A stretch of DNA of 64,000 nt from an uncultured delta proteobacterium (GTDB lineage Bacteria > Desulfobacterota > Desulfuromonadia > Desulfuromonadales > BM103). Each line of letters begins with the position of its first letter. Position 1 is the stretch's first letter. The notes under the pieces were generated by a model. That model had not been told where the DNA came from and did no database searches. It was given only the letters and a program-made list of their open reading frames with translations. Location: contig CAVQRZ010000001.1 of NCBI GenBank assembly GCA_963715335.1, positions 32,001 to 96,000 on the forward strand, read 5' to 3'. The position numbers and the translations under genes are program-made. This document shows, one piece after another, positions 1 through 64,000 of this stretch.

Positions 1-534
1 CAGGGGGGAGCCCTGCTTGGCGGCGATCAGCTTGTCCGGTTCCTTGTCACAGAGGATCGCCACGGCATAGGCGCCGCGCACTTCACGAAGCGCCATGCGC
101 ACGGCGGATTCAAAATTACCGCACGCCTTATAGTGTTCCTCAATCAGGTGAGCGATGATCTCCGTGTCGGTATCGGAGCTGAAGGTGTGGCCCTGTTCGC
201 CCAGGCGGTTTTTCAGGTCGAGGTAGTTTTCGATAATGCCATTGTGCACTACCACGAATCCGCCGGCGTTGTGCGGATGGGCATTGATTTCCGAAGGGCG
301 TCCATGGGTCGCCCAACGGGTGTGGCCTATGCCTGGTTGGCCGATGAGAGGCTTTGCCTGGAGCATTTTTTCCAGGTTGACCAGTTTGCCTTCAGCACGG
401 CTGATATTGACTTTGCCCTGGCTGAGGATAGCAATCCCGGCTGAATCGTAACCGCGGTATTCTAGCCGCTTCAATCCGTCCAGCACGATGGGTGTTGCTT
501 CCTGGGGACCAATATAACCGACGATGCCGCACAT
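1..534 (-). CDS. glmS: Glutamine--fructose-6-phosphate aminotransferase, 5' part (runs off window start)
   Basis: Read by hand from ATG at 534: [41 protein letters not shown], the GATase-II signature; lies downstream of glmU. Confidence 0.97.
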
Positions 535-583
535 AAGAGACCTCGATAAGTGAATGGATAAAGTTCTTTTGAAAATATAATTT

Positions 584-705
584 AACGCAAAGGCGCAAAG
601 ACGCAAAGGAAGTCAAAATCATTTTGGGGTCAGCCAATTAAGCTTCTCTGCTTGTCTCTTGGCGTCTTTGCGCCTTGAGTGAGCGCATGCGAACGGGCGT
701 TAAAA
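584..705. repeat. Octamer (CGCAAAG[AG]) tandem repeat with an inverted partner arm
   Basis: aacgcaaag-gcgcaaag-acgcaaag at about 584-608 and ttggcgtctttgcgccttg at about 659-678. Confidence 0.6.
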
Positions 706-740
706 GAAGATGACTCCCAGGCCCACTGATTTCCCGGCGA

Positions 741-2139
741 TTACTTCTTGTCCTTCTTCTGCCGCTTCTGACGATTCTTCTCCGCCCAGCCTTCGATGTT
801 CTTCTGTTCGGAGCGGGAGATCGCCAGGGCGTCCGCCGGGACATCTTTGGTAATCGTCGAGCCGGCGCCGATCAGGCTGCCACGGCCGATGGTCACCGGC
901 GCAACAAACTGCACGTCGCTGCCGACAAACACATCGTCGCCGATGGTGGTCTGGTGTTTGTTGACACCATCGTAGTTGCACGTAATGGTTCCGCAGCCGA
1001 TGTTGACGTTTTTACCGACTGACGCGTCGCCGATGTAGGTCAGATGGCTGGCCTGCGATTTCTCGCCGATCACCGCTTTCTTGGTCTCGACGAAATTGCC
1101 GATTTTATTGTCGCCGGCCAAAACCGTGCCCGGTCGCAGATGCGCCATCGGCCCGATCGCGCAGTTACTGCCCACAGTCGATTCGCTCAGGACAGAGCCG
1201 GACTTGATATGCACCTTATCACCGATAGTGCAGTCGGTCACAACCACCCCCGGTTCAATTTCACAGCCGCTGCCGATCCGGGTCTGGCCGCGCAGGTGAA
1301 CCCCGGGATGAACCAGGGTATCCGGGCCGATGCTCACATCAGGGTCGATATAGGTCGTCGCCGGATCAACCAGGGTCACCCCGGCACGCTGATGGGTGGC
1401 GTTGATTCTCTGGCGCATGATTTTGCCTGCTTCGGCCAATTGTAGCCGATCGTTAATTCCCATTGCTTCCTCCGCATTGTCAATCAGCAGGGCCTCGACA
1501 CGCTCGCCGGCCTGTCGGGCCGCAGCCACGACATCGGTGAGATAATACTCGCCCTGGACATTCCGGTTATCGACATCCCTTCAACAGGCCAAAAACCTGC
1601 GGTGCCCGGAACAGGTAGATGCCGGTATTGATCTCGCGGACCTGACGCTCCGATTCATCGGCGTCCTTCTCTTCGACGATCCGCTCAACCCCTTCGGCGC
1701 CACGGATGATCCGGCCATACCCCGCAGGGTCGCTCATTTCCGCAGTAAGAATGGTCACACAGGCCGCCTGTCTAAAATGGTGCTCCAGCAAGGCGCGCAG
1801 AGTCTTTTCCTGCAACAGCGGAACATCGCCACAGAGCAGCAGGAGGGCACCTGAAAATCCGTTCAAGGCCCCTTCAGCACAGAGCAGCGCGTGACCGGTG
1901 CCCAGCTGTTCTGGCTGCAGAACGAAATGCAGGCCCAGGCCGGCCATGGTGGCACGGACCTCCTCGGCACCGTGGCCGACCACCGGAATAATCGGCGAGG
2001 CTTCGAGGGCTCCGGCGGTCCCGACCACATGGGCCAGCATCGGCTTGCCTGCCACCGGATGGAGGACCTTGGGCAGGACAGACTTCATACGGGTCCCCTG
2101 ACCGGCCGCCAGGATTACCGCCGCTAATTTCTCTGGCAT
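741..2139 (-). CDS. glmU: Bifunctional UDP-GlcNAc pyrophosphorylase / glucosamine-1-P acetyltransferase, split by a +1 indel near 1577-1580
   Basis: N-half LAAGQGTRMKS..PKVLH (ATG 2139, GGAGA RBS); C-half hexapeptide repeats, GNFVETK, CNYDG; removing one G restores ..KDVDNRNVQGEYYLTD. Confidence 0.95.
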
Positions 2140-2298
2140 TTCAACTCTCCGGAAATTCGAACGGTTCATTATTTAGGAACGCCCTGCAAAGGTCAAGCAT
2201 GGAGATGGCCGAAGCCTGCCGGTAATTCAGGTTTCCCTTTACCGCCATGCCTTGCTCCAGTATATTGGTTAGCATTAGAGAGGGGGGATTCTTTTGCA

Positions 2299-2853
2299 AT
2301 GATCGGACGCGAGAAAATTACCGCGCTGCTGAACCAGGCCGAAAAAGAGCTGAAGGAGCTCGAGATCGCCTACCAGCAGTATTTCCTCGGCCTTGAGAAA
2401 TGCGCCCCTGAACAACAGCGCAGCAAGTTAACTGTACGCCTCCGTAAATTCATCACCTTGTACATACCGCAAACCGATTTGCGCTACCGGCTGAACGGGA
2501 TCAGCAGCCGTTTCAACAGTTACTGCGGCTACTGGGACCGGACCCAGCGCCTGATCGACGAGGGGAAATACGAGCGGCACACCTCCCGGATCCAGCGCAG
2601 GGCGACCGAGGATCCGTCTCTACCAGGGGCAACCGTCAACGACCGTAACGTCGATCCGGTTGACAACCTTTACGAACAACTTGTTCAGGCCCACCAGAGT
2701 TGCAAGATGCGTCCCCCGAACCGGGACCAGGTTGCCAGCTTCCTGGCCAAGCAGGCCGAAACGATCAAGCAGCGCTTCGGCAGCAAAAAGGTTGATTTTG
2801 TCGTGGTGACCGAGTCTGGCAAACCAAAGATAAAGGTCCGCGCCAAAACTTAA
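2299..2853 (+). CDS. Conserved hypothetical protein, MXAN_5187 C-terminal-domain-like
   Basis: LEIAYQQYFLGLEK..P pattern and C-terminal V.F.VV.E.GKPKIK; family assignment from recall. Confidence 0.65.
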   Translation: MIGREKITALLNQAEKELKELEIAYQQYFLGLEKCAPEQQRSKLTVRLRKFITLYIPQTDLRYRLNGISSRFNSYCGYWDRTQRLIDEGKYERHTSRIQRRATEDPSLPGATVNDRNVDPVDNLYEQLVQAHQSCKMRPPNRDQVASFLAKQAETIKQRFGSKKVDFVVVTESGKPKIKVRAKT

Positions 2854-2945
2854 CCCAGCCACTTCCATACCCAAACCGCCATCAGTGCCGGCTCGGTTGA
2901 CGAATACAAGCTGAACCGATAGAGTTAAACCACCCTGGTGCGCCT

Positions 2946-4826
2946 ATGAACATTGTCTTCTGTACCCTGCATGTCCGCCGTTCAGCACAGGCGGTCTCTC
3001 TGGCTGCTGGCTGCCTGGCCGCAGCCCTGCCGGCCGGACTGTGCAGATCCTCCCGGCTGGTCGATGCCTACCCGGAGCAACCGGACCATGAGATCCTCAG
3101 CGCGATTCTCTCTGCGGCCCCGGACGTGGTCGCCTTTCCGGTTTACGTCTGGAACCGTCAACGCGTCATCGGCCTGGCACGGCAGCTGCGCCAGGCCGAT
3201 TCGTCCCTCTACCTGATTGCCGGCGGCCCTGAGGCCACCGGTGACCCGGCTGGACTTTTGTCTGCAGCCCCATGGAACGCATTGGTTCACGGCGAAGGGG
3301 AGGCGGCTCTCGCCGGCCTTCTCGAGAGGCTGGCAGAGGGCCTTCCACTGCACTCCATGCCGGGAGTGACGCTGATGCTGGAGCAGGGGCCGTTAGCTTC
3401 TGCAAACAGGTGTCATTACGATCTTGACCGCGCAACGTCTCCCTGGCTGGCGGGGACCATTCAACCATCATCTGCCGGTGTCCTGTGGGAAGTTGCGCGG
3501 GGCTGTGCCTTCTCCTGCGATTATTGCTTCGAGGCCCGGGGCCAGCAAGGCGTTCGGGCCCTGCCGAAAGAACGTCTGAAGGCCGAGCTCGACCTTTTTG
3601 TCGACAGCGATGTCAGCCAGGTGTGGGTTTTGGACTCTACCTTCAACTACCCTCCGGAACGTGGGGTTGCACTTCTGGAGATGCTGCTGAAGGTCGCCCC
3701 TGACCTTCACTATCATCTGGAAGCCAAAGCCGATTTCATTGACCGCCGCACCGCTAGCCTGCTCGGCAAGTTGAACTGTTCGGTTCAGATCGGCCTGCAA
3801 TCAGTACATCAACAGGTCCTCAAAACGATCCACCGCCCAATTGACCTGGACATCCTGACGGAGAAGATTCACCTGCTCGAAGCCGAAGGGGTTGTTTACG
3901 GCTTCGACCTGATCTACGGCCTGCCGGAAGATAGCTACTCAGGCTTCCGGGAAAGTATCGACACGGTGCTGGGCTTTGCCCCCAACCACATTCATATCTT
4001 CCCGCTGGCCGTACTGCCCGGGACCCGACTGGCACAGCAACGGGACAGGTACGGGATCAAAGCTCAGCAGGACCCGCCTTACGAGTTGATCGCCTCGGCA
4101 AACTGGACTGCGGAAGAGATGGGGCTCTGTCGGCGTCTGGCTGCAGCAGTCGACCTTTTCTACAACACCGGTCGGGCTGTGGCTTTCTTTCCGGCTATTA
4201 TGGAGGCGTTGCAAACCTGCCCCAGCGCACTCTTCGAGGATTTCTTCAAATGGGCAGAGCAGGCACCCGAAATAGACCCGGACAGCCTGATGCAAACCGA
4301 AAACTGGGCAGCAGCAGATGTCTATCGGATGTTGCAGGGCTACCTCAGCCATCGGCTGAAGAGCACCGGCCAGGGGCATTTGATCAGCATCTTCCTCGAC
4401 CTGCTCTGCTACCATTTCAACTATGCAGAAACCCTTCTCGGTGAAGAACTTTTACCAATCTTCGAAGACTCGCCGTTACAGCAAGATGCCTGGGAGACTC
4501 CCTGGCAGCGTTCGAAAAAATTTCGCCTGGTGCCCTTCGCCTACGAAATACTCGATCTGCTCGAAATGGAGGGGATGCATCTGGAGGAAATGTCTGCGCT
4601 GTTCCGGCCCGTCGGCTCTGTTGCGCTCTTCATGCGCCGAGACAACCAGGTCCTTTGCGAGTCCCTCGGTGAAGAAATGTTGCAGCTGCTCAAGCGAAGT
4701 GATGGCAAGAGCAGCCCCAAAGAGATTTTCGCCGGGAGCCTGCCCAAGGCGACCGGCACGGAGCTGCTCGAGTTCGCCGTCAGCGAGGGGCTCCTGTATC
4801 CGGCGGGGGACCTGGTCCCGTCGTAA
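2946..4826 (+). CDS. B12-binding-domain radical SAM protein
   Basis: CxxxCxxC (RGCAFSCDYC); N-terminal cobalamin-binding-like fold (YVWN, GGPEA, GEGE). Confidence 0.9.
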   Translation: MNIVFCTLHVRRSAQAVSLAAGCLAAALPAGLCRSSRLVDAYPEQPDHEILSAILSAAPDVVAFPVYVWNRQRVIGLARQLRQADSSLYLIAGGPEATGDPAGLLSAAPWNALVHGEGEAALAGLLERLAEGLPLHSMPGVTLMLEQGPLASANRCHYDLDRATSPWLAGTIQPSSAGVLWEVARGCAFSCDYCFEARGQQGVRALPKERLKAELDLFVDSDVSQVWVLDSTFNYPPERGVALLEMLLKVAPDLHYHLEAKADFIDRRTASLLGKLNCSVQIGLQSVHQQVLKTIHRPIDLDILTEKIHLLEAEGVVYGFDLIYGLPEDSYSGFRESIDTVLGFAPNHIHIFPLAVLPGTRLAQQRDRYGIKAQQDPPYELIASANWTAEEMGLCRRLAAAVDLFYNTGRAVAFFPAIMEALQTCPSALFEDFFKWAEQAPEIDPDSLMQTENWAAADVYRMLQGYLSHRLKSTGQGHLISIFLDLLCYHFNYAETLLGEELLPIFEDSPLQQDAWETPWQRSKKFRLVPFAYEILDLLEMEGMHLEEMSALFRPVGSVALFMRRDNQVLCESLGEEMLQLLKRSDGKSSPKEIFAGSLPKATGTELLEFAVSEGLLYPAGDLVPS

Positions 4827-4929
4827 CCACGGCAAAACCACAATAAAAGCCCTGTAAAGGGCCCTGAGACTGCGGGCAAAGTTGAGTGATTCTTTTGGCT
4901 CACTTCTGCTCTGGTTCTCAATGTGTAGA

Positions 4930-5452
4930 GGGCAACAGATGTTTAATCTGTTGCCCTTTTTATTGTACTTCGAAATTCCAAAAACAAACCAATAACCCGG
5001 GGGTTGCGCCCCCCGACGGCGCCATACTCTTTTACTGGCCTAAAAGAGTATGCAGAAAAGGGCCTGCGCTGCGCTGGGCATGTCTGGCCCGGCAGGGCGG
5101 CGACCTCAATCCGGATTCTTCTTATCGATCAAGGGTCCAGCTTTCCCCCTCAGGATCCGAGGCTCTTGAGAGCCTCTCCTGCTGTCAAGGATTGCGTCGG
5201 CAGGGGTTGTTTTGGCTTTTCCCTGGTAAATCACACGGCAAGGTCAGGCCCTTTGACACAGGGCCGGATCCCCATCACAGCAGGTTCTTGAAGTCACAGA
5301 CATCCGGCAGAGGAGATGCCCTCCGCAAGGAGAAGGCACTTTTGCATACTTTTGTTGCCGGACAAAAGTATGGCGTCCGGCGGGACGCGACCCGCCGGTT
5401 TTGCTTTTAAGTATTTCAAGAGAAGAAAAGTGCAACAGATTAACTTCTGTTG
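4930..5452 (+). repeat. Structured REPIN/MITE-like repeat, copy 1
   Basis: Core about 5066-5408 matches the reverse complement of about 23746-24086; bounded by GGGCAACAGAT-N5-ATCTGTTGCCC-type hairpins. Confidence 0.85.
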
Positions 5453-5605
5453 TCATAAAAGATGACTAAATCGAAGATCTCTGTCTGAACAGACCGGCAG
5501 ACCCAACTACAAACCCCACATCAACGCAATGTGGGGTTTGTCTACCATCTGTGGGCCTGTAGAACAACCGGTCTTTTTGCAACGATCAGGCAGACCGGGA
5601 CGGGG

Positions 5606-5881
5606 TCAGGCAACATCCTTCATCCGCTCAACATAGCGGGGACGTTCCACTATAAATGACTTGATCTCGCCGACCTCCGGCACACGGCCAGCGATGCGAA
5701 CGACATCGTCAATCAACAACGCAGGGGCAACGTAGACACGGTTATCAACCATCTTGCGACGGTCGCAGAAGAGATGAACCTCAGCACGCACATCCATCTC
5801 CTGCAGGGCTTTGCGCACATTGGCAAGGACGCGTTCACCGCGCTGACCGGCTTCAGGTTTGCAGAGTATATCGATACGCAT
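5606..5881 (-). CDS. Small thioredoxin-fold protein (MTH895/Thioredoxin_3-like) lacking CxxC
   Basis: PALLIDD..GRVP C-terminal motif; 91 aa; AAGGA RBS. Confidence 0.7.
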   Translation of the reverse strand: MRIDILCKPEAGQRGERVLANVRKALQEMDVRAEVHLFCDRRKMVDNRVYVAPALLIDDVVRIAGRVPEVGEIKSFIVERPRYVERMKDVA

Positions 5882-5990
5882 GGCGACATCCTTTCCTTAA
5901 CATGACTATTTTCGTCAATTATATAATTCTAAACAAAAAAGGCAAGCAGAAAATGCTCACCTTTTTTTAGTGCTGATAGCGATAACCGGC

Positions 5991-6845
5991 TTAACGCGGT
6001 GGCGGGCTGTTGCCATAAATAACCCGCAAGGCGCGTCCGGTGCGCGCCACCAGGCGGATCGGGTTGACCGGCTTGGCGATGAAGTCGAAATACCCCATCT
6101 CCAGCAACCTGGCCTCCTCTTCCGGTGAGTCCTTGGGAGAAAGCGCTATAACGGGGATATGCTTGATATTCAGGTTGCCCTGCACGGCACGGTACATTTC
6201 GTGGTCGTCCGTGCGCGGCATAACGGTGTCAGCGAGAATCAGATGCGGTTTTTCCTCAATAGCCATCTTGAGGCCGTCAGCGCCACTGCCTGCCTCGATC
6301 AGGTTAAAGCCTTCTTTTTTCAGGGTCGCCATAATCGCAGAGCGAACCAGATCCCGGTCATCGACTACCAGGACGGTCCACCAGACATCCAGCCCATGGG
6401 AGCGTTCGACAATATTGTAATAATGGCGGTTGACCGCAGACTGGATCTCCGAGGGCGTGGTCACGCAGGGAATGACCCGCAGACCACTTTTGAAGGAAAG
6501 ATTGTCAATCGTCTCCATATCGAGCGGATTGACCATCGCCAGGTACAGGGTCTTGTCCTCCGCTTTCAGCGGGAACAACATCTTGTCAGTGGCCGTGTTG
6601 CCGTCGACCAGCGCCAGGAGGTCGGCGCTGAATGTCGCCCGGGCAATATTGGAGACGGTCTTGAAGCCGAACTGGCGTGCCAGGGCGACCGCAATATCGC
6701 GCTCGGTGACCATGCCCATATCCTTGAGAACCTGGCCGAGCCGACGACCGGTTCCCCAGTGTCTCTCCAGAGCTCGCTGCAGCTGGTTCTCGTCAACCAC
6801 CTTGGCTTCGAGCAGGATCTCCCCAAAACGTTTGTGCTTGGCCAT
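5991..6845 (-). CDS. MshEN/T2SSE_N domain plus receiver domain response regulator
   Basis: Tandem R(F/L)GxxL..L..AL motifs; REC domain LVVDD..LILADTVMP..FIAKP. Confidence 0.85.
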   Translation of the reverse strand: MAKHKRFGEILLEAKVVDENQLQRALERHWGTGRRLGQVLKDMGMVTERDIAVALARQFGFKTVSNIARATFSADLLALVDGNTATDKMLFPLKAEDKTLYLAMVNPLDMETIDNLSFKSGLRVIPCVTTPSEIQSAVNRHYYNIVERSHGLDVWWTVLVVDDRDLVRSAIMATLKKEGFNLIEAGSGADGLKMAIEEKPHLILADTVMPRTDDHEMYRAVQGNLNIKHIPVIALSPKDSPEEEARLLEMGYFDFIAKPVNPIRLVARTGRALRVIYGNSPPPR

Positions 6846-6989
6846 ACGCCCTCGCTCGCTGAAGGATTGAATTGTTCTGCAACAGATCCTCTACAGTAAC
6901 AATTTTCTCCAAAAAATCCAAGCGTTTGCGCAAAGTCCATGAGCTCTGGTCACGCCCCTCTGAACGTGGCCATCGTTCGAACCTCTCGG

Positions 6990-9602
6990 CTAGGCCTCGA
7001 AGAAACCGATTTTCAGTTCGCCGTTCTCTTCATCGACCCTGATGCGGCCGCCTTCACGGACCTCCGATGCGATCATGGCCCTGCCAATCTGAGTCTCAAG
7101 GTGACGCTGCAGATAGCGTTTCAGGGGCCTTGCGCCGTAGACCGGATCGTAAGCCGCTCTGGCAACGAACGCGCGTGCTTCGGGCGTCAGTTCAAGGTCA
7201 AAGCCACGTTCGGCCAGACGTTTCTGCAACTCTTCAACCTGGAGATCGACAATCTGTTCAGTTTCAACCAGGGTCAACGGCTTGAACATGATGACATCGT
7301 CGACCCGGTTGAGGAATTCGGGCCTGAACCCGCTTCGCAGTTCGCGCATGACCATCTCCCGGGCATTCTCGCGGATGATGCCGTCATCGGTGACACCTTC
7401 GAGCAAATGCTGGGAACCGACATTCGAGGTCATGATCACTACCGTGTTCTTGAAATCAACGGTGCGCCCGTGGCTGTCGGTAATCCGTCCATCATCGAGG
7501 ACCTGAAGGAGCACGTTGAAAACATCCGCATGGGCTTTTTCTATTTCGTCAAACAAGACCACGCTGTAAGGATGACGCCGGACCGCCTCGGACAGTTGAC
7601 CGCCCTCTTCAAAGCCGACGTACCCGGGAGGGGCGCCGATCAGGCGACTGACCGCGTGCCTTTCCATGTACTCCGACATGTCAATGCGGATCATGTTCTC
7701 TTCACTGTCAAACATGGCTTCGGCAAGCGTTTTGGCCAGTTCCGTCTTGCCAACCCCGGTCGGGCCCAGGAAGATGAACGAACCGATCGGCCGACGCGGA
7801 TCCTTGATCCCGGCGCGGGCACGGATCACGGCGTCGGCAACCAGCTGTACAGCCTCATCCTGGCCGATCACCCGGCGATGCAGAATCTGGTCGAGCTTGA
7901 GCAATTTTTCCCTTTCGCCTTCGACCAGCCTGGTCACCGGAATCCCCGTCCAAAGGGAGACGATTCCGGCAATCTCATCTTCGGTGACCTCTTCACGTAA
8001 CAGCCGCGTCCCCTCGTCGGCGCCGGGCAGCTTCCCTTCGGACTCAAGCAGCTGGCGTTCGAGATCAGGCAGGCGCCCATGCTTGAGTTCAGCCGCCCGG
8101 TTCAAATCATATTCGCGCTCGGCAACCTCGATTTGCTGACGGACCTTTTCAATTGCCTCGCGCAGCACCTGGACGGACTTGATCTCTTCCTTCTCCGTGT
8201 CCCACTGGGTCCTGAGGGTTTTCGACCGATCGCGCTGGTCGGCGAGTTCCCTGTGCAAAGCATCCAGGCGGGCCTGGCTGGCCTTGTCTTTCTCTTTTTT
8301 CAGGGCTGCTTCCTCTATTTCCAGCTGCATAACCCGGCGTGTCACTTCATCGAGTTCTGCCGGCAGAGAATCGATTTCCGTGCGGATCATGGCACAGGCT
8401 TCATCAACCAGATCAATCGCCTTGTCCGGCAGGAACCGGTCGGAAATATAGCGATGGCTCAAGGTCGCGGCAGCCACCAGCGAGTTGTCCTGGATGCGTA
8501 CACCGTGGTGCACCTCGAAGCGTTCTTTCAGGCCGCGCAGGATACTGATCGTGTCTTCGACGGTTGGCTGCTCGACCAGAACCGGCTGAAAGCGCCGCTC
8601 CAGAGCGGCGTCCTTTTCAATGTATTGGCGGTATTCATCGATCGTCGTCGCACCGATGCAATGCAACTCGCCGCGCGCAAGCATCGGCTTGAGCATATTC
8701 CCCGCATCGATCGCGCCTTCTGCCTTGCCCGTGCCGACGATCGTGTGCAGTTCATCGATAAAGAGCAGGACTCTGCCATCGCTTTCGCGGATCTCGGTCA
8801 AAACCGCCTTGAGCCGTTCCTCGAATTCACCGCGGTACTTGGCCCCGGCCAGCAGGGAGCCCATATCGAGAGCGAAAACGGTCTTGTCCTTAAGCCCTTC
8901 CGGGACGTCCCCGCGCACGATGCGCTGGGCAAGCCCTTCGACAATTGCCGTCTTGCCGACCCCGGGTTCACCGATCAGCACCGGGTTGTTCTTGGTCTTG
9001 CGCGACAGGATGCGAATCACGCGCCGGATTTCGCCATCCCTGCCGATCACCGGGTCAAGCTTGCCCTTCTGTACTTCCCGGACCAGGTCACGACCGTATT
9101 TCTCGAGGGCTTCATAGGTCACCTCGGGATCGGAACTGGTTACCCGCTGATGACCACGCACATCGCTGAGGACCCGCAACAGGCGATCACGGCTTAAATC
9201 GAACTGCAGCAGAATCCGTCCCGCCGGCGACTGCTTGCCCTCGTCCGCCAGCACCAGGAGCAGATGCTCGACGCTGATATATTCATCCTTTAAGTGCTTG
9301 GCTTCCTGTTCGGCCTTGACCATCAGGCGATTGAACCGCTGGGTAACATAAACCTTGCCGGCCTCAACACCCGGCCCGGACACCGAGGGGATTTTTTCGA
9401 GCTCCTTTCGGGTAGCCGCAACCAGGTTGCGCAGATCGATACCCAGTCTCGTAACCAGGCGCGGGACCAGGCCCTCTTCCTGTTGCAGCAGGGCGAGCAG
9501 GAGGTGCTCTCCATCGACCTCGACATGGCCGAAATGTACGGCAAGGCTCTGGGCCGACTGCAGCGCTTCCTGGGTCTTTTGCGTCATCCGATTGATATCC
9601 AT
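6990..9602 (-). CDS. clpB: ATP-dependent chaperone ClpB
   Basis: Two AAA+ modules ([16 protein letters not shown]), coiled-coil middle domain, 870 aa. Confidence 0.98.
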
Positions 9603-9670
9603 GGCTATCCTCTCTTAAGCGTTTTTAAGATTTTACCAGTCTCCGGTGCTTTTTCCCGGTCGCCCCGGCG

Positions 9671-9705
9671 AAAAAAAAGGCCGGGATCAAACCGGCCTTT
9701 TTTTT
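9671..9705 (-). terminator. Intrinsic terminator between hsp20 and clpB
   Basis: AAAAAAAAGGCCGG-loop-CCGGCCTTTTTTTT. Confidence 0.75.
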
Positions 9706-9720
9706 CGCGACGGGAAGTTG

Positions 9721-10113
9721 TCAGTGTACCGACACTTCGATGCGCTTCGGTTTGGCCTTTTCAGCTTTGGGAATCTTCAGGGTCACCACACCCTGCCTGA
9801 TGGCGGCCTCGGCTTGCCCTGCATCAAAGTGGTCGGAAAGCAGGAACTGGCGCCAGTAGCCGGCCATGGCAAATTCACGGTACTGGTAATCCCCGGCACC
9901 TGCCGGCGCACTACCCTGCAGGGTCAGGACTCCCTGCTCGATCGTGACTTCCAGGCTGTCATCATCCAGCCCCGGCATATCAGCGACCAGGGTCAGCCCC
10001 TCCTCGGTTTCGAAAATATCCACAGACGGACTGATGTATTGATCATTCTTGCGCGTGGTCTCGCGGGACAGCGCCGAAGTCGGCTCCAGGTTGGCAATAT
10101 TCTTCTCGGTCAT
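9721..10113 (-). CDS. Hsp20/alpha-crystallin small heat shock protein
   Basis: PSVDIFET..ADMPG..GVVTLKIPK..KRIEV. Confidence 0.93.
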   Translation of the reverse strand: MTEKNIANLEPTSALSRETTRKNDQYISPSVDIFETEEGLTLVADMPGLDDDSLEVTIEQGVLTLQGSAPAGAGDYQYREFAMAGYWRQFLLSDHFDAGQAEAAIRQGVVTLKIPKAEKAKPKRIEVSVH

Positions 10114-10153
10114 GACAGATCAACTCCTTTCTCTGTTCAATTTATCGTTAACT

Positions 10154-10606
10154 CTAACGTACCTTTACGGTGATTTTTTTCGGTTTTGCTGTAGCAGCTT
10201 TCGGCATCGTCACACGCAACAGACCGTTACGGCATTCAGCCTTGATCTGGTCGGCAACAATCTCGACCGGCAATTCGATGGTGCGGATAAATTTTCCATT
10301 GCCGCGTTCCCGACGGTGCCAGGTACAATGGCCTTCAGATTCATCCACGGCCGAGCGCTCGCCGGCCATGGTCAGGGTGTTGCCCAGGATGTTCATGTCA
10401 ATCCTGTCCGGGTCAACGCCTGGCAGCAACGCTTCGACATACACATTGTCTGCATCGTCACGCAGATTGATCTTGGGATACTGGCGCAAGCCCAGGCCCG
10501 GTTCAAAGGCCGGGCCGAACAGGCGGCCCCGATCATGGCCGGTGAAAAGTCCGTTAATGTCCCGATGCAATTGGTCAATTTCCTTGAAAAGATCCCAGTT
10601 TCTCAT
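10154..10606 (-). CDS. Hsp20/alpha-crystallin small heat shock protein
   Basis: YPKINL..LPGVD..RRER..GKF.R.IELP..NGLLRVTMPK..KKITV. Confidence 0.94.
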   Translation of the reverse strand: MRNWDLFKEIDQLHRDINGLFTGHDRGRLFGPAFEPGLGLRQYPKINLRDDADNVYVEALLPGVDPDRIDMNILGNTLTMAGERSAVDESEGHCTWHRRERGNGKFIRTIELPVEIVADQIKAECRNGLLRVTMPKAATAKPKKITVKVR

Positions 10607-10666
10607 GGTTTTTCTCCTCCTGTGCTGGATTCGTGAGTGGTTTAATTGCCTTCGTACCCTGTTTAT

Positions 10667-10682
10667 TACAAACCACGTGCCA
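10667..10682 (-). promoter_or_regulatory. Sigma54 -24/-12 promoter for hsp20-hsp20-clpB
   Basis: TGGCACG-TGGT-TTGTA against the consensus TGGCACG-N4-TTGCW. Confidence 0.8.
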
Positions 10683-10757
10683 ATTTCTTTAAATAATTTT
10701 TATGCAGTATTTTCAGCAGGTTGAGAGAATCGTGGCAGGACGTTCGGCAACTTGCAA

Positions 10758-10809
10758 CGTCGCAAAAAGATGTCGCAAGCGACACTTGCGACAAGTGCCA
10801 TGTCGCAAG
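10758..10809. promoter_or_regulatory. Putative enhancer (UAS) for a sigma54 activator
   Basis: Inverted repeat TGTCGCAAG-N5-CTTGCGACA (10771-10793) plus another TGTCGCAAG (10801-10809), about 100 bp upstream of the promoter. Confidence 0.7.
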
Positions 10810-10839
10810 TGAACGGGTCGGGAACAGCCGGTGAGGAGG

Positions 10840-12309
10840 CTAGGAGTCGAGTGAGGCCCGCGTCAGGTTGAGCTTCTTCATATAGCGGTAAAGAGTGGCG
10901 CGATGCACACCGAGGAGCCGGGCCGCCGAAGCTAGATTGCCTTGCGATCCTCGCCAGGCGTCGCGAATTGACTCGGCAGTCAGGTTGACAGGTCGGGTTG
11001 TTCGAGCAGCGCCGACTGCGTTCTCCGGTATCGGACCGGCCAGGGCCAGGCGCTCCGGGCGCGACAGGAGGACGCGGTCATTCGCCAACGGATAGGGCAA
11101 CGACAGCGCAATCCCGTCACTGCCCAACTGACCGGGCCCCCAGTCTCCCGGCGAAAAATCCTGCCGTTCGTTGACCCATTCGCGGAAAGCCCGCGCACCT
11201 ATGACCTCGGACTGGCTTTCGATAAACACCCTCTCCAGGACATTGCGTATTTCACGGACATTGCCGGGCCAGAGATAAGCCTGCAGGAGCGCCATTGCCT
11301 CATTGGTCAAACGATCAACGTTGCGGCCGTACTTGCGGCGAAAGAGTCCCAGGAAATGTTCGACCAGTAACGGGATGTCCTCAATTCGCTGACGCAGCGC
11401 CGGCAGATGAATCCGCAGGACCGCCAGCCGGTGATAAAGATCGGCGCGGAATCGCCCCTGCTGGACGGCACGTTCCATCGGCACGTTGGTGGCCGCAACG
11501 ACCCGTACATCGACCTGTAAAGGCCTCTCGCCGCCAACCCGCTCCAGGAGCCCTTCTTCGAGGACCCGCAGCAACTTGACCTGCGCAGACTCGGGCATGT
11601 CACCAACTTCATCAAGAAAGATGGTGCCACTGTCGGCACGCTCAAAACGACCCTTGTGGGAACGTACGGCGCCGGTGAAGGCGCCCTTCTCGTGGCCAAA
11701 CAGTTCCGATTCAAGGAGCTCCGGGGAAATTGCTGAACAATTAACCGAAACAAAAGCATGGTTCCGGCGCGGACTCTGTTCATGCAAAGCCCTGGCAACC
11801 AGCTCCTTGCCGCTGCCGGTTTCTCCGGTGACGACCACCGAAGCATCCGTCTCGGCATAAAGGACTATCTTGCGAAACACCTCCTGCATACCCGGGCTGT
11901 TGCCAACCAGCCCAAATCGGCTCCGGGGCCCATGCCTTCTGGCCAGCCCGGCCGGCGGTTGCCGGAAATGGAACGAGACCTGCCGCCAGCCTGCATCGCT
12001 GATGCCTCCGGGCAGGACATCGGCGAGCAGTCGACACCCTTCCACCCCCCGGAAGTCCACCTCGATGTTGACAATTGGTTCGCCCTCGCCAGCCACTTCA
12101 TCTGCCAGGTAATCCAGCCCCGGAGAGACATCGGCAAACAGCTCACGGAGTGCGCGGCCTGCGATTTCAAGGTCGCCGAGCCCGACCCATTTTGACAGCC
12201 GGTCAGACATCTGCTGCACCCGCCAGGCCTTTCCGGACCCGGCGACGACGACCAGGTCCGGCGCGCGCGACGGCAACTGTTGATCAATCATGATTTCCGG
12301 TTCAGACAT
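10840..12309 (-). CDS. Sigma54-dependent enhancer-binding transcriptional activator (Fis-type HTH)
   Basis: GETGSGKE, ESELFGHEKGAFTGA, WPGNVRE, C-terminal AARLLGVHRATLYR; start chosen at ATG 12309 behind GAAGGGA. Confidence 0.95.
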   Translation of the reverse strand: MSEPEIMIDQQLPSRAPDLVVVAGSGKAWRVQQMSDRLSKWVGLGDLEIAGRALRELFADVSPGLDYLADEVAGEGEPIVNIEVDFRGVEGCRLLADVLPGGISDAGWRQVSFHFRQPPAGLARRHGPRSRFGLVGNSPGMQEVFRKIVLYAETDASVVVTGETGSGKELVARALHEQSPRRNHAFVSVNCSAISPELLESELFGHEKGAFTGAVRSHKGRFERADSGTIFLDEVGDMPESAQVKLLRVLEEGLLERVGGERPLQVDVRVVAATNVPMERAVQQGRFRADLYHRLAVLRIHLPALRQRIEDIPLLVEHFLGLFRRKYGRNVDRLTNEAMALLQAYLWPGNVREIRNVLERVFIESQSEVIGARAFREWVNERQDFSPGDWGPGQLGSDGIALSLPYPLANDRVLLSRPERLALAGPIPENAVGAARTTRPVNLTAESIRDAWRGSQGNLASAARLLGVHRATLYRYMKKLNLTRASLDS

Positions 12310-12537
12310 GATGACGATTCCCTTCATCTGACTTGCGACATAGCTTGCTACATAATCTAACCGCTTCTGCCGGTTTTTCAAGGTCTGCCCGGAGAATAGC
12401 TGCTGCGCAACAGCGCCGACGCCTGCTTCGCCGGCCAACCCGCCATGAAACAATCGCAAGGGTTATTTCAGCAGACGTGCAGAACAAACGTAAGCTGCTA
12501 TAAATATAGCTATCCCAAGCGAACGGAGGCAGCCCTG

Positions 12538-12792
12538 ATGAAGACGCGCAACAAGATTCTAGATTATGAGTTCACCGAAGTTCTCGATGTCAAAACCCGC
12601 GAATTGATCCGGGTGGCCTGCGCCGTAGCGGTCAACTGCCCTGACTGACTCAGCAAACACTTCGCGGTCGCGAAGGATGCCGGGGCCAGCAAAGATGAAC
12701 TGCGCGAGGCGATTGCTTACGGAATCATTGCACCTTCGGGGCGGGCGAAGAATTTTGTCAAACGCATGCAGGCTGAGCTCAACGACGACTGA
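12538..12792 (+). CDS. AhpD/carboxymuconolactone-decarboxylase-like selenoprotein, 84 aa, CPDU motif
   Basis: GGAGG RBS; in-frame TGA at 12646-12648 in C-P-D-*; frame continues LSKHFAVAKDAGASKDELREAI; SECIS-like hairpin downstream. Confidence 0.88.
12649..12683 (+). promoter_or_regulatory. Bacterial SECIS element
   Basis: CTTCGC-GGTC-GCGAAG stem-loop (12660-12675) with apical G, 11 nt after the UGA. Confidence 0.8.
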
Positions 12793-12920
12793 GCAGAACC
12801 GTTCAGGCCAGAGGCGAGAGGTTCGATGCCGGAGCATGCCGCCAACCAGCAGGCGACCGGCTATCGCCAGCAGTATAATAGCTTCCCAGAACGGGCCGGG
12901 CCCTTTATAATGCCCGGCTC

Positions 12921-15440
12921 ATGGATGAATTTCTCTCAAAACCGGTACAGGAACAGCTTCGCCAGGAAATCCGGGAATCCGGCGGCAACGAAATCTTCTG
13001 CATCGGCCACACCGATGCCGGACAGGTCGTCATCGACCTGGAGATTCTTGCCCGCGGCAATCGGGAGGCTGTTCCAGCCATCCTGCAATCCTGTCGCCCC
13101 GGCGATGTGGTTATCCACAACCACCCCAGCGGACATCTTGAACCATCCGGGCCTGACCTTGCCATCGCCGGCAGCCTCGGCTCACTGGGGGTCGGCTTCT
13201 ATATTGTCGACAACCGGGTCAAGCAGCTCTACCGGGTCGTCGAGGCTTTCGAGCCGGTCCAAAACCGCGCCGTTGAACACGAACAAGTCTCGGAACTGCT
13301 GGGTGCTGGAGGGCCGGTCAGCGAGAACCTGCCCGGTTTCGAAGATCGGCCTGAGCAGCTGCGCATGGCGTTTGCCGTGGCCGATGCCCTCAACCAGCAT
13401 CGCATCGCTCTGATCGAAGCGGGGACCGGGACCGGCAAAAGCCTTGCTTACCTGGTCCCGGCAATCCTCTGGTCGCTGGCCAACCGCGAAAGACTGGTCA
13501 TTTCGACCAACACCATCAATCTCCAGGAGCAGCTGATTCGCAAGGACCTGCCCTTCCTGCGACGGGCCACTGGCCTGGATTTCCAGGTGGTTCTGGTCAA
13601 GGGTCGATCGAACTATCTCTGCAAACGCCGCCTGGAAAGCGCCACCGCCGAGCCGGGGCTTTTCGACAGCGAGCACATCGGTGAATTGAACGCCTTGCAC
13701 GAGTGGGCAGAACAAACCGGAGACGGCTCACGCGAGGACCTCTCCTTTCTGCCACACACAACGGTCTGGGAAGAAGTCTGCTGTGAAGCCGACCAGTGCA
13801 GCCGCAGCCAGTGCCCGCACTTTGGCAGCTGCTTTTTCCACCAGGCCCGGCGGCAGGCTGCCCGGGCCGACCTCCTGGTGGTCAATCATGCGCTGTTGCT
13901 GGCGGATCTTTCGCTGCGCAGCCAGACCGACAATTATTCCGCCCTCGCTGTCCTGCCGCCATTTTCCCGGCTGATCATCGACGAAGCACATCATCTGGAA
14001 GAAGTCGCAACCCGCTACTTCAGCACCCAGGTCACCCGCTTTGCCTTCGCTCGCACCCTGCACCGCCTGCGCCACCCGCGCAAGCCGCAGCGCGGGCTCC
14101 TGCCACGGCTGCTGGCCCAACTCGGCCGCTCCCTCGACGACAGCCAGGACCGCCTGTACCGCGACCTGCACGAGCAGATTGATGCGCTGACAGTCAAAAA
14201 CCAGCAACTGTTTGATCGAGCGGTCGCCGATCTTGAGCAGGCCGGAATTGACCTGGCAAGCGCGCTTGGCACGGAAATTCGCTCCGGAGAGGAGATCCGG
14301 CAACGCCTGGTTCCGGCCTTTGCCGAGAAGGAGGCCTGGCAGCATACGGTGGGTATGTTACGCAGCCTGGCCCGCAGCACCGGCGAATTCGGCGAACTGC
14401 TCCAGGGGCTTCTCAAGGCTTTACGCAAACTCCCCGACGAGGCCGGCGAGGCAATCCGGTCTCTCGGCACCGACCTGGCCGGCATCAGCCTGCGATTACA
14501 GGCCATGGCCCAGAGTTTACACACCTTCACGATCGATGATCCGCAATCCTGCGCGTGGTTTGAAATCACCCGCGGCCGCATCGGTCGCAGCGAGGGGATC
14601 ATCACCCGGCTCTGCACGGCACCTCTCGTCGTTGCCCCGCTGCTGAGAGACACCTTGCTGGAGCGCATGCAGACCGTGGTCCTGACCAGCGCAACCCTTA
14701 CCGTGGCCGAGCGCTTCGACTACCTGCGCCAGCGGACCGGCCTCAATGAGCTGGAGCCCTCGCGCATTAGCGAACTGCTGCTCGCTTCACCCTTCGACTT
14801 CAGGCAACAGGCTCTGCTGGCCATACCGACTGACATCCCGGAGCCCGGCCAACCAGGTTTTGCTGAAGCCGTTCGAGACTTGACAGAGCAAGCCCTGCTG
14901 GCCGCAGATGGCCGGAGCTTCGTGCTCTTCACCGCCTACAGCATGCTGCGCCGCATCCACGCTGAACTGGCCCCGGGCCTCTCCGCGAAGGGCTACCAGG
15001 TGCTGCGGCAAGGGGAATCGACCCGTCACAACCTGTTGCAGAAATTCAGCCAGGACCCGACCAGCATCCTGTTTGCCACCGACTCTTTCTGGGAGGGGGT
15101 CGACGTGCCGGGCCGCTCCCTGGAGCAGGTCATCATCGCCAGACTGCCATTCAAGGTACCGACGGAACCGGTCCTCGAAGCGCGCGCCGAAGCAATTACC
15201 GCGGCCGGAGGAGACCCGTTCATGGAATACACGGTCCCCCAGGCCGTGATCCGGTTCCGGCAGGGATTCGGCCGCCTGATTCGGCAGAAAACCGACCGCG
15301 GCATCGTCCTGATCCTCGACAGTCGTGTGGTCAGGCGCGGCTACGGACGACTGTTCCTGCGCTCCCTCCCCGACGTGCCGGTCGCGACCATGCCCCGGGT
15401 GGAACTGATGGAGAAGCTCAGGGAATTTTTTAGGGGCTAA
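12921..15440 (+). CDS. DinG/YoaA-family helicase with N-terminal JAB/MPN-like domain
   Basis: EAGTGTGKS, DEAH, Fe-S Cys cluster, FWEGVD, QGFGRLIR; N-terminal HNHPSG..PS..D. Confidence 0.93.
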   Translation: MDEFLSKPVQEQLRQEIRESGGNEIFCIGHTDAGQVVIDLEILARGNREAVPAILQSCRPGDVVIHNHPSGHLEPSGPDLAIAGSLGSLGVGFYIVDNRVKQLYRVVEAFEPVQNRAVEHEQVSELLGAGGPVSENLPGFEDRPEQLRMAFAVADALNQHRIALIEAGTGTGKSLAYLVPAILWSLANRERLVISTNTINLQEQLIRKDLPFLRRATGLDFQVVLVKGRSNYLCKRRLESATAEPGLFDSEHIGELNALHEWAEQTGDGSREDLSFLPHTTVWEEVCCEADQCSRSQCPHFGSCFFHQARRQAARADLLVVNHALLLADLSLRSQTDNYSALAVLPPFSRLIIDEAHHLEEVATRYFSTQVTRFAFARTLHRLRHPRKPQRGLLPRLLAQLGRSLDDSQDRLYRDLHEQIDALTVKNQQLFDRAVADLEQAGIDLASALGTEIRSGEEIRQRLVPAFAEKEAWQHTVGMLRSLARSTGEFGELLQGLLKALRKLPDEAGEAIRSLGTDLAGISLRLQAMAQSLHTFTIDDPQSCAWFEITRGRIGRSEGIITRLCTAPLVVAPLLRDTLLERMQTVVLTSATLTVAERFDYLRQRTGLNELEPSRISELLLASPFDFRQQALLAIPTDIPEPGQPGFAEAVRDLTEQALLAADGRSFVLFTAYSMLRRIHAELAPGLSAKGYQVLRQGESTRHNLLQKFSQDPTSILFATDSFWEGVDVPGRSLEQVIIARLPFKVPTEPVLEARAEAITAAGGDPFMEYTVPQAVIRFRQGFGRLIRQKTDRGIVLILDSRVVRRGYGRLFLRSLPDVPVATMPRVELMEKLREFFRG

Positions 15441-15442
15441 AA

Positions 15443-15578
15443 GAAGTAGCCAGAATTCAGAATTCAGAATCCAGAATAGCCAGTAGCAGTCAGAATTCAG
15501 TAGCCGGTAGCCAGTAGCCATTAGATGTCGGCAAGGTTTGCTTCTCATTCTTGATTCTGAATTCTGGATTCTGGATAC
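15443..15578. repeat. Heptamer (AGAATTC/ATTCTGA-type) tandem repeats in two inverted arms
   Basis: cagaattcagaattcagaatccagaat ... attctgaattctggattctggatactg. Confidence 0.85.
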
Positions 15579-15615
15579 TGCCCCCCTCCCTCGCCACTCA
15601 CTGCACAACAATTGA

Positions 15616-15644
15616 TTGACAATCCGCACCGAGTCGTGATAACA
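15616..15644 (+). promoter_or_regulatory. Putative sigma70 promoter for the alanine leader
   Basis: Perfect TTGACA at 15616-15621; weaker -10 (GATAAC). Confidence 0.55.
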
Positions 15645-15677
15645 GACTGAAACATTAAAAACGCAATGGAGCAGAGC

Positions 15678-15785
15678 ATGATCAGGGCCACCGCAAACAT
15701 CGCAGCAGCAAAAACTGCCCGAGCTAACAGCGCGGCAGCCGCGGCGGCCGCCTGCCGGAGACCTGTCCATTGCCTTGGAAAATGA
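15678..15785 (+). CDS. Alanine-rich leader peptide, 35 aa (MIRATANIAAAKTARANSAAAAAAACRRPVHCLGK)
   Basis: GGAG RBS; 14 of 35 codons Ala, including a run of 7; followed by a terminator and the aminotransferase gene. Confidence 0.85.
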   Translation: MIRATANIAAAKTARANSAAAAAAACRRPVHCLGK

Positions 15786-15804
15786 GTTAACTGTTTACTG
15801 CATC

Positions 15805-15835
15805 AAGGCCATGGGCAAAAGCCCATGGCCTTTTT
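15805..15835 (+). terminator. Attenuator terminator
   Basis: AAGGCCATGGGC-AAAA-GCCCATGGCCTT followed by T-rich tract, 33 nt before the aminotransferase start. Confidence 0.9.
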
Positions 15836-15868
15836 AATTTCAACGGGTAGCACGGGAAGGAAGATTTC

Positions 15869-17182
15869 ATGCGTAACAACATAGTTCATATCGGTGCCGG
15901 TGAGTTGACCTACGAGATCCGCGCCATCGTCGAAATCGCCGATACGCTCAGATCGCTTGGCATCAAGACCAACATGGAGAACATCGGCGACCCGATCGCC
16001 AAAGGGGAAATGATCCCCCAGTGGATGAAACAGATCGTCGCCGACCTCGCCATGCAAGACTGCTCCTACGGCTATTGCGCCACCAAGGGCGTTCCGGAAA
16101 CCCGTGCCTTTCTCGCCGAGATGACCAACCGCCGCGGCAAGGCCCAGGTGACAATCAATGACATCATCTTTTTTAACGGCCTCGGTGATGCGATTCAGAA
16201 GGTTTACGGCCTGCTCAAACGGGAATCGCGCGTCATTGGCCCGACCCCGACCTACTCCACCCATTCTTCCGGCGAAGCGGCGCATGCCGGGCAGAAGCCG
16301 GTCTGCTACAAGCTTGACCCCGACAACAAATGGTATCCTGACATGGACGACCTGCGGCTGTCGATCAAGTACAACCCGGCGATCTCGGGTATCCTGATCA
16401 TCAATCCGGACAACCCGACCGGGGCCGTCTGGCCAGAGCGGATCCTCAAGGAGATGGTCTCCATCGCCAAGGAATTCGATCTCTTCATCATCGCCGACGA
16501 AATCTACCAGAACCTGGTCTACAATGGCGAATCGACCAAGCCGATATCCGACCTGGTTGGCGATGTCCCGGCGATTTCCTTGAAAGGGATCAGCAAGGAA
16601 GTGCCCTGGCCCGGCTCGCGCTGCGGCTGGATGGAAGTCTACAACGCCGATAAGGACCCGATGTTCAAACGCTACATCCAGAGCATCGTCGACTCGAAGA
16701 TGGTCGAGGTCTGCTCCACGACCCTGCCGCAGAAAGCGATTCCGCCGATTCTCAGCCATCCCGAATACCAGGGCTGGCTCACTGAACGGATCGTCCGTTA
16801 CGAGAAGTTTTCCAACATCGCCTACGATATCCTGAAAAAAGTGCCCGGGGTCAAGGTCAACCGGACCAACGGCGCATTCTACATGAGCGTCGCCTTCAGG
16901 GAAGGAGCCCTCAACGACCGTCAGACTTTGCCGATTGAGATCCCCGAAGTACGCGAACTCGTAGAAAACCTGGTCAATCAGCCCGGGGTCTCCCTGGACA
17001 AACGCTTCGTCTACTACCTGTTGGCATCAACCGGAATCTGCGTCGTGCCATTGTCATCCTTTTTCACCCCGGAGCAGGGCTTCCGGATTACCCTGCTGGA
17101 GCGCGATGAAGCGACCTTCACGCGTATATTCGAACAGATTGCAGCCAACATCACCAGGTACCTGGACTCTCACAGCGAATAG
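15869..17182 (+). CDS. PLP-dependent class I/II aminotransferase, AlaA-like (probable alanine-synthesising)
   Basis: YEIR, NIGDP, INPDNPTG, ADEIY, SK..WPGSRCGW; the alanine leader supports the specificity. Confidence 0.88.
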   Translation: MRNNIVHIGAGELTYEIRAIVEIADTLRSLGIKTNMENIGDPIAKGEMIPQWMKQIVADLAMQDCSYGYCATKGVPETRAFLAEMTNRRGKAQVTINDIIFFNGLGDAIQKVYGLLKRESRVIGPTPTYSTHSSGEAAHAGQKPVCYKLDPDNKWYPDMDDLRLSIKYNPAISGILIINPDNPTGAVWPERILKEMVSIAKEFDLFIIADEIYQNLVYNGESTKPISDLVGDVPAISLKGISKEVPWPGSRCGWMEVYNADKDPMFKRYIQSIVDSKMVEVCSTTLPQKAIPPILSHPEYQGWLTERIVRYEKFSNIAYDILKKVPGVKVNRTNGAFYMSVAFREGALNDRQTLPIEIPEVRELVENLVNQPGVSLDKRFVYYLLASTGICVVPLSSFFTPEQGFRITLLERDEATFTRIFEQIAANITRYLDSHSE

Positions 17183-17190
17183 ACTTGAGC

Positions 17191-17222
17191 GAAAAAGGCC
17201 GGCACACAATGTCGGCCTTTTT
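17191..17222 (+). terminator. Intrinsic terminator
   Basis: AAAAAGGCCGGCA-loop-TGTCGGCCTTTTT. Confidence 0.75.
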
Positions 17223-17340
17223 GTTATACTGGACGCGGATGTCATTTTAATCTGTCCGCCATAACGCAGACCTGAACGAGACGACCTGACGCGTCTTGCG
17301 AACACTGCCGGCTTTTTTGATTGGGGCTCCCGACACCTGC

Positions 17341-18762
17341 ATGCTGACACCCAGACTGATAAATCGTGACGCTCTGATTACGTCGCAAAAACAACTGATC
17401 GACTACCTCGCGGCAGGCGCTCGTCCGGAAGCGGATTGGGGGATCGGCGCAGAAATGGAAAAGCTGGTCCTCGACGCACGGACGGGGGCAGCCGCGGAAT
17501 TTTCAAGGATCGAGGCGTTGCTCGCGACACTGGCAGCAACCGGCAACTGGCGGGAGCAGCGGCAAGGCTCCCGGCTGATCGGCCTGCAGGGAGAAACTTC
17601 TTCGATAACGATCGAGCCAGGCGGTCAGTTGGAGTTATCCGGCGAGCTCTGTGCCGACCTGTTCTGCAACTGCAGCGACTTCTCCAGGCATATTGCAAAT
17701 ACCGTCGCGGCCTGCAGGCAATTGGACCTGGTTCTGCTTGGTCTCGGCACGCAGCCTTTCAGCAGCCTCGATGAAATCGAATGGGCACCCAAGGCCCGCT
17801 ACGATATCATGGGCCCTTACATGTTAAAAACCGGCGACATGGGTCAGCGCATGATGAAACAGAGCGCAGGACTCCAGGTCAATCTTGATTTCAGTGACGA
17901 AGCGGACTGCATGAGGAAGCTGCGCCTCGCCCAGTTTCTTGCGCCGTTGCTTTACGGGCTGTTCGCCAACTCGCCACTGCTGGATGGCAAGCCGAGCGGC
18001 TTTTTGAGCACCCGTGGAGAGATCTGGTCGCGAACCGACCCTGACCGGACCGGGCTCCTCCCTTTCCTCGACAAGCCGGATGCCGGTTTTAACGACTACG
18101 TTGAGTACGCCCTCGACATACCGATGTATTTCATTGCCCGCGAGGGGAGCTACCTGGACCTGACCCGCAACCGCTTCAGCTTCCGCGATTTCCTGGAGCA
18201 AGGGCATGCCGGCCAGCATGCAACCATGGCCGACTGGGACCTGCACCTGTCAACCCTGTTTCCGGAGGTTCGCCTGCGGCCACAGGTAGAGGTGCGCTGC
18301 GCCGACAGCCTGCCGCCCCACCTGGTCCTGACCGTCGCCGCCCTGCTCAAGGGTCTCATGTACGATGAGAGCGCCTTCCAGGCCGCGTGGCGCGAGTGTC
18401 AGCTGGACTCTCTCGACGAGATCCGCGCCAGCTGCCGAACAGCCTGGCGCCTGGGGCTGCGAACCCCCTGGAAGGGCGGCACTCTACAGGATTTGGCAAG
18501 GACCTGCCTGGAGCTGGCCCGTGCAGGCCTCGACCGCCAGCAGGTACGACGCGGCCAGGAACGCAGCGAGCGCTGCTTCCTTGACGGCCTCGACACACTG
18601 ATCGAGGGTGGACAGACGCTCGCCGAGCAACTGCTGCAGAACTGGCACGGGGATCGTCAGGAAAAGCTCAAAAAGCTGATCGGCCATTGCGGTTTTTTCG
18701 ACGTTGTCCCGAACCGACCCGGCGAAAACTGTGCAAACACGCAGTTCTCGCCTGCGCGCTGA
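17341..18762 (+). CDS. gshA: Glutamate--cysteine ligase (GCS2, plant/alphaproteobacterial type)
   Basis: IGAEMEK, EPGGQLELSG, PKARY.IM, QVNLD, LFANSP, HLSTLFPEVR, EVR.AD. Confidence 0.88.
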   Translation: MLTPRLINRDALITSQKQLIDYLAAGARPEADWGIGAEMEKLVLDARTGAAAEFSRIEALLATLAATGNWREQRQGSRLIGLQGETSSITIEPGGQLELSGELCADLFCNCSDFSRHIANTVAACRQLDLVLLGLGTQPFSSLDEIEWAPKARYDIMGPYMLKTGDMGQRMMKQSAGLQVNLDFSDEADCMRKLRLAQFLAPLLYGLFANSPLLDGKPSGFLSTRGEIWSRTDPDRTGLLPFLDKPDAGFNDYVEYALDIPMYFIAREGSYLDLTRNRFSFRDFLEQGHAGQHATMADWDLHLSTLFPEVRLRPQVEVRCADSLPPHLVLTVAALLKGLMYDESAFQAAWRECQLDSLDEIRASCRTAWRLGLRTPWKGGTLQDLARTCLELARAGLDRQQVRRGQERSERCFLDGLDTLIEGGQTLAEQLLQNWHGDRQEKLKKLIGHCGFFDVVPNRPGENCANTQFSPAR

Positions 18763-18892
18763 CCTGCAATTTTTTACGCGGATCAACGTGGTTTTATTGG
18801 CCGGGGAGCGGTAACCTGCGAACCATCAAAGGTTCGTTGTGGCAGGCGGACCGGCGAAGCAAACCAAATCTTCTTCACCTCCTCGCATATAT

Positions 18893-18933
18893 AAGGCCGA
18901 TCCGGATAGTCCGGATCGGCCTTAGCGTTTTTT
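18893..18933. terminator. Terminator hairpin between convergent genes
   Basis: TAAGGCCGATCCGGA-TAG-TCCGGATCGGCCTTA then T tract. Confidence 0.8.
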
Positions 18934-18937
18934 AAGA

Positions 18938-18968
18938 GCCAGCCCCCAGCCCCCAACCCCCAGCCCCC
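18938..18968. repeat. Heptamer (CCCCAGC-type) tandem repeat
   Basis: gccagcccccagcccccaacccccagccccc. Confidence 0.75.
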
Positions 18969-18971
18969 GAA

Positions 18972-19418
18972 TTAAGGCACCGGCATCGTCCCGTGTGACT
19001 GCAGGAAGGTCAGGTAATGTTCGGGCAGACCGTGATGCTGTGCCCCGCGGATCAGGCGATTGAGATAATCTTCACTCGGCTTCAGGCCGGAACGGAACTT
19101 CGCCCCCCGATAAATCGCGCAGGACAGTTCCCCCTGCGACGTCTGCACAGTCACCTGGTGGCGCCGGTAACGGCCACGCTCGACATTCTCGTAGACATCC
19201 AGCCCGGCCAGGCTCGCTTCCGGCACATCGTAAACAACCCCGTGGACATGACTGCGGCGATCGTCCATCAGGTCGGCCTTACCGGTATTATCGCCGCCCG
19301 GGACATGAAAAACCAGCCTGACATCCCGGACCTTGCCAATCACAACCGGGACAAAGCTGACGTTACGTTCTTTGAGAGTCTCTACGTCCATGTTCGCACC
19401 ATAAGCGAAATAGTGCAT
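18972..19418 (-). CDS. Gamma-glutamylcyclotransferase family protein
   Basis: YFAYGANM, V.GVVY, LD.YE..Y, PS..YL..GA..HGLP. Confidence 0.9.
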   Translation of the reverse strand: MHYFAYGANMDVETLKERNVSFVPVVIGKVRDVRLVFHVPGGDNTGKADLMDDRRSHVHGVVYDVPEASLAGLDVYENVERGRYRRHQVTVQTSQGELSCAIYRGAKFRSGLKPSEDYLNRLIRGAQHHGLPEHYLTFLQSHGTMPVP

Positions 19419-19641
19419 ACCGACCTCCCTGTTCTCGAAGTTGATGGATGATTTGCTGATCAGACCAAGATCTCATTATTCCTGACGACCTGAGTTGAAA
19501 TGAGGCGAATAAAGAGGGATGAACCAATGACCCCGAACCAAGCTATATGAGCTATTGTATCGCAGAATTTGCGCTTGTCTTGCCGGCGGCAGGTCAGTAT
19601 AGTGGCCAATCAACGAAAACCGTTTGGATAGGAGTGTTTTA

Positions 19642-21618
19642 ATGGTAGAGATCGACATGCAAAAGGCCCAGAGGGCTATCGACACCATCCGCCTGCTTTC
19701 TGCTGACATGGTGGAACAGGCCCAGTCGGGACACCCCGGCACACCGATGGAAGCCGCCCCGATTGCCTACCTGCTTTACAGCCGGCACATGCGCTATAAT
19801 CCGAAAAACCCGGCCTGGGAAGGCCGCGATCGCTTCGTCCTTTCCTGCGGCCATGCCTCGGCGCTGCTCTACAGCATGTTGCATCTGTCCGGCTACGAAC
19901 TTTCCCTGGCAGACCTGAAAAACTTCCGCCAGATCGGCAGCCCGACCGCCGGCCACCCTGAATTCGGCCACGCCCCCGGCATCGAGACCACCACCGGGCC
20001 ACTCGGCCAGGGCATCTCGGTCGGCGTCGGCATGGCCATGGGCGCCCGGTTCCTGCGCGAACGCGTCAACCAGGAGCTCTTCGACTACCGGATTTACGGT
20101 CTCTGTTCCGACGGCGACCTGATGGAAGGGGTTGCCGCCGAAACGGCGTCGCTGGCAGGCCATTTACGCCTGGGCAACCTGATCTACCTCTATCTCGACA
20201 ACAAGATCACCATTGAAGGCGATACCGACCTGGCCTTCAGCGAAGAGGTCGCCACCCGCTACCTCAGCTATGGCTGGCACGTCCAGCATGTCGAAGGGGA
20301 AAATATCCGGGATCTCGACCGGGCGATTGAGAAGGCCAAGCATGCGCAGCGCCCTTCGCTGATTATTGCCCGCTCACATATCGGTTTCGGCGCGCCGAAC
20401 AAGCAGGACAGCCATGATGCCCACGGTGCGCCGCTCGGCGCCGACGAGCTCAAGCTGGCCAAGCAGTTCTTCGGTCGTGACCCGGAGGCGACTTTCGCAG
20501 TCCCCGCCGATGTCGCGGCCCACATGGGCGAAGCTATCGCACGCGGCGCTGCCCAGGAAGCGAAATGGCAGAAAGCGTTTGCCGCGCAACTCGGTGGCAG
20601 CGCCCCCCTGGCCGCCTGGCAAAAGGCCGCCGCCGGGGATCTCCCGCAAGGATGGGACGATCTGCCGGGCTTTGCCGCCGGGGAAAAGCTGGCGACCCGC
20701 CAGGCCAGTGGCAAGACCCTCAATGCCCTGGCAAGCAGGCTGCCTTTCCTGCTCGGCGGTTCGGCCGACCTCGGGCCGTCCAACAATACGACGCTCAATC
20801 AGGAGGAATCCTTTACCCCCTGCACTGTTGGCCGCAATATCCACTTCGGCGTTCGCGAACACGGCATGGCCGCAATCATGAACGGTTTGGCCCACACCCC
20901 GGGCCTGATCCCGTTTGGCGGCACATTCATGATCTTTGCCGACTACATGCGCCCACCGATGCGCCTCGCCGCCATGATGGGGCTGCAGACGGTGTACGTT
21001 TTGACCCATGACTCCATCGGCCTGGGCGAAGATGGCCCGACCCACCAGCCGATCGAACAGCTGCCGAACCTGCGGGCCGTGCCCAACCTGACCGTGATCC
21101 GCCCCTGTGATGCCAATGAAACGGTCGAAGCATGGAAGGCCGCGATCGCCAACCGCCAGGGCCCGACCGCGCTGATCCTGACCCGCCAGGCGCTGCCAAC
21201 CCTCGACCGCAAGCAGTATGCGGCCGCGCAGGAGCTGCACAAGGGCGGTTATGTCCTCGCCAGGGAACAGGGCGACCTGCAGCGCCATCATTCTCGCCAG
21301 TGGTTCGGAAATCCCCCTGGCGCTTGGCGCCCGCGAGCAACTGGAACAACAGGGCGTCGGTACCCGGGTCGTTTCCCTGCCCTGCTGGGAGCTCTTCGAG
21401 CAGCAGGACCAGGCCTACCGTGACCAGGTCCTGCCTCCCGCATGTCTGAACCGTGTCGCCGTCGAAACCGCCTCGCCCTTCGGCTGGGAACGTTACGTCG
21501 GCCTCAACGGCAAGACCATCGGCATGCGGGGTTACGGCGCCAGCGGCCCGGCCGGGCAACTCATGGAGAAGTTCGGCTTTACCGTCGATAACGTTGTTCG
21601 CACCGTAAAATCCTGTAA
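19642..21618 (+). CDS. tkt: Transketolase, with apparent indels near 21283 and 21612
   Basis: [45 protein letters not shown]; the C-terminal domain continues in another frame (IILASGSE..). Confidence 0.95.
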
Positions 21619-21705
21619 GAGATTATTTAACGCCCGTTCGCTTTGCTCCTTTGCATTATATTCATTGAAAGAGGGACACTCAATTTTGGGTGTCCGTTTT
21701 CCTAG

Positions 21706-21795
21706 TATCCAGAAGCCAGAAGCCGGCATCCAGAATGTTTATGCAAGCCAAAGAACAGAGACATTCTGAATTCTGAATTCTGAATACTGAATTCC
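21706..21795. repeat. Heptamer (ATTCTGA-type) repeats, two inverted arms
   Basis: atccagaagccagaagcc.. and attctgaattctgaattctgaatactgaattc. Confidence 0.8.
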
Positions 21796-21815
21796 AATCT
21801 CTCGTCTGTCCTGTA

Positions 21816-21844
21816 TGTAAACCCTTCACCAGACCATACGTCTA
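21816..21844 (+). promoter_or_regulatory. Putative ECF sigma autoregulatory promoter
   Basis: TGTAAAC-N16-CGTCTA, matching the AAC/CGT ECF pattern. Confidence 0.6.
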
Positions 21845-21883
21845 AACCGCAAAGACACCCGGCAACACGACAAGGGGAAACAC

Positions 21884-22519
21884 GTGTCCACAGCCACGGC
21901 AGCGATCGTTGACAGCTTACACGAGAGCAGCTACTCTCAAAAAATGACTGCCGCAGAGGAACAGGTCTTGCTGGAGAGAATCCGTACCGGTGACGACTCC
22001 GGCTTCGAGCAGCTGGTCAGGGAGCACACCGGCAAAGTCATCGGCCTCGCCTGGCGCCTGATCGGCAACCGGGAAGAAGCTGAAGACCTGGCCCAGGAAG
22101 CTTTTCTGCGGCTGCACCGTTCCCTGCCGGACTTCCGCGGCGACAGCCGCGTCAGCACCTGGCTGTACCGCACCACGACCCGCCTGGCAATCGATCATCT
22201 GCGCCGGGAGCGCATCCGGCGCAAGCTGTTTTTCTTTCGTCAGAACAACGATGCGCCCGACCCGGTGGAACTGGCCGGCGACACCCGGCTCGACCCGGGT
22301 CGGGAATTCCAGTCGCGGGAGGCGATGCGCCTGCTGCGCAAGAGCCTGGGCAAGCTGTCGCCACGTCAGCAGGTCATTTTCACCCTGCGCCACTACGAGG
22401 GCTTGCCATTGAAGGAAATTGCCGAACACCTGGGATTGGAGACCGGCACGGTGAAAGCGCACCTGCATCGCGCCGTCACGCAACTCCGCCAGGATCTGGC
22501 AGATTATCGCGAGGTATGA
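21884..22519 (+). CDS. ECF RNA polymerase sigma factor
   Basis: Region 2 AEDLAQEAF..STWLYR; region 4 EIAEHLG..GTVKAHLHRA. Confidence 0.95.
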   Translation: MSTATAAIVDSLHESSYSQKMTAAEEQVLLERIRTGDDSGFEQLVREHTGKVIGLAWRLIGNREEAEDLAQEAFLRLHRSLPDFRGDSRVSTWLYRTTTRLAIDHLRRERIRRKLFFFRQNNDAPDPVELAGDTRLDPGREFQSREAMRLLRKSLGKLSPRQQVIFTLRHYEGLPLKEIAEHLGLETGTVKAHLHRAVTQLRQDLADYREV

Positions 22520-22975
22520 TCATGAACAGCAAAGAGTGCCTGACCGAACAGGAACTGACCCTGCATTTTTACGGTGAGCCGGACACCAGCGGCTCCCGGC
22601 ATCTTGCCGGCTGCCAGCGCTGCGCAAAACGTCTGGCAGCGTTGACCGCCGAGCTGGCGGCTCTGCCCAGACCCGGACTGCACCCCCGACGCCCTGGCCG
22701 GGGTGCGCATGGCGGCAAGGGTCAAGGAAAAGTTGGCGACTCGCCAGCAGCGCAAGGGCTGGTTGCCGGCTCTTGGCGTCGGCGCCGTAGCGGTCCTGGC
22801 CCTGACCATAACCTTCGCCCGGGATCCGCAGCCTGAGCCGGTCCAGGTGACCCTGGCATCGCCAGCAGCGGCAACCTCGATGAACCTGGAAGAGGATATG
22901 CCGGACATCGACTTTCTCGAAGATATCGAGCTGCTGCAGGAACTTGAGCTGCTCGCCCAGATAGAAGGAGTCTGA
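22516..22975 (+). CDS. Zinc-binding (HxxxCxxC) membrane anti-sigma factor, split by a +1 indel near 22672
   Basis: HLAGCQRC; TM helix and DFLEDIELL tail in the second frame; ATGA overlap with the sigma gene. Confidence 0.8.
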
Positions 22976-22976
22976 C

Positions 22977-23549
22977 ATGTTCAGCAAGAGATTGACCTTT
23001 TTCATTGGCTGTCTGCTGGTTTTGGCCAGCGTCGTCACGACACCTGCGTACGCCAAGAAGAATGGCGGCCAGTCCGGCGGTGGTGGTTATTCCAGCGGTG
23101 GTGGTTATTCCAGTGGAGGTGGCGGCCACTCCGGCGGCTCCGGTCCTTCCGGCAACGGCAACCTGCAGCAATGGTGGCAGGAGCTGCCGGACAACGAGCG
23201 CCAGATGCTGCGCGACCGCTACGAGATTTTCCAGGGGCTTCCCGATGACCAGCAGGACCGCCTGCGCCAGCGCTGGCAGAATTACCGGGAGTTGCCGCCG
23301 GAAGAGCGGCAGGAGATGCGGGAAAAATACAACCACTGGCGGGAGATGGACCCGGAAGAGCGCGAGCGCATGCGCGGCACTTTTCGCAAGTTCAAGAGTC
23401 TGCCCGAGGGTCAGCGCCAGCAGTTGCGACGGGAGCTCCACGAGCTGCGCGACCTGCCGCCCAAGGAGCAGGAGCGCCGCCGTGAAGAGCTGCATCGCAA
23501 GTATTTTCCGGACGATTGCGCAAAAACGCAAAAGTATAAAGAAAGTTAA
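22977..23549 (+). CDS. Secreted DUF3106-like helical repeat protein
   Basis: Signal peptide, Gly/Ser linker, repeated (W/F/Y)xxLPxxxR units. Confidence 0.8.
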   Translation: MFSKRLTFFIGCLLVLASVVTTPAYAKKNGGQSGGGGYSSGGGYSSGGGGHSGGSGPSGNGNLQQWWQELPDNERQMLRDRYEIFQGLPDDQQDRLRQRWQNYRELPPEERQEMREKYNHWREMDPEERERMRGTFRKFKSLPEGQRQQLRRELHELRDLPPKEQERRREELHRKYFPDDCAKTQKYKES

Positions 23550-23703
23550 AAATAAAGATTCTGATATACAAAGTGTTCTCTTTGCACTTCCTCCCACCCT
23601 TTGCACCTTGGCGTTAAATCTTGCCATTTAGGTACAAAAAAGCGCCGGATCGCTCCGGCCCTCAGGCTGCTGACGAGGTTCAGACAGACTGCATGATAGA
23701 GAG

Positions 23704-24221
23704 AGCAACAGATGGTTTATCTGTTGCCCTCATCCTTTATTCTTAAGAGCAAAACCGGCGGGTCGCGTCCCGCCCGACGCCATACTTTTGTCCGGCAACA
23801 AAAGTATGCAAAAGTGCCTTCTCCTTGCGGAGGGCATCTCCTCTGCCGGATGTCTGTGACTTCAAAAACCTCTATGATGGGGATCCGGCCCTGTGTCAAA
23901 GGGCCTGACCTTTCCGTGTGATTTACCAGGGAAAAGCCAAAACAACCTCTACCGACGCAAGTCTCCACAGCAGGAGAGGCTCTCAAGAGCCTCGGCTCCT
24001 GCGGGGGAAGCGTAGGCTTTTGATCGTTTAGAACGCTCCGGATTGAGGTCGCCGCCATTCCGAGCCAGACATGCCCAGCGCAGCGCCAAGTTTTCTTTTG
24101 CTTCCTTTCTTTGTCGCTACAAAGAAAATGAAGTTGCTGTCGGGCAACCCCGACGGTTTATGTTTGTCTTTGAATTCCAAAGTCCAATGGAAAAGGGCAA
24201 CAGTTGGTTAATCTGTTGCCC
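23704..24221 (-). repeat. Structured REPIN/MITE-like repeat, copy 2 (inverted relative to copy 1)
   Basis: Reverse-complement match to about 5066-5408; same terminal GCAACAG..CTGTTGCCC hairpins. Confidence 0.85.
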
Positions 24222-24349
24222 TAAACTTCATAGAAACGCTACCCGCCAGGCAAAAAAACAAAACCCGCATCACGTGCGGGTTTTATCAACAATCAAAGGG
24301 CCGGATCGCTCCGGCCCAGACTTTTCACTTTTACCTCTTTTCACACCCA

Positions 24350-26071
24350 TCAATTCAATTCATAGGTAACAATCGCCGACCTGGCATCATCAATCAGCCC
24401 CTTGTGCTTGAACTTGACCGCCATCACCAGCTCCGGGCTGCCGTCATTGTCAGCATCGGCGACGACGAAGTCACCGAGGTAGCCGGACTGACTGGCGGTT
24501 CGCCAGTTTTCCTGCAGGACGAAACCGTTCCAGCCGAAAGCGACCAGCCGGCTCTTCTTGAACATGCGGAAGCGTTGCACCATACGCTGGCCGTCGTTCT
24601 GGCCGACCAGGATCTCGCCGTTCGGCATTAAGACCATCTGCTGCGGCATGCAAAGCGGCGGCAGCATTTCATCCGTCAGCGGGGGCCTCGGCATGAAGCA
24701 GGTCTCCGAGCCACCGAAGTATTCGGCGGACTCCCAGAGTTCGACGCCTGCAGCAGAGACTACCTTGAGATAGTCGCCATTGGTCAGGTAAGCAAAAAGC
24801 AGTTGATTGTTGTCATCGACGAAAGGCTGGAAGTTGAAGACATTGAGTTTTCTTGGCAAGGGCACGACGTCACCTTCCAGCAGCTTGCCACCGTCACGGA
24901 TGACATGAAAGACATCGCCGAAAAATGGTTGCTCGGCATTGTCCTTTCTCTGCCCCAACAACGATGGCTTTGCCTGTCCCGGGAAGGCAACCACCCGCAA
25001 CAGCCAGCGGACGTTGCTGATGACGATTTCGTAGCTGTCACCGACCATCTCGACGACCAGTGAGGATGCCTGATATTCGTCCAGAGCAGACAGGTAGAGT
25101 TCGGCGCGGCCATTGCCGTCAAGATCGAGGGCGTCGATGCCCAGAACCTGCAGCCGGATCGGGATCGGCACTTCAGCCAACTCGATAAACTCCCCGTCAA
25201 CGATGCGCGCAATAACGATCTTGTTGTCCAGAATCACGGCCGTTTCCTGGTTGCCGTCACCGTCAAGGTCGGCCACGGTCACGCCGCTCGGGCTGCCGGC
25301 GAGATTCGGCCCCATCCAGATCCCCTGGCGGTCGGCCTGGCGCTGGCGGATGATCGCTTCGTCCATTTCGGCAAAACGATCCTCGGTGGTCTGGCCAAAC
25401 ACTCCCATGACCGTGTTGGCCACCTGCTGCAGCAGCTTAGGTTGCGGTTTCAACGGGCCGGCCATGGCCGGTCGCGATGCCGACTGAGTGGAGGTTACGA
25501 GTTGCTGGTCTTTGGTCACAATATACTTGTGCAGAGAGTTGTTCTGTTGGTCTTTGACGTCAAGAGATTCGCCCTGCAAGGTGAAGGTCAGCAGCGCACG
25601 ATCGCTCTCGCCCTCGGTCAGCCACTCGAACTGGGGCAGGTTGACCTTGAGCTCGCGAACCAGCCCACTGTAACTCCCGCTTGTATCGACAATCAGCGCT
25701 GGAACCTGTTCGAAGCGCTTGATCGATGCGCCGTTGTCCGGCTGCAGACCTTCGGTCAGCACCCTGGCGTAGGTGTAGCCGGAATAGATGCGGGTGACCT
25801 GTAAAAAACCGACCACGTTGTCGACCGAGCCGATCACTTCCTTGGTCACCGGGTGGAGAATCTTCTTGCCGGGTGTGACCAGGGTCAGGATATCGCCGAT
25901 GGCAAGACCATCTCGAGCGTCGAGGTCGATGATGTACTCGTCGTTGATCGGCATGACCACCACGCCCTCGACCAAGGCAAAGTCACTGGCGATGTCATCT
26001 GGCAGTTCGGCCAGGGCGGTTAGTGGCCAGCATACAAGTGTAAGAAAAATCAGTTTGAGAAGGTATTTCAT
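24350..26071 (-). CDS. Secreted FG-GAP/VCBS repeat protein
   Basis: Signal peptide; DLDGDG, DLDGNG and DADNDG motifs. Confidence 0.85.
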   Translation of the reverse strand: MKYLLKLIFLTLVCWPLTALAELPDDIASDFALVEGVVVMPINDEYIIDLDARDGLAIGDILTLVTPGKKILHPVTKEVIGSVDNVVGFLQVTRIYSGYTYARVLTEGLQPDNGASIKRFEQVPALIVDTSGSYSGLVRELKVNLPQFEWLTEGESDRALLTFTLQGESLDVKDQQNNSLHKYIVTKDQQLVTSTQSASRPAMAGPLKPQPKLLQQVANTVMGVFGQTTEDRFAEMDEAIIRQRQADRQGIWMGPNLAGSPSGVTVADLDGDGNQETAVILDNKIVIARIVDGEFIELAEVPIPIRLQVLGIDALDLDGNGRAELYLSALDEYQASSLVVEMVGDSYEIVISNVRWLLRVVAFPGQAKPSLLGQRKDNAEQPFFGDVFHVIRDGGKLLEGDVVPLPRKLNVFNFQPFVDDNNQLLFAYLTNGDYLKVVSAAGVELWESAEYFGGSETCFMPRPPLTDEMLPPLCMPQQMVLMPNGEILVGQNDGQRMVQRFRMFKKSRLVAFGWNGFVLQENWRTASQSGYLGDFVVADADNDGSPELVMAVKFKHKGLIDDARSAIVTYELN

Positions 26072-26457
26072 TACTGTCCCATCAATAAATAGATTGGAAT
26101 AATAGCAGTGCGAATCGAGCGGCTATATTATCGATTTTACGATTAAATTGAAAGGCTTAAACACGACTTTACTGCAGATTCCGGACTTTTCCACGGCCTC
26201 CTGAGTTGTCGCAAATCAGAATGCTCCGGCAAGTGCCGTCGACCAGCCTGCAAGGCAATCAAGCGGTTCGCGTCCTTGCCGATCCCAACCCCCCGAGACA
26301 ACACAAAAAACCTCTGCGGGAGCAAAAACAATGGGCCCTAAGACGACCGTTTTTTGTATTTTAATCGTCACGCAAACACCCGGTCGGCCACGAGCCACTC
26401 GACGGCGCACTGGCTACCCGCATCAATCGGGTTGCGCCATCGACCGGGGCCGGTTTA

Positions 26458-26946
26458 TTACCTGTCCAACGGCAGTTCGAAGAAGGAGGTTACGCTGTCT
26501 TCGCCCTGGACCGCTCCGGAGTAGCCGAAGGAGATGCCTGCAGTTCCGGCGGGCACCTGGTAAGATTTTGAGAAACGCTGGATATCTTCCGTGCCGCTGG
26601 TCCAGGCTTTGACAAAGTTAACCGTTTCCAGTACCCGCGAATCCTGATCGAGGAAGAAGAGATATGTACGCATTCTTGAAACAGCTGAATAGAGCATTTG
26701 GTAATGCTGGCTCAAGGCGGCCTGTCCGGAGAGTTCGAGGGTGTCGCCGTTACGCTGGTAAGTATAGTCGATCACAAGGTCGAAGGTCTCCCACGTCCCC
26801 GCAACAGGGGTCCCCGCCTGCAAAGCCACGACAGGTGCGGAGGTAACGCTTTTGCCGTGGTACAGCATGGCCGTCTCTACACATCCCGCAGAAAGAGGCA
26901 GCAGACAAACAAGCAGCAGGCAGGCAAGCTTTGCTTCAACTGACAT
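26458..26946 (-). CDS. Hypothetical lipoprotein
   Basis: AGGAG RBS; signal peptide ending LSAG-C. Confidence 0.75.
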   Translation of the reverse strand: MSVEAKLACLLLVCLLPLSAGCVETAMLYHGKSVTSAPVVALQAGTPVAGTWETFDLVIDYTYQRNGDTLELSGQAALSQHYQMLYSAVSRMRTYLFFLDQDSRVLETVNFVKAWTSGTEDIQRFSKSYQVPAGTAGISFGYSGAVQGEDSVTSFFELPLDR

Positions 26947-27130
26947 AGTTTTTCTCCTTTCACACAGGTCGTTGAAGATCATTATATCACTGCACGAGAA
27001 AAATCTTCAGCCGCACGCCGTGCGCGCGGAAATGCTGATGGCGACAACACCAACGTGACTGGTCTTGTCCGGTAGATGACGAAAAATTTGAGAAAAAATC
27101 ATTTAACGCAAAGGCTCCGCCTGCAGGCAA

Positions 27131-27166
27131 AAAAAGAAAGCCCGCTGCGAAATGCAGCGGGCTTTC
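27131..27166 (-). terminator. Intrinsic terminator after the porin gene
   Basis: AAAGCCCGCTGC-loop-GCAGCGGGCTTT with a T tract on the minus strand. Confidence 0.8.
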
Positions 27167-27198
27167 CATGTGAAGCATGCAATTCTCTGCAAAGAGAA

Positions 27199-28465
27199 TT
27201 AGAAGCTCACGAACAGGCCGGTACCTGCCTCGAAGGCGTCAAAGTCAGCATCTTGACCATCGCAAATACCGGTATTACATTCAACGTTGCCGTCGGTGTA
27301 CTGCAGCTGGAGCTGCAGAGTGGTGTTGGCCATCAGCTTGTACACCACGCCACCAGCCAATGCGTAGTAATCAAGTGAAGCAAGCGCGTCTTCCTCTTCC
27401 TGGAAGTAGCCAGCGGAAGCGCCGAACGACAGGTCGTCGTTGGCTTTGAACATGCCATAGAGACGGCCACCGATTGCACCCATTGAAGCCAGCGTGATAT
27501 CCCCACCTTCGTAGATACCTACAGTCGCCACGTTGAAGGGGCTGCCGCCGACGATCTGCTCGTTGCTCAGGCTGTTGCCGATGTCGAAAATCGGGTCCCA
27601 ACCGTTGAAGCGGTTACCGAGGTAGGTGTACTGCACGTCTTCGTCGTCGCCTGCGCCGTAGAAGAACTGGGCGCCGAGGGTGGCCGCGTCGGAGAGGGCG
27701 AAGGAGCCGTCAGCCATGAACTGGGTACCATAGGCATCATCGGTATCATTGGCATCACCATCAAAGACGTCGAGTTCAGCAGCGATCTTGAAGGCGTCGA
27801 GGTTGAAAGCAACGTTGGCAGCATACACCATGACGTTTTCGTCTGCGTTGGCAAGCTTGTTCTGGTTACCAACGATGAACTCTGCTTTCCAGTTGTCGCC
27901 CTTCGGGGAAACTTTCAGACCGGAAACGAATGCATCAGACAGCAGGATCTAAAATGGTGCCAGTGGTTAGAATTTACCACCTGCATCGTTGTCTTCGTTC
28001 AGATAAACGAAACCGCTGACCGGAACGCCGGTGGCCAGGTCGAAGGAGATACCGGTGGTCTGGTTGTCGAGGACACCGGTCTGGCTCCAGTAGGTAAGCT
28101 GCTGACCGGCGCGGACATGCACCATGCCCTTGGTCAGGTCGATGTGGGCGCGGTCCCACTGCTGGGTGCTGCCGCCACGGCCGGCGCCGAAGGTACTGTT
28201 GTTGGAGCCCCAGTTGGCCTCGGTGATGTCGGTACGGAAGGTGATGCTGACGCCTTCTGCGACAGCGATCTTACCGGCGATACGCAGGCGCTGGTCAGCC
28301 CAGGTGTTGGTGGAGTCATCGTCGTCACCATCATAGTCGAAATCAGTGTGCCAACCACGGACACGCATTTCGCCCGACAGGCTCAGGCGATCTTCCATGG
28401 CGATGGCCGGAACGACCATTGCTGCCACAACCAGCAGCTGCTACTAAAACTTTTAACAATTTCAT
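27199..28465 (-). CDS. Outer-membrane porin-like beta-barrel, disrupted in this assembly (indel near 28435; in-frame stops near 27949-27969)
   Basis: GAGGAGG RBS, signal peptide, LSLSGEMRVRGW first strand, amphipathic strands, C-terminal Phe (GLFVSF). Confidence 0.8.
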
Positions 28466-28560
28466 GTGTTGCCTCCTCAAAAATAAGAAAAATGGTTTTA
28501 ACTTAACCTGTACCCGCTACAACAGCGGGCCAAGCCTTTGGAACAAACCTTAAAATTTAT

Positions 28561-28698
28561 CTACTCAATCGGTGCATCAAACTCATAGCCACAGGCCGGG
28601 CACTTGACTCGCACCTTGTCGCCCCCGCCTGTGCCGGCGCACGCCGCAAGTGAAAGGATCATCAAGATTGCCAGTGCACCGGTGAAAACCTTCTTCAT
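28561..28698 (-). CDS. Small 45-aa lipoprotein with CxxC (MKKVFTGALAILMILSLAACAGTGGGDKVRVKCPACGYEFDAPIE)
   Basis: AAAGGAGG RBS, LAAC lipobox; below the ORF-track cutoff. Confidence 0.85.
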   Translation of the reverse strand: MKKVFTGALAILMILSLAACAGTGGGDKVRVKCPACGYEFDAPIE

Positions 28699-28807
28699 TC
28701 GCTGAGCCTCCTTTCCTATTTTTTTGTTTGATCGCACCAAGCTCGATCAGGAGTCTTGAAGCCTAGCCGACCGGCCCATTGGGGCACAGTCCGGTTGGTT
28801 ATAAGGT

Positions 28808-28823
28808 TACAACAATGATGCCA
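28808..28823 (-). promoter_or_regulatory. Sigma54 -24/-12 promoter for the lipoprotein-porin operon
   Basis: TGGCATC-ATTG-TTGTA; candidate UAS at about 28930-28960 (GTGTTG-N6-CAACAC, TGTCGCAA). Confidence 0.65.
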
Positions 28824-29012
28824 AGTTATCAGCACGCCACAAGATAACCGGAGAGGCCTGTTTTTTCAAGCCTTTTTTTAGTTTCCAGGGGAAAAAACGT
28901 TATTTCCCAGGTCAATCCGTTCAGCGGGAGTGTTGTCACTCCAACACAGTGTCGCAAAATTTCAACGAAACCGCGGTGCAGTCAAACAGGTATTCACTTT
29001 TACGCTGGCCGG

Positions 29013-29534
29013 TCACGACCCCTGCGCGGTTGACGGCGGCGCGTACTCCCGGACCATGGCGTTGATCTCTTCCGCCGACACGCTGCCCACGGCGCTGTCG
29101 AAGCGCACGATCTGGTCCGCATCGACCAGCAGCAGCCGGGGGATCAGATAGACGTTGTAGGCCTCGTAAACCTGACCGTCGTCGAGCAGCGCATGGGAGG
29201 TCATCGGATACTCCGTTCCGGCCAAGTATTCCTCAACCATGGCCTCGGAATCCCTGACGAAAACATCGAGAAACACGACGTTGCTCGCGGCCAGATCTTC
29301 ACCGGCCCGGCTGATTTCACCGGACAACTGCTTGCAGGTCGGGCACCAGGTTGTCGCCAGCTTGAGCAGCACCAGCCGGCCTTTGAACTCGGACAGGCTG
29401 ACCTCTACGCCGGCGATCGACTTCAGCTTAAAATCCGGCGCCGGCTCACCTGCCTCGATCGCACAGGCGGGACTCGCGAAAATTACGATAATGGCAAAGA
29501 TCGAAAAAATGAAAACCCGTTTGCTGAAATTCAT
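29013..29534 (-). CDS. TlpA/redoxin-family thiol-disulfide oxidoreductase, exported
   Basis: APDFKL..SLSEFKG..ATTWCPTC; N-terminal hydrophobic segment. Confidence 0.88.
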   Translation of the reverse strand: MNFSKRVFIFSIFAIIVIFASPACAIEAGEPAPDFKLKSIAGVEVSLSEFKGRLVLLKLATTWCPTCKQLSGEISRAGEDLAASNVVFLDVFVRDSEAMVEEYLAGTEYPMTSHALLDDGQVYEAYNVYLIPRLLLVDADQIVRFDSAVGSVSAEEINAMVREYAPPSTAQGS

Positions 29535-29761
29535 AATGTCTCTTTTCGTGGCTTCAGCAAAAAGCCGCTGGCCGGGTTCATCAGGACAGGCAAAACCTGT
29601 TCCGGCTAAACAGCTTGTCGCAGTATAGAAACGCTGTTTTTTATTTGTCAAGAACAAAAACGCAAACAGCGCACTTGGCCCCTCATTACTGTTAAATACT
29701 GTGATATATACAATTAAAACATTGTTATATTAAAACTGTCACATCTTGCCGCACAGCCGGC

Positions 29762-30169
29762 TCAGTGAGCGCCCGGCTCGCAAAGCTCGGTCAGCACTCC
29801 GCCGCTGGCCTTGGGGTGCATGAACGCGATCCTGGTATTGTGCGCGCCGGTGCGCGGCGCTTCGTCAATCAGCCGGACCCCTTCAGCCTTGAGCGCGGCC
29901 AGGCGCTCTTCCAGGTCTGCCACCTCGTAGGCGACATGATGGACGCCGGGGCCGTTTTTTTCAAGGAACTTCGCAACCGGCGAATCGGCAGCGGTCGGCT
30001 CGAGCAGCTCGATGCGGCTTTCGCCAACCGCAAAAAAGGCGACCTTGACCTTCTGCTCCGCAACCACCTCGGTCCCCTCGAACTCCATACCGAGGACATC
30101 ACGGTAGAACGGGGTGGCTTCCTCGATGCTGACAACGGCGATACCGATGTGACTGATCTTCTTGGGCAT
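29762..30169 (-). CDS. mce: Methylmalonyl-CoA epimerase
   Basis: HIGIAV, IELLEP, GPGVHHVA, F.HPK..GGVLTEL; next to meaB and the mutase. Confidence 0.96.
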   Translation of the reverse strand: MPKKISHIGIAVVSIEEATPFYRDVLGMEFEGTEVVAEQKVKVAFFAVGESRIELLEPTAADSPVAKFLEKNGPGVHHVAYEVADLEERLAALKAEGVRLIDEAPRTGAHNTRIAFMHPKASGGVLTELCEPGAH

Positions 30170-30258
30170 GGTTATGGACCTCGTTGGTTAGGGATGGATT
30201 AACAATATAATTATTTAGACGCAAGATCGCAGAGATGTCAGGAAGGGCAATACAATGT

Positions 30259-30628
30259 TCATGCTAGCGACTTATTTATGCACGACTCGTAAGCCTCTTG
30301 CAACTTCTGTTCTTCAAAATTCAGGATCAGGCCAGAGCTATTGTTGCAACCATACCCAAGGTCAATAGCGGAGCAGGTAATATCGGATTCCTCTAACGAA
30401 CCTTGCGCTATATTCAACAACCGCAACTTGTCCATTGATGCCACGCTTTTTGAAGCCTTCCAGCGATATTGGCAGGAATTGATACTGCAGATCGTCTAAC
30501 TGACGAGGTCACGACCAAATTTTTCCTGATGAGCGCAAACCGGTCTGTCCAACGATGTGCTTCCAGACAAAAGCATGAGCTTTCTGCCAAACGATCAAAT
30601 CCTGGAACTTTCGTGCCGGCCTTTCCAT
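30259..30628 (-). pseudogene. Four-helix-bundle (23S rRNA IVS-like) protein gene with multiple frameshifts
   Basis: Across frames: MERPARKFQDLIVWQKAH, RRSAVSIPANIA, NIAQGSLEE, DLGY; AT-rich. Confidence 0.85.
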
Positions 30629-30753
30629 TTCCCCTCCAAACAAAATAATTTTCACATATCAAGAGCCATATGGCCACACAGCAACAATTAATATCTAAGC
30701 GCTCTACTGCATTCTGAATTCTGCATCTTTGCGATACTGATTGCGCCCCAACA

Positions 30754-31731
30754 TCAGTTCCGCTTGAAAGCCTCCAGCAACCTCCTCGCCGCCGCGCTCG
30801 GCGTGGTCGTGCCATTCGCCACGGAATCCTGCACCTGCCCGAGCAGCGCTTCAACGTTGCGGTCGCGCAGAAACATTTCCTTGATGTCGTCGATCAGCAA
30901 GGTCCACATCCAGTCGTTGGCCTGCAGCCGGCGTTTCTTCTCGAGCTCGCCGCTCTGCTGCATGCGGTTGCGGAAATCCTCGATCGCCGCCCAGGCTTCG
31001 GCGATCCCTTCACCGTGCAGGGCGCTGCAGAGCATGGCCGGCACCTGCCAGTTGAGACTTTTCGGTTTGAGCATGTGCAGGGCGTTGGCATATTGCTGGC
31101 GGGCCAGTTCGGCCTTGGGGCGGTTGTCGCCCTCAGCTTTGTTGATCAGGATCGCGTCGGCGATTTCCATGACGCCGCGCTTGATCCCTTGCAGCTCGTC
31201 GCCGGCGTTGGGCAGCTGCAGCAGGAGGAAGAAGTCGACCATCGAGGCAACGGTGATCTCGGACTGGCCGACGCCGACCGTTTCGACAATGATCACATCA
31301 AAGCCGGCGGCCTCGCAGACCAGCATCGTCTCACGGGTCTTGCGGGCCACGCCGCCGAGGGTCTGGCCGGCAGGAGACGGACGAATGAACGCGTTGGTCT
31401 GGCGGGCCAGCTCTTCCATGCGCGTCTTGTCGCCTAAAATGCTGCCGCCGGAGAGCTGCGAGGAGGGATCGACTGCAAGCACCGCCACCCGATGGCCCTG
31501 TTCGAGCAGGTACATGCCGAAGGCTTCGATAAAGGTGCTCTTGCCGGCGCCGGGCACGCCGGAGATGCCGATCCGGATCGATTTGCCGGTATCCGGCAGG
31601 AGTTCGTCGAGCAGGGTGGTTGCGGCCAGGGAGTGGTCGAGGTTGCGGCTTTCGATCAGGGTGATCGCCTTGGCCAGGGCACGGACGTTGCCGGCACGCA
31701 CACCGCCAGCGATGTCTTGGAGTTTGATCAA
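30754..31731 (-). CDS. meaB: Methylmalonyl-CoA mutase-associated GTPase
   Basis: GVPGAGKST, AVDPSS..GGSILGDKTRM, ETVGVGQSE, GDELQGIK. Confidence 0.96.
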   Translation of the reverse strand: MIKLQDIAGGVRAGNVRALAKAITLIESRNLDHSLAATTLLDELLPDTGKSIRIGISGVPGAGKSTFIEAFGMYLLEQGHRVAVLAVDPSSQLSGGSILGDKTRMEELARQTNAFIRPSPAGQTLGGVARKTRETMLVCEAAGFDVIIVETVGVGQSEITVASMVDFFLLLQLPNAGDELQGIKRGVMEIADAILINKAEGDNRPKAELARQQYANALHMLKPKSLNWQVPAMLCSALHGEGIAEAWAAIEDFRNRMQQSGELEKKRRLQANDWMWTLLIDDIKEMFLRDRNVEALLGQVQDSVANGTTTPSAAARRLLEAFKRN

Positions 31732-31745
31732 ATGGAAAATCCCGG

Positions 31746-31812
31746 GAATCCAGTATTCAGAATTCAGTAGTCAGAACAGAGACCAAACTTCTGGATTCTG
31801 GATACTGAATTC
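31746..31812. repeat. Heptamer (AGAATTC/ATTCTGG-type) repeats, two inverted arms
   Basis: gaatccagtattcagaattcag ... ttctggattctggatactgaattc. Confidence 0.8.
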
Positions 31813-31845
31813 TTGATACAGAAGGGGCGGCATAGCCGCCCCCTA

Positions 31846-33990
31846 TCACTTCTGTTTCTCTTCGATCGCGTCGAGGGTCTGGGTGGCCGAGGTGACGATC
31901 GGGGTGCCGGGGCCGAAGATTCTGGCGGCGCCGGCAGCGTAGAGCTCATCATAGTCCTGGCGCGGGATAACCCCGCCACAGACGATGGCGACATCTTCGG
32001 CCCCCAGCTTGTTCAGCTCGGCGGCCAGCTGCGGGACCAGGGTCTTGTGCCCGGCGGCCAGGCTGGAGACGCCGACCACATGGACATCATTTTCAACGGC
32101 CATCTTGGCGGCTTCTTCCGGGGTCTGGAAGAGCGGTCCGACGTCGACATCAAAGCCGGCGTCGGCATAGGCGGTCGCCACCACCTTGGCGCCGCGGTCG
32201 TGGCCGTCCTGGCCCATCTTGGCGACCAGGATGCGTGGGCGACGCCCTTCCTTCGCGGCAAAAGCATCGACCCGCTTTTTCAGCTCGGCAAAATTCTCGT
32301 CGTTTTCGACCACGGACCCGTACGCTCCTGAGACAAGTTTGATCTCCGCCTTGTGGCGGCCGAAAACCTTTTCCATGGCATCGGAGATTTCCCCGACGCT
32401 GGCCCGCTGGCGGGCGGCCTCGACACAGAGGCCGAGCAGGTTCTGCTTGTCATCTTCGCACGCCGCCGTGATCGCGGCAAGCGCCTTCTGGCAGGCCACT
32501 TCGTCGCGATCGGCGCGCATTTTCTCGAGGCGGGCGATCTGCGACTTGCGCACTGCGGTGTTGTCGACATCGAGGACATCGATCGGGTCTTCCTCGGCCA
32601 GCTTGTACTTGTTGACCCCGACAATCACGTCGCGGCCGCTATCGATCGCCGCCTGCTTCTTGGCCGCCGACTCTTCGATGCGCAGCTTCGGCATGCCGGA
32701 CTCGATCGCCTTGGTCATGCCGCCCAGGCCGTCGATCTCGGCAAGGATCTTTTGCGCCTCTTCGATCAGCGAAGCCGTCAGCGATTCGACATAGTAGGAA
32801 CCGGCCAGCGGGTCGACCACGTTGGTGACGCCGCTCTCCTCCTGAATGATCAATTGGGTATTGCGGGCGATGCGCGCCGAATGATCGGTCGGCAGGGCGA
32901 TCGCCTCGTCGAGGGCGTTGGTATGCAGAGACTGGGTGCCGCCAAGCACGGCCGCCAACGCTTCGAGGGTGGTGCGCACGACGTTGTTATAGGGATCCTG
33001 CTCGGTGAGGCTCCAGCCGGAGGTCTGGCAGTGGGTACGCAGCATCAGCGACTTGGGATTCTTCGGCTCGAACCGTTTCATCAGGTGTGACCAGAGATAA
33101 CGGGCGGCGCGCAGCTTCGCGGCCTCCATGAAAAAGTTCATGCCGATGGCGAAGAAGAACGAGAGCCGCGGCGCGAAGGAGTCGACGTCGAGACCTTTGT
33201 CGATCGCGGTCTTGACGTACTCGATCCCGTCAGCCAGGGTGAAGGCCAACTCCAGGGCGTTGTTGGCACCGGCCTCCTGGATGTGGTAGCCGGAGATCGA
33301 AATCGAATTGAAGCGCGGCATGTGCAGGCTGGTGTACTCGATGATGTCGGCGATGATCCGCATCGAAGGCGCCGGCGGGTAGATGTAGGTGTTGCGGACC
33401 ATGAACTCCTTGAGGATATCGTTCTGGATAGTCCCGGCCAGCAGTTCCTGGGCAACGCCCTGCTCTTCGGCGGCGACGATGTAGTTGGCCATGATCGGCA
33501 GGACCGCGCCGTTCATGGTCATCGACACCGAGACCTTGTCGAGGGGGATGTCGCCGAACAGGATCTTCATGTCCTCGACCGAGTCGATTGCCACCCCGGC
33601 CTTGCCGACGTCACCGACCACGCGCGGATGGTCCGAATCGTAGCCGCGATGAGTGGCCAGGTCGAAGGCGACGGAGAGTCCCTGCTGCCCGGCCGCGAGG
33701 TTACGCTTGTAGAAGGCGTTCGATTCTTCGGCCGTGGAAAAACCGGCATACTGGCGAACCGTCCAGGGCCGACCGGTGTACATGGTCGCCATCGGCCCGC
33801 GGGTAAAGGGCGCCAGTCCCGGCAACGAGCCGGTCGTCTCGAGCTGTTCAAGGTCTTCTGCCGTATAGAGCGGTTTGACCATAATCCCTTCCGGGGTCTC
33901 CCACTTGAAACCGGAGAGGTCGTCGGTCTTCTTTTCCTTTCTGGCCAGAGCTTCCCAGTCGGCCAGGGTCTTCTTGTCGAAACAGCTCAT
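31846..33990 (-). CDS. scpA: Methylmalonyl-CoA mutase
   Basis: [16 protein letters not shown]12 motif DGHDRG..SSLAAGH. Confidence 0.98.
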
Positions 33991-34011
33991 CTTGAAATCC
34001 TTTCAGGATTT

Positions 34012-34083
34012 GGGGGCTGGAGGCTAGGGGTTGGGGGTTGGCCTTGCTTTTACCAGTCCCCAGTCCCCAGCCTCCAGCCCCCG
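34012..34083. repeat. Heptamer (GGGGCTG-type) repeats, two inverted arms
   Basis: gggggctggaggctaggggttggggg ... ccagtccccagtccccagcctccagcccc. Confidence 0.8.
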
Positions 34084-34086
34084 CAC

Positions 34087-34647
34087 TTAACGTGTGACAA
34101 TTGCCAAAACCTGGGTTTCGCCGTCACCACAGGCAAGCAGGCGATGCCTGAGTGTCGCATCGAAGTAAACGGCATCCCCCTCTTCCAGCAGGATGCGTTC
34201 TTCTTCAAGGAGGATTTCGGCCCGGCCCTTGAGCATCAGCAGGAACTCCTCGCCGTCATGGTTGTACAGGGTTTCTTCTTCCGGGCGACGCGCCACGGTG
34301 ACGACGAACGGCTCCATCTTCTTGTTGCGCTTGCGGAAGGAAAGGGCTTCATAAGTGTAGCCATGGCCGGTTCCAGCCACGGAGATAACCCGACTGACCT
34401 CGCGGCGTTCGGCTTTTCTGACGACTTCATACTTGCAATCGACTTCCTCTTCCTCGAAAAACATGCCGATCTTGACGTCAAAAAAACGGGCAATCTTCGA
34501 CAGGGTCGCAATCGGCGGGGAAACATTATTGTTCTCTATCTGGGAGATCAGCGCTGGAGAGAAACCTGTTTCGCGAGCCACGTCCTGCAAAGTCAGCTTG
34601 CGCGCCTTGCGTAACTCTTTGATCTTTGAGCCGATATTGTATTCCAC
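34087..34647 (-). CDS. XRE-family HTH plus cupin transcriptional regulator
   Basis: IKELRK..LTLQDVA..LISQIE..P.IATL; cupin H.GEEF..GDAVYFD..H. Confidence 0.93.
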   Translation of the reverse strand: MEYNIGSKIKELRKARKLTLQDVARETGFSPALISQIENNNVSPPIATLSKIARFFDVKIGMFFEEEEVDCKYEVVRKAERREVSRVISVAGTGHGYTYEALSFRKRNKKMEPFVVTVARRPEEETLYNHDGEEFLLMLKGRAEILLEEERILLEEGDAVYFDATLRHRLLACGDGETQVLAIVTR

Positions 34648-34740
34648 GGTTGACCTTTGCCAGTACTCCGGGTGAGTGATACAGAAAAAATAGAATAAGG
34701 TTTTAGAGCCTGTAGGATATACCTGATAGAGGGTGTAAAT

Positions 34741-34790
34741 GTCAATAAATATTTAACCATGGTAAAAAGCCGTTTATCTATATTAAACAC
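34741..34790 (-). promoter_or_regulatory. Promoter -35 plus palindromic operator, copy 1
   Basis: GTTTATCTATATTAAAC (34772-34788) starts 31 bp from the minus-strand TTGAC; same layout at 40430-40479. Confidence 0.7.
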
Positions 34791-35167
34791 ACGATTAGAT
34801 CGATTCGAGCGCGAATTATTGACCGTCGATTATCGTGCAGAACAGGGCCAGGGAAAAGTTGCCTGCAAACAGCTGGTTGCGTTTACCCCGAGCACCCGGT
34901 CGGGTGAGGAATTCGCCATCCTGAGAGCAGACGTTGTCTGCCTTGTTTAGAGTCAGGCCACTGCGGAGCACCGCTTGCCGGTCAGCGCGAAAGATCCTTG
35001 CTCCGCAGGTTACGGGTCCATGCCTTTAAGCGGCCGGCCTGAAAAATAGAACGGTGTCTTTCGCAACATCCTGTTTTGTCAGGTTTTTTCAATTTGATTT
35101 TACTCCGGCTTCCGTTACAATGGCACAAGATGTGAAACCTTTAATAGCCCGGTACGGAGGTGACGCC

Positions 35168-35374
35168 ATGAAATGCCCTGTGTGTAAGAGCCATCAAGCG
35201 CATACCGAGATCCAGGTGCATGCCAACGGTTTCGACGAGGATCTCTATCAATGCGATGACTGCGGCTCAACCTGGTCCGTCAACCACGGGCTGGTAGATG
35301 TTGTCAAGGACACCCAGAAAAGATCCTTTCTGGAGTCAAACGCAGAAGCCGTGGATGGTGCGGATAACAGCTGA
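35168..35374 (+). CDS. Small zinc-ribbon protein, 68 aa
   Basis: GGAGGT RBS; MKCPVC..CDDCG. Confidence 0.8.
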   Translation: MKCPVCKSHQAHTEIQVHANGFDEDLYQCDDCGSTWSVNHGLVDVVKDTQKRSFLESNAEAVDGADNS

Positions 35375-35593
35375 GGCTGGGGACTAGGGGCTGGAGGCTG
35401 GGTTAGAGGCGGTTGCTGGAGACTGGGGGCTGGGGGCTGTTAAAGGCAGGGGCTGGCTGCTGGGGACTGGGGGCTGGCTAAGGCAGAAGAAACCCAACAA
35501 CTAAAAACACAAGGCCGACAGGTTTCCCTGTCGGCCTTGCTCTTTGAAGGTTTATGTTTTAACTAGCCTCCAGCCCCTGACCCCCAGTCCCCG
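35374..35593. repeat. Heptamer (GGGGCTG/GGGACTG) repeats enclosing a terminator hairpin
   Basis: Many ggggctg/gggactg units at 35374-35478; hairpin AAGGCCGACAGG..CCTGTCGGCCTT at about 35511-35538; inverse arm at 35565-35593. Confidence 0.8.
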
Positions 35594-35596
35594 CCT

Positions 35597-38470
35597 TTAA
35601 AGTACATCCTGCAGGTAGGCTGCTGTGGTGGTCCGCTTCTCGGCTTCAATCAGCTTCGGATCAACTTCGACGAATTTCTCGTCGGGAGTCACCTTGAAAA
35701 TCGGCTGACCCTTCTGAACGATAACACCATCGCCGCCCTCGATCAGGATCTTGTCGATGGTTCCGGAGAAGGGGGCCGGGACCTTGTTGAACATCTTCAT
35801 GACTTCAAGGATGAACAGCGGCTGGCCCTTTTCAAAGTGGTCACCTTCATTGGCGAACTTCGGCATCCCGGGAGCTTCCTGGGCATAGTACATGCCACCA
35901 CCCGGGGTGACGATCTCGTCGGCCTTGGTCGCCGGTGGCGGCACCAGAATCTTCTTCATGGCCGCCTGCAGGTCCGGATCGTTGAGATAGTCGGGGATGG
36001 TGACTTCGAGATCGGCTTCGACCTTGAAATCGAAGAAATCCGTCCGGTCAGCGATCAGGAACAGCATCCCGAACAGTTCGTTACCAACTTCGTAGCCGAG
36101 GTGGGCGGCCTGAATCTTCGCCCAGGTTTCCTTGTCGAAACCCCCTTGCGGCTTTTCTTTGCCGAGGATGTCGTTGAGCTTGATGAACTCGCCCTTCTCG
36201 AGACCGAACTTGCCGCGCAGTTCTGCGTAGAAATCCAGGGCGCTCTGCAACAGATCGCGGTCGTGGGTCCAGATCACCTCGGCGGCCGGGGCGTCTGCAC
36301 GCCAGTTCATGTTGAGGTACTCGTAGGTTTCCTCGAGGATGACCAGAGGATTACGCAACCAGATCAGCTTGCCCTTCTCGAACTTGAAGTTCTTGCGGTT
36401 GATGCTGAGCCACCCGGCAAGCAGGTGCGGGTCAGCCAGCAGAAACTCCATCGGCCGGGTCAGCAGGGTCCCCTTGCGATCAAGTGTCTCGGAAATCGCG
36501 GACCTGATCTCCGGGTCATCGCCGTAGACCGAGCCGAAATGTTTCTTCATGGCCAGGAACGCGAAGACCACATCGAGCTTGCTGGCCTCTTCCTTGAGCT
36601 TGCCAACCAGGGTCAGGTAGGGGACCACGAAACGGGTGGTCGGCTTGGCCATAACGTTCTGGCCAAGGAACCAGTTGACCAGGCCGTAGTGGAATTCCAG
36701 GTTGGTCGCCAGATTGCTGCCACGCAAAACCGTACTGCGCAAAACCTTGGCAAGCTGTTCGTAGCTGTCGAGACGATCCTCCCCCTTGGTCAGCAACAGG
36801 GCGATATTCGAGTCGTAGGCGCCGGCCAGATGGTAGCGCATGAACTGGTTGGTGTCCGGGTTCTTGATGCAGATCCCCTGGTCATCACGGATTTCACCTT
36901 CGATCGGCGCCGACCAGTAGCGGACATAGCCGCCGGCACTCGGCGACAGGGAGCTGTCCGTCGCGTTGAGACGGGCTTCTGCACCGGCGCCGAAGCGCGG
37001 CAGGCGCTCGGGACGCGGCAGGCGCTCCTTGTGCCTGGCCAACAGAGCCATCGCCTCGACCAGCGACTCGACGATAAAGAAGTCTTTTTTGTTCTTCGGA
37101 TTGGTGAACTTCAGCTTGTAGACCAGCTCGGTAACGCGATGCTCAACCTGGATGCGGGTATTGACTTCCATGAAGTAGTGGCGATCACGGTCGACGATAC
37201 ATTCGAAGGTCGACGCCGAGTCAAGCCCGACCGCGATGCCGAAGCGCTCGGACTCCTCTTCCATCCGCTGCAGCACCTTGAGATCTGACTCCAGCGCTGC
37301 GGCCTGGGCCTTGAGCCCGGCTTTCTTGGCCTTCTTGATTTCTTCGGCCAGGGCTTCCTGGGTCACGGAGATTTCCAGCAATTTCTGCTCGTGCATCTGC
37401 AGCGAGCAGTCACGGCCGCCGAGAGCGATCGCCCACTCGCCGTTGCCGAGCAGCTGGATCTCGTTATGGCGGGTCTGTTCGATGTTCAGCTCGGCCAGAA
37501 CGTTCTTGTTGTCGCCGACACCGTTCGCCTTGACTTCAAGCAGGACTTCGCGGACCAGTTCCGGTGCCGTCGAGGCAGCCTTCCTGATCTCGGCATCGGT
37601 CGGGTTCTTTTTGGTCAGCAGGGAGGCGCCGAGGATGCGCTGGCCTTTGCCGCCGCCACCGCCGATCGCCTTGAGGCGGATCCGGGCACCGGGGTACTTC
37701 TTGAACATGTCGAAGCACTCTTTTTCAACCTGTGCACCGAGCTCATCCATGGTGAAGAGGTCGATCCCCTTGCCGTAGGACGCCATCAGGATATGATCGG
37801 CCAGCTCTTCCAGCGCGAGATTTTTATTGTCGAGCACCTCCTTGTCGCACTTGAGCCCTTCAGCCTTGACAACGGCCAGCAGCGCCGCGCGGCTTGGATG
37901 CTTGGCGACCAGGGTGCGGGAGGTCATGTTGTCGATACCAGGCGTTACCGAAACATTGACGCTCAGCGCGGTCCGCTTGGCCTCGTCCTTCTTGCCGGCA
38001 CCGCGCTGGGTGGCGGCACAGGGGCCGACGAACTTGAGGCCGGCATCCTCGATAGCCTGGACAAACTCGTCGTCCTCAGCCATGAATCCGTAACCGGCGA
38101 AGATCGAGTCGTAGCCGTTGTCATGGGCAATCTGGATGATCTGGCCGATCCGCTCGACGCGCTCTTCCTTGGAGGCCCCGGTGTAATCGGGCACGCGGTG
38201 CACGCGACTGTTGTCGGTCAACATGCGCAGCTCGGGAGAGAGCGCATTCGGATAAACAATCGAATCTTTCTCGGAGAGCAGGATGCCGTAATGGCTGATC
38301 CCCATCTCTTCGTAGACGGTCATCGCCTCGAGGCGAATCGGACCGCGGCAGACGATCAGCGGCTTGAGGTCTTCGCACGAGAAGGATCGGACCCACTCGG
38401 AGTCGGACTTGCTCAGGCGGCGATCGCGATGAATCAGTGGATTGTTCATGTAATTATCGTTTTGTGCCAT
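35597..38470 (-). CDS. Acyl-CoA carboxylase, fused biotin carboxylase and biotin carrier subunit
   Basis: GYGFMAE, GGGGKG, RDCSLQ..QKLLE, FMEVNTRIQVEH, biotinylation motif EVMKM. Confidence 0.93.
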   Translation of the reverse strand: MAQNDNYMNNPLIHRDRRLSKSDSEWVRSFSCEDLKPLIVCRGPIRLEAMTVYEEMGISHYGILLSEKDSIVYPNALSPELRMLTDNSRVHRVPDYTGASKEERVERIGQIIQIAHDNGYDSIFAGYGFMAEDDEFVQAIEDAGLKFVGPCAATQRGAGKKDEAKRTALSVNVSVTPGIDNMTSRTLVAKHPSRAALLAVVKAEGLKCDKEVLDNKNLALEELADHILMASYGKGIDLFTMDELGAQVEKECFDMFKKYPGARIRLKAIGGGGGKGQRILGASLLTKKNPTDAEIRKAASTAPELVREVLLEVKANGVGDNKNVLAELNIEQTRHNEIQLLGNGEWAIALGGRDCSLQMHEQKLLEISVTQEALAEEIKKAKKAGLKAQAAALESDLKVLQRMEEESERFGIAVGLDSASTFECIVDRDRHYFMEVNTRIQVEHRVTELVYKLKFTNPKNKKDFFIVESLVEAMALLARHKERLPRPERLPRFGAGAEARLNATDSSLSPSAGGYVRYWSAPIEGEIRDDQGICIKNPDTNQFMRYHLAGAYDSNIALLLTKGEDRLDSYEQLAKVLRSTVLRGSNLATNLEFHYGLVNWFLGQNVMAKPTTRFVVPYLTLVGKLKEEASKLDVVFAFLAMKKHFGSVYGDDPEIRSAISETLDRKGTLLTRPMEFLLADPHLLAGWLSINRKNFKFEKGKLIWLRNPLVILEETYEYLNMNWRADAPAAEVIWTHDRDLLQSALDFYAELRGKFGLEKGEFIKLNDILGKEKPQGGFDKETWAKIQAAHLGYEVGNELFGMLFLIADRTDFFDFKVEADLEVTIPDYLNDPDLQAAMKKILVPPPATKADEIVTPGGGMYYAQEAPGMPKFANEGDHFEKGQPLFILEVMKMFNKVPAPFSGTIDKILIEGGDGVIVQKGQPIFKVTPDEKFVEVDPKLIEAEKRTTTAAYLQDVL

Positions 38471-38526
38471 TGGTTATCTCCAAATCGAAACCTTGATTCG
38501 CTTAATGATCAATTAAATGCGTTCTG

Positions 38527-40251
38527 TTAATGGAACTCGCGCTGGACATCCTGCCAGGTTGACGGCTGATAGTGCCGCAGCAGGAAGTTCATGTTCTCAC
38601 CGAGGACCTTGCGCAGGTCGGTCGGCATAACCAGCGAGGAGATCGAACCAAGGGCCAGACCCTCTTTCGGGTTCATCAGTTCTTTTTCGTAGCGCAGGTT
38701 GAGTGCTGCTTCCTGGTTCTTCAGCCATTCCGCCGCTTCGGCTTCGGCATCCTTTTTCGCCTCGGCCCCTTCCACGCCAGCCTTGATGCGCGCCTGGGTT
38801 CCTTCGGCCACCATCTGCTTGATGGCGCCGCGGATCTTGCGCAATTCCGTCTTATAGACGAATTCCTTGCCGGCCGGGCCCATAACTGCCAGGCGCGTGG
38901 TCGGCAGAGCGAGGACCAGGTCCGCGCCGGTCGGGTAGTTGTTGAAGGAAGCATAGGCGCCGCCGTAGGCGTTGCGCAGAATCAGCAGAATCCGCGGGGT
39001 GCGCACATCGACGATCGAATCGAGCATCGAGCGACCGGCCTGGACGATGCCGCGGGCTTCCTGCTCACGGCCCGGGAGGAAGCCGGTGGTGTCTTCCATA
39101 AAGATCAGCGGAATGTTGTAGATGTTGCAGAAACGCACGAAACGGGCAATCTTGACCGCCGAGTCGCAGTCGATCTGCCCGGAGGACACGGCGCTGTTGT
39201 TGGCGACGAAGCCGACCACGTTGCCGCCGAGACGACCGAAGGCGGTGATTGCTTCCCTGGAGCGCTCAGACTGAATCTCAAAATAGTCGCCGTGATCGCA
39301 GATCTGCTGGATGATGATCGAGACATCGAACGGTGTGTTGAAGCCGGTCGGTGAGTTGAACGCTTTTTTCAGCAGGGTGTTGATCTCCCAGGTCTTGCGA
39401 TCAAGCGGATCGCTGGTTTCCTGGAAAGGCGCCATGCTGAAGTTGTTGTCAGGAAGGTAGCTGACCAGTCGTGACGCGGTCCGCAGGGCGGCGGTCTCAT
39501 CGGCGACGGTCAGGTCGGCGACACCGGAGGCGCCGTGCACCTTGGGGCCACCCAGCTCTTCCGGGCTGATGTCTTCGCCGAGCACGGACTTGACGACGCC
39601 CGGGCCGGTCAGACCGAAAAAGGTATCGTTCGGCTGGATAACGAAGCTCCCCTGCCGCGGCAGGTAGGAGCCGCCACCGGCATTGAACCCGAACATGCAC
39701 ATGACGGTCGGGACCACACCGCTGATCTTGCGCAGGGCGGTAAAGGCCTCCGCATAACCGTCGAGACCGCCGACACCGGCAGGGACATATGCACCGGCCG
39801 AGTCGTTCATGCCGATCAGGGGCAGACCTTTCTCACCGCACATATAAAACATACGCGCCAGCTTGTTGCCGTTGGTTGCATCGATGGAACCGGCGCGGAC
39901 CGTGAAGTCGTGGCCATAGACGCCGACATCGCGGCCGTTGATATTGAGAATCCCGGTCACCAGCGAGGCGCCGTCGAGATTCTTGCCCCAGTTCTGGTAA
40001 AGCACGTTCGGCTCTTCCTGGGTCAGGACCTTGATCCGCTCCCAGACGGTCATCCGCTTCTTGAAGTGCTGCTTCTCAATCTGGCCGACGGCAACGGATT
40101 TGATCGGGCGCTGGATCAGGTCGTAACCTTCCTGCATAACCTCTTCGTAGCCGCCGCGTACCCCGGCAACTTCACCAGGGATGGTGAACTCGACTTGTTC
40201 CGGTGGAGCAAATGGATTCTTCAGTGACGGTTTAATCGCTTTTTTGGCCAT
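38527..40251 (-). CDS. Acyl-CoA carboxylase carboxyltransferase subunit
   Basis: [38 protein letters not shown]. Confidence 0.93.
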
Positions 40252-40429
40252 CTTTGATTCCTCTGTTCGCTAGAGTTTTTCAACCGGCCGGGCCAGGGCC
40301 CTGCCGGTTGACAGCTATATAAAAATCCACAACGACTGATTCGCTAAGGGAAGTGGAAATGCCCTGCAGCCGCCCACAGTAAAATAGGGTTTTATCCACC
40401 GCATGGGTATAGCCCATGTTACCAGTGAA

Positions 40430-40479
40430 GTCAATTAAAAATTTATTTTAGATAAAACCTGTTTACTTATATTAAACAC
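40430..40479 (-). promoter_or_regulatory. Promoter -35 plus palindromic operator, copy 2
   Basis: GTTTACTTATATTAAAC (40461-40477), same 31-bp offset from TTGAC. Confidence 0.7.
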
Positions 40480-40655
40480 CTATTTAGAGAACCTTTTTGA
40501 TTTTTCATAACTCCTTTCTGCGCAGCTCTCCAAACCGGGGTACCTACGCGAAATTACAGGCGTTGCATCACAATCATCCAGCGATTCGCTAGAGTTGACT
40601 TCGTCAAGAGGATTGCCGCATCATGTGGAATAAAGTATAATCAGTCGTTGCCTGA

Positions 40656-41759
40656 TTGTACTTAAGTAGAGCGGGGGCTTGCTTGTCGGATGTTTTTTCA
40701 AATTTTCCTGTCGGTGTGCAGCTCTGGCCGCAGGCCAAACGGCGCTCGCGACACCTGCAGGAAGGCTACAGCTTTTCCCTGCTGGAAAACTCCAGCGATA
40801 CCTATCACTTTTCCATTCTTGCCCGCCCTGAAAAGATCCAGGCTGCATTCAAGGATTTTGCCTACAGCATCCCCGACGAAGCTTTCTTCATTCTCGAGTT
40901 TTACACCACGGAACCGAACGCCAACGATCAGGATTCCCCAGCCCCGACGATTCACTATTCACCCTACATGCCGGTCAACGAAATCATTACCGCCATCGCT
41001 CCATACTGGGACCGCCTGATGCATGATGGTTTCGTCGGCTTCGGCCTGGCCAATAACCGCTCCAGCCAGGAAATGTTCTTCTCAGAGGAGAAGATTCTGA
41101 CTTTTTTCTCCGACAACCACCTGAAATTGACGCACCTGCTCAGCAAAGCCGGAATTCGTCATCGACCTGACCTGCTTCTGCATACTGAGCTCGGCCACGA
41201 CCACCTGTCCCTGCTCTGTCTGGAGCGGGAGAACCTGCCCCCCTGTCTGCAGGACTACAGTGATCGCGACCTTGACTACGCCTACTTCTGCCAGGAACTG
41301 GTCGACGAACTCGGCATGTACCCGGTCGAAGAGAGCCTGTCCTTTTTCTTTTCCCGGAATGAACAAAAGCTGATTGATGAGATCCTCAGCCGGCACCCTG
41401 GCTATGATGAAATCGCCGGCGACGATTTCGGCAGCCTGCTCCTCGACTGGAATGATTTTGTCCAGGAATGCTGCGGCGGTTTCGAGGGCGACCTGTGGGA
41501 GTACCGCATGGGGCTGCAGCTGCGCGATGTGCTGCATCAGGTCACCTCGTCCTGTGAAGATCCCCTCAAGAGTCGGATCATGGATGTCCTCAAGGAGCCT
41601 GACGAAAAGTTCCGTCAGCTTCTGATCGACCAGAGGAAGCGACTGGACGACCCGGGCAGAACGCCTGCGGAAGAACATTTCTGGTACAATGGCGTCATCG
41701 GCAATGCCGGTTATGAACTCCGCCGGGATCTGATCCGTCACGGCTGGTATAAACCTTAG
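40656..41759 (+). CDS. Hypothetical protein (start uncertain, possibly TTG 40683)
   Basis: Long ORF with host-like codon usage; no motif recognised. Confidence 0.75.
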   Translation: MYLSRAGACLSDVFSNFPVGVQLWPQAKRRSRHLQEGYSFSLLENSSDTYHFSILARPEKIQAAFKDFAYSIPDEAFFILEFYTTEPNANDQDSPAPTIHYSPYMPVNEIITAIAPYWDRLMHDGFVGFGLANNRSSQEMFFSEEKILTFFSDNHLKLTHLLSKAGIRHRPDLLLHTELGHDHLSLLCLERENLPPCLQDYSDRDLDYAYFCQELVDELGMYPVEESLSFFFSRNEQKLIDEILSRHPGYDEIAGDDFGSLLLDWNDFVQECCGGFEGDLWEYRMGLQLRDVLHQVTSSCEDPLKSRIMDVLKEPDEKFRQLLIDQRKRLDDPGRTPAEEHFWYNGVIGNAGYELRRDLIRHGWYKP

Positions 41760-41762
41760 ATG

Positions 41763-41836
41763 CGGGGGCTGGGGGCTGGAGGTCAGTGACTGGGAAATCC
41801 AGGTCTTTAACCCCCAGCCCCCAGCCCCCAGCCCCC
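41763..41836. repeat. Heptamer (GGGGCTG-type) repeats, two inverted arms
   Basis: gggggctgggggctggagg ... cccccagcccccagcccccagccccc. Confidence 0.8.
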
Positions 41837-41842
41837 GACCCT

Positions 41843-42574
41843 ATGATTGCCCTTCTAGCTGCCGTTGCCGAAGAAACTGCCCTGCTCAGAGACACCCTTG
41901 AGGGTTCCGCCCGGGAGGTTGTCCACGGCATGGTCATGCTGACCGGGCGGGTTCATGGTCAGGACGTCTGTCTGACCCATGGCGGCATTGGCAAGGCGGC
42001 CGCGGCCGCGGCCACGATTACCCTGTTGCACCATTGTCAGCCAGAGGCGCTCCTGCTGTTCGGCTGCGGTGGGGCCTACCAGAAGTCGGGCCTGGAGATC
42101 GGCGACCTGGCGCTCGCCAGCACCGAGATTTTTGGTGACGAAGGGATTGCCACAGCCCAAGGCTTCGAGGATCTTGCGGCCATGGGATTGGCCATGCGCC
42201 GGGATGACGAGATTTTTTTTAACTGCTGGCCAACCGACAGACCGCTCCGGGAACGGGCACAGTCCGTCCTTCAGGGCCTGGCGGAAAAACAGGGGATAAA
42301 GCTGGCAAAGGGGCCTTTCGTGACCGTCTCCACCTGCACGGGGACCACAACCAGGGCAATTGAGATCGAACGCCGTACCGGCGGGATCTGTGAAAACATG
42401 GAAGGGGCCGCCGTCGCCCTCGCCTGCCGGCAGTTCTCCGTCCCGCTCCTGGAGATACGCGGCATTTCGAACCTGGTGGAAACCCGCGACACCGGCCGCT
42501 GGGACCTGGCGGCCGGGATGACGGTTGCGCAGGAAGCTGTCATCCATATGCTCGAGAAATGGCCGGAACCATAG
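41843..42574 (+). CDS. mqnB: Futalosine hydrolase
   Basis: Nucleosidase fold GIGKA, TVSTCTGT, ENMEGAA, RGISN.V..RD..W; adjacent to mqnD. Confidence 0.92.
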   Translation: MIALLAAVAEETALLRDTLEGSAREVVHGMVMLTGRVHGQDVCLTHGGIGKAAAAAATITLLHHCQPEALLLFGCGGAYQKSGLEIGDLALASTEIFGDEGIATAQGFEDLAAMGLAMRRDDEIFFNCWPTDRPLRERAQSVLQGLAEKQGIKLAKGPFVTVSTCTGTTTRAIEIERRTGGICENMEGAAVALACRQFSVPLLEIRGISNLVETRDTGRWDLAAGMTVAQEAVIHMLEKWPEP

Positions 42575-42575
42575 G

Positions 42576-43409
42576 ATGAGAACCCTGAGCCTCGGCTACT
42601 CCCCCTGTCCAAATGACACCTACATCTTTTATGCCCTCACGCACGGCAGAATCGCTTCGCCCGGTTTTTCCGTGGCGACGCGACTGGAAGACGTAGAAAC
42701 CCTGAATCGGCTGGCCATGGATGGCCACCTCGACCTGACGAAAATTTCCTATCATGCCTTCGGCCACCTGCGCGACCGATATGTTTTGCTGCGCAGCGGC
42801 GGCGCCCTGGGTCGCGGCTGCGGGCCGCTGGTGATTGCACCGAGAGCGGTCGATATGCACAGACTGTGCGGCAGGCGCATTGCGGTTCCCGGCAAACTGA
42901 CGACGGCGAACCTGCTGTTGCAGCTTTATGGCGCCGGCTATGACGACCTGCTGGTGGTGCCGTTCGACCAGATCATGCCGGCGCTCAGGCGCGGTGAGGC
43001 CGACGCCGGGGTCATTATCCACGAATCCCGCTTCACCTATCGTCAAGCGGGCTTTCACGAGGTGCTTGATCTCGGCGCCTGGTGGGAAACAGACACCGGC
43101 CTGCCGATCCCCCTCGGCGGGATCCTCGCCCGGCGAGATCTCGGTAGCGCGACGATCCAGGCCGCCGAGCGGGCCATCCGGTCCAGCCTTGAATATGCCC
43201 GGCAGCATCCGCATGAGCCGCGCGACTACATCAGGGAACACGCCCAGGAGCTGGATGAACAGGTGATCGATGCACACATCAAGCTCTACGTGAATGATTT
43301 CTCTCTGGACCTTGGAGAGGAGGGCGTTGCTGCAGTGGAGACGCTGATGATCAGGGCGGAAGCGCGTGGGCTGGTACCGAAATGCAGTGACCCGCTGTTT
43401 ATCGAGTGA
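42576..43409 (+). CDS. mqnD: 1,4-dihydroxy-6-naphthoate synthase
   Basis: SPCPNDT, GALGRGCGPL, IIHESRFTY, PIPLG, HIKLYVN. Confidence 0.96.
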   Translation: MRTLSLGYSPCPNDTYIFYALTHGRIASPGFSVATRLEDVETLNRLAMDGHLDLTKISYHAFGHLRDRYVLLRSGGALGRGCGPLVIAPRAVDMHRLCGRRIAVPGKLTTANLLLQLYGAGYDDLLVVPFDQIMPALRRGEADAGVIIHESRFTYRQAGFHEVLDLGAWWETDTGLPIPLGGILARRDLGSATIQAAERAIRSSLEYARQHPHEPRDYIREHAQELDEQVIDAHIKLYVNDFSLDLGEEGVAAVETLMIRAEARGLVPKCSDPLFIE

Positions 43410-43439
43410 ACCGAACGGACATGATTTTGAGTAACCGAA

Positions 43440-44147
43440 GGGGAACAGATGGTTAATCTGTTGCCCTTGTCTATTGTTCTCTGGAATTCAAAGATAGAAT
43501 GGTTTTAAGTTCCGCACCTGCAGGTTACAAGATGTCTCATCGGTATGATTCTGCCACCCCATTTTGACAGCAGTACCGCGAGGCCCCCTGTAAAGGGCCG
43601 GTTCGTCTCCGCTGCTTTCCCTTAAAGCCATATCCCCTTCGCGAACGTCTATAGCCCTCTGCTAAGAGAAGGCACTTTTGCATACTTTTGTTGCCGGACA
43701 AAAGTATGGCGTCTGGCGGGACGCGACCCGCCGGTTCTGCTTTCCAGGGGTTGGAATTATCAAAGGAGATAAAAATCAAGAAAAGACCTGAATCTGGGGG
43801 TCGCGCCCCCCGACGGCGCCTTACTCTTTTACTGGCCTAAAAGAGTAAGCAGAAAAGGGCCTGCGCTGCGCTGGGCATGGACGTATGCATGATTTTCGTG
43901 GTTTCTGGCGGCTTATGTGCACGGGATCCGGCCCGTTGCAGGGGGCCTCACGAAACTGCTTTCTTGACCCGGTGGCCTATAATTGCATTGTGCTTGATAA
44001 ACCAACGTATACCTTTTTAGTTACAAACAAATTCAAAAGGATAGACACTGCTTCTGGGAGCCCTGCCACGCAGGGCAAGTCTTCGGATGACCTTTGTTCG
44101 CTCTTAAGAATAAAGCAAGAGGGCAACAGATTAACCATCTGTTGCCC
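43440..44147. repeat. Structured repeat, copy 3 (end modules rearranged tail-to-head)
   Basis: About 43666-43737 matches the right module of copy 1 and about 43796-43879 its left module; same terminal hairpins at 43440 and 44121. Confidence 0.8.
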
Positions 44148-44252
44148 TTGTCTATCGTGATGAACTTTTTCAGCAACCTGAAGAGGTGTGGATCATTGCC
44201 CCGCACCACTGCAGGCAGTTAAACTTCTACATCAAGCATCTCGTGCTGCGCA

Positions 44253-45845
44253 TCACAACTTCAAATGCACAGCCTTGACAAATCGTGCGCCGACCGCTTC
44301 ATTCAACCTTGCCACGATCGCATCATCGATCGGTGAGTCGACGGAAAGGACCACCATCGCCTCGCCCCCCTTACCCCGGCGGCCCAGATTCATGGCGCCA
44401 ATATTGACTTCGGCCTCACCCAGAATCGTGCCGATCCTGCCGATCAGGCCCGGACGGTCTTCGTAGGTCATCACCAGCATGTGTTCCTCGGGGGTGAAGT
44501 CGGTATCGAAATCACGCATTCTGACGATCTTCGGCGTCCCTTCGAACAGGGTCCCGGCGATCGTGCGTTTGCCTTGCGGCGTCTCCAGGCTCAGCGTGAT
44601 CAGGTTGGAGAAAAATTCAGATTCGGTAGATCGGCTCTGCTCGACAACCAGACCGCGGCGTTCTGCAATCAGGTTGGCGTTGACCATGTTGACTTCCTGG
44701 TCCGTGCAGCGGTTGAGCAGTGCGGCAAGACCTGCCACCGTGATCGGCATGCAGTCATAGGCCGCGAGTTTACCGGTGTAGTTGAATGACACCTTGCCAG
44801 GATTCTCCGGCGCCAGCTGCGAGATGAAGTCGCCCAACACTGCCGCGAGGGTCATGAAGGGGCGCATCTGGGCCATCAGGTCCGGATCGAAACGGGCGAT
44901 ATTCACGGCATTCTCCACCGGCTTGCCATCAAGAAGGTTGAGGATTTCACGGCTGACATCAACCGCCACATTGGTTTGGGCTTCAAAGGTGTTGGCGCCG
45001 AGGTGAGGTGTGACCACCATGCGAGGATGGCCAATCAGTTTTTTCAATGTCTCATTGTTGGGCGGCTCCTCACTCCAGACGTCGAAGGCTGCCCCGGCCA
45101 CCTTGCCACTCTCGAGCGCCTCGAGCATCGCCGTTTCACTGATAATGCCGCCCCTGGCGCAGTTGACGATCAGGACACCGTCTTTCATGCGGGAGAAATG
45201 CTCTGCGGTCACCAGGTCGCGGGTTTCGGCATTCAGAGGGGTATGTACTGAGATAACATCCGCCGAAGCGACAAGCTCTTCCAGAGACACCAGACGGGTA
45301 CCGAAATCGGTCGCCCGCTTTTCGCTGATGTAAGGGTCGTAAACGACGACCTCCATCTCAAACGCCCGGGCCCGCAGCGCCACGCGACCACCGACCTTGC
45401 CGAGGCCAACGATTCCCATGGTCCGGTGGCGAAGCTCATAACCGGTAAAAGGGGCTCTCTGCCATTGCCCGCTCTTCAGGCTGGCATTGGCATCCGGAAC
45501 GTTGCGGCACAGGGCCAGCAGTAAAGCCATGGAATGCTCTGCCGCCGAGTTGGTGTTGCCGAACGGCGCGTTGACGACGATGATACCGCGCTCGCTGGCC
45601 GCCGGCACATCGACATTGTCGATACCGACCCCGGCCCTGGCGATCATTTTCAGGTTTTTTGCGTGGTCCAGGAGCTCCGCATCAACCTGGGTGCCCGAAC
45701 GGGTGATGATGGCATCGTAGCCGCCAATGATCTGGTGGAGTTCGGCTTTACCCAGTCCAAGCCGCACATCCAAATCTATGCGCGGTTCGTTCTGCAGGAG
45801 TTCGAGGCCCATCTCGGAAATTTCGTCGGTAACAATGACTTTCAT
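44253..45845 (-). CDS. serA: D-3-phosphoglycerate dehydrogenase, long form with ACT domain
   Basis: RAGVGIDNVD, GLGKVG, NCARGG, TPHLGA, C-terminal DRPG.IG. Confidence 0.96.
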   Translation of the reverse strand: MKVIVTDEISEMGLELLQNEPRIDLDVRLGLGKAELHQIIGGYDAIITRSGTQVDAELLDHAKNLKMIARAGVGIDNVDVPAASERGIIVVNAPFGNTNSAAEHSMALLLALCRNVPDANASLKSGQWQRAPFTGYELRHRTMGIVGLGKVGGRVALRARAFEMEVVVYDPYISEKRATDFGTRLVSLEELVASADVISVHTPLNAETRDLVTAEHFSRMKDGVLIVNCARGGIISETAMLEALESGKVAGAAFDVWSEEPPNNETLKKLIGHPRMVVTPHLGANTFEAQTNVAVDVSREILNLLDGKPVENAVNIARFDPDLMAQMRPFMTLAAVLGDFISQLAPENPGKVSFNYTGKLAAYDCMPITVAGLAALLNRCTDQEVNMVNANLIAERRGLVVEQSRSTESEFFSNLITLSLETPQGKRTIAGTLFEGTPKIVRMRDFDTDFTPEEHMLVMTYEDRPGLIGRIGTILGEAEVNIGAMNLGRRGKGGEAMVVLSVDSPIDDAIVARLNEAVGARFVKAVHLKL

Positions 45846-45958
45846 AAGCTGGATATCCTTCTTGGGAATTAGATCTTAACCTTTTAACACCCGGCTGCAA
45901 AGGGCGCAGAGGGAATAAAATTATGTCGGGTGTTCTGCGTAAACTCCGTACCGATACC

Positions 45959-46441
45959 TTACCCGCCGGCCTTGCTATGTTTTTCGAGGGCCTGCGCATT
46001 GATCTTTATGCAAAGACATTCACCGCTGGCGTAAAGCGTACCATCCAGGCTGCAGACGTCGCCATGGACCATAACCTTGCGGCCCTGCACGGAAACGATG
46101 CGCGTCGTCACCTGCACCACGGTTTTGATCGGCAGCAGATTGCGGAAGTTGACGTTCAGGTTGCCGACCACGACCTGATGTCCTGCCGCCCAGGCGGCCA
46201 AACCGAGAACTTCATCAAGGACTGCAGCGATACTGCCGCCGTGAGCGTGCGCGGGAGGACCCTCGGTGACCGGACCGAACCAGACCCGTGCGACCAGATG
46301 GCTCTCCCGGTCACGGAAGTATTTGATCCGGAAACGATTGCCGGTCTGGTCTCCCGAGACGAATCGCAGGGTTTCTCCAACCAGGGCAGGCGCATCGAAC
46401 AGCTCCCAGTCGGGTTCTCCATTGAGTTCCTGATCAGTCAC
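45959..46441 (-). CDS. PaaI-family hotdog thioesterase
   Basis: EGPP.HAHGG.IAAVLDE. Confidence 0.88.
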   Translation of the reverse strand: MTDQELNGEPDWELFDAPALVGETLRFVSGDQTGNRFRIKYFRDRESHLVARVWFGPVTEGPPAHAHGGSIAAVLDEVLGLAAWAAGHQVVVGNLNVNFRNLLPIKTVVQVTTRIVSVQGRKVMVHGDVCSLDGTLYASGECLCIKINAQALEKHSKAGG

Positions 46442-46461
46442 GCCAGTCTCCTAATGAAAAA

Positions 46462-46525
46462 GGGACACCCCCTCTGGAAGTGTCCCCATGCATTTCCAGG
46501 GGACACTTTTCTGTAAAAGTGTCCC
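46462..46525. repeat. Two tandem GGGACAC..GTGTCCC palindromes (REP-like)
   Basis: Hairpins at 46462-46486 and 46499-46525, right after the serC stop. Confidence 0.6.
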
Positions 46526-46532
46526 TTAGCTA

Positions 46533-47621
46533 TCAACCGTTTTTCCTCTCGAACTCCTTCATGAACCCGGCCAGGATCTCAACACCGGCCAGCGGCATGG
46601 CGTTGTAGATCGAAGCGCGGATGCCACCGACGCTGCGATGCCCTTGCAGGGCATAGAGGCCGAGGGCGCCGGCTTCCTTGAGGAACTTCTCCTCCAGCTC
46701 AGGGGTTGCCAGGTTAAAGCTCACGTTCATGGTCCCACGGCATTCGGGCAATATCACGCCACGGTAATAGTCGCCGCCATCGATCAGATCATAAAGGATT
46801 TTGGCCTTCTGTTCGTTGACTTTTTCAATCGCTGCGACGCCACCCTGCTCCTGCAGCCATTCCAGGACCAGGCCAGTTACATAGATGGCAAAAGTGTTGG
46901 CCGTGTTGGTCAGTGAATTGTCGGCAGCACAAACCTTGTAGTTGAGCAGGGTCGGAGTCTGCGCGGAAGCGTATTCGAGCAGGTCTTCACGGATCACCAC
47001 GATAGCGGTTCCGGAGGGCCCGAGGTTCTTCTGCAAACCGGCGTAGACACAGCCGAACTGGCTAAAGTCCAGGACCCTCGAGAGCATTTCAGAGGTCTGG
47101 TCAACGATCAGTGGCACGCTCCCGGTCTCAGGGAAAGTCTGCCAGCGTGATCCGTACAGGGTGTTGTTGCCGGTCACATGCAGGTATGCAGCGTCCTGGT
47201 CGACCATCTCGGGGGTAACCGCCGGAATGCGATCGTAGTTGGTTTGGGCGCTGCTGGCAATCACACGAATGTCACCGAATGGCTTGGCATCCTTGTGGGC
47301 CAGCTTGGCAAAGTTTCCGCTCTCGACATACAGGCATTTCTTGCTCGGGGAACGATCGGCCAGGTTGAGCGGCAGCGCGGCAAACTGCATACGCGCCCCA
47401 CCGTGGACGAAGAGGATCTTGTAATTGTCCGGCAGGTTGGTCAGTTGCCGAAAACGGTTCTGGGCATCGACCAGGACTTTTTCGAACTGCTTGGCACGAT
47501 GGCTGACTTCGATGACCGAAACACCGAGCCCCTGGAAATCGAACCATTCCTTCTGAACCCGTTCCATGACCGGGACTGGCAGCATCGCCGGACCGGCCCC
47601 GAAATTATAAACCTGGGACAT
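46533..47621 (-). CDS. serC: Phosphoserine aminotransferase
   Basis: YNFGAGPAMLP, E.SHR, QKNLGPSG, GHRSVGGIRASIYNA. Confidence 0.97.
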   Translation of the reverse strand: MSQVYNFGAGPAMLPVPVMERVQKEWFDFQGLGVSVIEVSHRAKQFEKVLVDAQNRFRQLTNLPDNYKILFVHGGARMQFAALPLNLADRSPSKKCLYVESGNFAKLAHKDAKPFGDIRVIASSAQTNYDRIPAVTPEMVDQDAAYLHVTGNNTLYGSRWQTFPETGSVPLIVDQTSEMLSRVLDFSQFGCVYAGLQKNLGPSGTAIVVIREDLLEYASAQTPTLLNYKVCAADNSLTNTANTFAIYVTGLVLEWLQEQGGVAAIEKVNEQKAKILYDLIDGGDYYRGVILPECRGTMNVSFNLATPELEEKFLKEAGALGLYALQGHRSVGGIRASIYNAMPLAGVEILAGFMKEFERKNG

Positions 47622-47690
47622 CGTCTCCTCCTGTTGTCCTTACATTGATATGTAGAAACTGTTCAGCACTATGCTGTTTGAATTGCCAGG

Positions 47691-47745
47691 GAATCCAGGA
47701 CCAAGAATTCAGAATTCTGGATACTGAATTCTGAATACTGGATAC
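47691..47745. repeat. Heptamer (ATTCTGA-type) repeats
   Basis: agaattcagaattctggatactgaattctgaatactggatac. Confidence 0.8.
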
Positions 47746-47748
47746 CCG

Positions 47749-48918
47749 TTAAAGGGTCCGCACCTTGATGACTCCATCAATATCTTCGAGGGCCTGGATC
47801 AGTTCAGGGGTCGGCTCCTGCTCGATATCGATAATATTGTACGCAGCGTCGCTGCGGCTCTTGTTGATCATGTCGATCACGTTAATGTTGCGGTCGGCCA
47901 GAATCGAGAGAACCTGGTTAAGCATTTTCGGCACGTTCCGGTTAGAGAAGGCAAGCCGGAAGCCGCCATTGCGTTCAAGGGCGATGTTGGGGAAATTAAC
48001 CGAATTCCTGATGTTGCCATTCTCCAGGAAATCGATCAGCTGGTCGGCAACCATGATGGCACAGTTTTCCTCAGCCTCTTCGGTGCTGGCGCCAAGATGC
48101 GGAATCGCAACCACTTTATCGTGGCCCATCAACTCCACAACCGGGAAATCGGTGATGTACTTGCCGATCTTGCCATTGTCCAGGCCCATCAGAATAGCCT
48201 CTGTGTCAACGACTTTTTCCCGTGAGAGATTGATCAGGGTCGCACCCCGGCGGAAGCTGTCGATAAGGTCTTTGTTGACCAAATTGCGGGTGGCTTCAAG
48301 GACAGGCAGATGCAATGTCACAATGTCCGCCTTGGACAACAAGGACTGCATGTTTTCCATGCGCTGAACATCGCGCGACAGTCGCCAGGCCGCCTCGACC
48401 GAGAGGGCCGGGTCGTAGCCAAGCACTTTCATGCCGAGCATCAGACCGGTTTCGGCAACCAGGGAGCCGATGGCGCCAAGGCCGACGACGCCGAGGACCT
48501 TGCCTTTCAGTTCGGTCCCGCCATAGGTCTTCTTGCCACCTTCGACCAGCTTGTGCAGCTCTTCGGCAGTTTTGCCAGGCCCCTCCTTGCGGACGAACTC
48601 TATTGCGCCGACAATATCACGCGTCGAGAGCAACATGGCCGCAAGTGCGAGTTCCTTGACCGCGTTGGCATTGGCCCCCGGCGCATTGAACACCACGATG
48701 CCGCGCTCGGTGCAGTTATCAACCGGAATATTGTTGACCCCGGCGCCGGCTCGGCCGATCGCCTTGACGGAGGTCTCAATGTCCTGCGCCTGCAGCACGT
48801 GGCTGCGCAGCATAATCGCATCGGGGGTGCCGATCTCGCTGGCAATTTCATATTTGTCGAGAGAAAACTTCTCCAGACCTTTGACGGAAATCTTGTTATA
48901 AGTACGAACCTTGTTCAT
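47749..48918 (-). CDS. serA: Second phosphoglycerate dehydrogenase, short form with ACT domain
   Basis: RAGAGVNNIP, PGANANAVKEL, GLGAIG, PHLGAST.EAE.NCA; start at ATG 48918. Confidence 0.9.
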   Translation of the reverse strand: MNKVRTYNKISVKGLEKFSLDKYEIASEIGTPDAIMLRSHVLQAQDIETSVKAIGRAGAGVNNIPVDNCTERGIVVFNAPGANANAVKELALAAMLLSTRDIVGAIEFVRKEGPGKTAEELHKLVEGGKKTYGGTELKGKVLGVVGLGAIGSLVAETGLMLGMKVLGYDPALSVEAAWRLSRDVQRMENMQSLLSKADIVTLHLPVLEATRNLVNKDLIDSFRRGATLINLSREKVVDTEAILMGLDNGKIGKYITDFPVVELMGHDKVVAIPHLGASTEEAEENCAIMVADQLIDFLENGNIRNSVNFPNIALERNGGFRLAFSNRNVPKMLNQVLSILADRNINVIDMINKSRSDAAYNIIDIEQEPTPELIQALEDIDGVIKVRTL

Positions 48919-49069
48919 CACGGGCTCCAGCAAAACATGAATGGTTAAAAAGAAAACGCCGCCCCACCCACAAGGGTTGTCATGGTCGGCGATTTCTGCT
49001 TTCAGCAGGTTGTGCAAAAGCCTACCGGAAGGCCGTTTTTACACCTTTTCCGGCAGGTTGTCAATGGGC

Positions 49070-50407
49070 TCAGCGGGTAATCCTGCGCGCCTCCAGGTAG
49101 AAGCGTTTTTCATCCGCTTCGCCCATGGAGAAAGTCTTCCGGGGCAGGGCTCCGTCACGCACAATCGTGCGGAATAGATCGTGCTTCGAAATGGACGGCA
49201 GGTAGAAACCGATGTTGCCCTTCTGGCCGCCGAGACGGGTGACCGCATCGTCGCCATGAATGTAATCAATGCGCGCCTGCGGGTTGCCCTTCAGGTAATC
49301 ATCGAGGAAGTTCTGCAGGGTTGCAACCTCGAGGGTCAACGACGGTTGATCGACCCGCAGGAGAGCAAAACCGTCCGCCGTGACAAAGGCAATCGCGTGG
49401 GCCGCACCGGCCGCCTCGGCGGCGGCGGTCGCCTCATCAAGACCGGGGTATTTCTCCACGGCGCAGGGAGTTCCGGCCTTCAGGTAATACTGGTCAGCCT
49501 TTTCAAGCAGATCATCGACACTCACATTAAACACGACCCGGTGGATTGCTTCGAACTCAAGGCCCGGGTCATGCACATTGACCAGTTCGACCAGCGCATA
49601 GCGGGCCGGGTGGTCCATGACCTCTGCCGGATCTGCCGCAGCGGACTTGAGCTGCTCCCAGATCGCCTTTGCCGTCGCAAAGCTGTGGTTGCCGTCGCCC
49701 ATTGCATAGAGCATCACCTCGTCATCTTCAACCTCATAGCGTTGCTGGAAACGCTCTTTCTCGGCAAGAGCGGCCAGGGCGCTGGCCACCTGACCCAGCA
49801 GCGCCGGCTGATCAACCTTCCAACCCCGGAGGGCCCCGCTACCCTGCATCAGTTCAAAGTCGTACACCTTCTCCAGGGCTTCCTCAAACAACGGCTCGAT
49901 GACTGTCTGCTCCGGATCATCGATCAGCACCATGATGTGCGGCAGTTCAATGGCGGCGTTTTCGCGCACACGTATCCGCGGCGGCAGCCGGTCGACGATC
50001 GTCCCTTCGGTAGCCCGGATCAGCGTTTTGGTGCCAGGCCGGTAATCGTAGGCTTCGAGGTCGAGCGCTACGATCAGTCCCTTGCGTGAAGCGACGTGAC
50101 CGGTTTTGCGATCGAGCAGGACGAACCCCCGGTCCTGGGCAACCAGGACACCGTCTGCAACATATTGATTCATGCTGGCGTTGATCCTGGCAATCCGCGC
50201 ATCACCGTCGTCGTCCTCCAGGTAAACTTCAGGGAAAATCAGGCGCAGGGTTGACGGTTGATCGGCAACCAGCCGGTCGACGTCTGCCCAGTATTCCGGC
50301 TCCGAAGTATACTGATCGCAGGCAATCACAGCCCAGCGATGCAGGTCAACGTCCCGCCCGGGCAAGAGGATCTCCGGGACTTCCATGGCAAGTTTCGCAA
50401 AGTTCAT
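49070..50407 (-). CDS. DUF1015 family protein
   Basis: WAVIACDQYTS, RATEGT..RLPPR, GDGNHS.ATAK, LPRKTFSMG. Confidence 0.88.
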   Translation of the reverse strand: MNFAKLAMEVPEILLPGRDVDLHRWAVIACDQYTSEPEYWADVDRLVADQPSTLRLIFPEVYLEDDDGDARIARINASMNQYVADGVLVAQDRGFVLLDRKTGHVASRKGLIVALDLEAYDYRPGTKTLIRATEGTIVDRLPPRIRVRENAAIELPHIMVLIDDPEQTVIEPLFEEALEKVYDFELMQGSGALRGWKVDQPALLGQVASALAALAEKERFQQRYEVEDDEVMLYAMGDGNHSFATAKAIWEQLKSAAADPAEVMDHPARYALVELVNVHDPGLEFEAIHRVVFNVSVDDLLEKADQYYLKAGTPCAVEKYPGLDEATAAAEAAGAAHAIAFVTADGFALLRVDQPSLTLEVATLQNFLDDYLKGNPQARIDYIHGDDAVTRLGGQKGNIGFYLPSISKHDLFRTIVRDGALPRKTFSMGEADEKRFYLEARRITR

Positions 50408-50452
50408 GATCGTTTTCCCTGTACGGTGAAAGATATCGGTCCGAACCGAAAG

Positions 50453-50722
50453 TTATTTGACAATCCTCAGATGTGACGGACCGGGGCCGTCGCCATCAGG
50501 CTTGTCGGGCGGGTCCTCTTCGGCGGCATCACGCAGAACGGCCATGGTCGGCAACGCGCTCGTGGCAACCATCTGTTGAATACCCTTCGCCACGGCCAGG
50601 CATTGTTTCGTACAAACCTTGCGCACCGGGCACATGGTGCAGTCGGCTTCTCCACCAGCGGCGCGCAAAGCATGAATCACCAGGTCGACACTTTCAATCT
50701 GGTTTAGGGGAATCAGAAACAT
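50453..50722 (-). CDS. Small Cys-cluster hypothetical protein
   Basis: CxxCx5Cx3C (CTMCPVRKVCTKQC); AGGAG RBS. Confidence 0.7.
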   Translation of the reverse strand: MFLIPLNQIESVDLVIHALRAAGGEADCTMCPVRKVCTKQCLAVAKGIQQMVATSALPTMAVLRDAAEEDPPDKPDGDGPGPSHLRIVK

Positions 50723-50739
50723 CTCCACTCCTACTAATT

Positions 50740-50836
50740 AACGCAAAGACGCAGAGTCGCTGAGGAGAATCCCTAAAGCAAAGTCATTTTTCCCCAAAAT
50801 AAGGTTTTTACTCTGCATTCTTTGCGGCTCTGCGAT
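50740..50836. repeat. Octamer (CGCAAAG/CGCAGAG) repeat with inverted arm
   Basis: aacgcaaagacgcagagtcgctgag ... ctttgcggctctgcg. Confidence 0.6.
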
Positions 50837-50950
50837 AAAAATCTTCTTTTTGGTTATAGCCCCGAAAATAAATACTTATGGGTTCTCTTTGTGTGATTGC
50901 GTTTTAAATGTTTTTTCGCGCTACTCGTCCCGCGCCACGCGTCCCTTGTC

Positions 50951-51970
50951 CTAAAGTTTTTTCCCCGCCACTTTCGCAAACTCGGCGAGCTTTACCATCA
51001 TTGCCTGGAACTCGGCAGGGCGCAACGATTGCGGGCCATCACTTGCTGCGGTCTCCGGATGGGGGTGGACTTCGACGATCAGACCGTCGCAACCTGCAGC
51101 CACGGAGGCGTAGCACATACTCGGCACCAGAGAAGCGTGACCGGTCGCATGCGAAGGATCGATAATAATCGGCAAGTGGGTCTGCTCTTGCAGAACCGGA
51201 ATTGCAGAGATATCGAGTGTGTTACGGGTCGCTGTTTCAAAGGTACGGATACCGCGTTCGCAGAGGATCACCCGCTGGTTCCCTTCGGAGAGAATATACT
51301 CTGCACTCATGAGGAATTCCTGGATGGTCGTTGCCATCCCTCTTTTGAGCAAAATCGGCTTGTCGAGTTTACCCAACATTTTGAGCAAGGCAAAGTTCTG
51401 GGTGTTACGCGCCCCGACCTGCATCACATCAGCATACTTTGCAACCAGATCGACATCACGAGGGTTCACAACCTCGGTGACGATCGGCAACCCGGTCTCA
51501 GCGCGAGCCATAGCCAGCAACCTGAGCCCATCTTCCTCCATCCCCTGAAAAGAGTAGGGACTGGAGCGGGGCTTGAATGCGCCACCGCGCAGGACCGTGG
51601 CTCCGGCGGCCTTGACGGCACGGGCCGTTTCAAGGATCTGTGCCTCGCTCTCCACCGAACAGGGTCCGGCCATGACAATAAGCTGATCACCACCGACCGC
51701 TATGCCGGGAGCGATTTCAACAACTGTTCGCTCCAGTTTGACTTCCTTGCTTGCCAATTTGTAGGGCTTGAGGATCGGCACCACGTTTTCCACGCCTGGC
51801 ATTGATTCGATTGACTGCAGGACCGACTTGCCTCGCTCATCGCCAACAGCGCCAATCACGTTGCGGGTCTCGCCGTGGATAACGTGGGGCTTGTAACCCA
51901 GATCCTTGATGCGCTGTTTGACGTCGGCCAGCTGGTTTTTACTGGCGCCTTTTTTCATAACAATAATCAT
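50951..51970 (-). CDS. aroF: 3-deoxy-7-phosphoheptulonate (DAHP) synthase, type I-beta with N-terminal regulatory domain
   Basis: [41 protein letters not shown]. Confidence 0.96.
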
Positions 51971-52058
51971 TGGTCTGCTCCTTCGGGAAAGTTCAGGTCA
52001 TACGGTAAAGGCCGACAGGGTTTACCCGGCGGCCTTCATCGTTTACTTCCCCGAAACG

Positions 52059-52099
52059 AAAAAACCACCGGCGCCCCTGATCGAGCCTGCCCGTGGTTT
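52059..52099 (-). terminator. Attenuator terminator upstream of aroF
   Basis: AAACCACGGGC...GCCGGTGGTTTTTT on the minus strand. Confidence 0.7.
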
Positions 52100-52124
52100 C
52101 GGTAGTTCTATCGACAGTTCGTTG

Positions 52125-52211
52125 TCAACAGACGTCACCCCGGCCAGGCAGTCCAAAAAAACTGCCGAACCAAAAGGAAAAACCTGCAAACGACCAGCCT
52201 TGATATTTCAT
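52125..52211 (-). CDS. Aromatic-rich leader peptide, 28 aa (MKYQGWSFAGFSFWFGSFFGLPGRGDVC)
   Basis: 6 Phe, 2 Trp and 1 Tyr in the first 19 codons; precedes the terminator and aroF. Confidence 0.85.
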   Translation of the reverse strand: MKYQGWSFAGFSFWFGSFFGLPGRGDVC

Positions 52212-52341
52212 TCCGATGCCACCTTACATAATATGTTGCGGTGCTTCTTGGTAACAAAAAGCAGGGCGGAAAGCAAGGAAAGAATCACTACCTGCTTTTT
52301 CCTTGACATAAACCGCGCTTTTCGTTACAAAACGTTCTTCC

Positions 52342-52417
<76 letters not shown>

Positions 52418-52684
52418 CTAGATAGAAGCCCCCACGATACCGACCGTGGGGGCTTTTTCTTTGCGCGGAAGCTTTCGCGTCACTCACAACTCTTCGGCAT
52501 AACCTTCGTTTTAACCACCGCTACCATGCCCCACGACAACCCATTCTTTTGACTACTTACCTGAACTGAGGTAGATTCTACCTTGACTGCGAGAGGTTAT
52601 GAACGGGGACACCGGATGATATTAAAAACCTGTAAAGACCATAAACGCACCCCGTCCAAACGCAGAGACTCTTCATTGCCAACG

Positions 52685-53125
52685 ATGGCAGCCAGGAGCA
52701 TTGCCATCGCCGTGGCAACCTCTGTTGTCTCCATGCTGGCAGCGCCCCCTGTCTGGGCGGTTCAGACCCATGGTGGGCCAGAGGGCCTGGTTTCCCATCA
52801 AATCGGCCATCTCCTGTTCACCTTCGGCATGGGATATCTGCTCTTCCGTCTTTCCTCGCTACACTCGAAAGGAGGCGGCTGGAGGACGTTTAAAACCTTT
52901 CTCTGGTTGCTTATCGCTTGGAATATAACGACCTTTTCAGGCCACTGGATGGATGAGTTTGTAGCAAAAGAAAAGTTCATTACGGCTCATGGCCTTACCC
53001 TGGCTTTCAAGATCGAAAATCTCCAGGACGCGCTTTATTATCTAACCAGACTCGACCATTTAATTCTGATCCCATCTTTTATTTTCTTACTGCTTACTTT
53101 AAGAAGATGGAGGATGGAGCAATGA
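52685..53125 (+). CDS. Membrane protein translationally coupled to the sensor kinase (start uncertain)
   Basis: Signal-like N-terminus, QTHGGPEGL..HQIGH, several TM helices; ATGA overlap with the kinase. Confidence 0.75.
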   Translation: MAARSIAIAVATSVVSMLAAPPVWAVQTHGGPEGLVSHQIGHLLFTFGMGYLLFRLSSLHSKGGGWRTFKTFLWLLIAWNITTFSGHWMDEFVAKEKFITAHGLTLAFKIENLQDALYYLTRLDHLILIPSFIFLLLTLRRWRMEQ

Positions 53126-54972
53126 ATGCCCCATGGGGTCCTGTCGTCTTCATAGATATTTCTGGTTCAGTTCTGATGCTGGTTATTGCCTGTTGGTGTG
53201 CAGGGCTCGCCTGGCAGCTGACAAAAAAAAGACCTGACGATGCCTTCTTTAACTACCTCTTCCTCTTCACTCTGGCCATCGTTTTTTTTGCCGTGTCCCG
53301 TTCCTTTGGGCATCTGATAAAACAGATATTGCTGCTGAACGACATGGCGGGGATATGGCAGGAGATTTCGCCCTTTAGCGGAGCGGTTAACTCAGTAGCC
53401 TTCGTTGTGATCTTTGCCTTTGGCATCTCTTTCCATCGCTTTCAGAAAGTGCATACGCAAATTGAATATCACAAGAATAACCTGGAAGAGATGATAGCGA
53501 ACCGAACAGAAGAGCTCGAAAAATCCAGGAACACCCTCGAAAACATCTTGAATAACTCCAACCCCATGAATATTACAGGGGTGAATTTTGATCTATTGCA
53601 AGCCAACCAAGCCTATTATTCACTCTGGCCTAGAATTGAAGGTGGCACAGCGACAATCAAATGCTACGAGTCGCGGCATGGAGCGCATTGCGATACTGAT
53701 AATTGTCCTCTTAAGCTGATCATTGAGGGGCATGAAGAGGTCGCACAGGAAGTTTCAAAGAACGTCAATGGATTGATCAAGGACTTTATTGTTACGGCAA
53801 GGCCTTTTCGGGATGTTGATGGTCAATTGATCGGCATGGTCGAAAGCTTTCAGGATATAACCCTCCGCAAACAAGCCGAAAAAGCAATGCGTGAGAGCGA
53901 GGACCGCTTCCGCAAAACCTTCGAGTCAAACCCGGATCCTGTCATCCTTGCCAAATTGGCCGACGGTCGAATTATCGACACGAACAAGGCGTTCGAAGAT
54001 GCGACCGGAATTTCGCGGCTCGATGCCCTCAATCGTAATTCCAAAGAGCTCGACCTCTGGGCCGATCAGGACCAGCGGGAGCCTTTCAGGGAGATGTTGC
54101 AGAACCACGGTGAGGTCAACAATTACGAGGCCAGGTTTCGCGTCAAGGGCGGCCAGATCAAAACCGGCCTGGTTTCAGCCAGCGCCCTCAGTGTCAACGA
54201 TGAGCCGTGCATCCTGCTGGTCATCCGTGACATCACTTCTGAAAAAGCCGCAGAACAAGCCTTGATCGAGATGGATCGGATCAAGAGCGAGTTCATCTCG
54301 ACCGCAGCTCATGAGCTGAACACTCCGCTGAGTACGATGATGGGATACACAGAGCTCCTGCGCAACCCTGAGGAGTTCGGTCACTTCACAGATGAGCAGA
54401 AGCATGATTTCATCAGTGAGATCTACGACAAGGGCGAGGCCCTGAGCCGCATCGTAGCAGACCTTCTGGATATCGGTCGCATAGAGAGAGGCGATCCGAT
54501 CCCACTGGTTTTGCAAGAGATTGATTTAACGGAAGTACTCAGAAAAAAAGTTAAATCTTTCATGACGCAAAACCCGAGCCACATTTTCCAGCTTGAGCTC
54601 CCCAACAAAGCCATAAAGCCCGTGATTATGATAGACCGTCATCGCATTAACCAGGCCCTCGAAAATCTTTTGACTAATGCGGTGAAGTATTCTCCCGAGG
54701 GGAAGGCGATCATTATCAAGGGCAGAGAGCGAGAAGAAGGCTGGGAGGTCAGGATCGAAGATCAGGGGGTCGGCATGAATGCCGAACAGATCAGTCGGAT
54801 TTTTGATAAGTTCTACCGGGCGGATGCATCGAACACAGCGATCAGCGGACTGGGCCTGGGGATGAGCATCGTCAAACAGGTCATCGAGGCCCATAGCGGA
54901 AGCATTCAGATCGAGAGTGTCAAAGGGCAAGGAACGACCGTTATATTCAACCTGCCGTACGCTGTGGGTTGA
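53122..54972 (+). CDS. Membrane PAS-domain sensor histidine kinase
   Basis: N-terminal TM helices, two PAS domains, H-box AHELNTPL, NAVKYS, DQGVG, GLGLG. Confidence 0.95.
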   Translation: MNAPWGPVVFIDISGSVLMLVIACWCAGLAWQLTKKRPDDAFFNYLFLFTLAIVFFAVSRSFGHLIKQILLLNDMAGIWQEISPFSGAVNSVAFVVIFAFGISFHRFQKVHTQIEYHKNNLEEMIANRTEELEKSRNTLENILNNSNPMNITGVNFDLLQANQAYYSLWPRIEGGTATIKCYESRHGAHCDTDNCPLKLIIEGHEEVAQEVSKNVNGLIKDFIVTARPFRDVDGQLIGMVESFQDITLRKQAEKAMRESEDRFRKTFESNPDPVILAKLADGRIIDTNKAFEDATGISRLDALNRNSKELDLWADQDQREPFREMLQNHGEVNNYEARFRVKGGQIKTGLVSASALSVNDEPCILLVIRDITSEKAAEQALIEMDRIKSEFISTAAHELNTPLSTMMGYTELLRNPEEFGHFTDEQKHDFISEIYDKGEALSRIVADLLDIGRIERGDPIPLVLQEIDLTEVLRKKVKSFMTQNPSHIFQLELPNKAIKPVIMIDRHRINQALENLLTNAVKYSPEGKAIIIKGREREEGWEVRIEDQGVGMNAEQISRIFDKFYRADASNTAISGLGLGMSIVKQVIEAHSGSIQIESVKGQGTTVIFNLPYAVG

Positions 54973-55013
54973 GCGATTTTCTATCACCAGTAAAGGACAT
55001 AAATAACGAAACC

Positions 55014-55049
55014 ATCGCCCCTGACAGCAGTTTACTGTCAGGGGCGATC
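55014..55049. terminator. Hairpin between convergent kinase and nrfA genes
   Basis: ATCGCCCCTGACAG..CTGTCAGGGGCGAT. Confidence 0.65.
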
Positions 55050-55071
55050 TCACGAATTCCGCTGAGGATGC

Positions 55072-56574
55072 CTACTGATAGGACACCTTGAAGACCATTC
55101 CTTCTTCTGTTTTTGCGTCAAAAAGCCCTTTTTCTGTTGCCTGCTTCACCCAGCCTTTGCGTAGACCATTCAGGAATTGCATCTTCTCTTCAACCAGCTT
55201 TGCATATGGCATATCGATGATCGCCTGCGCCTTCTCTTTGCTGGAAAAATCCGGGACCATGTAATCACCTGCATTGTATTTGGCGAGGATCAACCGCAGC
55301 TTGATGCGGGCGTCCTGTGCTTTGTTGATAGCACTACCCAAGACCCGCAGGGTCTCCTCCGGAGCGTGGAAGAAAGAACCATGGGCCGCAATGGAAAAAT
55401 CCCAGCGCCACTGACCATGCCGGATATCCTGGAGGGCAAGTTTCATCTCTTCCTCACTGGCACCGAGTTCCCAGGCCTTGGCCGCTTCCAGGTGAGCCTG
55501 TGCCAGAACGCTCATAGCCATACGAGACAACTCATTCTTCCGGTCCAGTTTCCGCTGGACAATATCCTTAAATTCTTTTTCACTTTTGCTGTGACAGTTC
55601 AGACAAGTGTTTTCCATGTCTTCCAGGGGGCTGCGGACGTTGTGCGAGGAGTACTTGACTCCACCCTCGCGGACATAGGGCATGTGGCAATCGGCGCAGG
55701 CCACACCATTCTGACCATGTATCCCGGTGATGAACGTCTCATACCCTGGGTGCTGTGCCTTGAGCATCGGCGCTTTGCTGAGTTGGTGGGTCCAGTCGGC
55801 GAAACCTGCCTGGTCGTAATACGACTCCATTGCTTCCGCCGAAAACCCGTTATCCCAGGGCAGGGTGACCACGACAGCAGTTTTTTTCTCGTTATTGGCA
55901 TCTGTCCAGTCGGTCTTTTTGAAGTAATATTCTACATGGCACTGTGCACAGACCAGACTGCGCATTTCCTGATGGCTGGCATCGGCATATTTCAGACTGC
56001 CTTCGCTGTCGAGCGCCCGTTTCAAATAGTCTCTGGTTACAGTCAATTTCATGGTCTGGTTGTCATGGCAATCAGCGCAGCCGATTGGATTGACGATTTC
56101 GTTGCCGAGACGTGCCCACTTGCCCGTGAAATAATCGAGCTCCCCTTTTTGGTCGATAACTCTCGGCACATCCGGTGATTTGCATGTCCAGCAGGCGGTC
56201 GGCATTGGTCCGCTATTTTCATCCATCGGAGCGCCTGTCCGCAATGTGTTAATGTTATCTTCCAGAGCGTAGTAATGTCCCCTCGGCGCATTGTAATCCT
56301 TGGAAAAACCATAACCTGCCCACATGACGACCAGGGCAGGTTCTGTTTTCAAAACATCGGTGATCTTATCGCTCTTTCTCGTCTCTCGGTAGGAATCGTA
56401 CTCACGCGGAAAATTCTTCCCCCATTCAGCGCTCCGCGATTCAAATTTGGCAATCTTCGGGACGGCATTGATCGCTTCCTGTGCGGCCAGGTTCTCTTTG
56501 ATAGAGAGCCCCAGCAGGAAAAGGGGGATAATTACGACGACAGAAACAATTGTCAGAATGGTCGATTTTTTCAT
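55072..56574 (-). CDS. nrfA: Ammonia-forming cytochrome c nitrite reductase, catalytic subunit
   Basis: CWTCK plus four CxxCH motifs, KAQHP, WRWD, HG.FFHAP. Confidence 0.97.
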   Translation of the reverse strand: MKKSTILTIVSVVVIIPLFLLGLSIKENLAAQEAINAVPKIAKFESRSAEWGKNFPREYDSYRETRKSDKITDVLKTEPALVVMWAGYGFSKDYNAPRGHYYALEDNINTLRTGAPMDENSGPMPTACWTCKSPDVPRVIDQKGELDYFTGKWARLGNEIVNPIGCADCHDNQTMKLTVTRDYLKRALDSEGSLKYADASHQEMRSLVCAQCHVEYYFKKTDWTDANNEKKTAVVVTLPWDNGFSAEAMESYYDQAGFADWTHQLSKAPMLKAQHPGYETFITGIHGQNGVACADCHMPYVREGGVKYSSHNVRSPLEDMENTCLNCHSKSEKEFKDIVQRKLDRKNELSRMAMSVLAQAHLEAAKAWELGASEEEMKLALQDIRHGQWRWDFSIAAHGSFFHAPEETLRVLGSAINKAQDARIKLRLILAKYNAGDYMVPDFSSKEKAQAIIDMPYAKLVEEKMQFLNGLRKGWVKQATEKGLFDAKTEEGMVFKVSYQ

Positions 56575-56598
56575 CAGGTTTCTCCTTGGCGATGAAAT

Positions 56599-57117
56599 CT
56601 AAAGGCTCTTGACACCGAGATTGAAGTCCGCAGCAGTCAAGGCATTCAGCGTCCCGTGGGGTACGGTTCGATGACAGTCCCAACAATTACGGTCTTTTTC
56701 AGGGTTAGCGGTATAGAGGTCGTGGTTTGCCATCATTTGCGAGACCATCTCACTGTGGCATTTCACGCAGTTTGCCTGAATGCGAGCTGCGGCATTATCG
56801 GTAATCATCAGATTGTTGCCGTAATCGCCAAGCGTCATGGCCACCGAATGGTTGAACCCGTCACGTGCTTTGGCGAACCATTTATTGACAAATGAATCGC
56901 TCGGCAGATGGCAATCTGCACAACCCGCAAATTCGCGGTGGGAACTGTGTTGCCACGTCGCATAATGGGTATTCATTGCATGGCAATTGACGCAGACTTT
57001 CGGATCACTCGAGAGATACGAAATCATTCTGGACTGATTGACAACATAGGCAAACATGCCAACCGCTGCCAAGACAGAACAGAGGGCGATGACATTCATA
57101 AGGCTATTTTTTTTCAT
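56599..57117 (-). CDS. nrfH: Cytochrome c nitrite reductase small subunit
   Basis: N-terminal TM helix and four CxxCH motifs; upstream of nrfA. Confidence 0.96.
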   Translation of the reverse strand: MKKNSLMNVIALCSVLAAVGMFAYVVNQSRMISYLSSDPKVCVNCHAMNTHYATWQHSSHREFAGCADCHLPSDSFVNKWFAKARDGFNHSVAMTLGDYGNNLMITDNAAARIQANCVKCHSEMVSQMMANHDLYTANPEKDRNCWDCHRTVPHGTLNALTAADFNLGVKSL

Positions 57118-57486
57118 AGGAAACCCTCACAATCAGGAGACGGGACAGCTCTACGCTGCGCTAAAGTTGGCGCCTGGTAATGTGCGAAATATCATTAATA
57201 GATACTAACTGAAAGCATGCCGGAGTCAAGACTTATCCAAATATTTGTGTTTTGCTTGGCCGCTGGACATACAAGGCAGGGGGAACTTTGCGGCTTGGGG
57301 CAAAGTTTTTAGGGTATTTGGCGTCTACTGTTGAAAAATGAAATTTCTAGGCTCGGGGGGGTCAACTCCAAAATCGGCAGAGAGTATTGAATTTCAAAAG
57401 TCAGGATTTTGAGACTATTGTGAACTGCAACCTGCTATGAGATGAGGACTCTTTACCTCTTTGTGAAGCCTGCATAAAGCCTTTTT

Positions 57487-58089
57487 TTAGAGATACTTCC
57501 TTATCGCCTCCGCCAACTGCTCCGGGGTTTCCTCGTAGAGGAACCGGTAGCGGACCTTGCCCTGTTTGTCGTGGAGAAAGACAGTGGTGGTGTGATTGAT
57601 CGAGTACCAGTTGCTGGTTTGGCCCGGAATGATCATGTAATGAGCATGATAGGCTTTCACAACGTTGTCGATTTCCGCTTTGGTCCCGGACAGGCCGATG
57701 GCATTGACGCCGAAATATTCAACATATTCCTGCAATAGCTTGGGCTTGTCCCGCTCGGGATCGACGGAAATGAACACCGTTCGCACGTGCTCAACCTGCT
57801 CCTTGCTCAGCAGGTTGAATGCACGCTGAAGTTTGGCCAGGGTACTCGGACAGGCATCAGGGCAGGAGGTGTAACCGAAAAACAGCAGGACGATGTTCCC
57901 CCTGAGATCCCGTAGTTGGAAAGCTTCGCCGCTGGTCCCGGTGAGGGTGAAGTTGCCGCTCGGGTTGAAAAGCTGTGCGGGATCTGGCTCTGTCATTTTC
58001 GGGGGATCGGTAAAAAAAGATCCCACGATAACCAGCAAGCAGATGCCGATCCCGGTCAACGCCAATTTTATCAATAGGTTTCTTTTCAC
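57487..58089 (-). CDS. SCO/SenC copper-binding protein
   Basis: FFGYTSCPDACP, ISVDPERD, conserved His; GTG start behind GGAGG. Confidence 0.93.
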   Translation of the reverse strand: MKRNLLIKLALTGIGICLLVIVGSFFTDPPKMTEPDPAQLFNPSGNFTLTGTSGEAFQLRDLRGNIVLLFFGYTSCPDACPSTLAKLQRAFNLLSKEQVEHVRTVFISVDPERDKPKLLQEYVEYFGVNAIGLSGTKAEIDNVVKAYHAHYMIIPGQTSNWYSINHTTTVFLHDKQGKVRYRFLYEETPEQLAEAIRKYL

Positions 58090-58118
58090 GCGTTGCCCTC
58101 CAGCGCGCCCATACCGAA

Positions 58119-58586
58119 TCAGTGGTGGGACATGGGGGGCATCGATCCCCATTTTTTGACGACGGCATCGACCGCTACCGTTGCCCTGTCGGAAAAGTTC
58201 AGCGAGAGCGCGACCGTCTCTCCTTCGACAATCGGCCTGACAAGGCCGATCAGCATGATGTGATAGCCTTTCGGAGCGAGGATCGCCTGCCCGTTGGCAG
58301 GAATACGGAGTTCGCTCACCTCCTTCATTTGCATGATTTCGCCGACCTGTTCCATGGTGTGGATTTGGACGGTCTCTGCGACGTCACAGTCCGCTGATTT
58401 CAGGACGGCATCGTCAGGTCCGGTATTGTGGATTGTCATAAAAGCGGCCGTGGTTGTTGCAGACGGGGGAATGCCGCGAATCCAGGCGTCCTGGACGGTG
58501 ATCCCCTGCGCCCCGGCGTTAGCAATAGACAACAGCAAAAAGACTGTTAAAAAGCACAGGTTTAGAGAGAGCAATTTCACCGGCAT
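58119..58586 (-). CDS. Copper chaperone PCu(A)C
   Basis: Signal peptide, DAWIR, HTM..MQM, P.GYHIML. Confidence 0.93.
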   Translation of the reverse strand: MPVKLLSLNLCFLTVFLLLSIANAGAQGITVQDAWIRGIPPSATTTAAFMTIHNTGPDDAVLKSADCDVAETVQIHTMEQVGEIMQMKEVSELRIPANGQAILAPKGYHIMLIGLVRPIVEGETVALSLNFSDRATVAVDAVVKKWGSMPPMSHH

Positions 58587-59342
58587 TTCCTTTCGAAGAA
58601 ATAAGGTTGCTGTCTGACGCTCAATAATCAAGGGTCAGGATTCTCCCCTTGGGGCAATCGAGGTTAAACAGAATACGCAGAACAAAACCATAGCCCTTTT
58701 CATATACTCTCTCCTTATCTTCATCGGGACAAGTCTTTTTGGCATGGGGCGGCAGGTTGACGACGCTTAACGCGGCTTGCTTGCACGCCAAATTCCACGG
58801 CAATTCATGTGGGATTATTCACAGGTATAGCAGGTCACTTACCACTGTCAATCGAGCTGCAAGTGGTTTCTCCAAACTCTGAGTGAAGGGCGAAGGCTTA
58901 GGGACTTCCTCCCCCTTTTGCGCCGATGTCTACGGATTTGTCTCAGCATAGAGGGGGCAAAATGGGGAGGATTACATAGGGCGCTTAATGTCAACATCTA
59001 TAAAACACGAAAGCTTTCAGTCTTCGGATCGGGGGCTTTGCTTACATTACAGGATCGGCAAGAATGACGTTCTACTTCCATTCGGCATACCTCAACACAA
59101 TCCAGCAGAATTTATAAAAAAGGGCTTTTTTGACTCTACTGATGAAATTATCGCATTTTAGGCTTCGTTGAAATTCAACGATCGATGTTGACAATGTAGC
59201 TTAGAAGTTCTTAGGTAATTCGAGAATGAGTTGCAGCAATAATTATAATGAAGGCCCATCCCAAGTAATTGAGAAGGGCTATTTTTCACTAGAAATAGTG
59301 ACTTATAGAAATGTGGATTTTCTACAGCCTCACCACTAAGTT

Positions 59343-60317
59343 CTAGCTGCGGACCATTTTGTTGGCCCCTTCTCCAACCGGGATAAGAAAAATTGTAGGT
59401 CCGTCGCCGAGGCAGGCGTCGTCTGCCTGCTGGAGCTTGTTCACCTTGATCAGAGACCTTAGTGAATCCACATAAACCTGCCCTCGCTCGGAATACTTTG
59501 TCAACGTGCTCGCAAGATCCAATCCGGTCACCTTGGCACTGGCTTTGCGTAGCGCAGCCCGTCGTTCACGTAGCTTCTCGTATGCTTGATGGGTGTTAAG
59601 ATTGTGCATATAGGCTATAACTGATTGCAATGGCGTTTCGTAGACAGCTATCTTGTAGTTACCCAGCTCGGAGCGCTGTTTCAAGGGCTTAACACCATTG
59701 CCACCCCACGTCCACATGCCGAACAGCGCATTGTGCTCGATGGCAAACCGGGAGGTTCCCCAACCGCTTTCTTCGGCGGCTTGTGCGAGCACAAGGGATG
59801 GTGGCACGGTATCGATACGACGCAGCAGTTTATCCTGAAGTGAGTGATCAGCAAGAGTGTTATTGCCGATGGATACCTTGTATTCCTCAGCTATCTTATA
59901 CAGAAAGGTTTGGTCTTCTTCACTTACAGTTGCACCCGCGCGCAGCTCTTCGATAATAGACGAGACCCGATCCCGATTAGCCTGAATAAGCTCGTTAGAG
60001 TACAGGGCCAGGGGACCAAAGAATTGGAAGAAAACTTGCTTTTTGGTCACGACATCCAGCTCTTTGGAGCTATTGTCGCGCCAGTACGGAGGGATGTCGG
60101 TGAGGTACAGTCTAGGCACCTCTCGGTTGCCAGCCTGCCAATCCTCCGGTTTGTAGTTGAGGTCATTGAAGAGTTGCTCAAGCTGCGAGCTAGAACTAAA
60201 CTCGAAGTGCTCGACCCGTCGGTCAGACTGCACTAAGTTCTTGCAAGAAACAAGGCCCCCGAGAAGGCCGGCCATTGCGATTATTGGCAACATCAATCGC
60301 ACTGTTGCTACCATCAT
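59343..60317 (-). CDS. Glucosaminidase-domain (Bax-like) protein
   Basis: PPSLVLAQAAEESGWGTSRFA..NALFG, NLNTH.AY, YSERG. Confidence 0.9.
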   Translation of the reverse strand: MMVATVRLMLPIIAMAGLLGGLVSCKNLVQSDRRVEHFEFSSSSQLEQLFNDLNYKPEDWQAGNREVPRLYLTDIPPYWRDNSSKELDVVTKKQVFFQFFGPLALYSNELIQANRDRVSSIIEELRAGATVSEEDQTFLYKIAEEYKVSIGNNTLADHSLQDKLLRRIDTVPPSLVLAQAAEESGWGTSRFAIEHNALFGMWTWGGNGVKPLKQRSELGNYKIAVYETPLQSVIAYMHNLNTHQAYEKLRERRAALRKASAKVTGLDLASTLTKYSERGQVYVDSLRSLIKVNKLQQADDACLGDGPTIFLIPVGEGANKMVRS

Positions 60318-60958
60318 AAGTTGATCTTTCCAGTGCTTAGCTTACTTTCTCGTTATTTGTCATCCGACAATATTTCCCCCTGTAACACAAAAAAACTCCA
60401 CAGTCTGAAAGGCCTATGGGGAGAAGATTCTAGTTATCAGGAGTTTTTATTTGAAATGGCTTACTTCAAAAAAATAGGGGTCTTAAACGATTAAGACCCC
60501 GGAGGCAATTTATTTTTCTCAAGACGTTTTAAGATTTCGAGCGTCTTGTTTGGTTGCACTCTAAAGGATAGGGCGTGATAGAAATGTGTAAAAAATGTGA
60601 AATAAACGTGAAAATCTGGATTTTTAGTTTTTCTGACTAATCAAAAAATGCCACCTGTTACCAAGCGGCCATGTTCGTTTGATTAAAAAATCACTAAAGA
60701 GAAATCATTGTCGTGACTGTTGATATTCATTTGGGAAGACAATAACAGGGAAGGAATGCAATTCAACCTTGTTCAATTTCTTGGATACAGAAGTGCAGGT
60801 GGAGAGATTAACACATGACCTTTACTATATGTTATGCAATGGAAGAAAGCCCCCGATGCAAAGATTGAGGACCTTCGCGTTTTATAAATGTTGATTTGCA
60901 GGAGCTTTACTTGGGCTTGGTTCCAGACGCTGGCAATCAGGCCTGTGCAATTTACGCC

Positions 60959-61906
60959 CTAAGCATCGAAAAGATCTCCGGCCATGTATTTCAGCCCAGT
61001 GTCGCAGGCAACAGTAACGACGGACTTGTTTGGGCCGAGTTCGCTTGCAAGATTCACGGCAGCAACAACATTCAATCCCGTAGAAGTTCCTACGAGCAGA
61101 CCTTCCTCCTTAGCAAGTCGCCGACACATCTCACGCGCCTCAGCTTCATCGATTCCACGCGCTTCGTCATAAAGAGTTCTATCAAGTAAAGGTGGCAAAA
61201 AACCTACCCCGAGCCCCTCCACATGGTGCTCCCCAGCCCGACCCTCGGAAAGAACTGGTGAAGAGGCTGGTTCGAGTGCCACAATATGGATTTTGGGATT
61301 GGCACGTTTGAGTACCCTGGCGACACCCATAAGCATGCCGCCAATACCAACACCACCGCAGAACGCATCAATCCCCTGAGGAAATTGCTTTAGGAGTTCC
61401 TCACCAATTTTCTCATAGCCGATTAGCGAATCTTTATTGTTGAACTGATCAGTCATGAAGCTGTCGTCATGTGTTCCCAGCTCCTTAGCACGCGCTATGA
61501 GCATAGGAATCAGATCAGAAGTAATCTTACCGCTGGGGCTATTAATTATATCCAGCTGAGCACCTAGAGCACTCATTGTCTTGAGCTTCTCTGGCGCGAA
61601 TGCATCCGAAGAAACAACGTGGAACTTGTAACCCTTTACGGCACAGACAAATGCAAGAGATGAGCCGGTACTTCCACCAGTGTATTCTACGACGGTCATC
61701 CCTGATTTCAGAGTCCCTCGTATTTCCGCTTGCTCAATCATGGCAAGGGCCATTCGGTCCTTGTACGATCCGGTTGGATTGAAGTACTCCAACTTTACAA
61801 ATACGGCTGCATGCTTTGATGGCACGATGCGTTGCAGCTGAACTACGGGCGTATTGCCAATGGCATCCAGTGCTGACTTAACGGTGGCAGGAGTTGAGAG
61901 AATCAT
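60959..61906 (-). CDS. Cysteine synthase family PLP enzyme
   Basis: IGNTP, KLEYFNPTGSYKDR, EGLLVGTSTG, D.GLKY. Confidence 0.92.
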   Translation of the reverse strand: MILSTPATVKSALDAIGNTPVVQLQRIVPSKHAAVFVKLEYFNPTGSYKDRMALAMIEQAEIRGTLKSGMTVVEYTGGSTGSSLAFVCAVKGYKFHVVSSDAFAPEKLKTMSALGAQLDIINSPSGKITSDLIPMLIARAKELGTHDDSFMTDQFNNKDSLIGYEKIGEELLKQFPQGIDAFCGGVGIGGMLMGVARVLKRANPKIHIVALEPASSPVLSEGRAGEHHVEGLGVGFLPPLLDRTLYDEARGIDEAEAREMCRRLAKEEGLLVGTSTGLNVVAAVNLASELGPNKSVVTVACDTGLKYMAGDLFDA

Positions 61907-62601
61907 TGTGGGCCTCCATGAATTGCTTCTGAGGACGTGTGCGATTTGAGGTTTTGCAGGTGGTCAAAGTATGGATCTTGGAAACAAGGACACCTGGAAA
62001 TTCTTAAATTATAAGCGATCATGAGTCTATGTAAAAAGAGTGAGGGTCTAATTTATCATCCTACATTGTTTTGAAGTGCCCGATTGGCAAAAATCTGAAA
62101 TTCGCGCCGATTCTGGCTTACAAGAAAAAGCCCCACAGCCTGGAGGGGACTGTGGGGCAACTGGTTCTATGGGGTTTTTGGAGGTAGAACACGAAGAAGT
62201 ATGTTCTGGTTGATAGATTACTCTTTTGGTCAGATATGTCAACAGAAAAAACATAACGCGCAAAGAAAACCCACACCCCGCCTTTACCGTTTATGGTATT
62301 TATTGCATAAGATGCTGATAATTAATGGTTTTTATGTTGAGTGGTTTTGCCAGCTTCTCTATGATTGTAGATGCCATACTACTCTCCGCGCACTCTCCTA
62401 GGGAGGATCCGGACCCCAGACGAGCGCGGCCAAAGCAGATCGATCTTTTCAGGCCGCTGTTTTCACGGCCTTGATGATAGTCCACCAGGAATCTTGCCAG
62501 CCCGGCGCCCCCTGGTGAATGAACTTCATCGATATCCCTTGTCGGAGCTTCGGTCTCTGTTGCGGCGCCCCGACCAAGCCTGCGCTGGAGAGGAGGTCAT
62601 T

Positions 62602-62865
62602 ATGGCACTGGTACTTTGTACGGAATGTGGCGAAGAAACCCTGGATCAGCTGACCAATTGTCCGCTATGCAACAAGCCTCTTGCAGAGGAACGACAGCAG
62701 ACCAGCGAAGCGACCAAGCTCCTGATATATGGGGCATTGTTCCTGTGCAGTCTGGCAGCGGCGACGCTCTGCAACACCCTGGGTTACACGAAAATGGCCA
62801 TCGGCTTCAGCATCGTCGGTATTGCCAGCATTGTGGTGGTGATCCTGAAACTGGGCAAGAGCTGA
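62602..62865 (+). CDS. Small zinc-ribbon membrane protein
   Basis: AGGAGG RBS; CTEC..CPLC followed by two hydrophobic helices. Confidence 0.8.
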   Translation: MALVLCTECGEETLDQLTNCPLCNKPLAEERQQTSEATKLLIYGALFLCSLAAATLCNTLGYTKMAIGFSIVGIASIVVVILKLGKS

Positions 62866-62929
62866 GAACAACGGCAAAGGCGCTCAAGAAGCATGGCCAA
62901 CCGCTTCTCCCGATTCTGTTAACCAACCA

Positions 62930-62967
62930 AAAGCGGGCACTTCTTTCAAAGAAGTGCCCGCTTTTTG
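62930..62967. terminator. Bidirectional terminator
   Basis: AAAGCGGGCACTTCTT..AAGAAGTGCCCGCTTTTT. Confidence 0.8.
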
Positions 62968-62993
62968 CTTGTGGTCAGGAATTCGCCGCCAGG

Positions 62994-63563
62994 CTATGTG
63001 TGCTTGAATTCCACCTTGACGTCCCGCCGGTGCTCCGGATCAATTTGCCACAAGGTTCGCTTGGCAAAGTTAAAGAGTTGGGCAACGAGGACATCAGGGA
63101 ACTGTTCAACCCGGATATTATATATGTTCACCGACTCGTTGAGGAATTCACGGCGATCCGCAATCTGGTCTTCAAGTTCGGTAATCCGGTATCCGAGCTG
63201 CTGGAAAGACTTGTCCGCCTTGAGGTCCGGGTATCGTTCAACCACCATGAATAACGACTTGAGAGTGTCCGTCAACATGTTCTGGGCCTGGACTTTCTGC
63301 TCATCGGTCTGGGCCTGGCTGGCCATGGAGCGGGCCTTGATGACGGCCTCCAGAGTCTTCTGCTCGTGTTGCATATACCCCTCGCAGACCTTGATCAATT
63401 TTGGCAGCTCGTCGTAACGCTGCTTGAGGAGGACATCGATATTGCTCCAGTTGCGTTCGATGTTGTTCTTCAGAGCCACGAAGCCATTGTAAATTGTAAT
63501 GGCATAGAGAACCAGCACAGCAAGGACAAAAACCAGGGTTCCGAGAACTATCCAGCCTGTCAT
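62994..63563 (-). CDS. lemA: LemA family protein
   Basis: YN.FV.L.N..WSNIDVLLKQRYD..P.L, E.YPDLKA, YN....FP. Confidence 0.95.
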   Translation of the reverse strand: MTGWIVLGTLVFVLAVLVLYAITIYNGFVALKNNIERNWSNIDVLLKQRYDELPKLIKVCEGYMQHEQKTLEAVIKARSMASQAQTDEQKVQAQNMLTDTLKSLFMVVERYPDLKADKSFQQLGYRITELEDQIADRREFLNESVNIYNIRVEQFPDVLVAQLFNFAKRTLWQIDPEHRRDVKVEFKHT

Positions 63564-63588
63564 GTTGATACCTCCAAACGTTTCTAAG

Positions 63589-64000
63589 TCAAACGCCGAT
63601 AAACGCCAGGAACCAGTAGAGGGCCAGGCCGGCGACACACAATCCTGACAGCAGAAGGGGGATACTGGCCAGCCGGTAGTTGCGGGTCAGGTTTGCTTCG
63701 CCAGGGGTTTCGGCGACGACGAAAGGGATGCCGCGCTGTGGCGCCCGGGTGATCACGACATGGCTCTCCTGGCGCCTGCCACCGGCCCCTTCCGCCAGGT
63801 GCTCGCCGAGGGCCTGCTGCTCCGCATCGCTTCTGGCGATATCCCATTCACCGTCACTGAGCCGACCGTCCCCGTCTGTATCGTAGCGGTGTAAAGCGTG
63901 ACGGTCAAGCTTGAGATCACGCAATTTTTCCGTGGCCCGCTCGCGCAGGCTCTTCCGCGGCTCCCGCAGCGGCCGGGCGAAACCGAGGACATAGACTGAC
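63589..64000 (-). CDS. 3' part of a LemA-associated (GIDE-like) membrane protein, truncated by window end
   Basis: Open frame to window edge (VYVLG.AR..), EF-hand-like DTDGDGRLSDGEW, C-terminal TM helix. Confidence 0.7.
   Translation of the reverse strand, partial: SVYVLGFARPLREPRKSLRERATEKLRDLKLDRHALHRYDTDGDGRLSDGEWDIARSDAEQQALGEHLAEGAGGRRQESHVVITRAPQRGIPFVVAETPGEANLTRNYRLASIPLLLSGLCVAGLALYWFLAFIGV

Follow-up and report, generated by a model that had tools for sequence, protein, structure and literature searches.

A conserved alanine-codon leader and putative transcription attenuator preceding an AlaA-like aminotransferase gene in Desulfuromonadia

Is the short alanine-rich reading frame in front of an AlaA-like aminotransferase gene of an uncultured delta proteobacterium a regulatory leader, and does it respond to alanine? 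To our knowledge, alanine is absent from the amino acids with textbook cis-acting attenuators, and little is understood of how alanine biosynthesis is controlled in bacteria other than E. coli and mycobacteria. An Ala-codon leader preceding an aminotransferase gene would provide a sequence-based functional label for PRK06855, the large uncharacterised family to which this enzyme belongs, as well as a simple, testable regulatory model for a bacterial group that includes genetically tractable metal-reducing bacteria.

In this work we analysed a stretch of 64,000 nucleotides (the window, to which all coordinates refer unless a contig is named) together with orthologous loci. The leader is conserved and would represent a known type of mechanism, leader-peptide attenuation, in a form that the literature searched does not describe for Ala codons in front of an aminotransferase gene. 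Apart from the 1:2 anti-antiterminator helix treated below, the sequence-level features of a classical leader-peptide attenuator were present and conserved.

Architecture of the leader region

The promoter lies between the upstream helicase gene, which has its own long inverted repeat on its 3' side, and the leader (Table 1). The pair TTGAC-N13-17-T(G/A)nTA was kept in 39 of 40 orthologous leaders; a consensus promoter scan called 0 promoters because the -10 element is non-canonical. An RNA-library contig from a relative (X3 record 6, 196 nt, 14 differences) spans from 15728 through the terminator to 15923, which is a weak hint at most, DNA carry-over being possible. In a metatranscriptome look-up, 0.05-0.12 of the sampled words were matched, by contigs of relatives; the uncovered parts are uninformative and transcript ends are unreadable in these data.

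Table 1. Features of the leader region and the downstream gene
Feature	Coordinates	Strand	Remarks
-35 box TTGACA	15616-15621	+	Read from sequence; TTGAC(A/T) kept in 39/40 orthologous leaders
Extended -10 TG-a-TAACAG	15637-15645	+	18-nt spacer; T(G/A)nTA at same spacing in 39/40 leaders
Shine-Dalgarno GGAG of leader ORF	15668-15671	+	6 nt 5' of ATG; sequence
Leader ORF	15678-15785	+	ATG at 15678, 35 codons plus TGA; peptide MIRATANIAAAKTARANSAAAAAAACRRPVHCLGK; 14 Ala
Core CGAGCTAACAGCGC (codons R-A-N-S-A)	15720-15733	+	Nucleotide-level conservation including third positions
Run of 7 Ala codons (GCG GCA GCC GCG GCG GCC GCC)	15732-15752	+	Proposed stall site
Antiterminator 5' strand (region 2) TGTCCATTGCCTTG	15764-15777	+	Inside uORF, codons V-H-C-L
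Leader stop codon TGA	15783-15785	+	19 nt 5' of terminator stem
Terminator 5' arm (region 3)	15805-15816	+	Common to antiterminator and terminator
Terminator 3' arm (region 4, 15821-15832) and T-rich tail	15821-15839	+	Stem pairing
PLP-dependent class-I aminotransferase, 437 aa, AlaA-like	15869-17182	+	NCBIfam PRK06855

For the leader ORF, the ORF listing gives a 39-codon frame starting at an ATG at 15666. This codon has no Shine-Dalgarno (SD) sequence and is not kept in orthologs, being GTG in locus L006 and ACG in L009, and the 35-codon frame was therefore preferred. At the genome's 9.5% Ala, the probability of finding at least 14 Ala in 35 codons is 1.6e-6, and runs of at least 7 GCN triplets occur only 4 times on both strands of the whole 3.3-Mb genome. 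A genome-wide scan for short ORFs that contain a residue run and stand before a terminator yielded 25 matches; this leader is the only one of them in which a long Ala run immediately precedes a gene. Another match, a Val-rich ORF with a terminator on contig C1 (26930-26956, minus strand), lies inside a 148-codon ORF and was discarded as a leader. No second copy of the leader was found in the genome by nhmmer (self-match 1.1e-40, next best 0.21), and the core motif occurs once.

The terminator stem (15805-15832) comprises 12 bp, 8 of them G-C, with a loop of 4, and is followed by TTTAATTT. Region 2 can pair with CAAGGCCATGGGCA (15804-15817) over 14 positions, of which 13 match, one of these as G-U, and one is a U.C mismatch. 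Folding of the full leader gave the terminator (-71 kcal/mol, z = -3.2), and folding without the terminator 3' arm paired region 2 with the 5' arm (15804-15817). Terminator-like sites as such are not enriched between 15300 and 17400 (2, versus 2.1 in shuffled sequences), and the weight of this terminator lies in its strength and conservation and not in the bare site count. In the fold of the full leader, region 2 is paired with the SD region; conservation of this helix across orthologs, as a 1:2 anti-antiterminator, was not confirmed (64% paired, a level reached by 67 of 500 shuffles).

Most of these elements had been pointed out in a sequence-only reading of this DNA, and they hold: the TTGACA promoter, the ribosome-binding site with its 35-codon ORF, 14 Ala codons and run of seven are read directly in the sequence, the 12-bp terminator stands before the gene, our count of the region 2 pairing is the same, and the two states that it had proposed to fold were both obtained. 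It had also seen a classical attenuator geometry. Region 2 is separated by 11 nt from the end of the Ala run and by 5 nt from the TGA, and close relatives keep the same spacing of Ala run, region 2 and stop. For usual ribosome footprint sizes, these distances fit that geometry: a ribosome stalled in the Ala run would end before 15764, and one at the stop codon would cover 15764-15777.

Conservation in the order, the class and beyond

A strong ortholog of the aminotransferase was found in 39 of 41 genomes of relatives. All 40 distinct leaders from the same order carry a GGCCATGG-type terminator, preceded by an ORF of 26-41 codons that ends 19-36 nt 5' of it (script's count, n = 40), and an SD-like motif is present at -16 to -4 in 39 of the 40. 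As a frame control, we searched for ORFs of at least 20 codons that start with ATG or GTG, are preceded by an SD and end at the terminator; such an ORF was present in the Ala frame in 39 of 40 cases and in the other frames in 0 of 80. Ala is the most frequent residue in every leader of the three types considered (40/40, 16/16 and 5/5, i.e. 61/61), with pooled Ala fractions of 0.32, 0.36 and 0.37 as compared with 0.095 in the proteome. Several low-Ala lineages with short runs also exist (for example, 6 of 27 codons in L055 and 7 of 33 in L030). Cys and Arg are enriched too in the leaders of the order, 3.5-fold and 1.6-fold respectively, which is partly forced by region 2.

The pattern of substitutions was analysed in the 13 leaders of 35 codons. 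In Ala codons 19-25 the first two positions are mostly fixed (entropy of 0-0.39 bits), with higher values in codon 24 (1.15 bits at position 1, 0.62 at position 2) and codon 25 (1.15 bits at position 1). The third position is free, with up to 1.83 bits and all four bases. The V-H-C-L codons of the antiterminator are fixed at all three positions. Across the leaders, Ala runs vary in length by whole codons yet remain Ala. The conservation of third positions in the core CGAGCTAnCAGCGC goes beyond what coding alone would explain; this core contains CGA, a minor codon used for 9.8% of Arg residues.

Compensatory changes were found in both competing helices; covarying stems, like Ala-rich uORFs, are what the sequence-only reading had proposed to look for in orthologs. 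Terminator cells were paired at 98.7% in alignment A1 and 96.1% in A2, with double changes in 5 and 8 pairs, respectively. Antiterminator cells were paired at 82.9% (A1) and 77.3% (A2), versus 32-50% in slid controls (34-49% for A2), and double changes affected 39 cells in A2. For both helices the double changes were reached by 0 of 500 shuffles, a count that overstates significance because related sequences share ancestry. Column 87 of A2, in the terminator 5' arm, covaries with both partners, as A-U 38 / G-C 14 with the 3' arm and as U-A 33 / C-G 13 with region 2. The antiterminator mismatch is kept at the same place in 52 of 54 rows, so that the antiterminator stays weaker than the terminator. 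Taken one sequence at a time, the antiterminator duplex has a modest energy, with a mean z of -1.8 and z < -2 in 18 of 40 leaders. In 29 of 40 the best duplex falls within the final 30 nt of the uORF.

Beyond the order, all of 121 genomes of the class encode the aminotransferase. Among 20 loci from its other orders, 18 have the same leader device, and the two that lack it are L124 and L126. Five Desulfatiglandales-type loci carry before the orthologous gene a leader unrelated in sequence that also contains an Ala run (MSDE(A)3-8TVPVVLGG...); its antiterminator measures 14 bp and it has two terminators. The Desulfobulbales-type and Syntrophales/Smithella-type orthologs showed neither an Ala-rich uORF nor a terminator on their 5' side; the device thus does not accompany the enzyme everywhere. 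Two unrelated Ala-run leaders before the same gene in different orders suggest that this control logic evolves readily.

Proposed regulation and competing explanations

Taken together, the conserved anatomy, the frame-specific uORF and the compensatory changes support ribosome-mediated attenuation at Ala codons, as the sequence-only reading had proposed. We consider it quite probable that the leader attenuates transcription through the ribosome translating its peptide, senses in this way how much charged alanyl-tRNA is available, and so governs the downstream aminotransferase, most likely turning it on when alanine is short. From its anatomy we infer the following course. Transcription would begin at the conserved promoter, near 15652-15654, and a ribosome would load at GGAG/ATG (15668/15678) and translate the 35-codon leader. 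With plentiful alanine it would reach the TGA at 15783 and cover region 2 (15764-15777), upon which the 12-bp hairpin (15805-15832) would form and RNA polymerase would terminate in the T-run before the gene. When Ala-tRNA is scarce, the ribosome would stall in the Ala-rich stretch, chiefly in the 7-codon run (15732-15752), with its front edge short of 15764. Region 2 would then pair with 15804-15817, the terminator would not form, and the aminotransferase would be transcribed.

The identity of the enzyme is compatible with such a role. It is assigned to NF005334 (PRK06855, named only 'PLP-dependent aminotransferase'), with 740 bits for a cut-off of 443, and the nearest solved structures, over about 330 residues, are those of the glutamate-pyruvate aminotransferase AlaA of E. 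coli (4cvq, 4.7e-44) and of a P. furiosus enzyme (1xi9, 8.4e-43). The cut-off of the archaeal alanine aminotransferase model NF006230 (534) was not reached (172.5 bits), and some sources give homologs the automatic name alanine transaminase. The Ala leader, the AlaA homology and these names suggest that the enzyme makes alanine. Four paralogous aminotransferases of the genome were scanned, and no AlaA-type equivalog was found among them. An alanine dehydrogenase is also encoded (499.5 bits, cut-off 391.85), so that the PRK06855 enzyme need not be the sole route to alanine.

Three other explanations were weighed, none of them likely. According to the first, which we regard as improbable but the least so of the three, the uORF and terminator would form a general sensor of slowed translation without specificity for Ala, set off by a lack of whichever amino acid or by stress that targets the ribosome, in the way reported for whiB7 or antibiotic-sensing uORFs. 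About two thirds of the leader residues are not Ala, and stalls elsewhere upstream could free region 2; for the whiB7 uORF, codon content is reported to set the response, which many amino acids elicit when they run short (PMC10274678). Against this stand the rank of Ala as top residue in all 61 leaders, which belong to three unrelated sequence types, the whole-codon changes of the Ala run, which leave it Ala, and the nature of the controlled gene, an AlaA-like aminotransferase and not a stress factor.

The second explanation, very unlikely in our view, takes the leader for a structured RNA that controls the terminator in cis, as a riboswitch or by binding a protein, and whose GC-rich sequence would read as Ala by chance. 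It would account for the core CGAGCTA(A/T)CAGCGC, kept at the nucleotide level across orders with its third codon positions, and for the Ala codons of other orders, which flank a GCGGCG-loop-CGCCGC hairpin. RNAalifold, however, gave the terminator as the only conserved structure, with no conserved helix 5' of it and none in the uORF part, and a small hairpin over the core was unsupported (65.7% paired, versus 53-55% at slides of -3 and +3). The ORF, start codon and SD occur in one frame only, each of the four bases occurs at third positions within the Ala run, and the leader before the ortholog in another order has an Ala run in an unrelated sequence. Nor was there an Rfam match: cmscan of 15300-16000 against Rfam 15, a library that includes the leader families of the classical amino-acid attenuators, returned at E <= 10 no more than two matches of chance level, which lie 5' of the leader.

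Least likely of all is a plain terminator or insulator, not subject to regulation, that separates the helicase and aminotransferase genes, the small ORF being untranslated, since, common as strong intrinsic terminators are between genes, unremarkable as the site count is here, and despite the room for a second promoter in seven orthologs whose terminator lies 110-326 nt from the gene, the terminator would stop the transcript of the conserved promoter located just upstream of the leader, the helicase gene has its own inverted repeat, region 2 covaries with the terminator arm, and the linkage of terminator and aminotransferase is held across the whole class.

An alanine-specific attenuator being the preferred reading, a broader proposal may be put forward more tentatively, with somewhat less than an even chance of being correct as a whole. 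An ancient class-wide family of Ala-specific leader attenuators on the PRK06855 gene, and the separately arisen, unrelated Ala-run leader of the Desulfatiglandales type, would together mark PRK06855 as the regulated alanine-synthesising enzyme of these anaerobes, and the core CGAGCUAnCAGCGC with its minor CGA codon would act as an extra pause or stall element new to classical attenuators.

Comparison with known systems

The classical leader-peptide attenuators are those of the enterobacterial amino-acid operons, i.e. trpL, hisL, leuL, thrL, ilvL/ivbL and pheL. The leader described here shares with them a short ORF in which codons for the cognate amino acid are clustered, an intrinsic terminator before the first structural gene, and an antiterminator strand that overlaps the end of the leader and competes for the terminator 5' arm; in both cases a ribosome stalled at the regulatory codons would leave this strand free. 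It differs from them in that its codons specify alanine, outside the classical set, in that a single aminotransferase gene would be regulated and no conserved 1:2 anti-antiterminator helix was found, and in the absence of any sequence or Rfam relation. Its hosts are Desulfuromonadia and Desulfatiglandales-type bacteria instead of enterobacteria.

The full-text literature, subscription journals being outside its scope, yielded no alanine leader attenuator before an aminotransferase gene or in Geobacter-type bacteria, and whiB7 was the only precedent found in these searches. The mycobacterial whiB7 uORF is a characterised alanine-sensing attenuator (PMC10274678), and the belief expressed in the sequence-only reading that none had been characterised is outdated. 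The whiB7 uORF resembles the present leader in being Ala-enriched and variable in sequence between species, in that stalling is held to give antitermination, and in its functional tie to an alanine-synthesising aminotransferase, there aspC (PMC10274678). In that account whiB7 encodes a transcription factor, which acts in turn on aspC and resistance genes, and both antibiotics and a range of many amino acids are reported to affect its uORF (PMC10274678). The switch proposed here, in contrast, lies directly before the aminotransferase gene, in another phylum and with no sequence similarity seen to whiB7. As to the enzyme, it is a class-I PLP aminotransferase like E. coli AlaA and the P. furiosus alanine aminotransferase, and differs from AlaA and 1xi9 in belonging to another NCBIfam equivalog, PRK06855.

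The leader and its surroundings

Between a helicase gene and the gene of an AlaA-like aminotransferase the window carries a leader whose features are listed below, including region 2, the 5' strand of a putative antiterminator. All coordinates of the sequence-only reading proved correct when checked against the window sequence.

Features of the leader and its neighbours in the window
Feature	Position	Strand	Remarks
Helicase gene, DinG/YoaA-type	12921-15440		Upstream neighbour; the leader lies between its stop and the aminotransferase gene
Long imperfect inverted repeat	15445-15579		Between helicase stop and leader promoter
-35 box TTGACA	15616-15621	+	
-10 box TAACAG	15640-15645	+	Preceded by TG; 18 nt from TTGACA
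Shine-Dalgarno (SD) motif GGAG	15668-15671	+	
uORF start ATG	15678	+	
Core CGAGCTA(A/T)CAGCGC	15720-15733		
Seven consecutive Ala codons	15732-15752	+	
Region 2, TGTCCATTGCCTTG	15764-15777	+	Within uORF
uORF stop TGA	15783-15785	+	Ends the 35-codon uORF MIRATANIAAAKTARANSAAAAAAACRRPVHCLGK
Terminator hairpin	15805-15832	+	5' arm AAGGCCATGGGC, 3' arm GCCCATGGCCTT, followed by TTTAATTT
Aminotransferase gene	15869-17182	+	
Hairpin and T-run	~17194-17222		Between aminotransferase gene and next gene
Next downstream gene	17296-18762		Plant-type glutamate-cysteine ligase homolog; TIGR01436 388 bits, below cut-off 463

The terminator scan gave the hairpin 12 pairs, 8 of them G-C, with a loop of 4. Region 2 begins 11 nt past the last Ala codon of the run and is complementary to 15804-15817 at 13 of 14 positions. 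A promoter scan of the leader region called no promoter, because the -10 box is non-canonical. A 39-codon frame from 15666 was rejected as uORF, as it is without SD and its ATG is not conserved in relatives.

The 14 Ala codons of the uORF are not expected by chance: Ala makes up 9.5% of the genome's long ORFs, at which share the probability of at least 14 Ala in 35 codons is 1.6e-6. Counting both strands, the 3.3-Mb genome has four runs of seven or more GCN triplets. The whole genome was also scanned for short ORFs that contain a residue run and precede a terminator; of the 25 matches, the window leader is the sole one with a long Ala run before a gene. It is also single-copy in the genome (nhmmer: self 1.1e-40, next match 0.21).

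The upstream inverted repeat is built of 7-nt units (CAGAATT, CAGAATC, TAGCCAG), with arms of 33 nt that are 91% complementary (-50.6 kcal/mol, z = -4.4 as RNA), and may either terminate the helicase gene or represent a small repeat element. Further repeat hairpins occur near the leader in relatives, e.g. at the loci L007 and L040.

Conservation and covariation

Scanning species-representative genomes yielded 224 relatives, and the best 80 of the 224 were used. A strong ortholog of the enzyme was present in 39 of 41 relatives' genomes of the order, the remaining two, one of them 86% complete, giving weak paralog matches only. Upstream regions were taken from loci with at least 72% protein identity, leaving out L017 (cut at the gene 5' end) and the duplicates L031 and L036. 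The resulting 40 distinct leaders comprise 39 from same-order relatives and one from a locus titled Deferrisomatales.

All 40 carry a GGCCATGG-type terminator and 39 retain the promoter pair TTGAC-N13-17-T(G/A)nTA. Their Ala-richest frames encode ORFs of 26-41 codons with 6-15 Ala, ending 19-36 nt ahead of the terminator. This frame had been picked by Ala content, and a control therefore asked which frames hold an ORF that starts with ATG or GTG behind an SD-like motif, spans at least 20 codons and ends at the terminator: the Ala frame does in 39/40 leaders, the other two frames in 0/80. Ala is the commonest residue in 40/40 leaders, its pooled fraction of 0.32 being 3.3-fold that of the proteome; Cys (3.5-fold, largely from TGC within region 2) and Arg (1.6-fold) are also enriched.

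Codon-position entropy was computed for the 13 leaders of exactly 35 codons. In the Ala block (codons 19-25) positions 1 and 2 are mostly fixed (0-0.39 bits, the exceptions being codons 24-25 with 1.15 bits at position 1 and codon 24 with 0.62 at position 2), and position 3 reaches 1.83 bits with all four bases seen. In the region 2 codons GTC CAT TGC CTT every codon position is conserved, as would be expected of a strand under pairing constraint. GCG and GCA account for 269/416 Ala codons of the 40 leaders, window uORF included, and GCC for 97/416; in the genome's long ORFs GCC has a share of 46% among Ala codons. This GCG/GCA preference may mean that a single tRNA-Ala isoacceptor is sensed. 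The core, which includes CGA, a minor Arg codon (9.8% of the Arg codons), is conserved in L001-L030 and in the other-order loci L111-L130, letter for letter including third positions in most leaders of both orders; a hairpin that it might form is unsupported by covariation and so does not account for this conservation.

Between terminator and aminotransferase start, L004, L007, L013, L014, L015, L021 and L022 have inserts of 110-326 nt, some with inverted repeats of their own; transcription from a second promoter within them would escape the attenuator. L012, L018, L024, L025, L027 and L029 have a small G-C hairpin, placed between region 2 and the terminator, whose loop contains the uORF stop.

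The enzyme was found in 121/121 sampled genomes of the class Desulfuromonadia. Among 20 upstream regions from other orders (protein identity 60-68%), 18 have the same arrangement of a uORF, a region 2 and a GGCCGTGG-type terminator. Their uORFs share the motif ARAISAAA..AAG.PAA and contain 5-13 Ala (9-13 in 15/16 scored leaders); the -10 box (TGnTATT) is followed by the ATG after only 9-11 nt, so that the transcript from which the peptide is made may be leaderless or nearly so.

The predicted fold of the full window leader (-71 kcal/mol, z = -3.2) contains the terminator and pairs the SD region with region 2; truncated ahead of the 3' arm, the leader pairs region 2 with the 5' arm. In an alignment of the 40 leaders (A1) 98.7% of the terminator cells are paired and five of its pairs show changes in both partners (matched by 0/500 shuffles), and the antiterminator is 82.9% paired vs 32-50% in slid controls (3/500), although all shuffle counts here overstate independence because the aligned sequences share kinship. 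Adding 15 other-order leaders gave 55 sequences (A2), leaving out L116, L128 and L129, whose terminator was missed by the search pattern, and L124 and L126, which are without leader. Here pairing of the terminator stands at 96.1%, with double changes in eight pairs and 34 cells (0/500), and that of the antiterminator at 77.3% vs 34-49% in slid controls, with 39 doubly changed cells (0/500) and a covariation score of 0.261 vs 0.211 (0/500). At column 87, in the 5' arm, a change from A to G is matched both in the 3' arm (A-U 38, G-C 14) and in region 2 (U-A 33, C-G 13), the pattern that two mutually exclusive helices would be expected to give. In mid-antiterminator, 52/54 rows of A2 retain a mismatch. 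In 29/40 leaders the final 30 nt of the uORF hold the best duplex partner of the 5' arm; per-sequence duplex energies are less striking (mean z -1.8; z < -2 in 18/40).

Across orthologs the helix between the SD region and region 2 shows no clear conservation (64% paired; matched by 67/500 shuffles). RNAalifold on the leader alignment predicted a consensus structure of the terminator only, which argues against an aptamer-like fold upstream of it.

Assignment of the enzyme

The aminotransferase passes NCBIfam PRK06855 (740 bits vs cut-off 443); among solved structures, those of E. coli AlaA (4cvq, 4.7e-44) and of the P. furiosus enzyme (1xi9, 8.4e-43) come closest to it. Names of homologs, all automatic, differ by source between alanine or alanine-synthesising transaminase and aspartate/methionine/tyrosine aminotransferase. 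Four scanned paralogs in the genome belong to other families. An alanine dehydrogenase gene outside the window (C22, 38307-39416; 499.5 bits, above the TIGR00518 cut-off) is a possible second route to or from alanine. We infer that the aminotransferase makes alanine, as had been proposed: the leader itself, the strongest argument, and AlaA as nearest structure favour this. The score with the archaeal alanine aminotransferase model (172 bits) is under the cut-off of 534.

Proposed switch and known systems

With charged Ala-tRNA plentiful, the ribosome would reach the stop codon and cover region 2, and the terminator would form. With Ala-tRNA scarce, it would stall in the Ala run, short of region 2, allowing the antiterminator to form and the aminotransferase gene to be transcribed. 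Bacterial ribosomes extend about 9 nt downstream of the codon in the A site and about 12-15 nt upstream of the P site, and the distances in the leader fit these footprints. Public metatranscriptome contigs, all of them from relatives, cover only small parts of the stretch; one from an RNA library (X3 record 6), for which DNA carry-over is possible, runs from 15728 across the terminator to 15923 and is weakly compatible with read-through. Conservation of uORF, terminator and antiterminator, together with covariation, supports the proposed ribosome-mediated attenuation at Ala codons and, at the level of sequence comparison, a leader-peptide attenuator for alanine conserved across the class.

At five loci with 62-66% identity, titled Desulfatiglandales, NaphS2 and a Desulfobacteraceae MAG, the orthologous gene is preceded by a sequence-unrelated leader. 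This leader comprises a short frame (MSDE(A)3-8TVPVVLGG...) whose Ala codon number differs by whole codons, a 14-bp antiterminator (-23.6 to -32.8 kcal/mol) and two tandem terminators at its end. The small G-C hairpin around the uORF stop is also seen in 5/5 of these leaders (L044, L051-L054); two examples from the leaders with this hairpin are GGGGGGAUAACCCCC and GAUGGCAUAAACCAUC. Upstream of Desulfobulbales-type and Syntrophales/Smithella-type orthologs no such leader was seen.

No Rfam 15 family matches the leader, and a full-text literature search found no alanine leader attenuator described before an aminotransferase. The broader view that no alanine-sensing leader had been characterised needs correction: the alanine-enriched whiB7 uORF of mycobacteria, held to act via stalling and antitermination, is a precedent (PMC10274678). 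It bears no sequence relation to the window leader, and the whiB7 system works through a transcription factor, whereas the window leader directly precedes the aminotransferase gene. The leader gives a functional label to a large enzyme family and is directly testable, if not astonishing to specialists; it adds alanine to the well-known kind of leader-peptide attenuators, with a counterpart of unrelated sequence.
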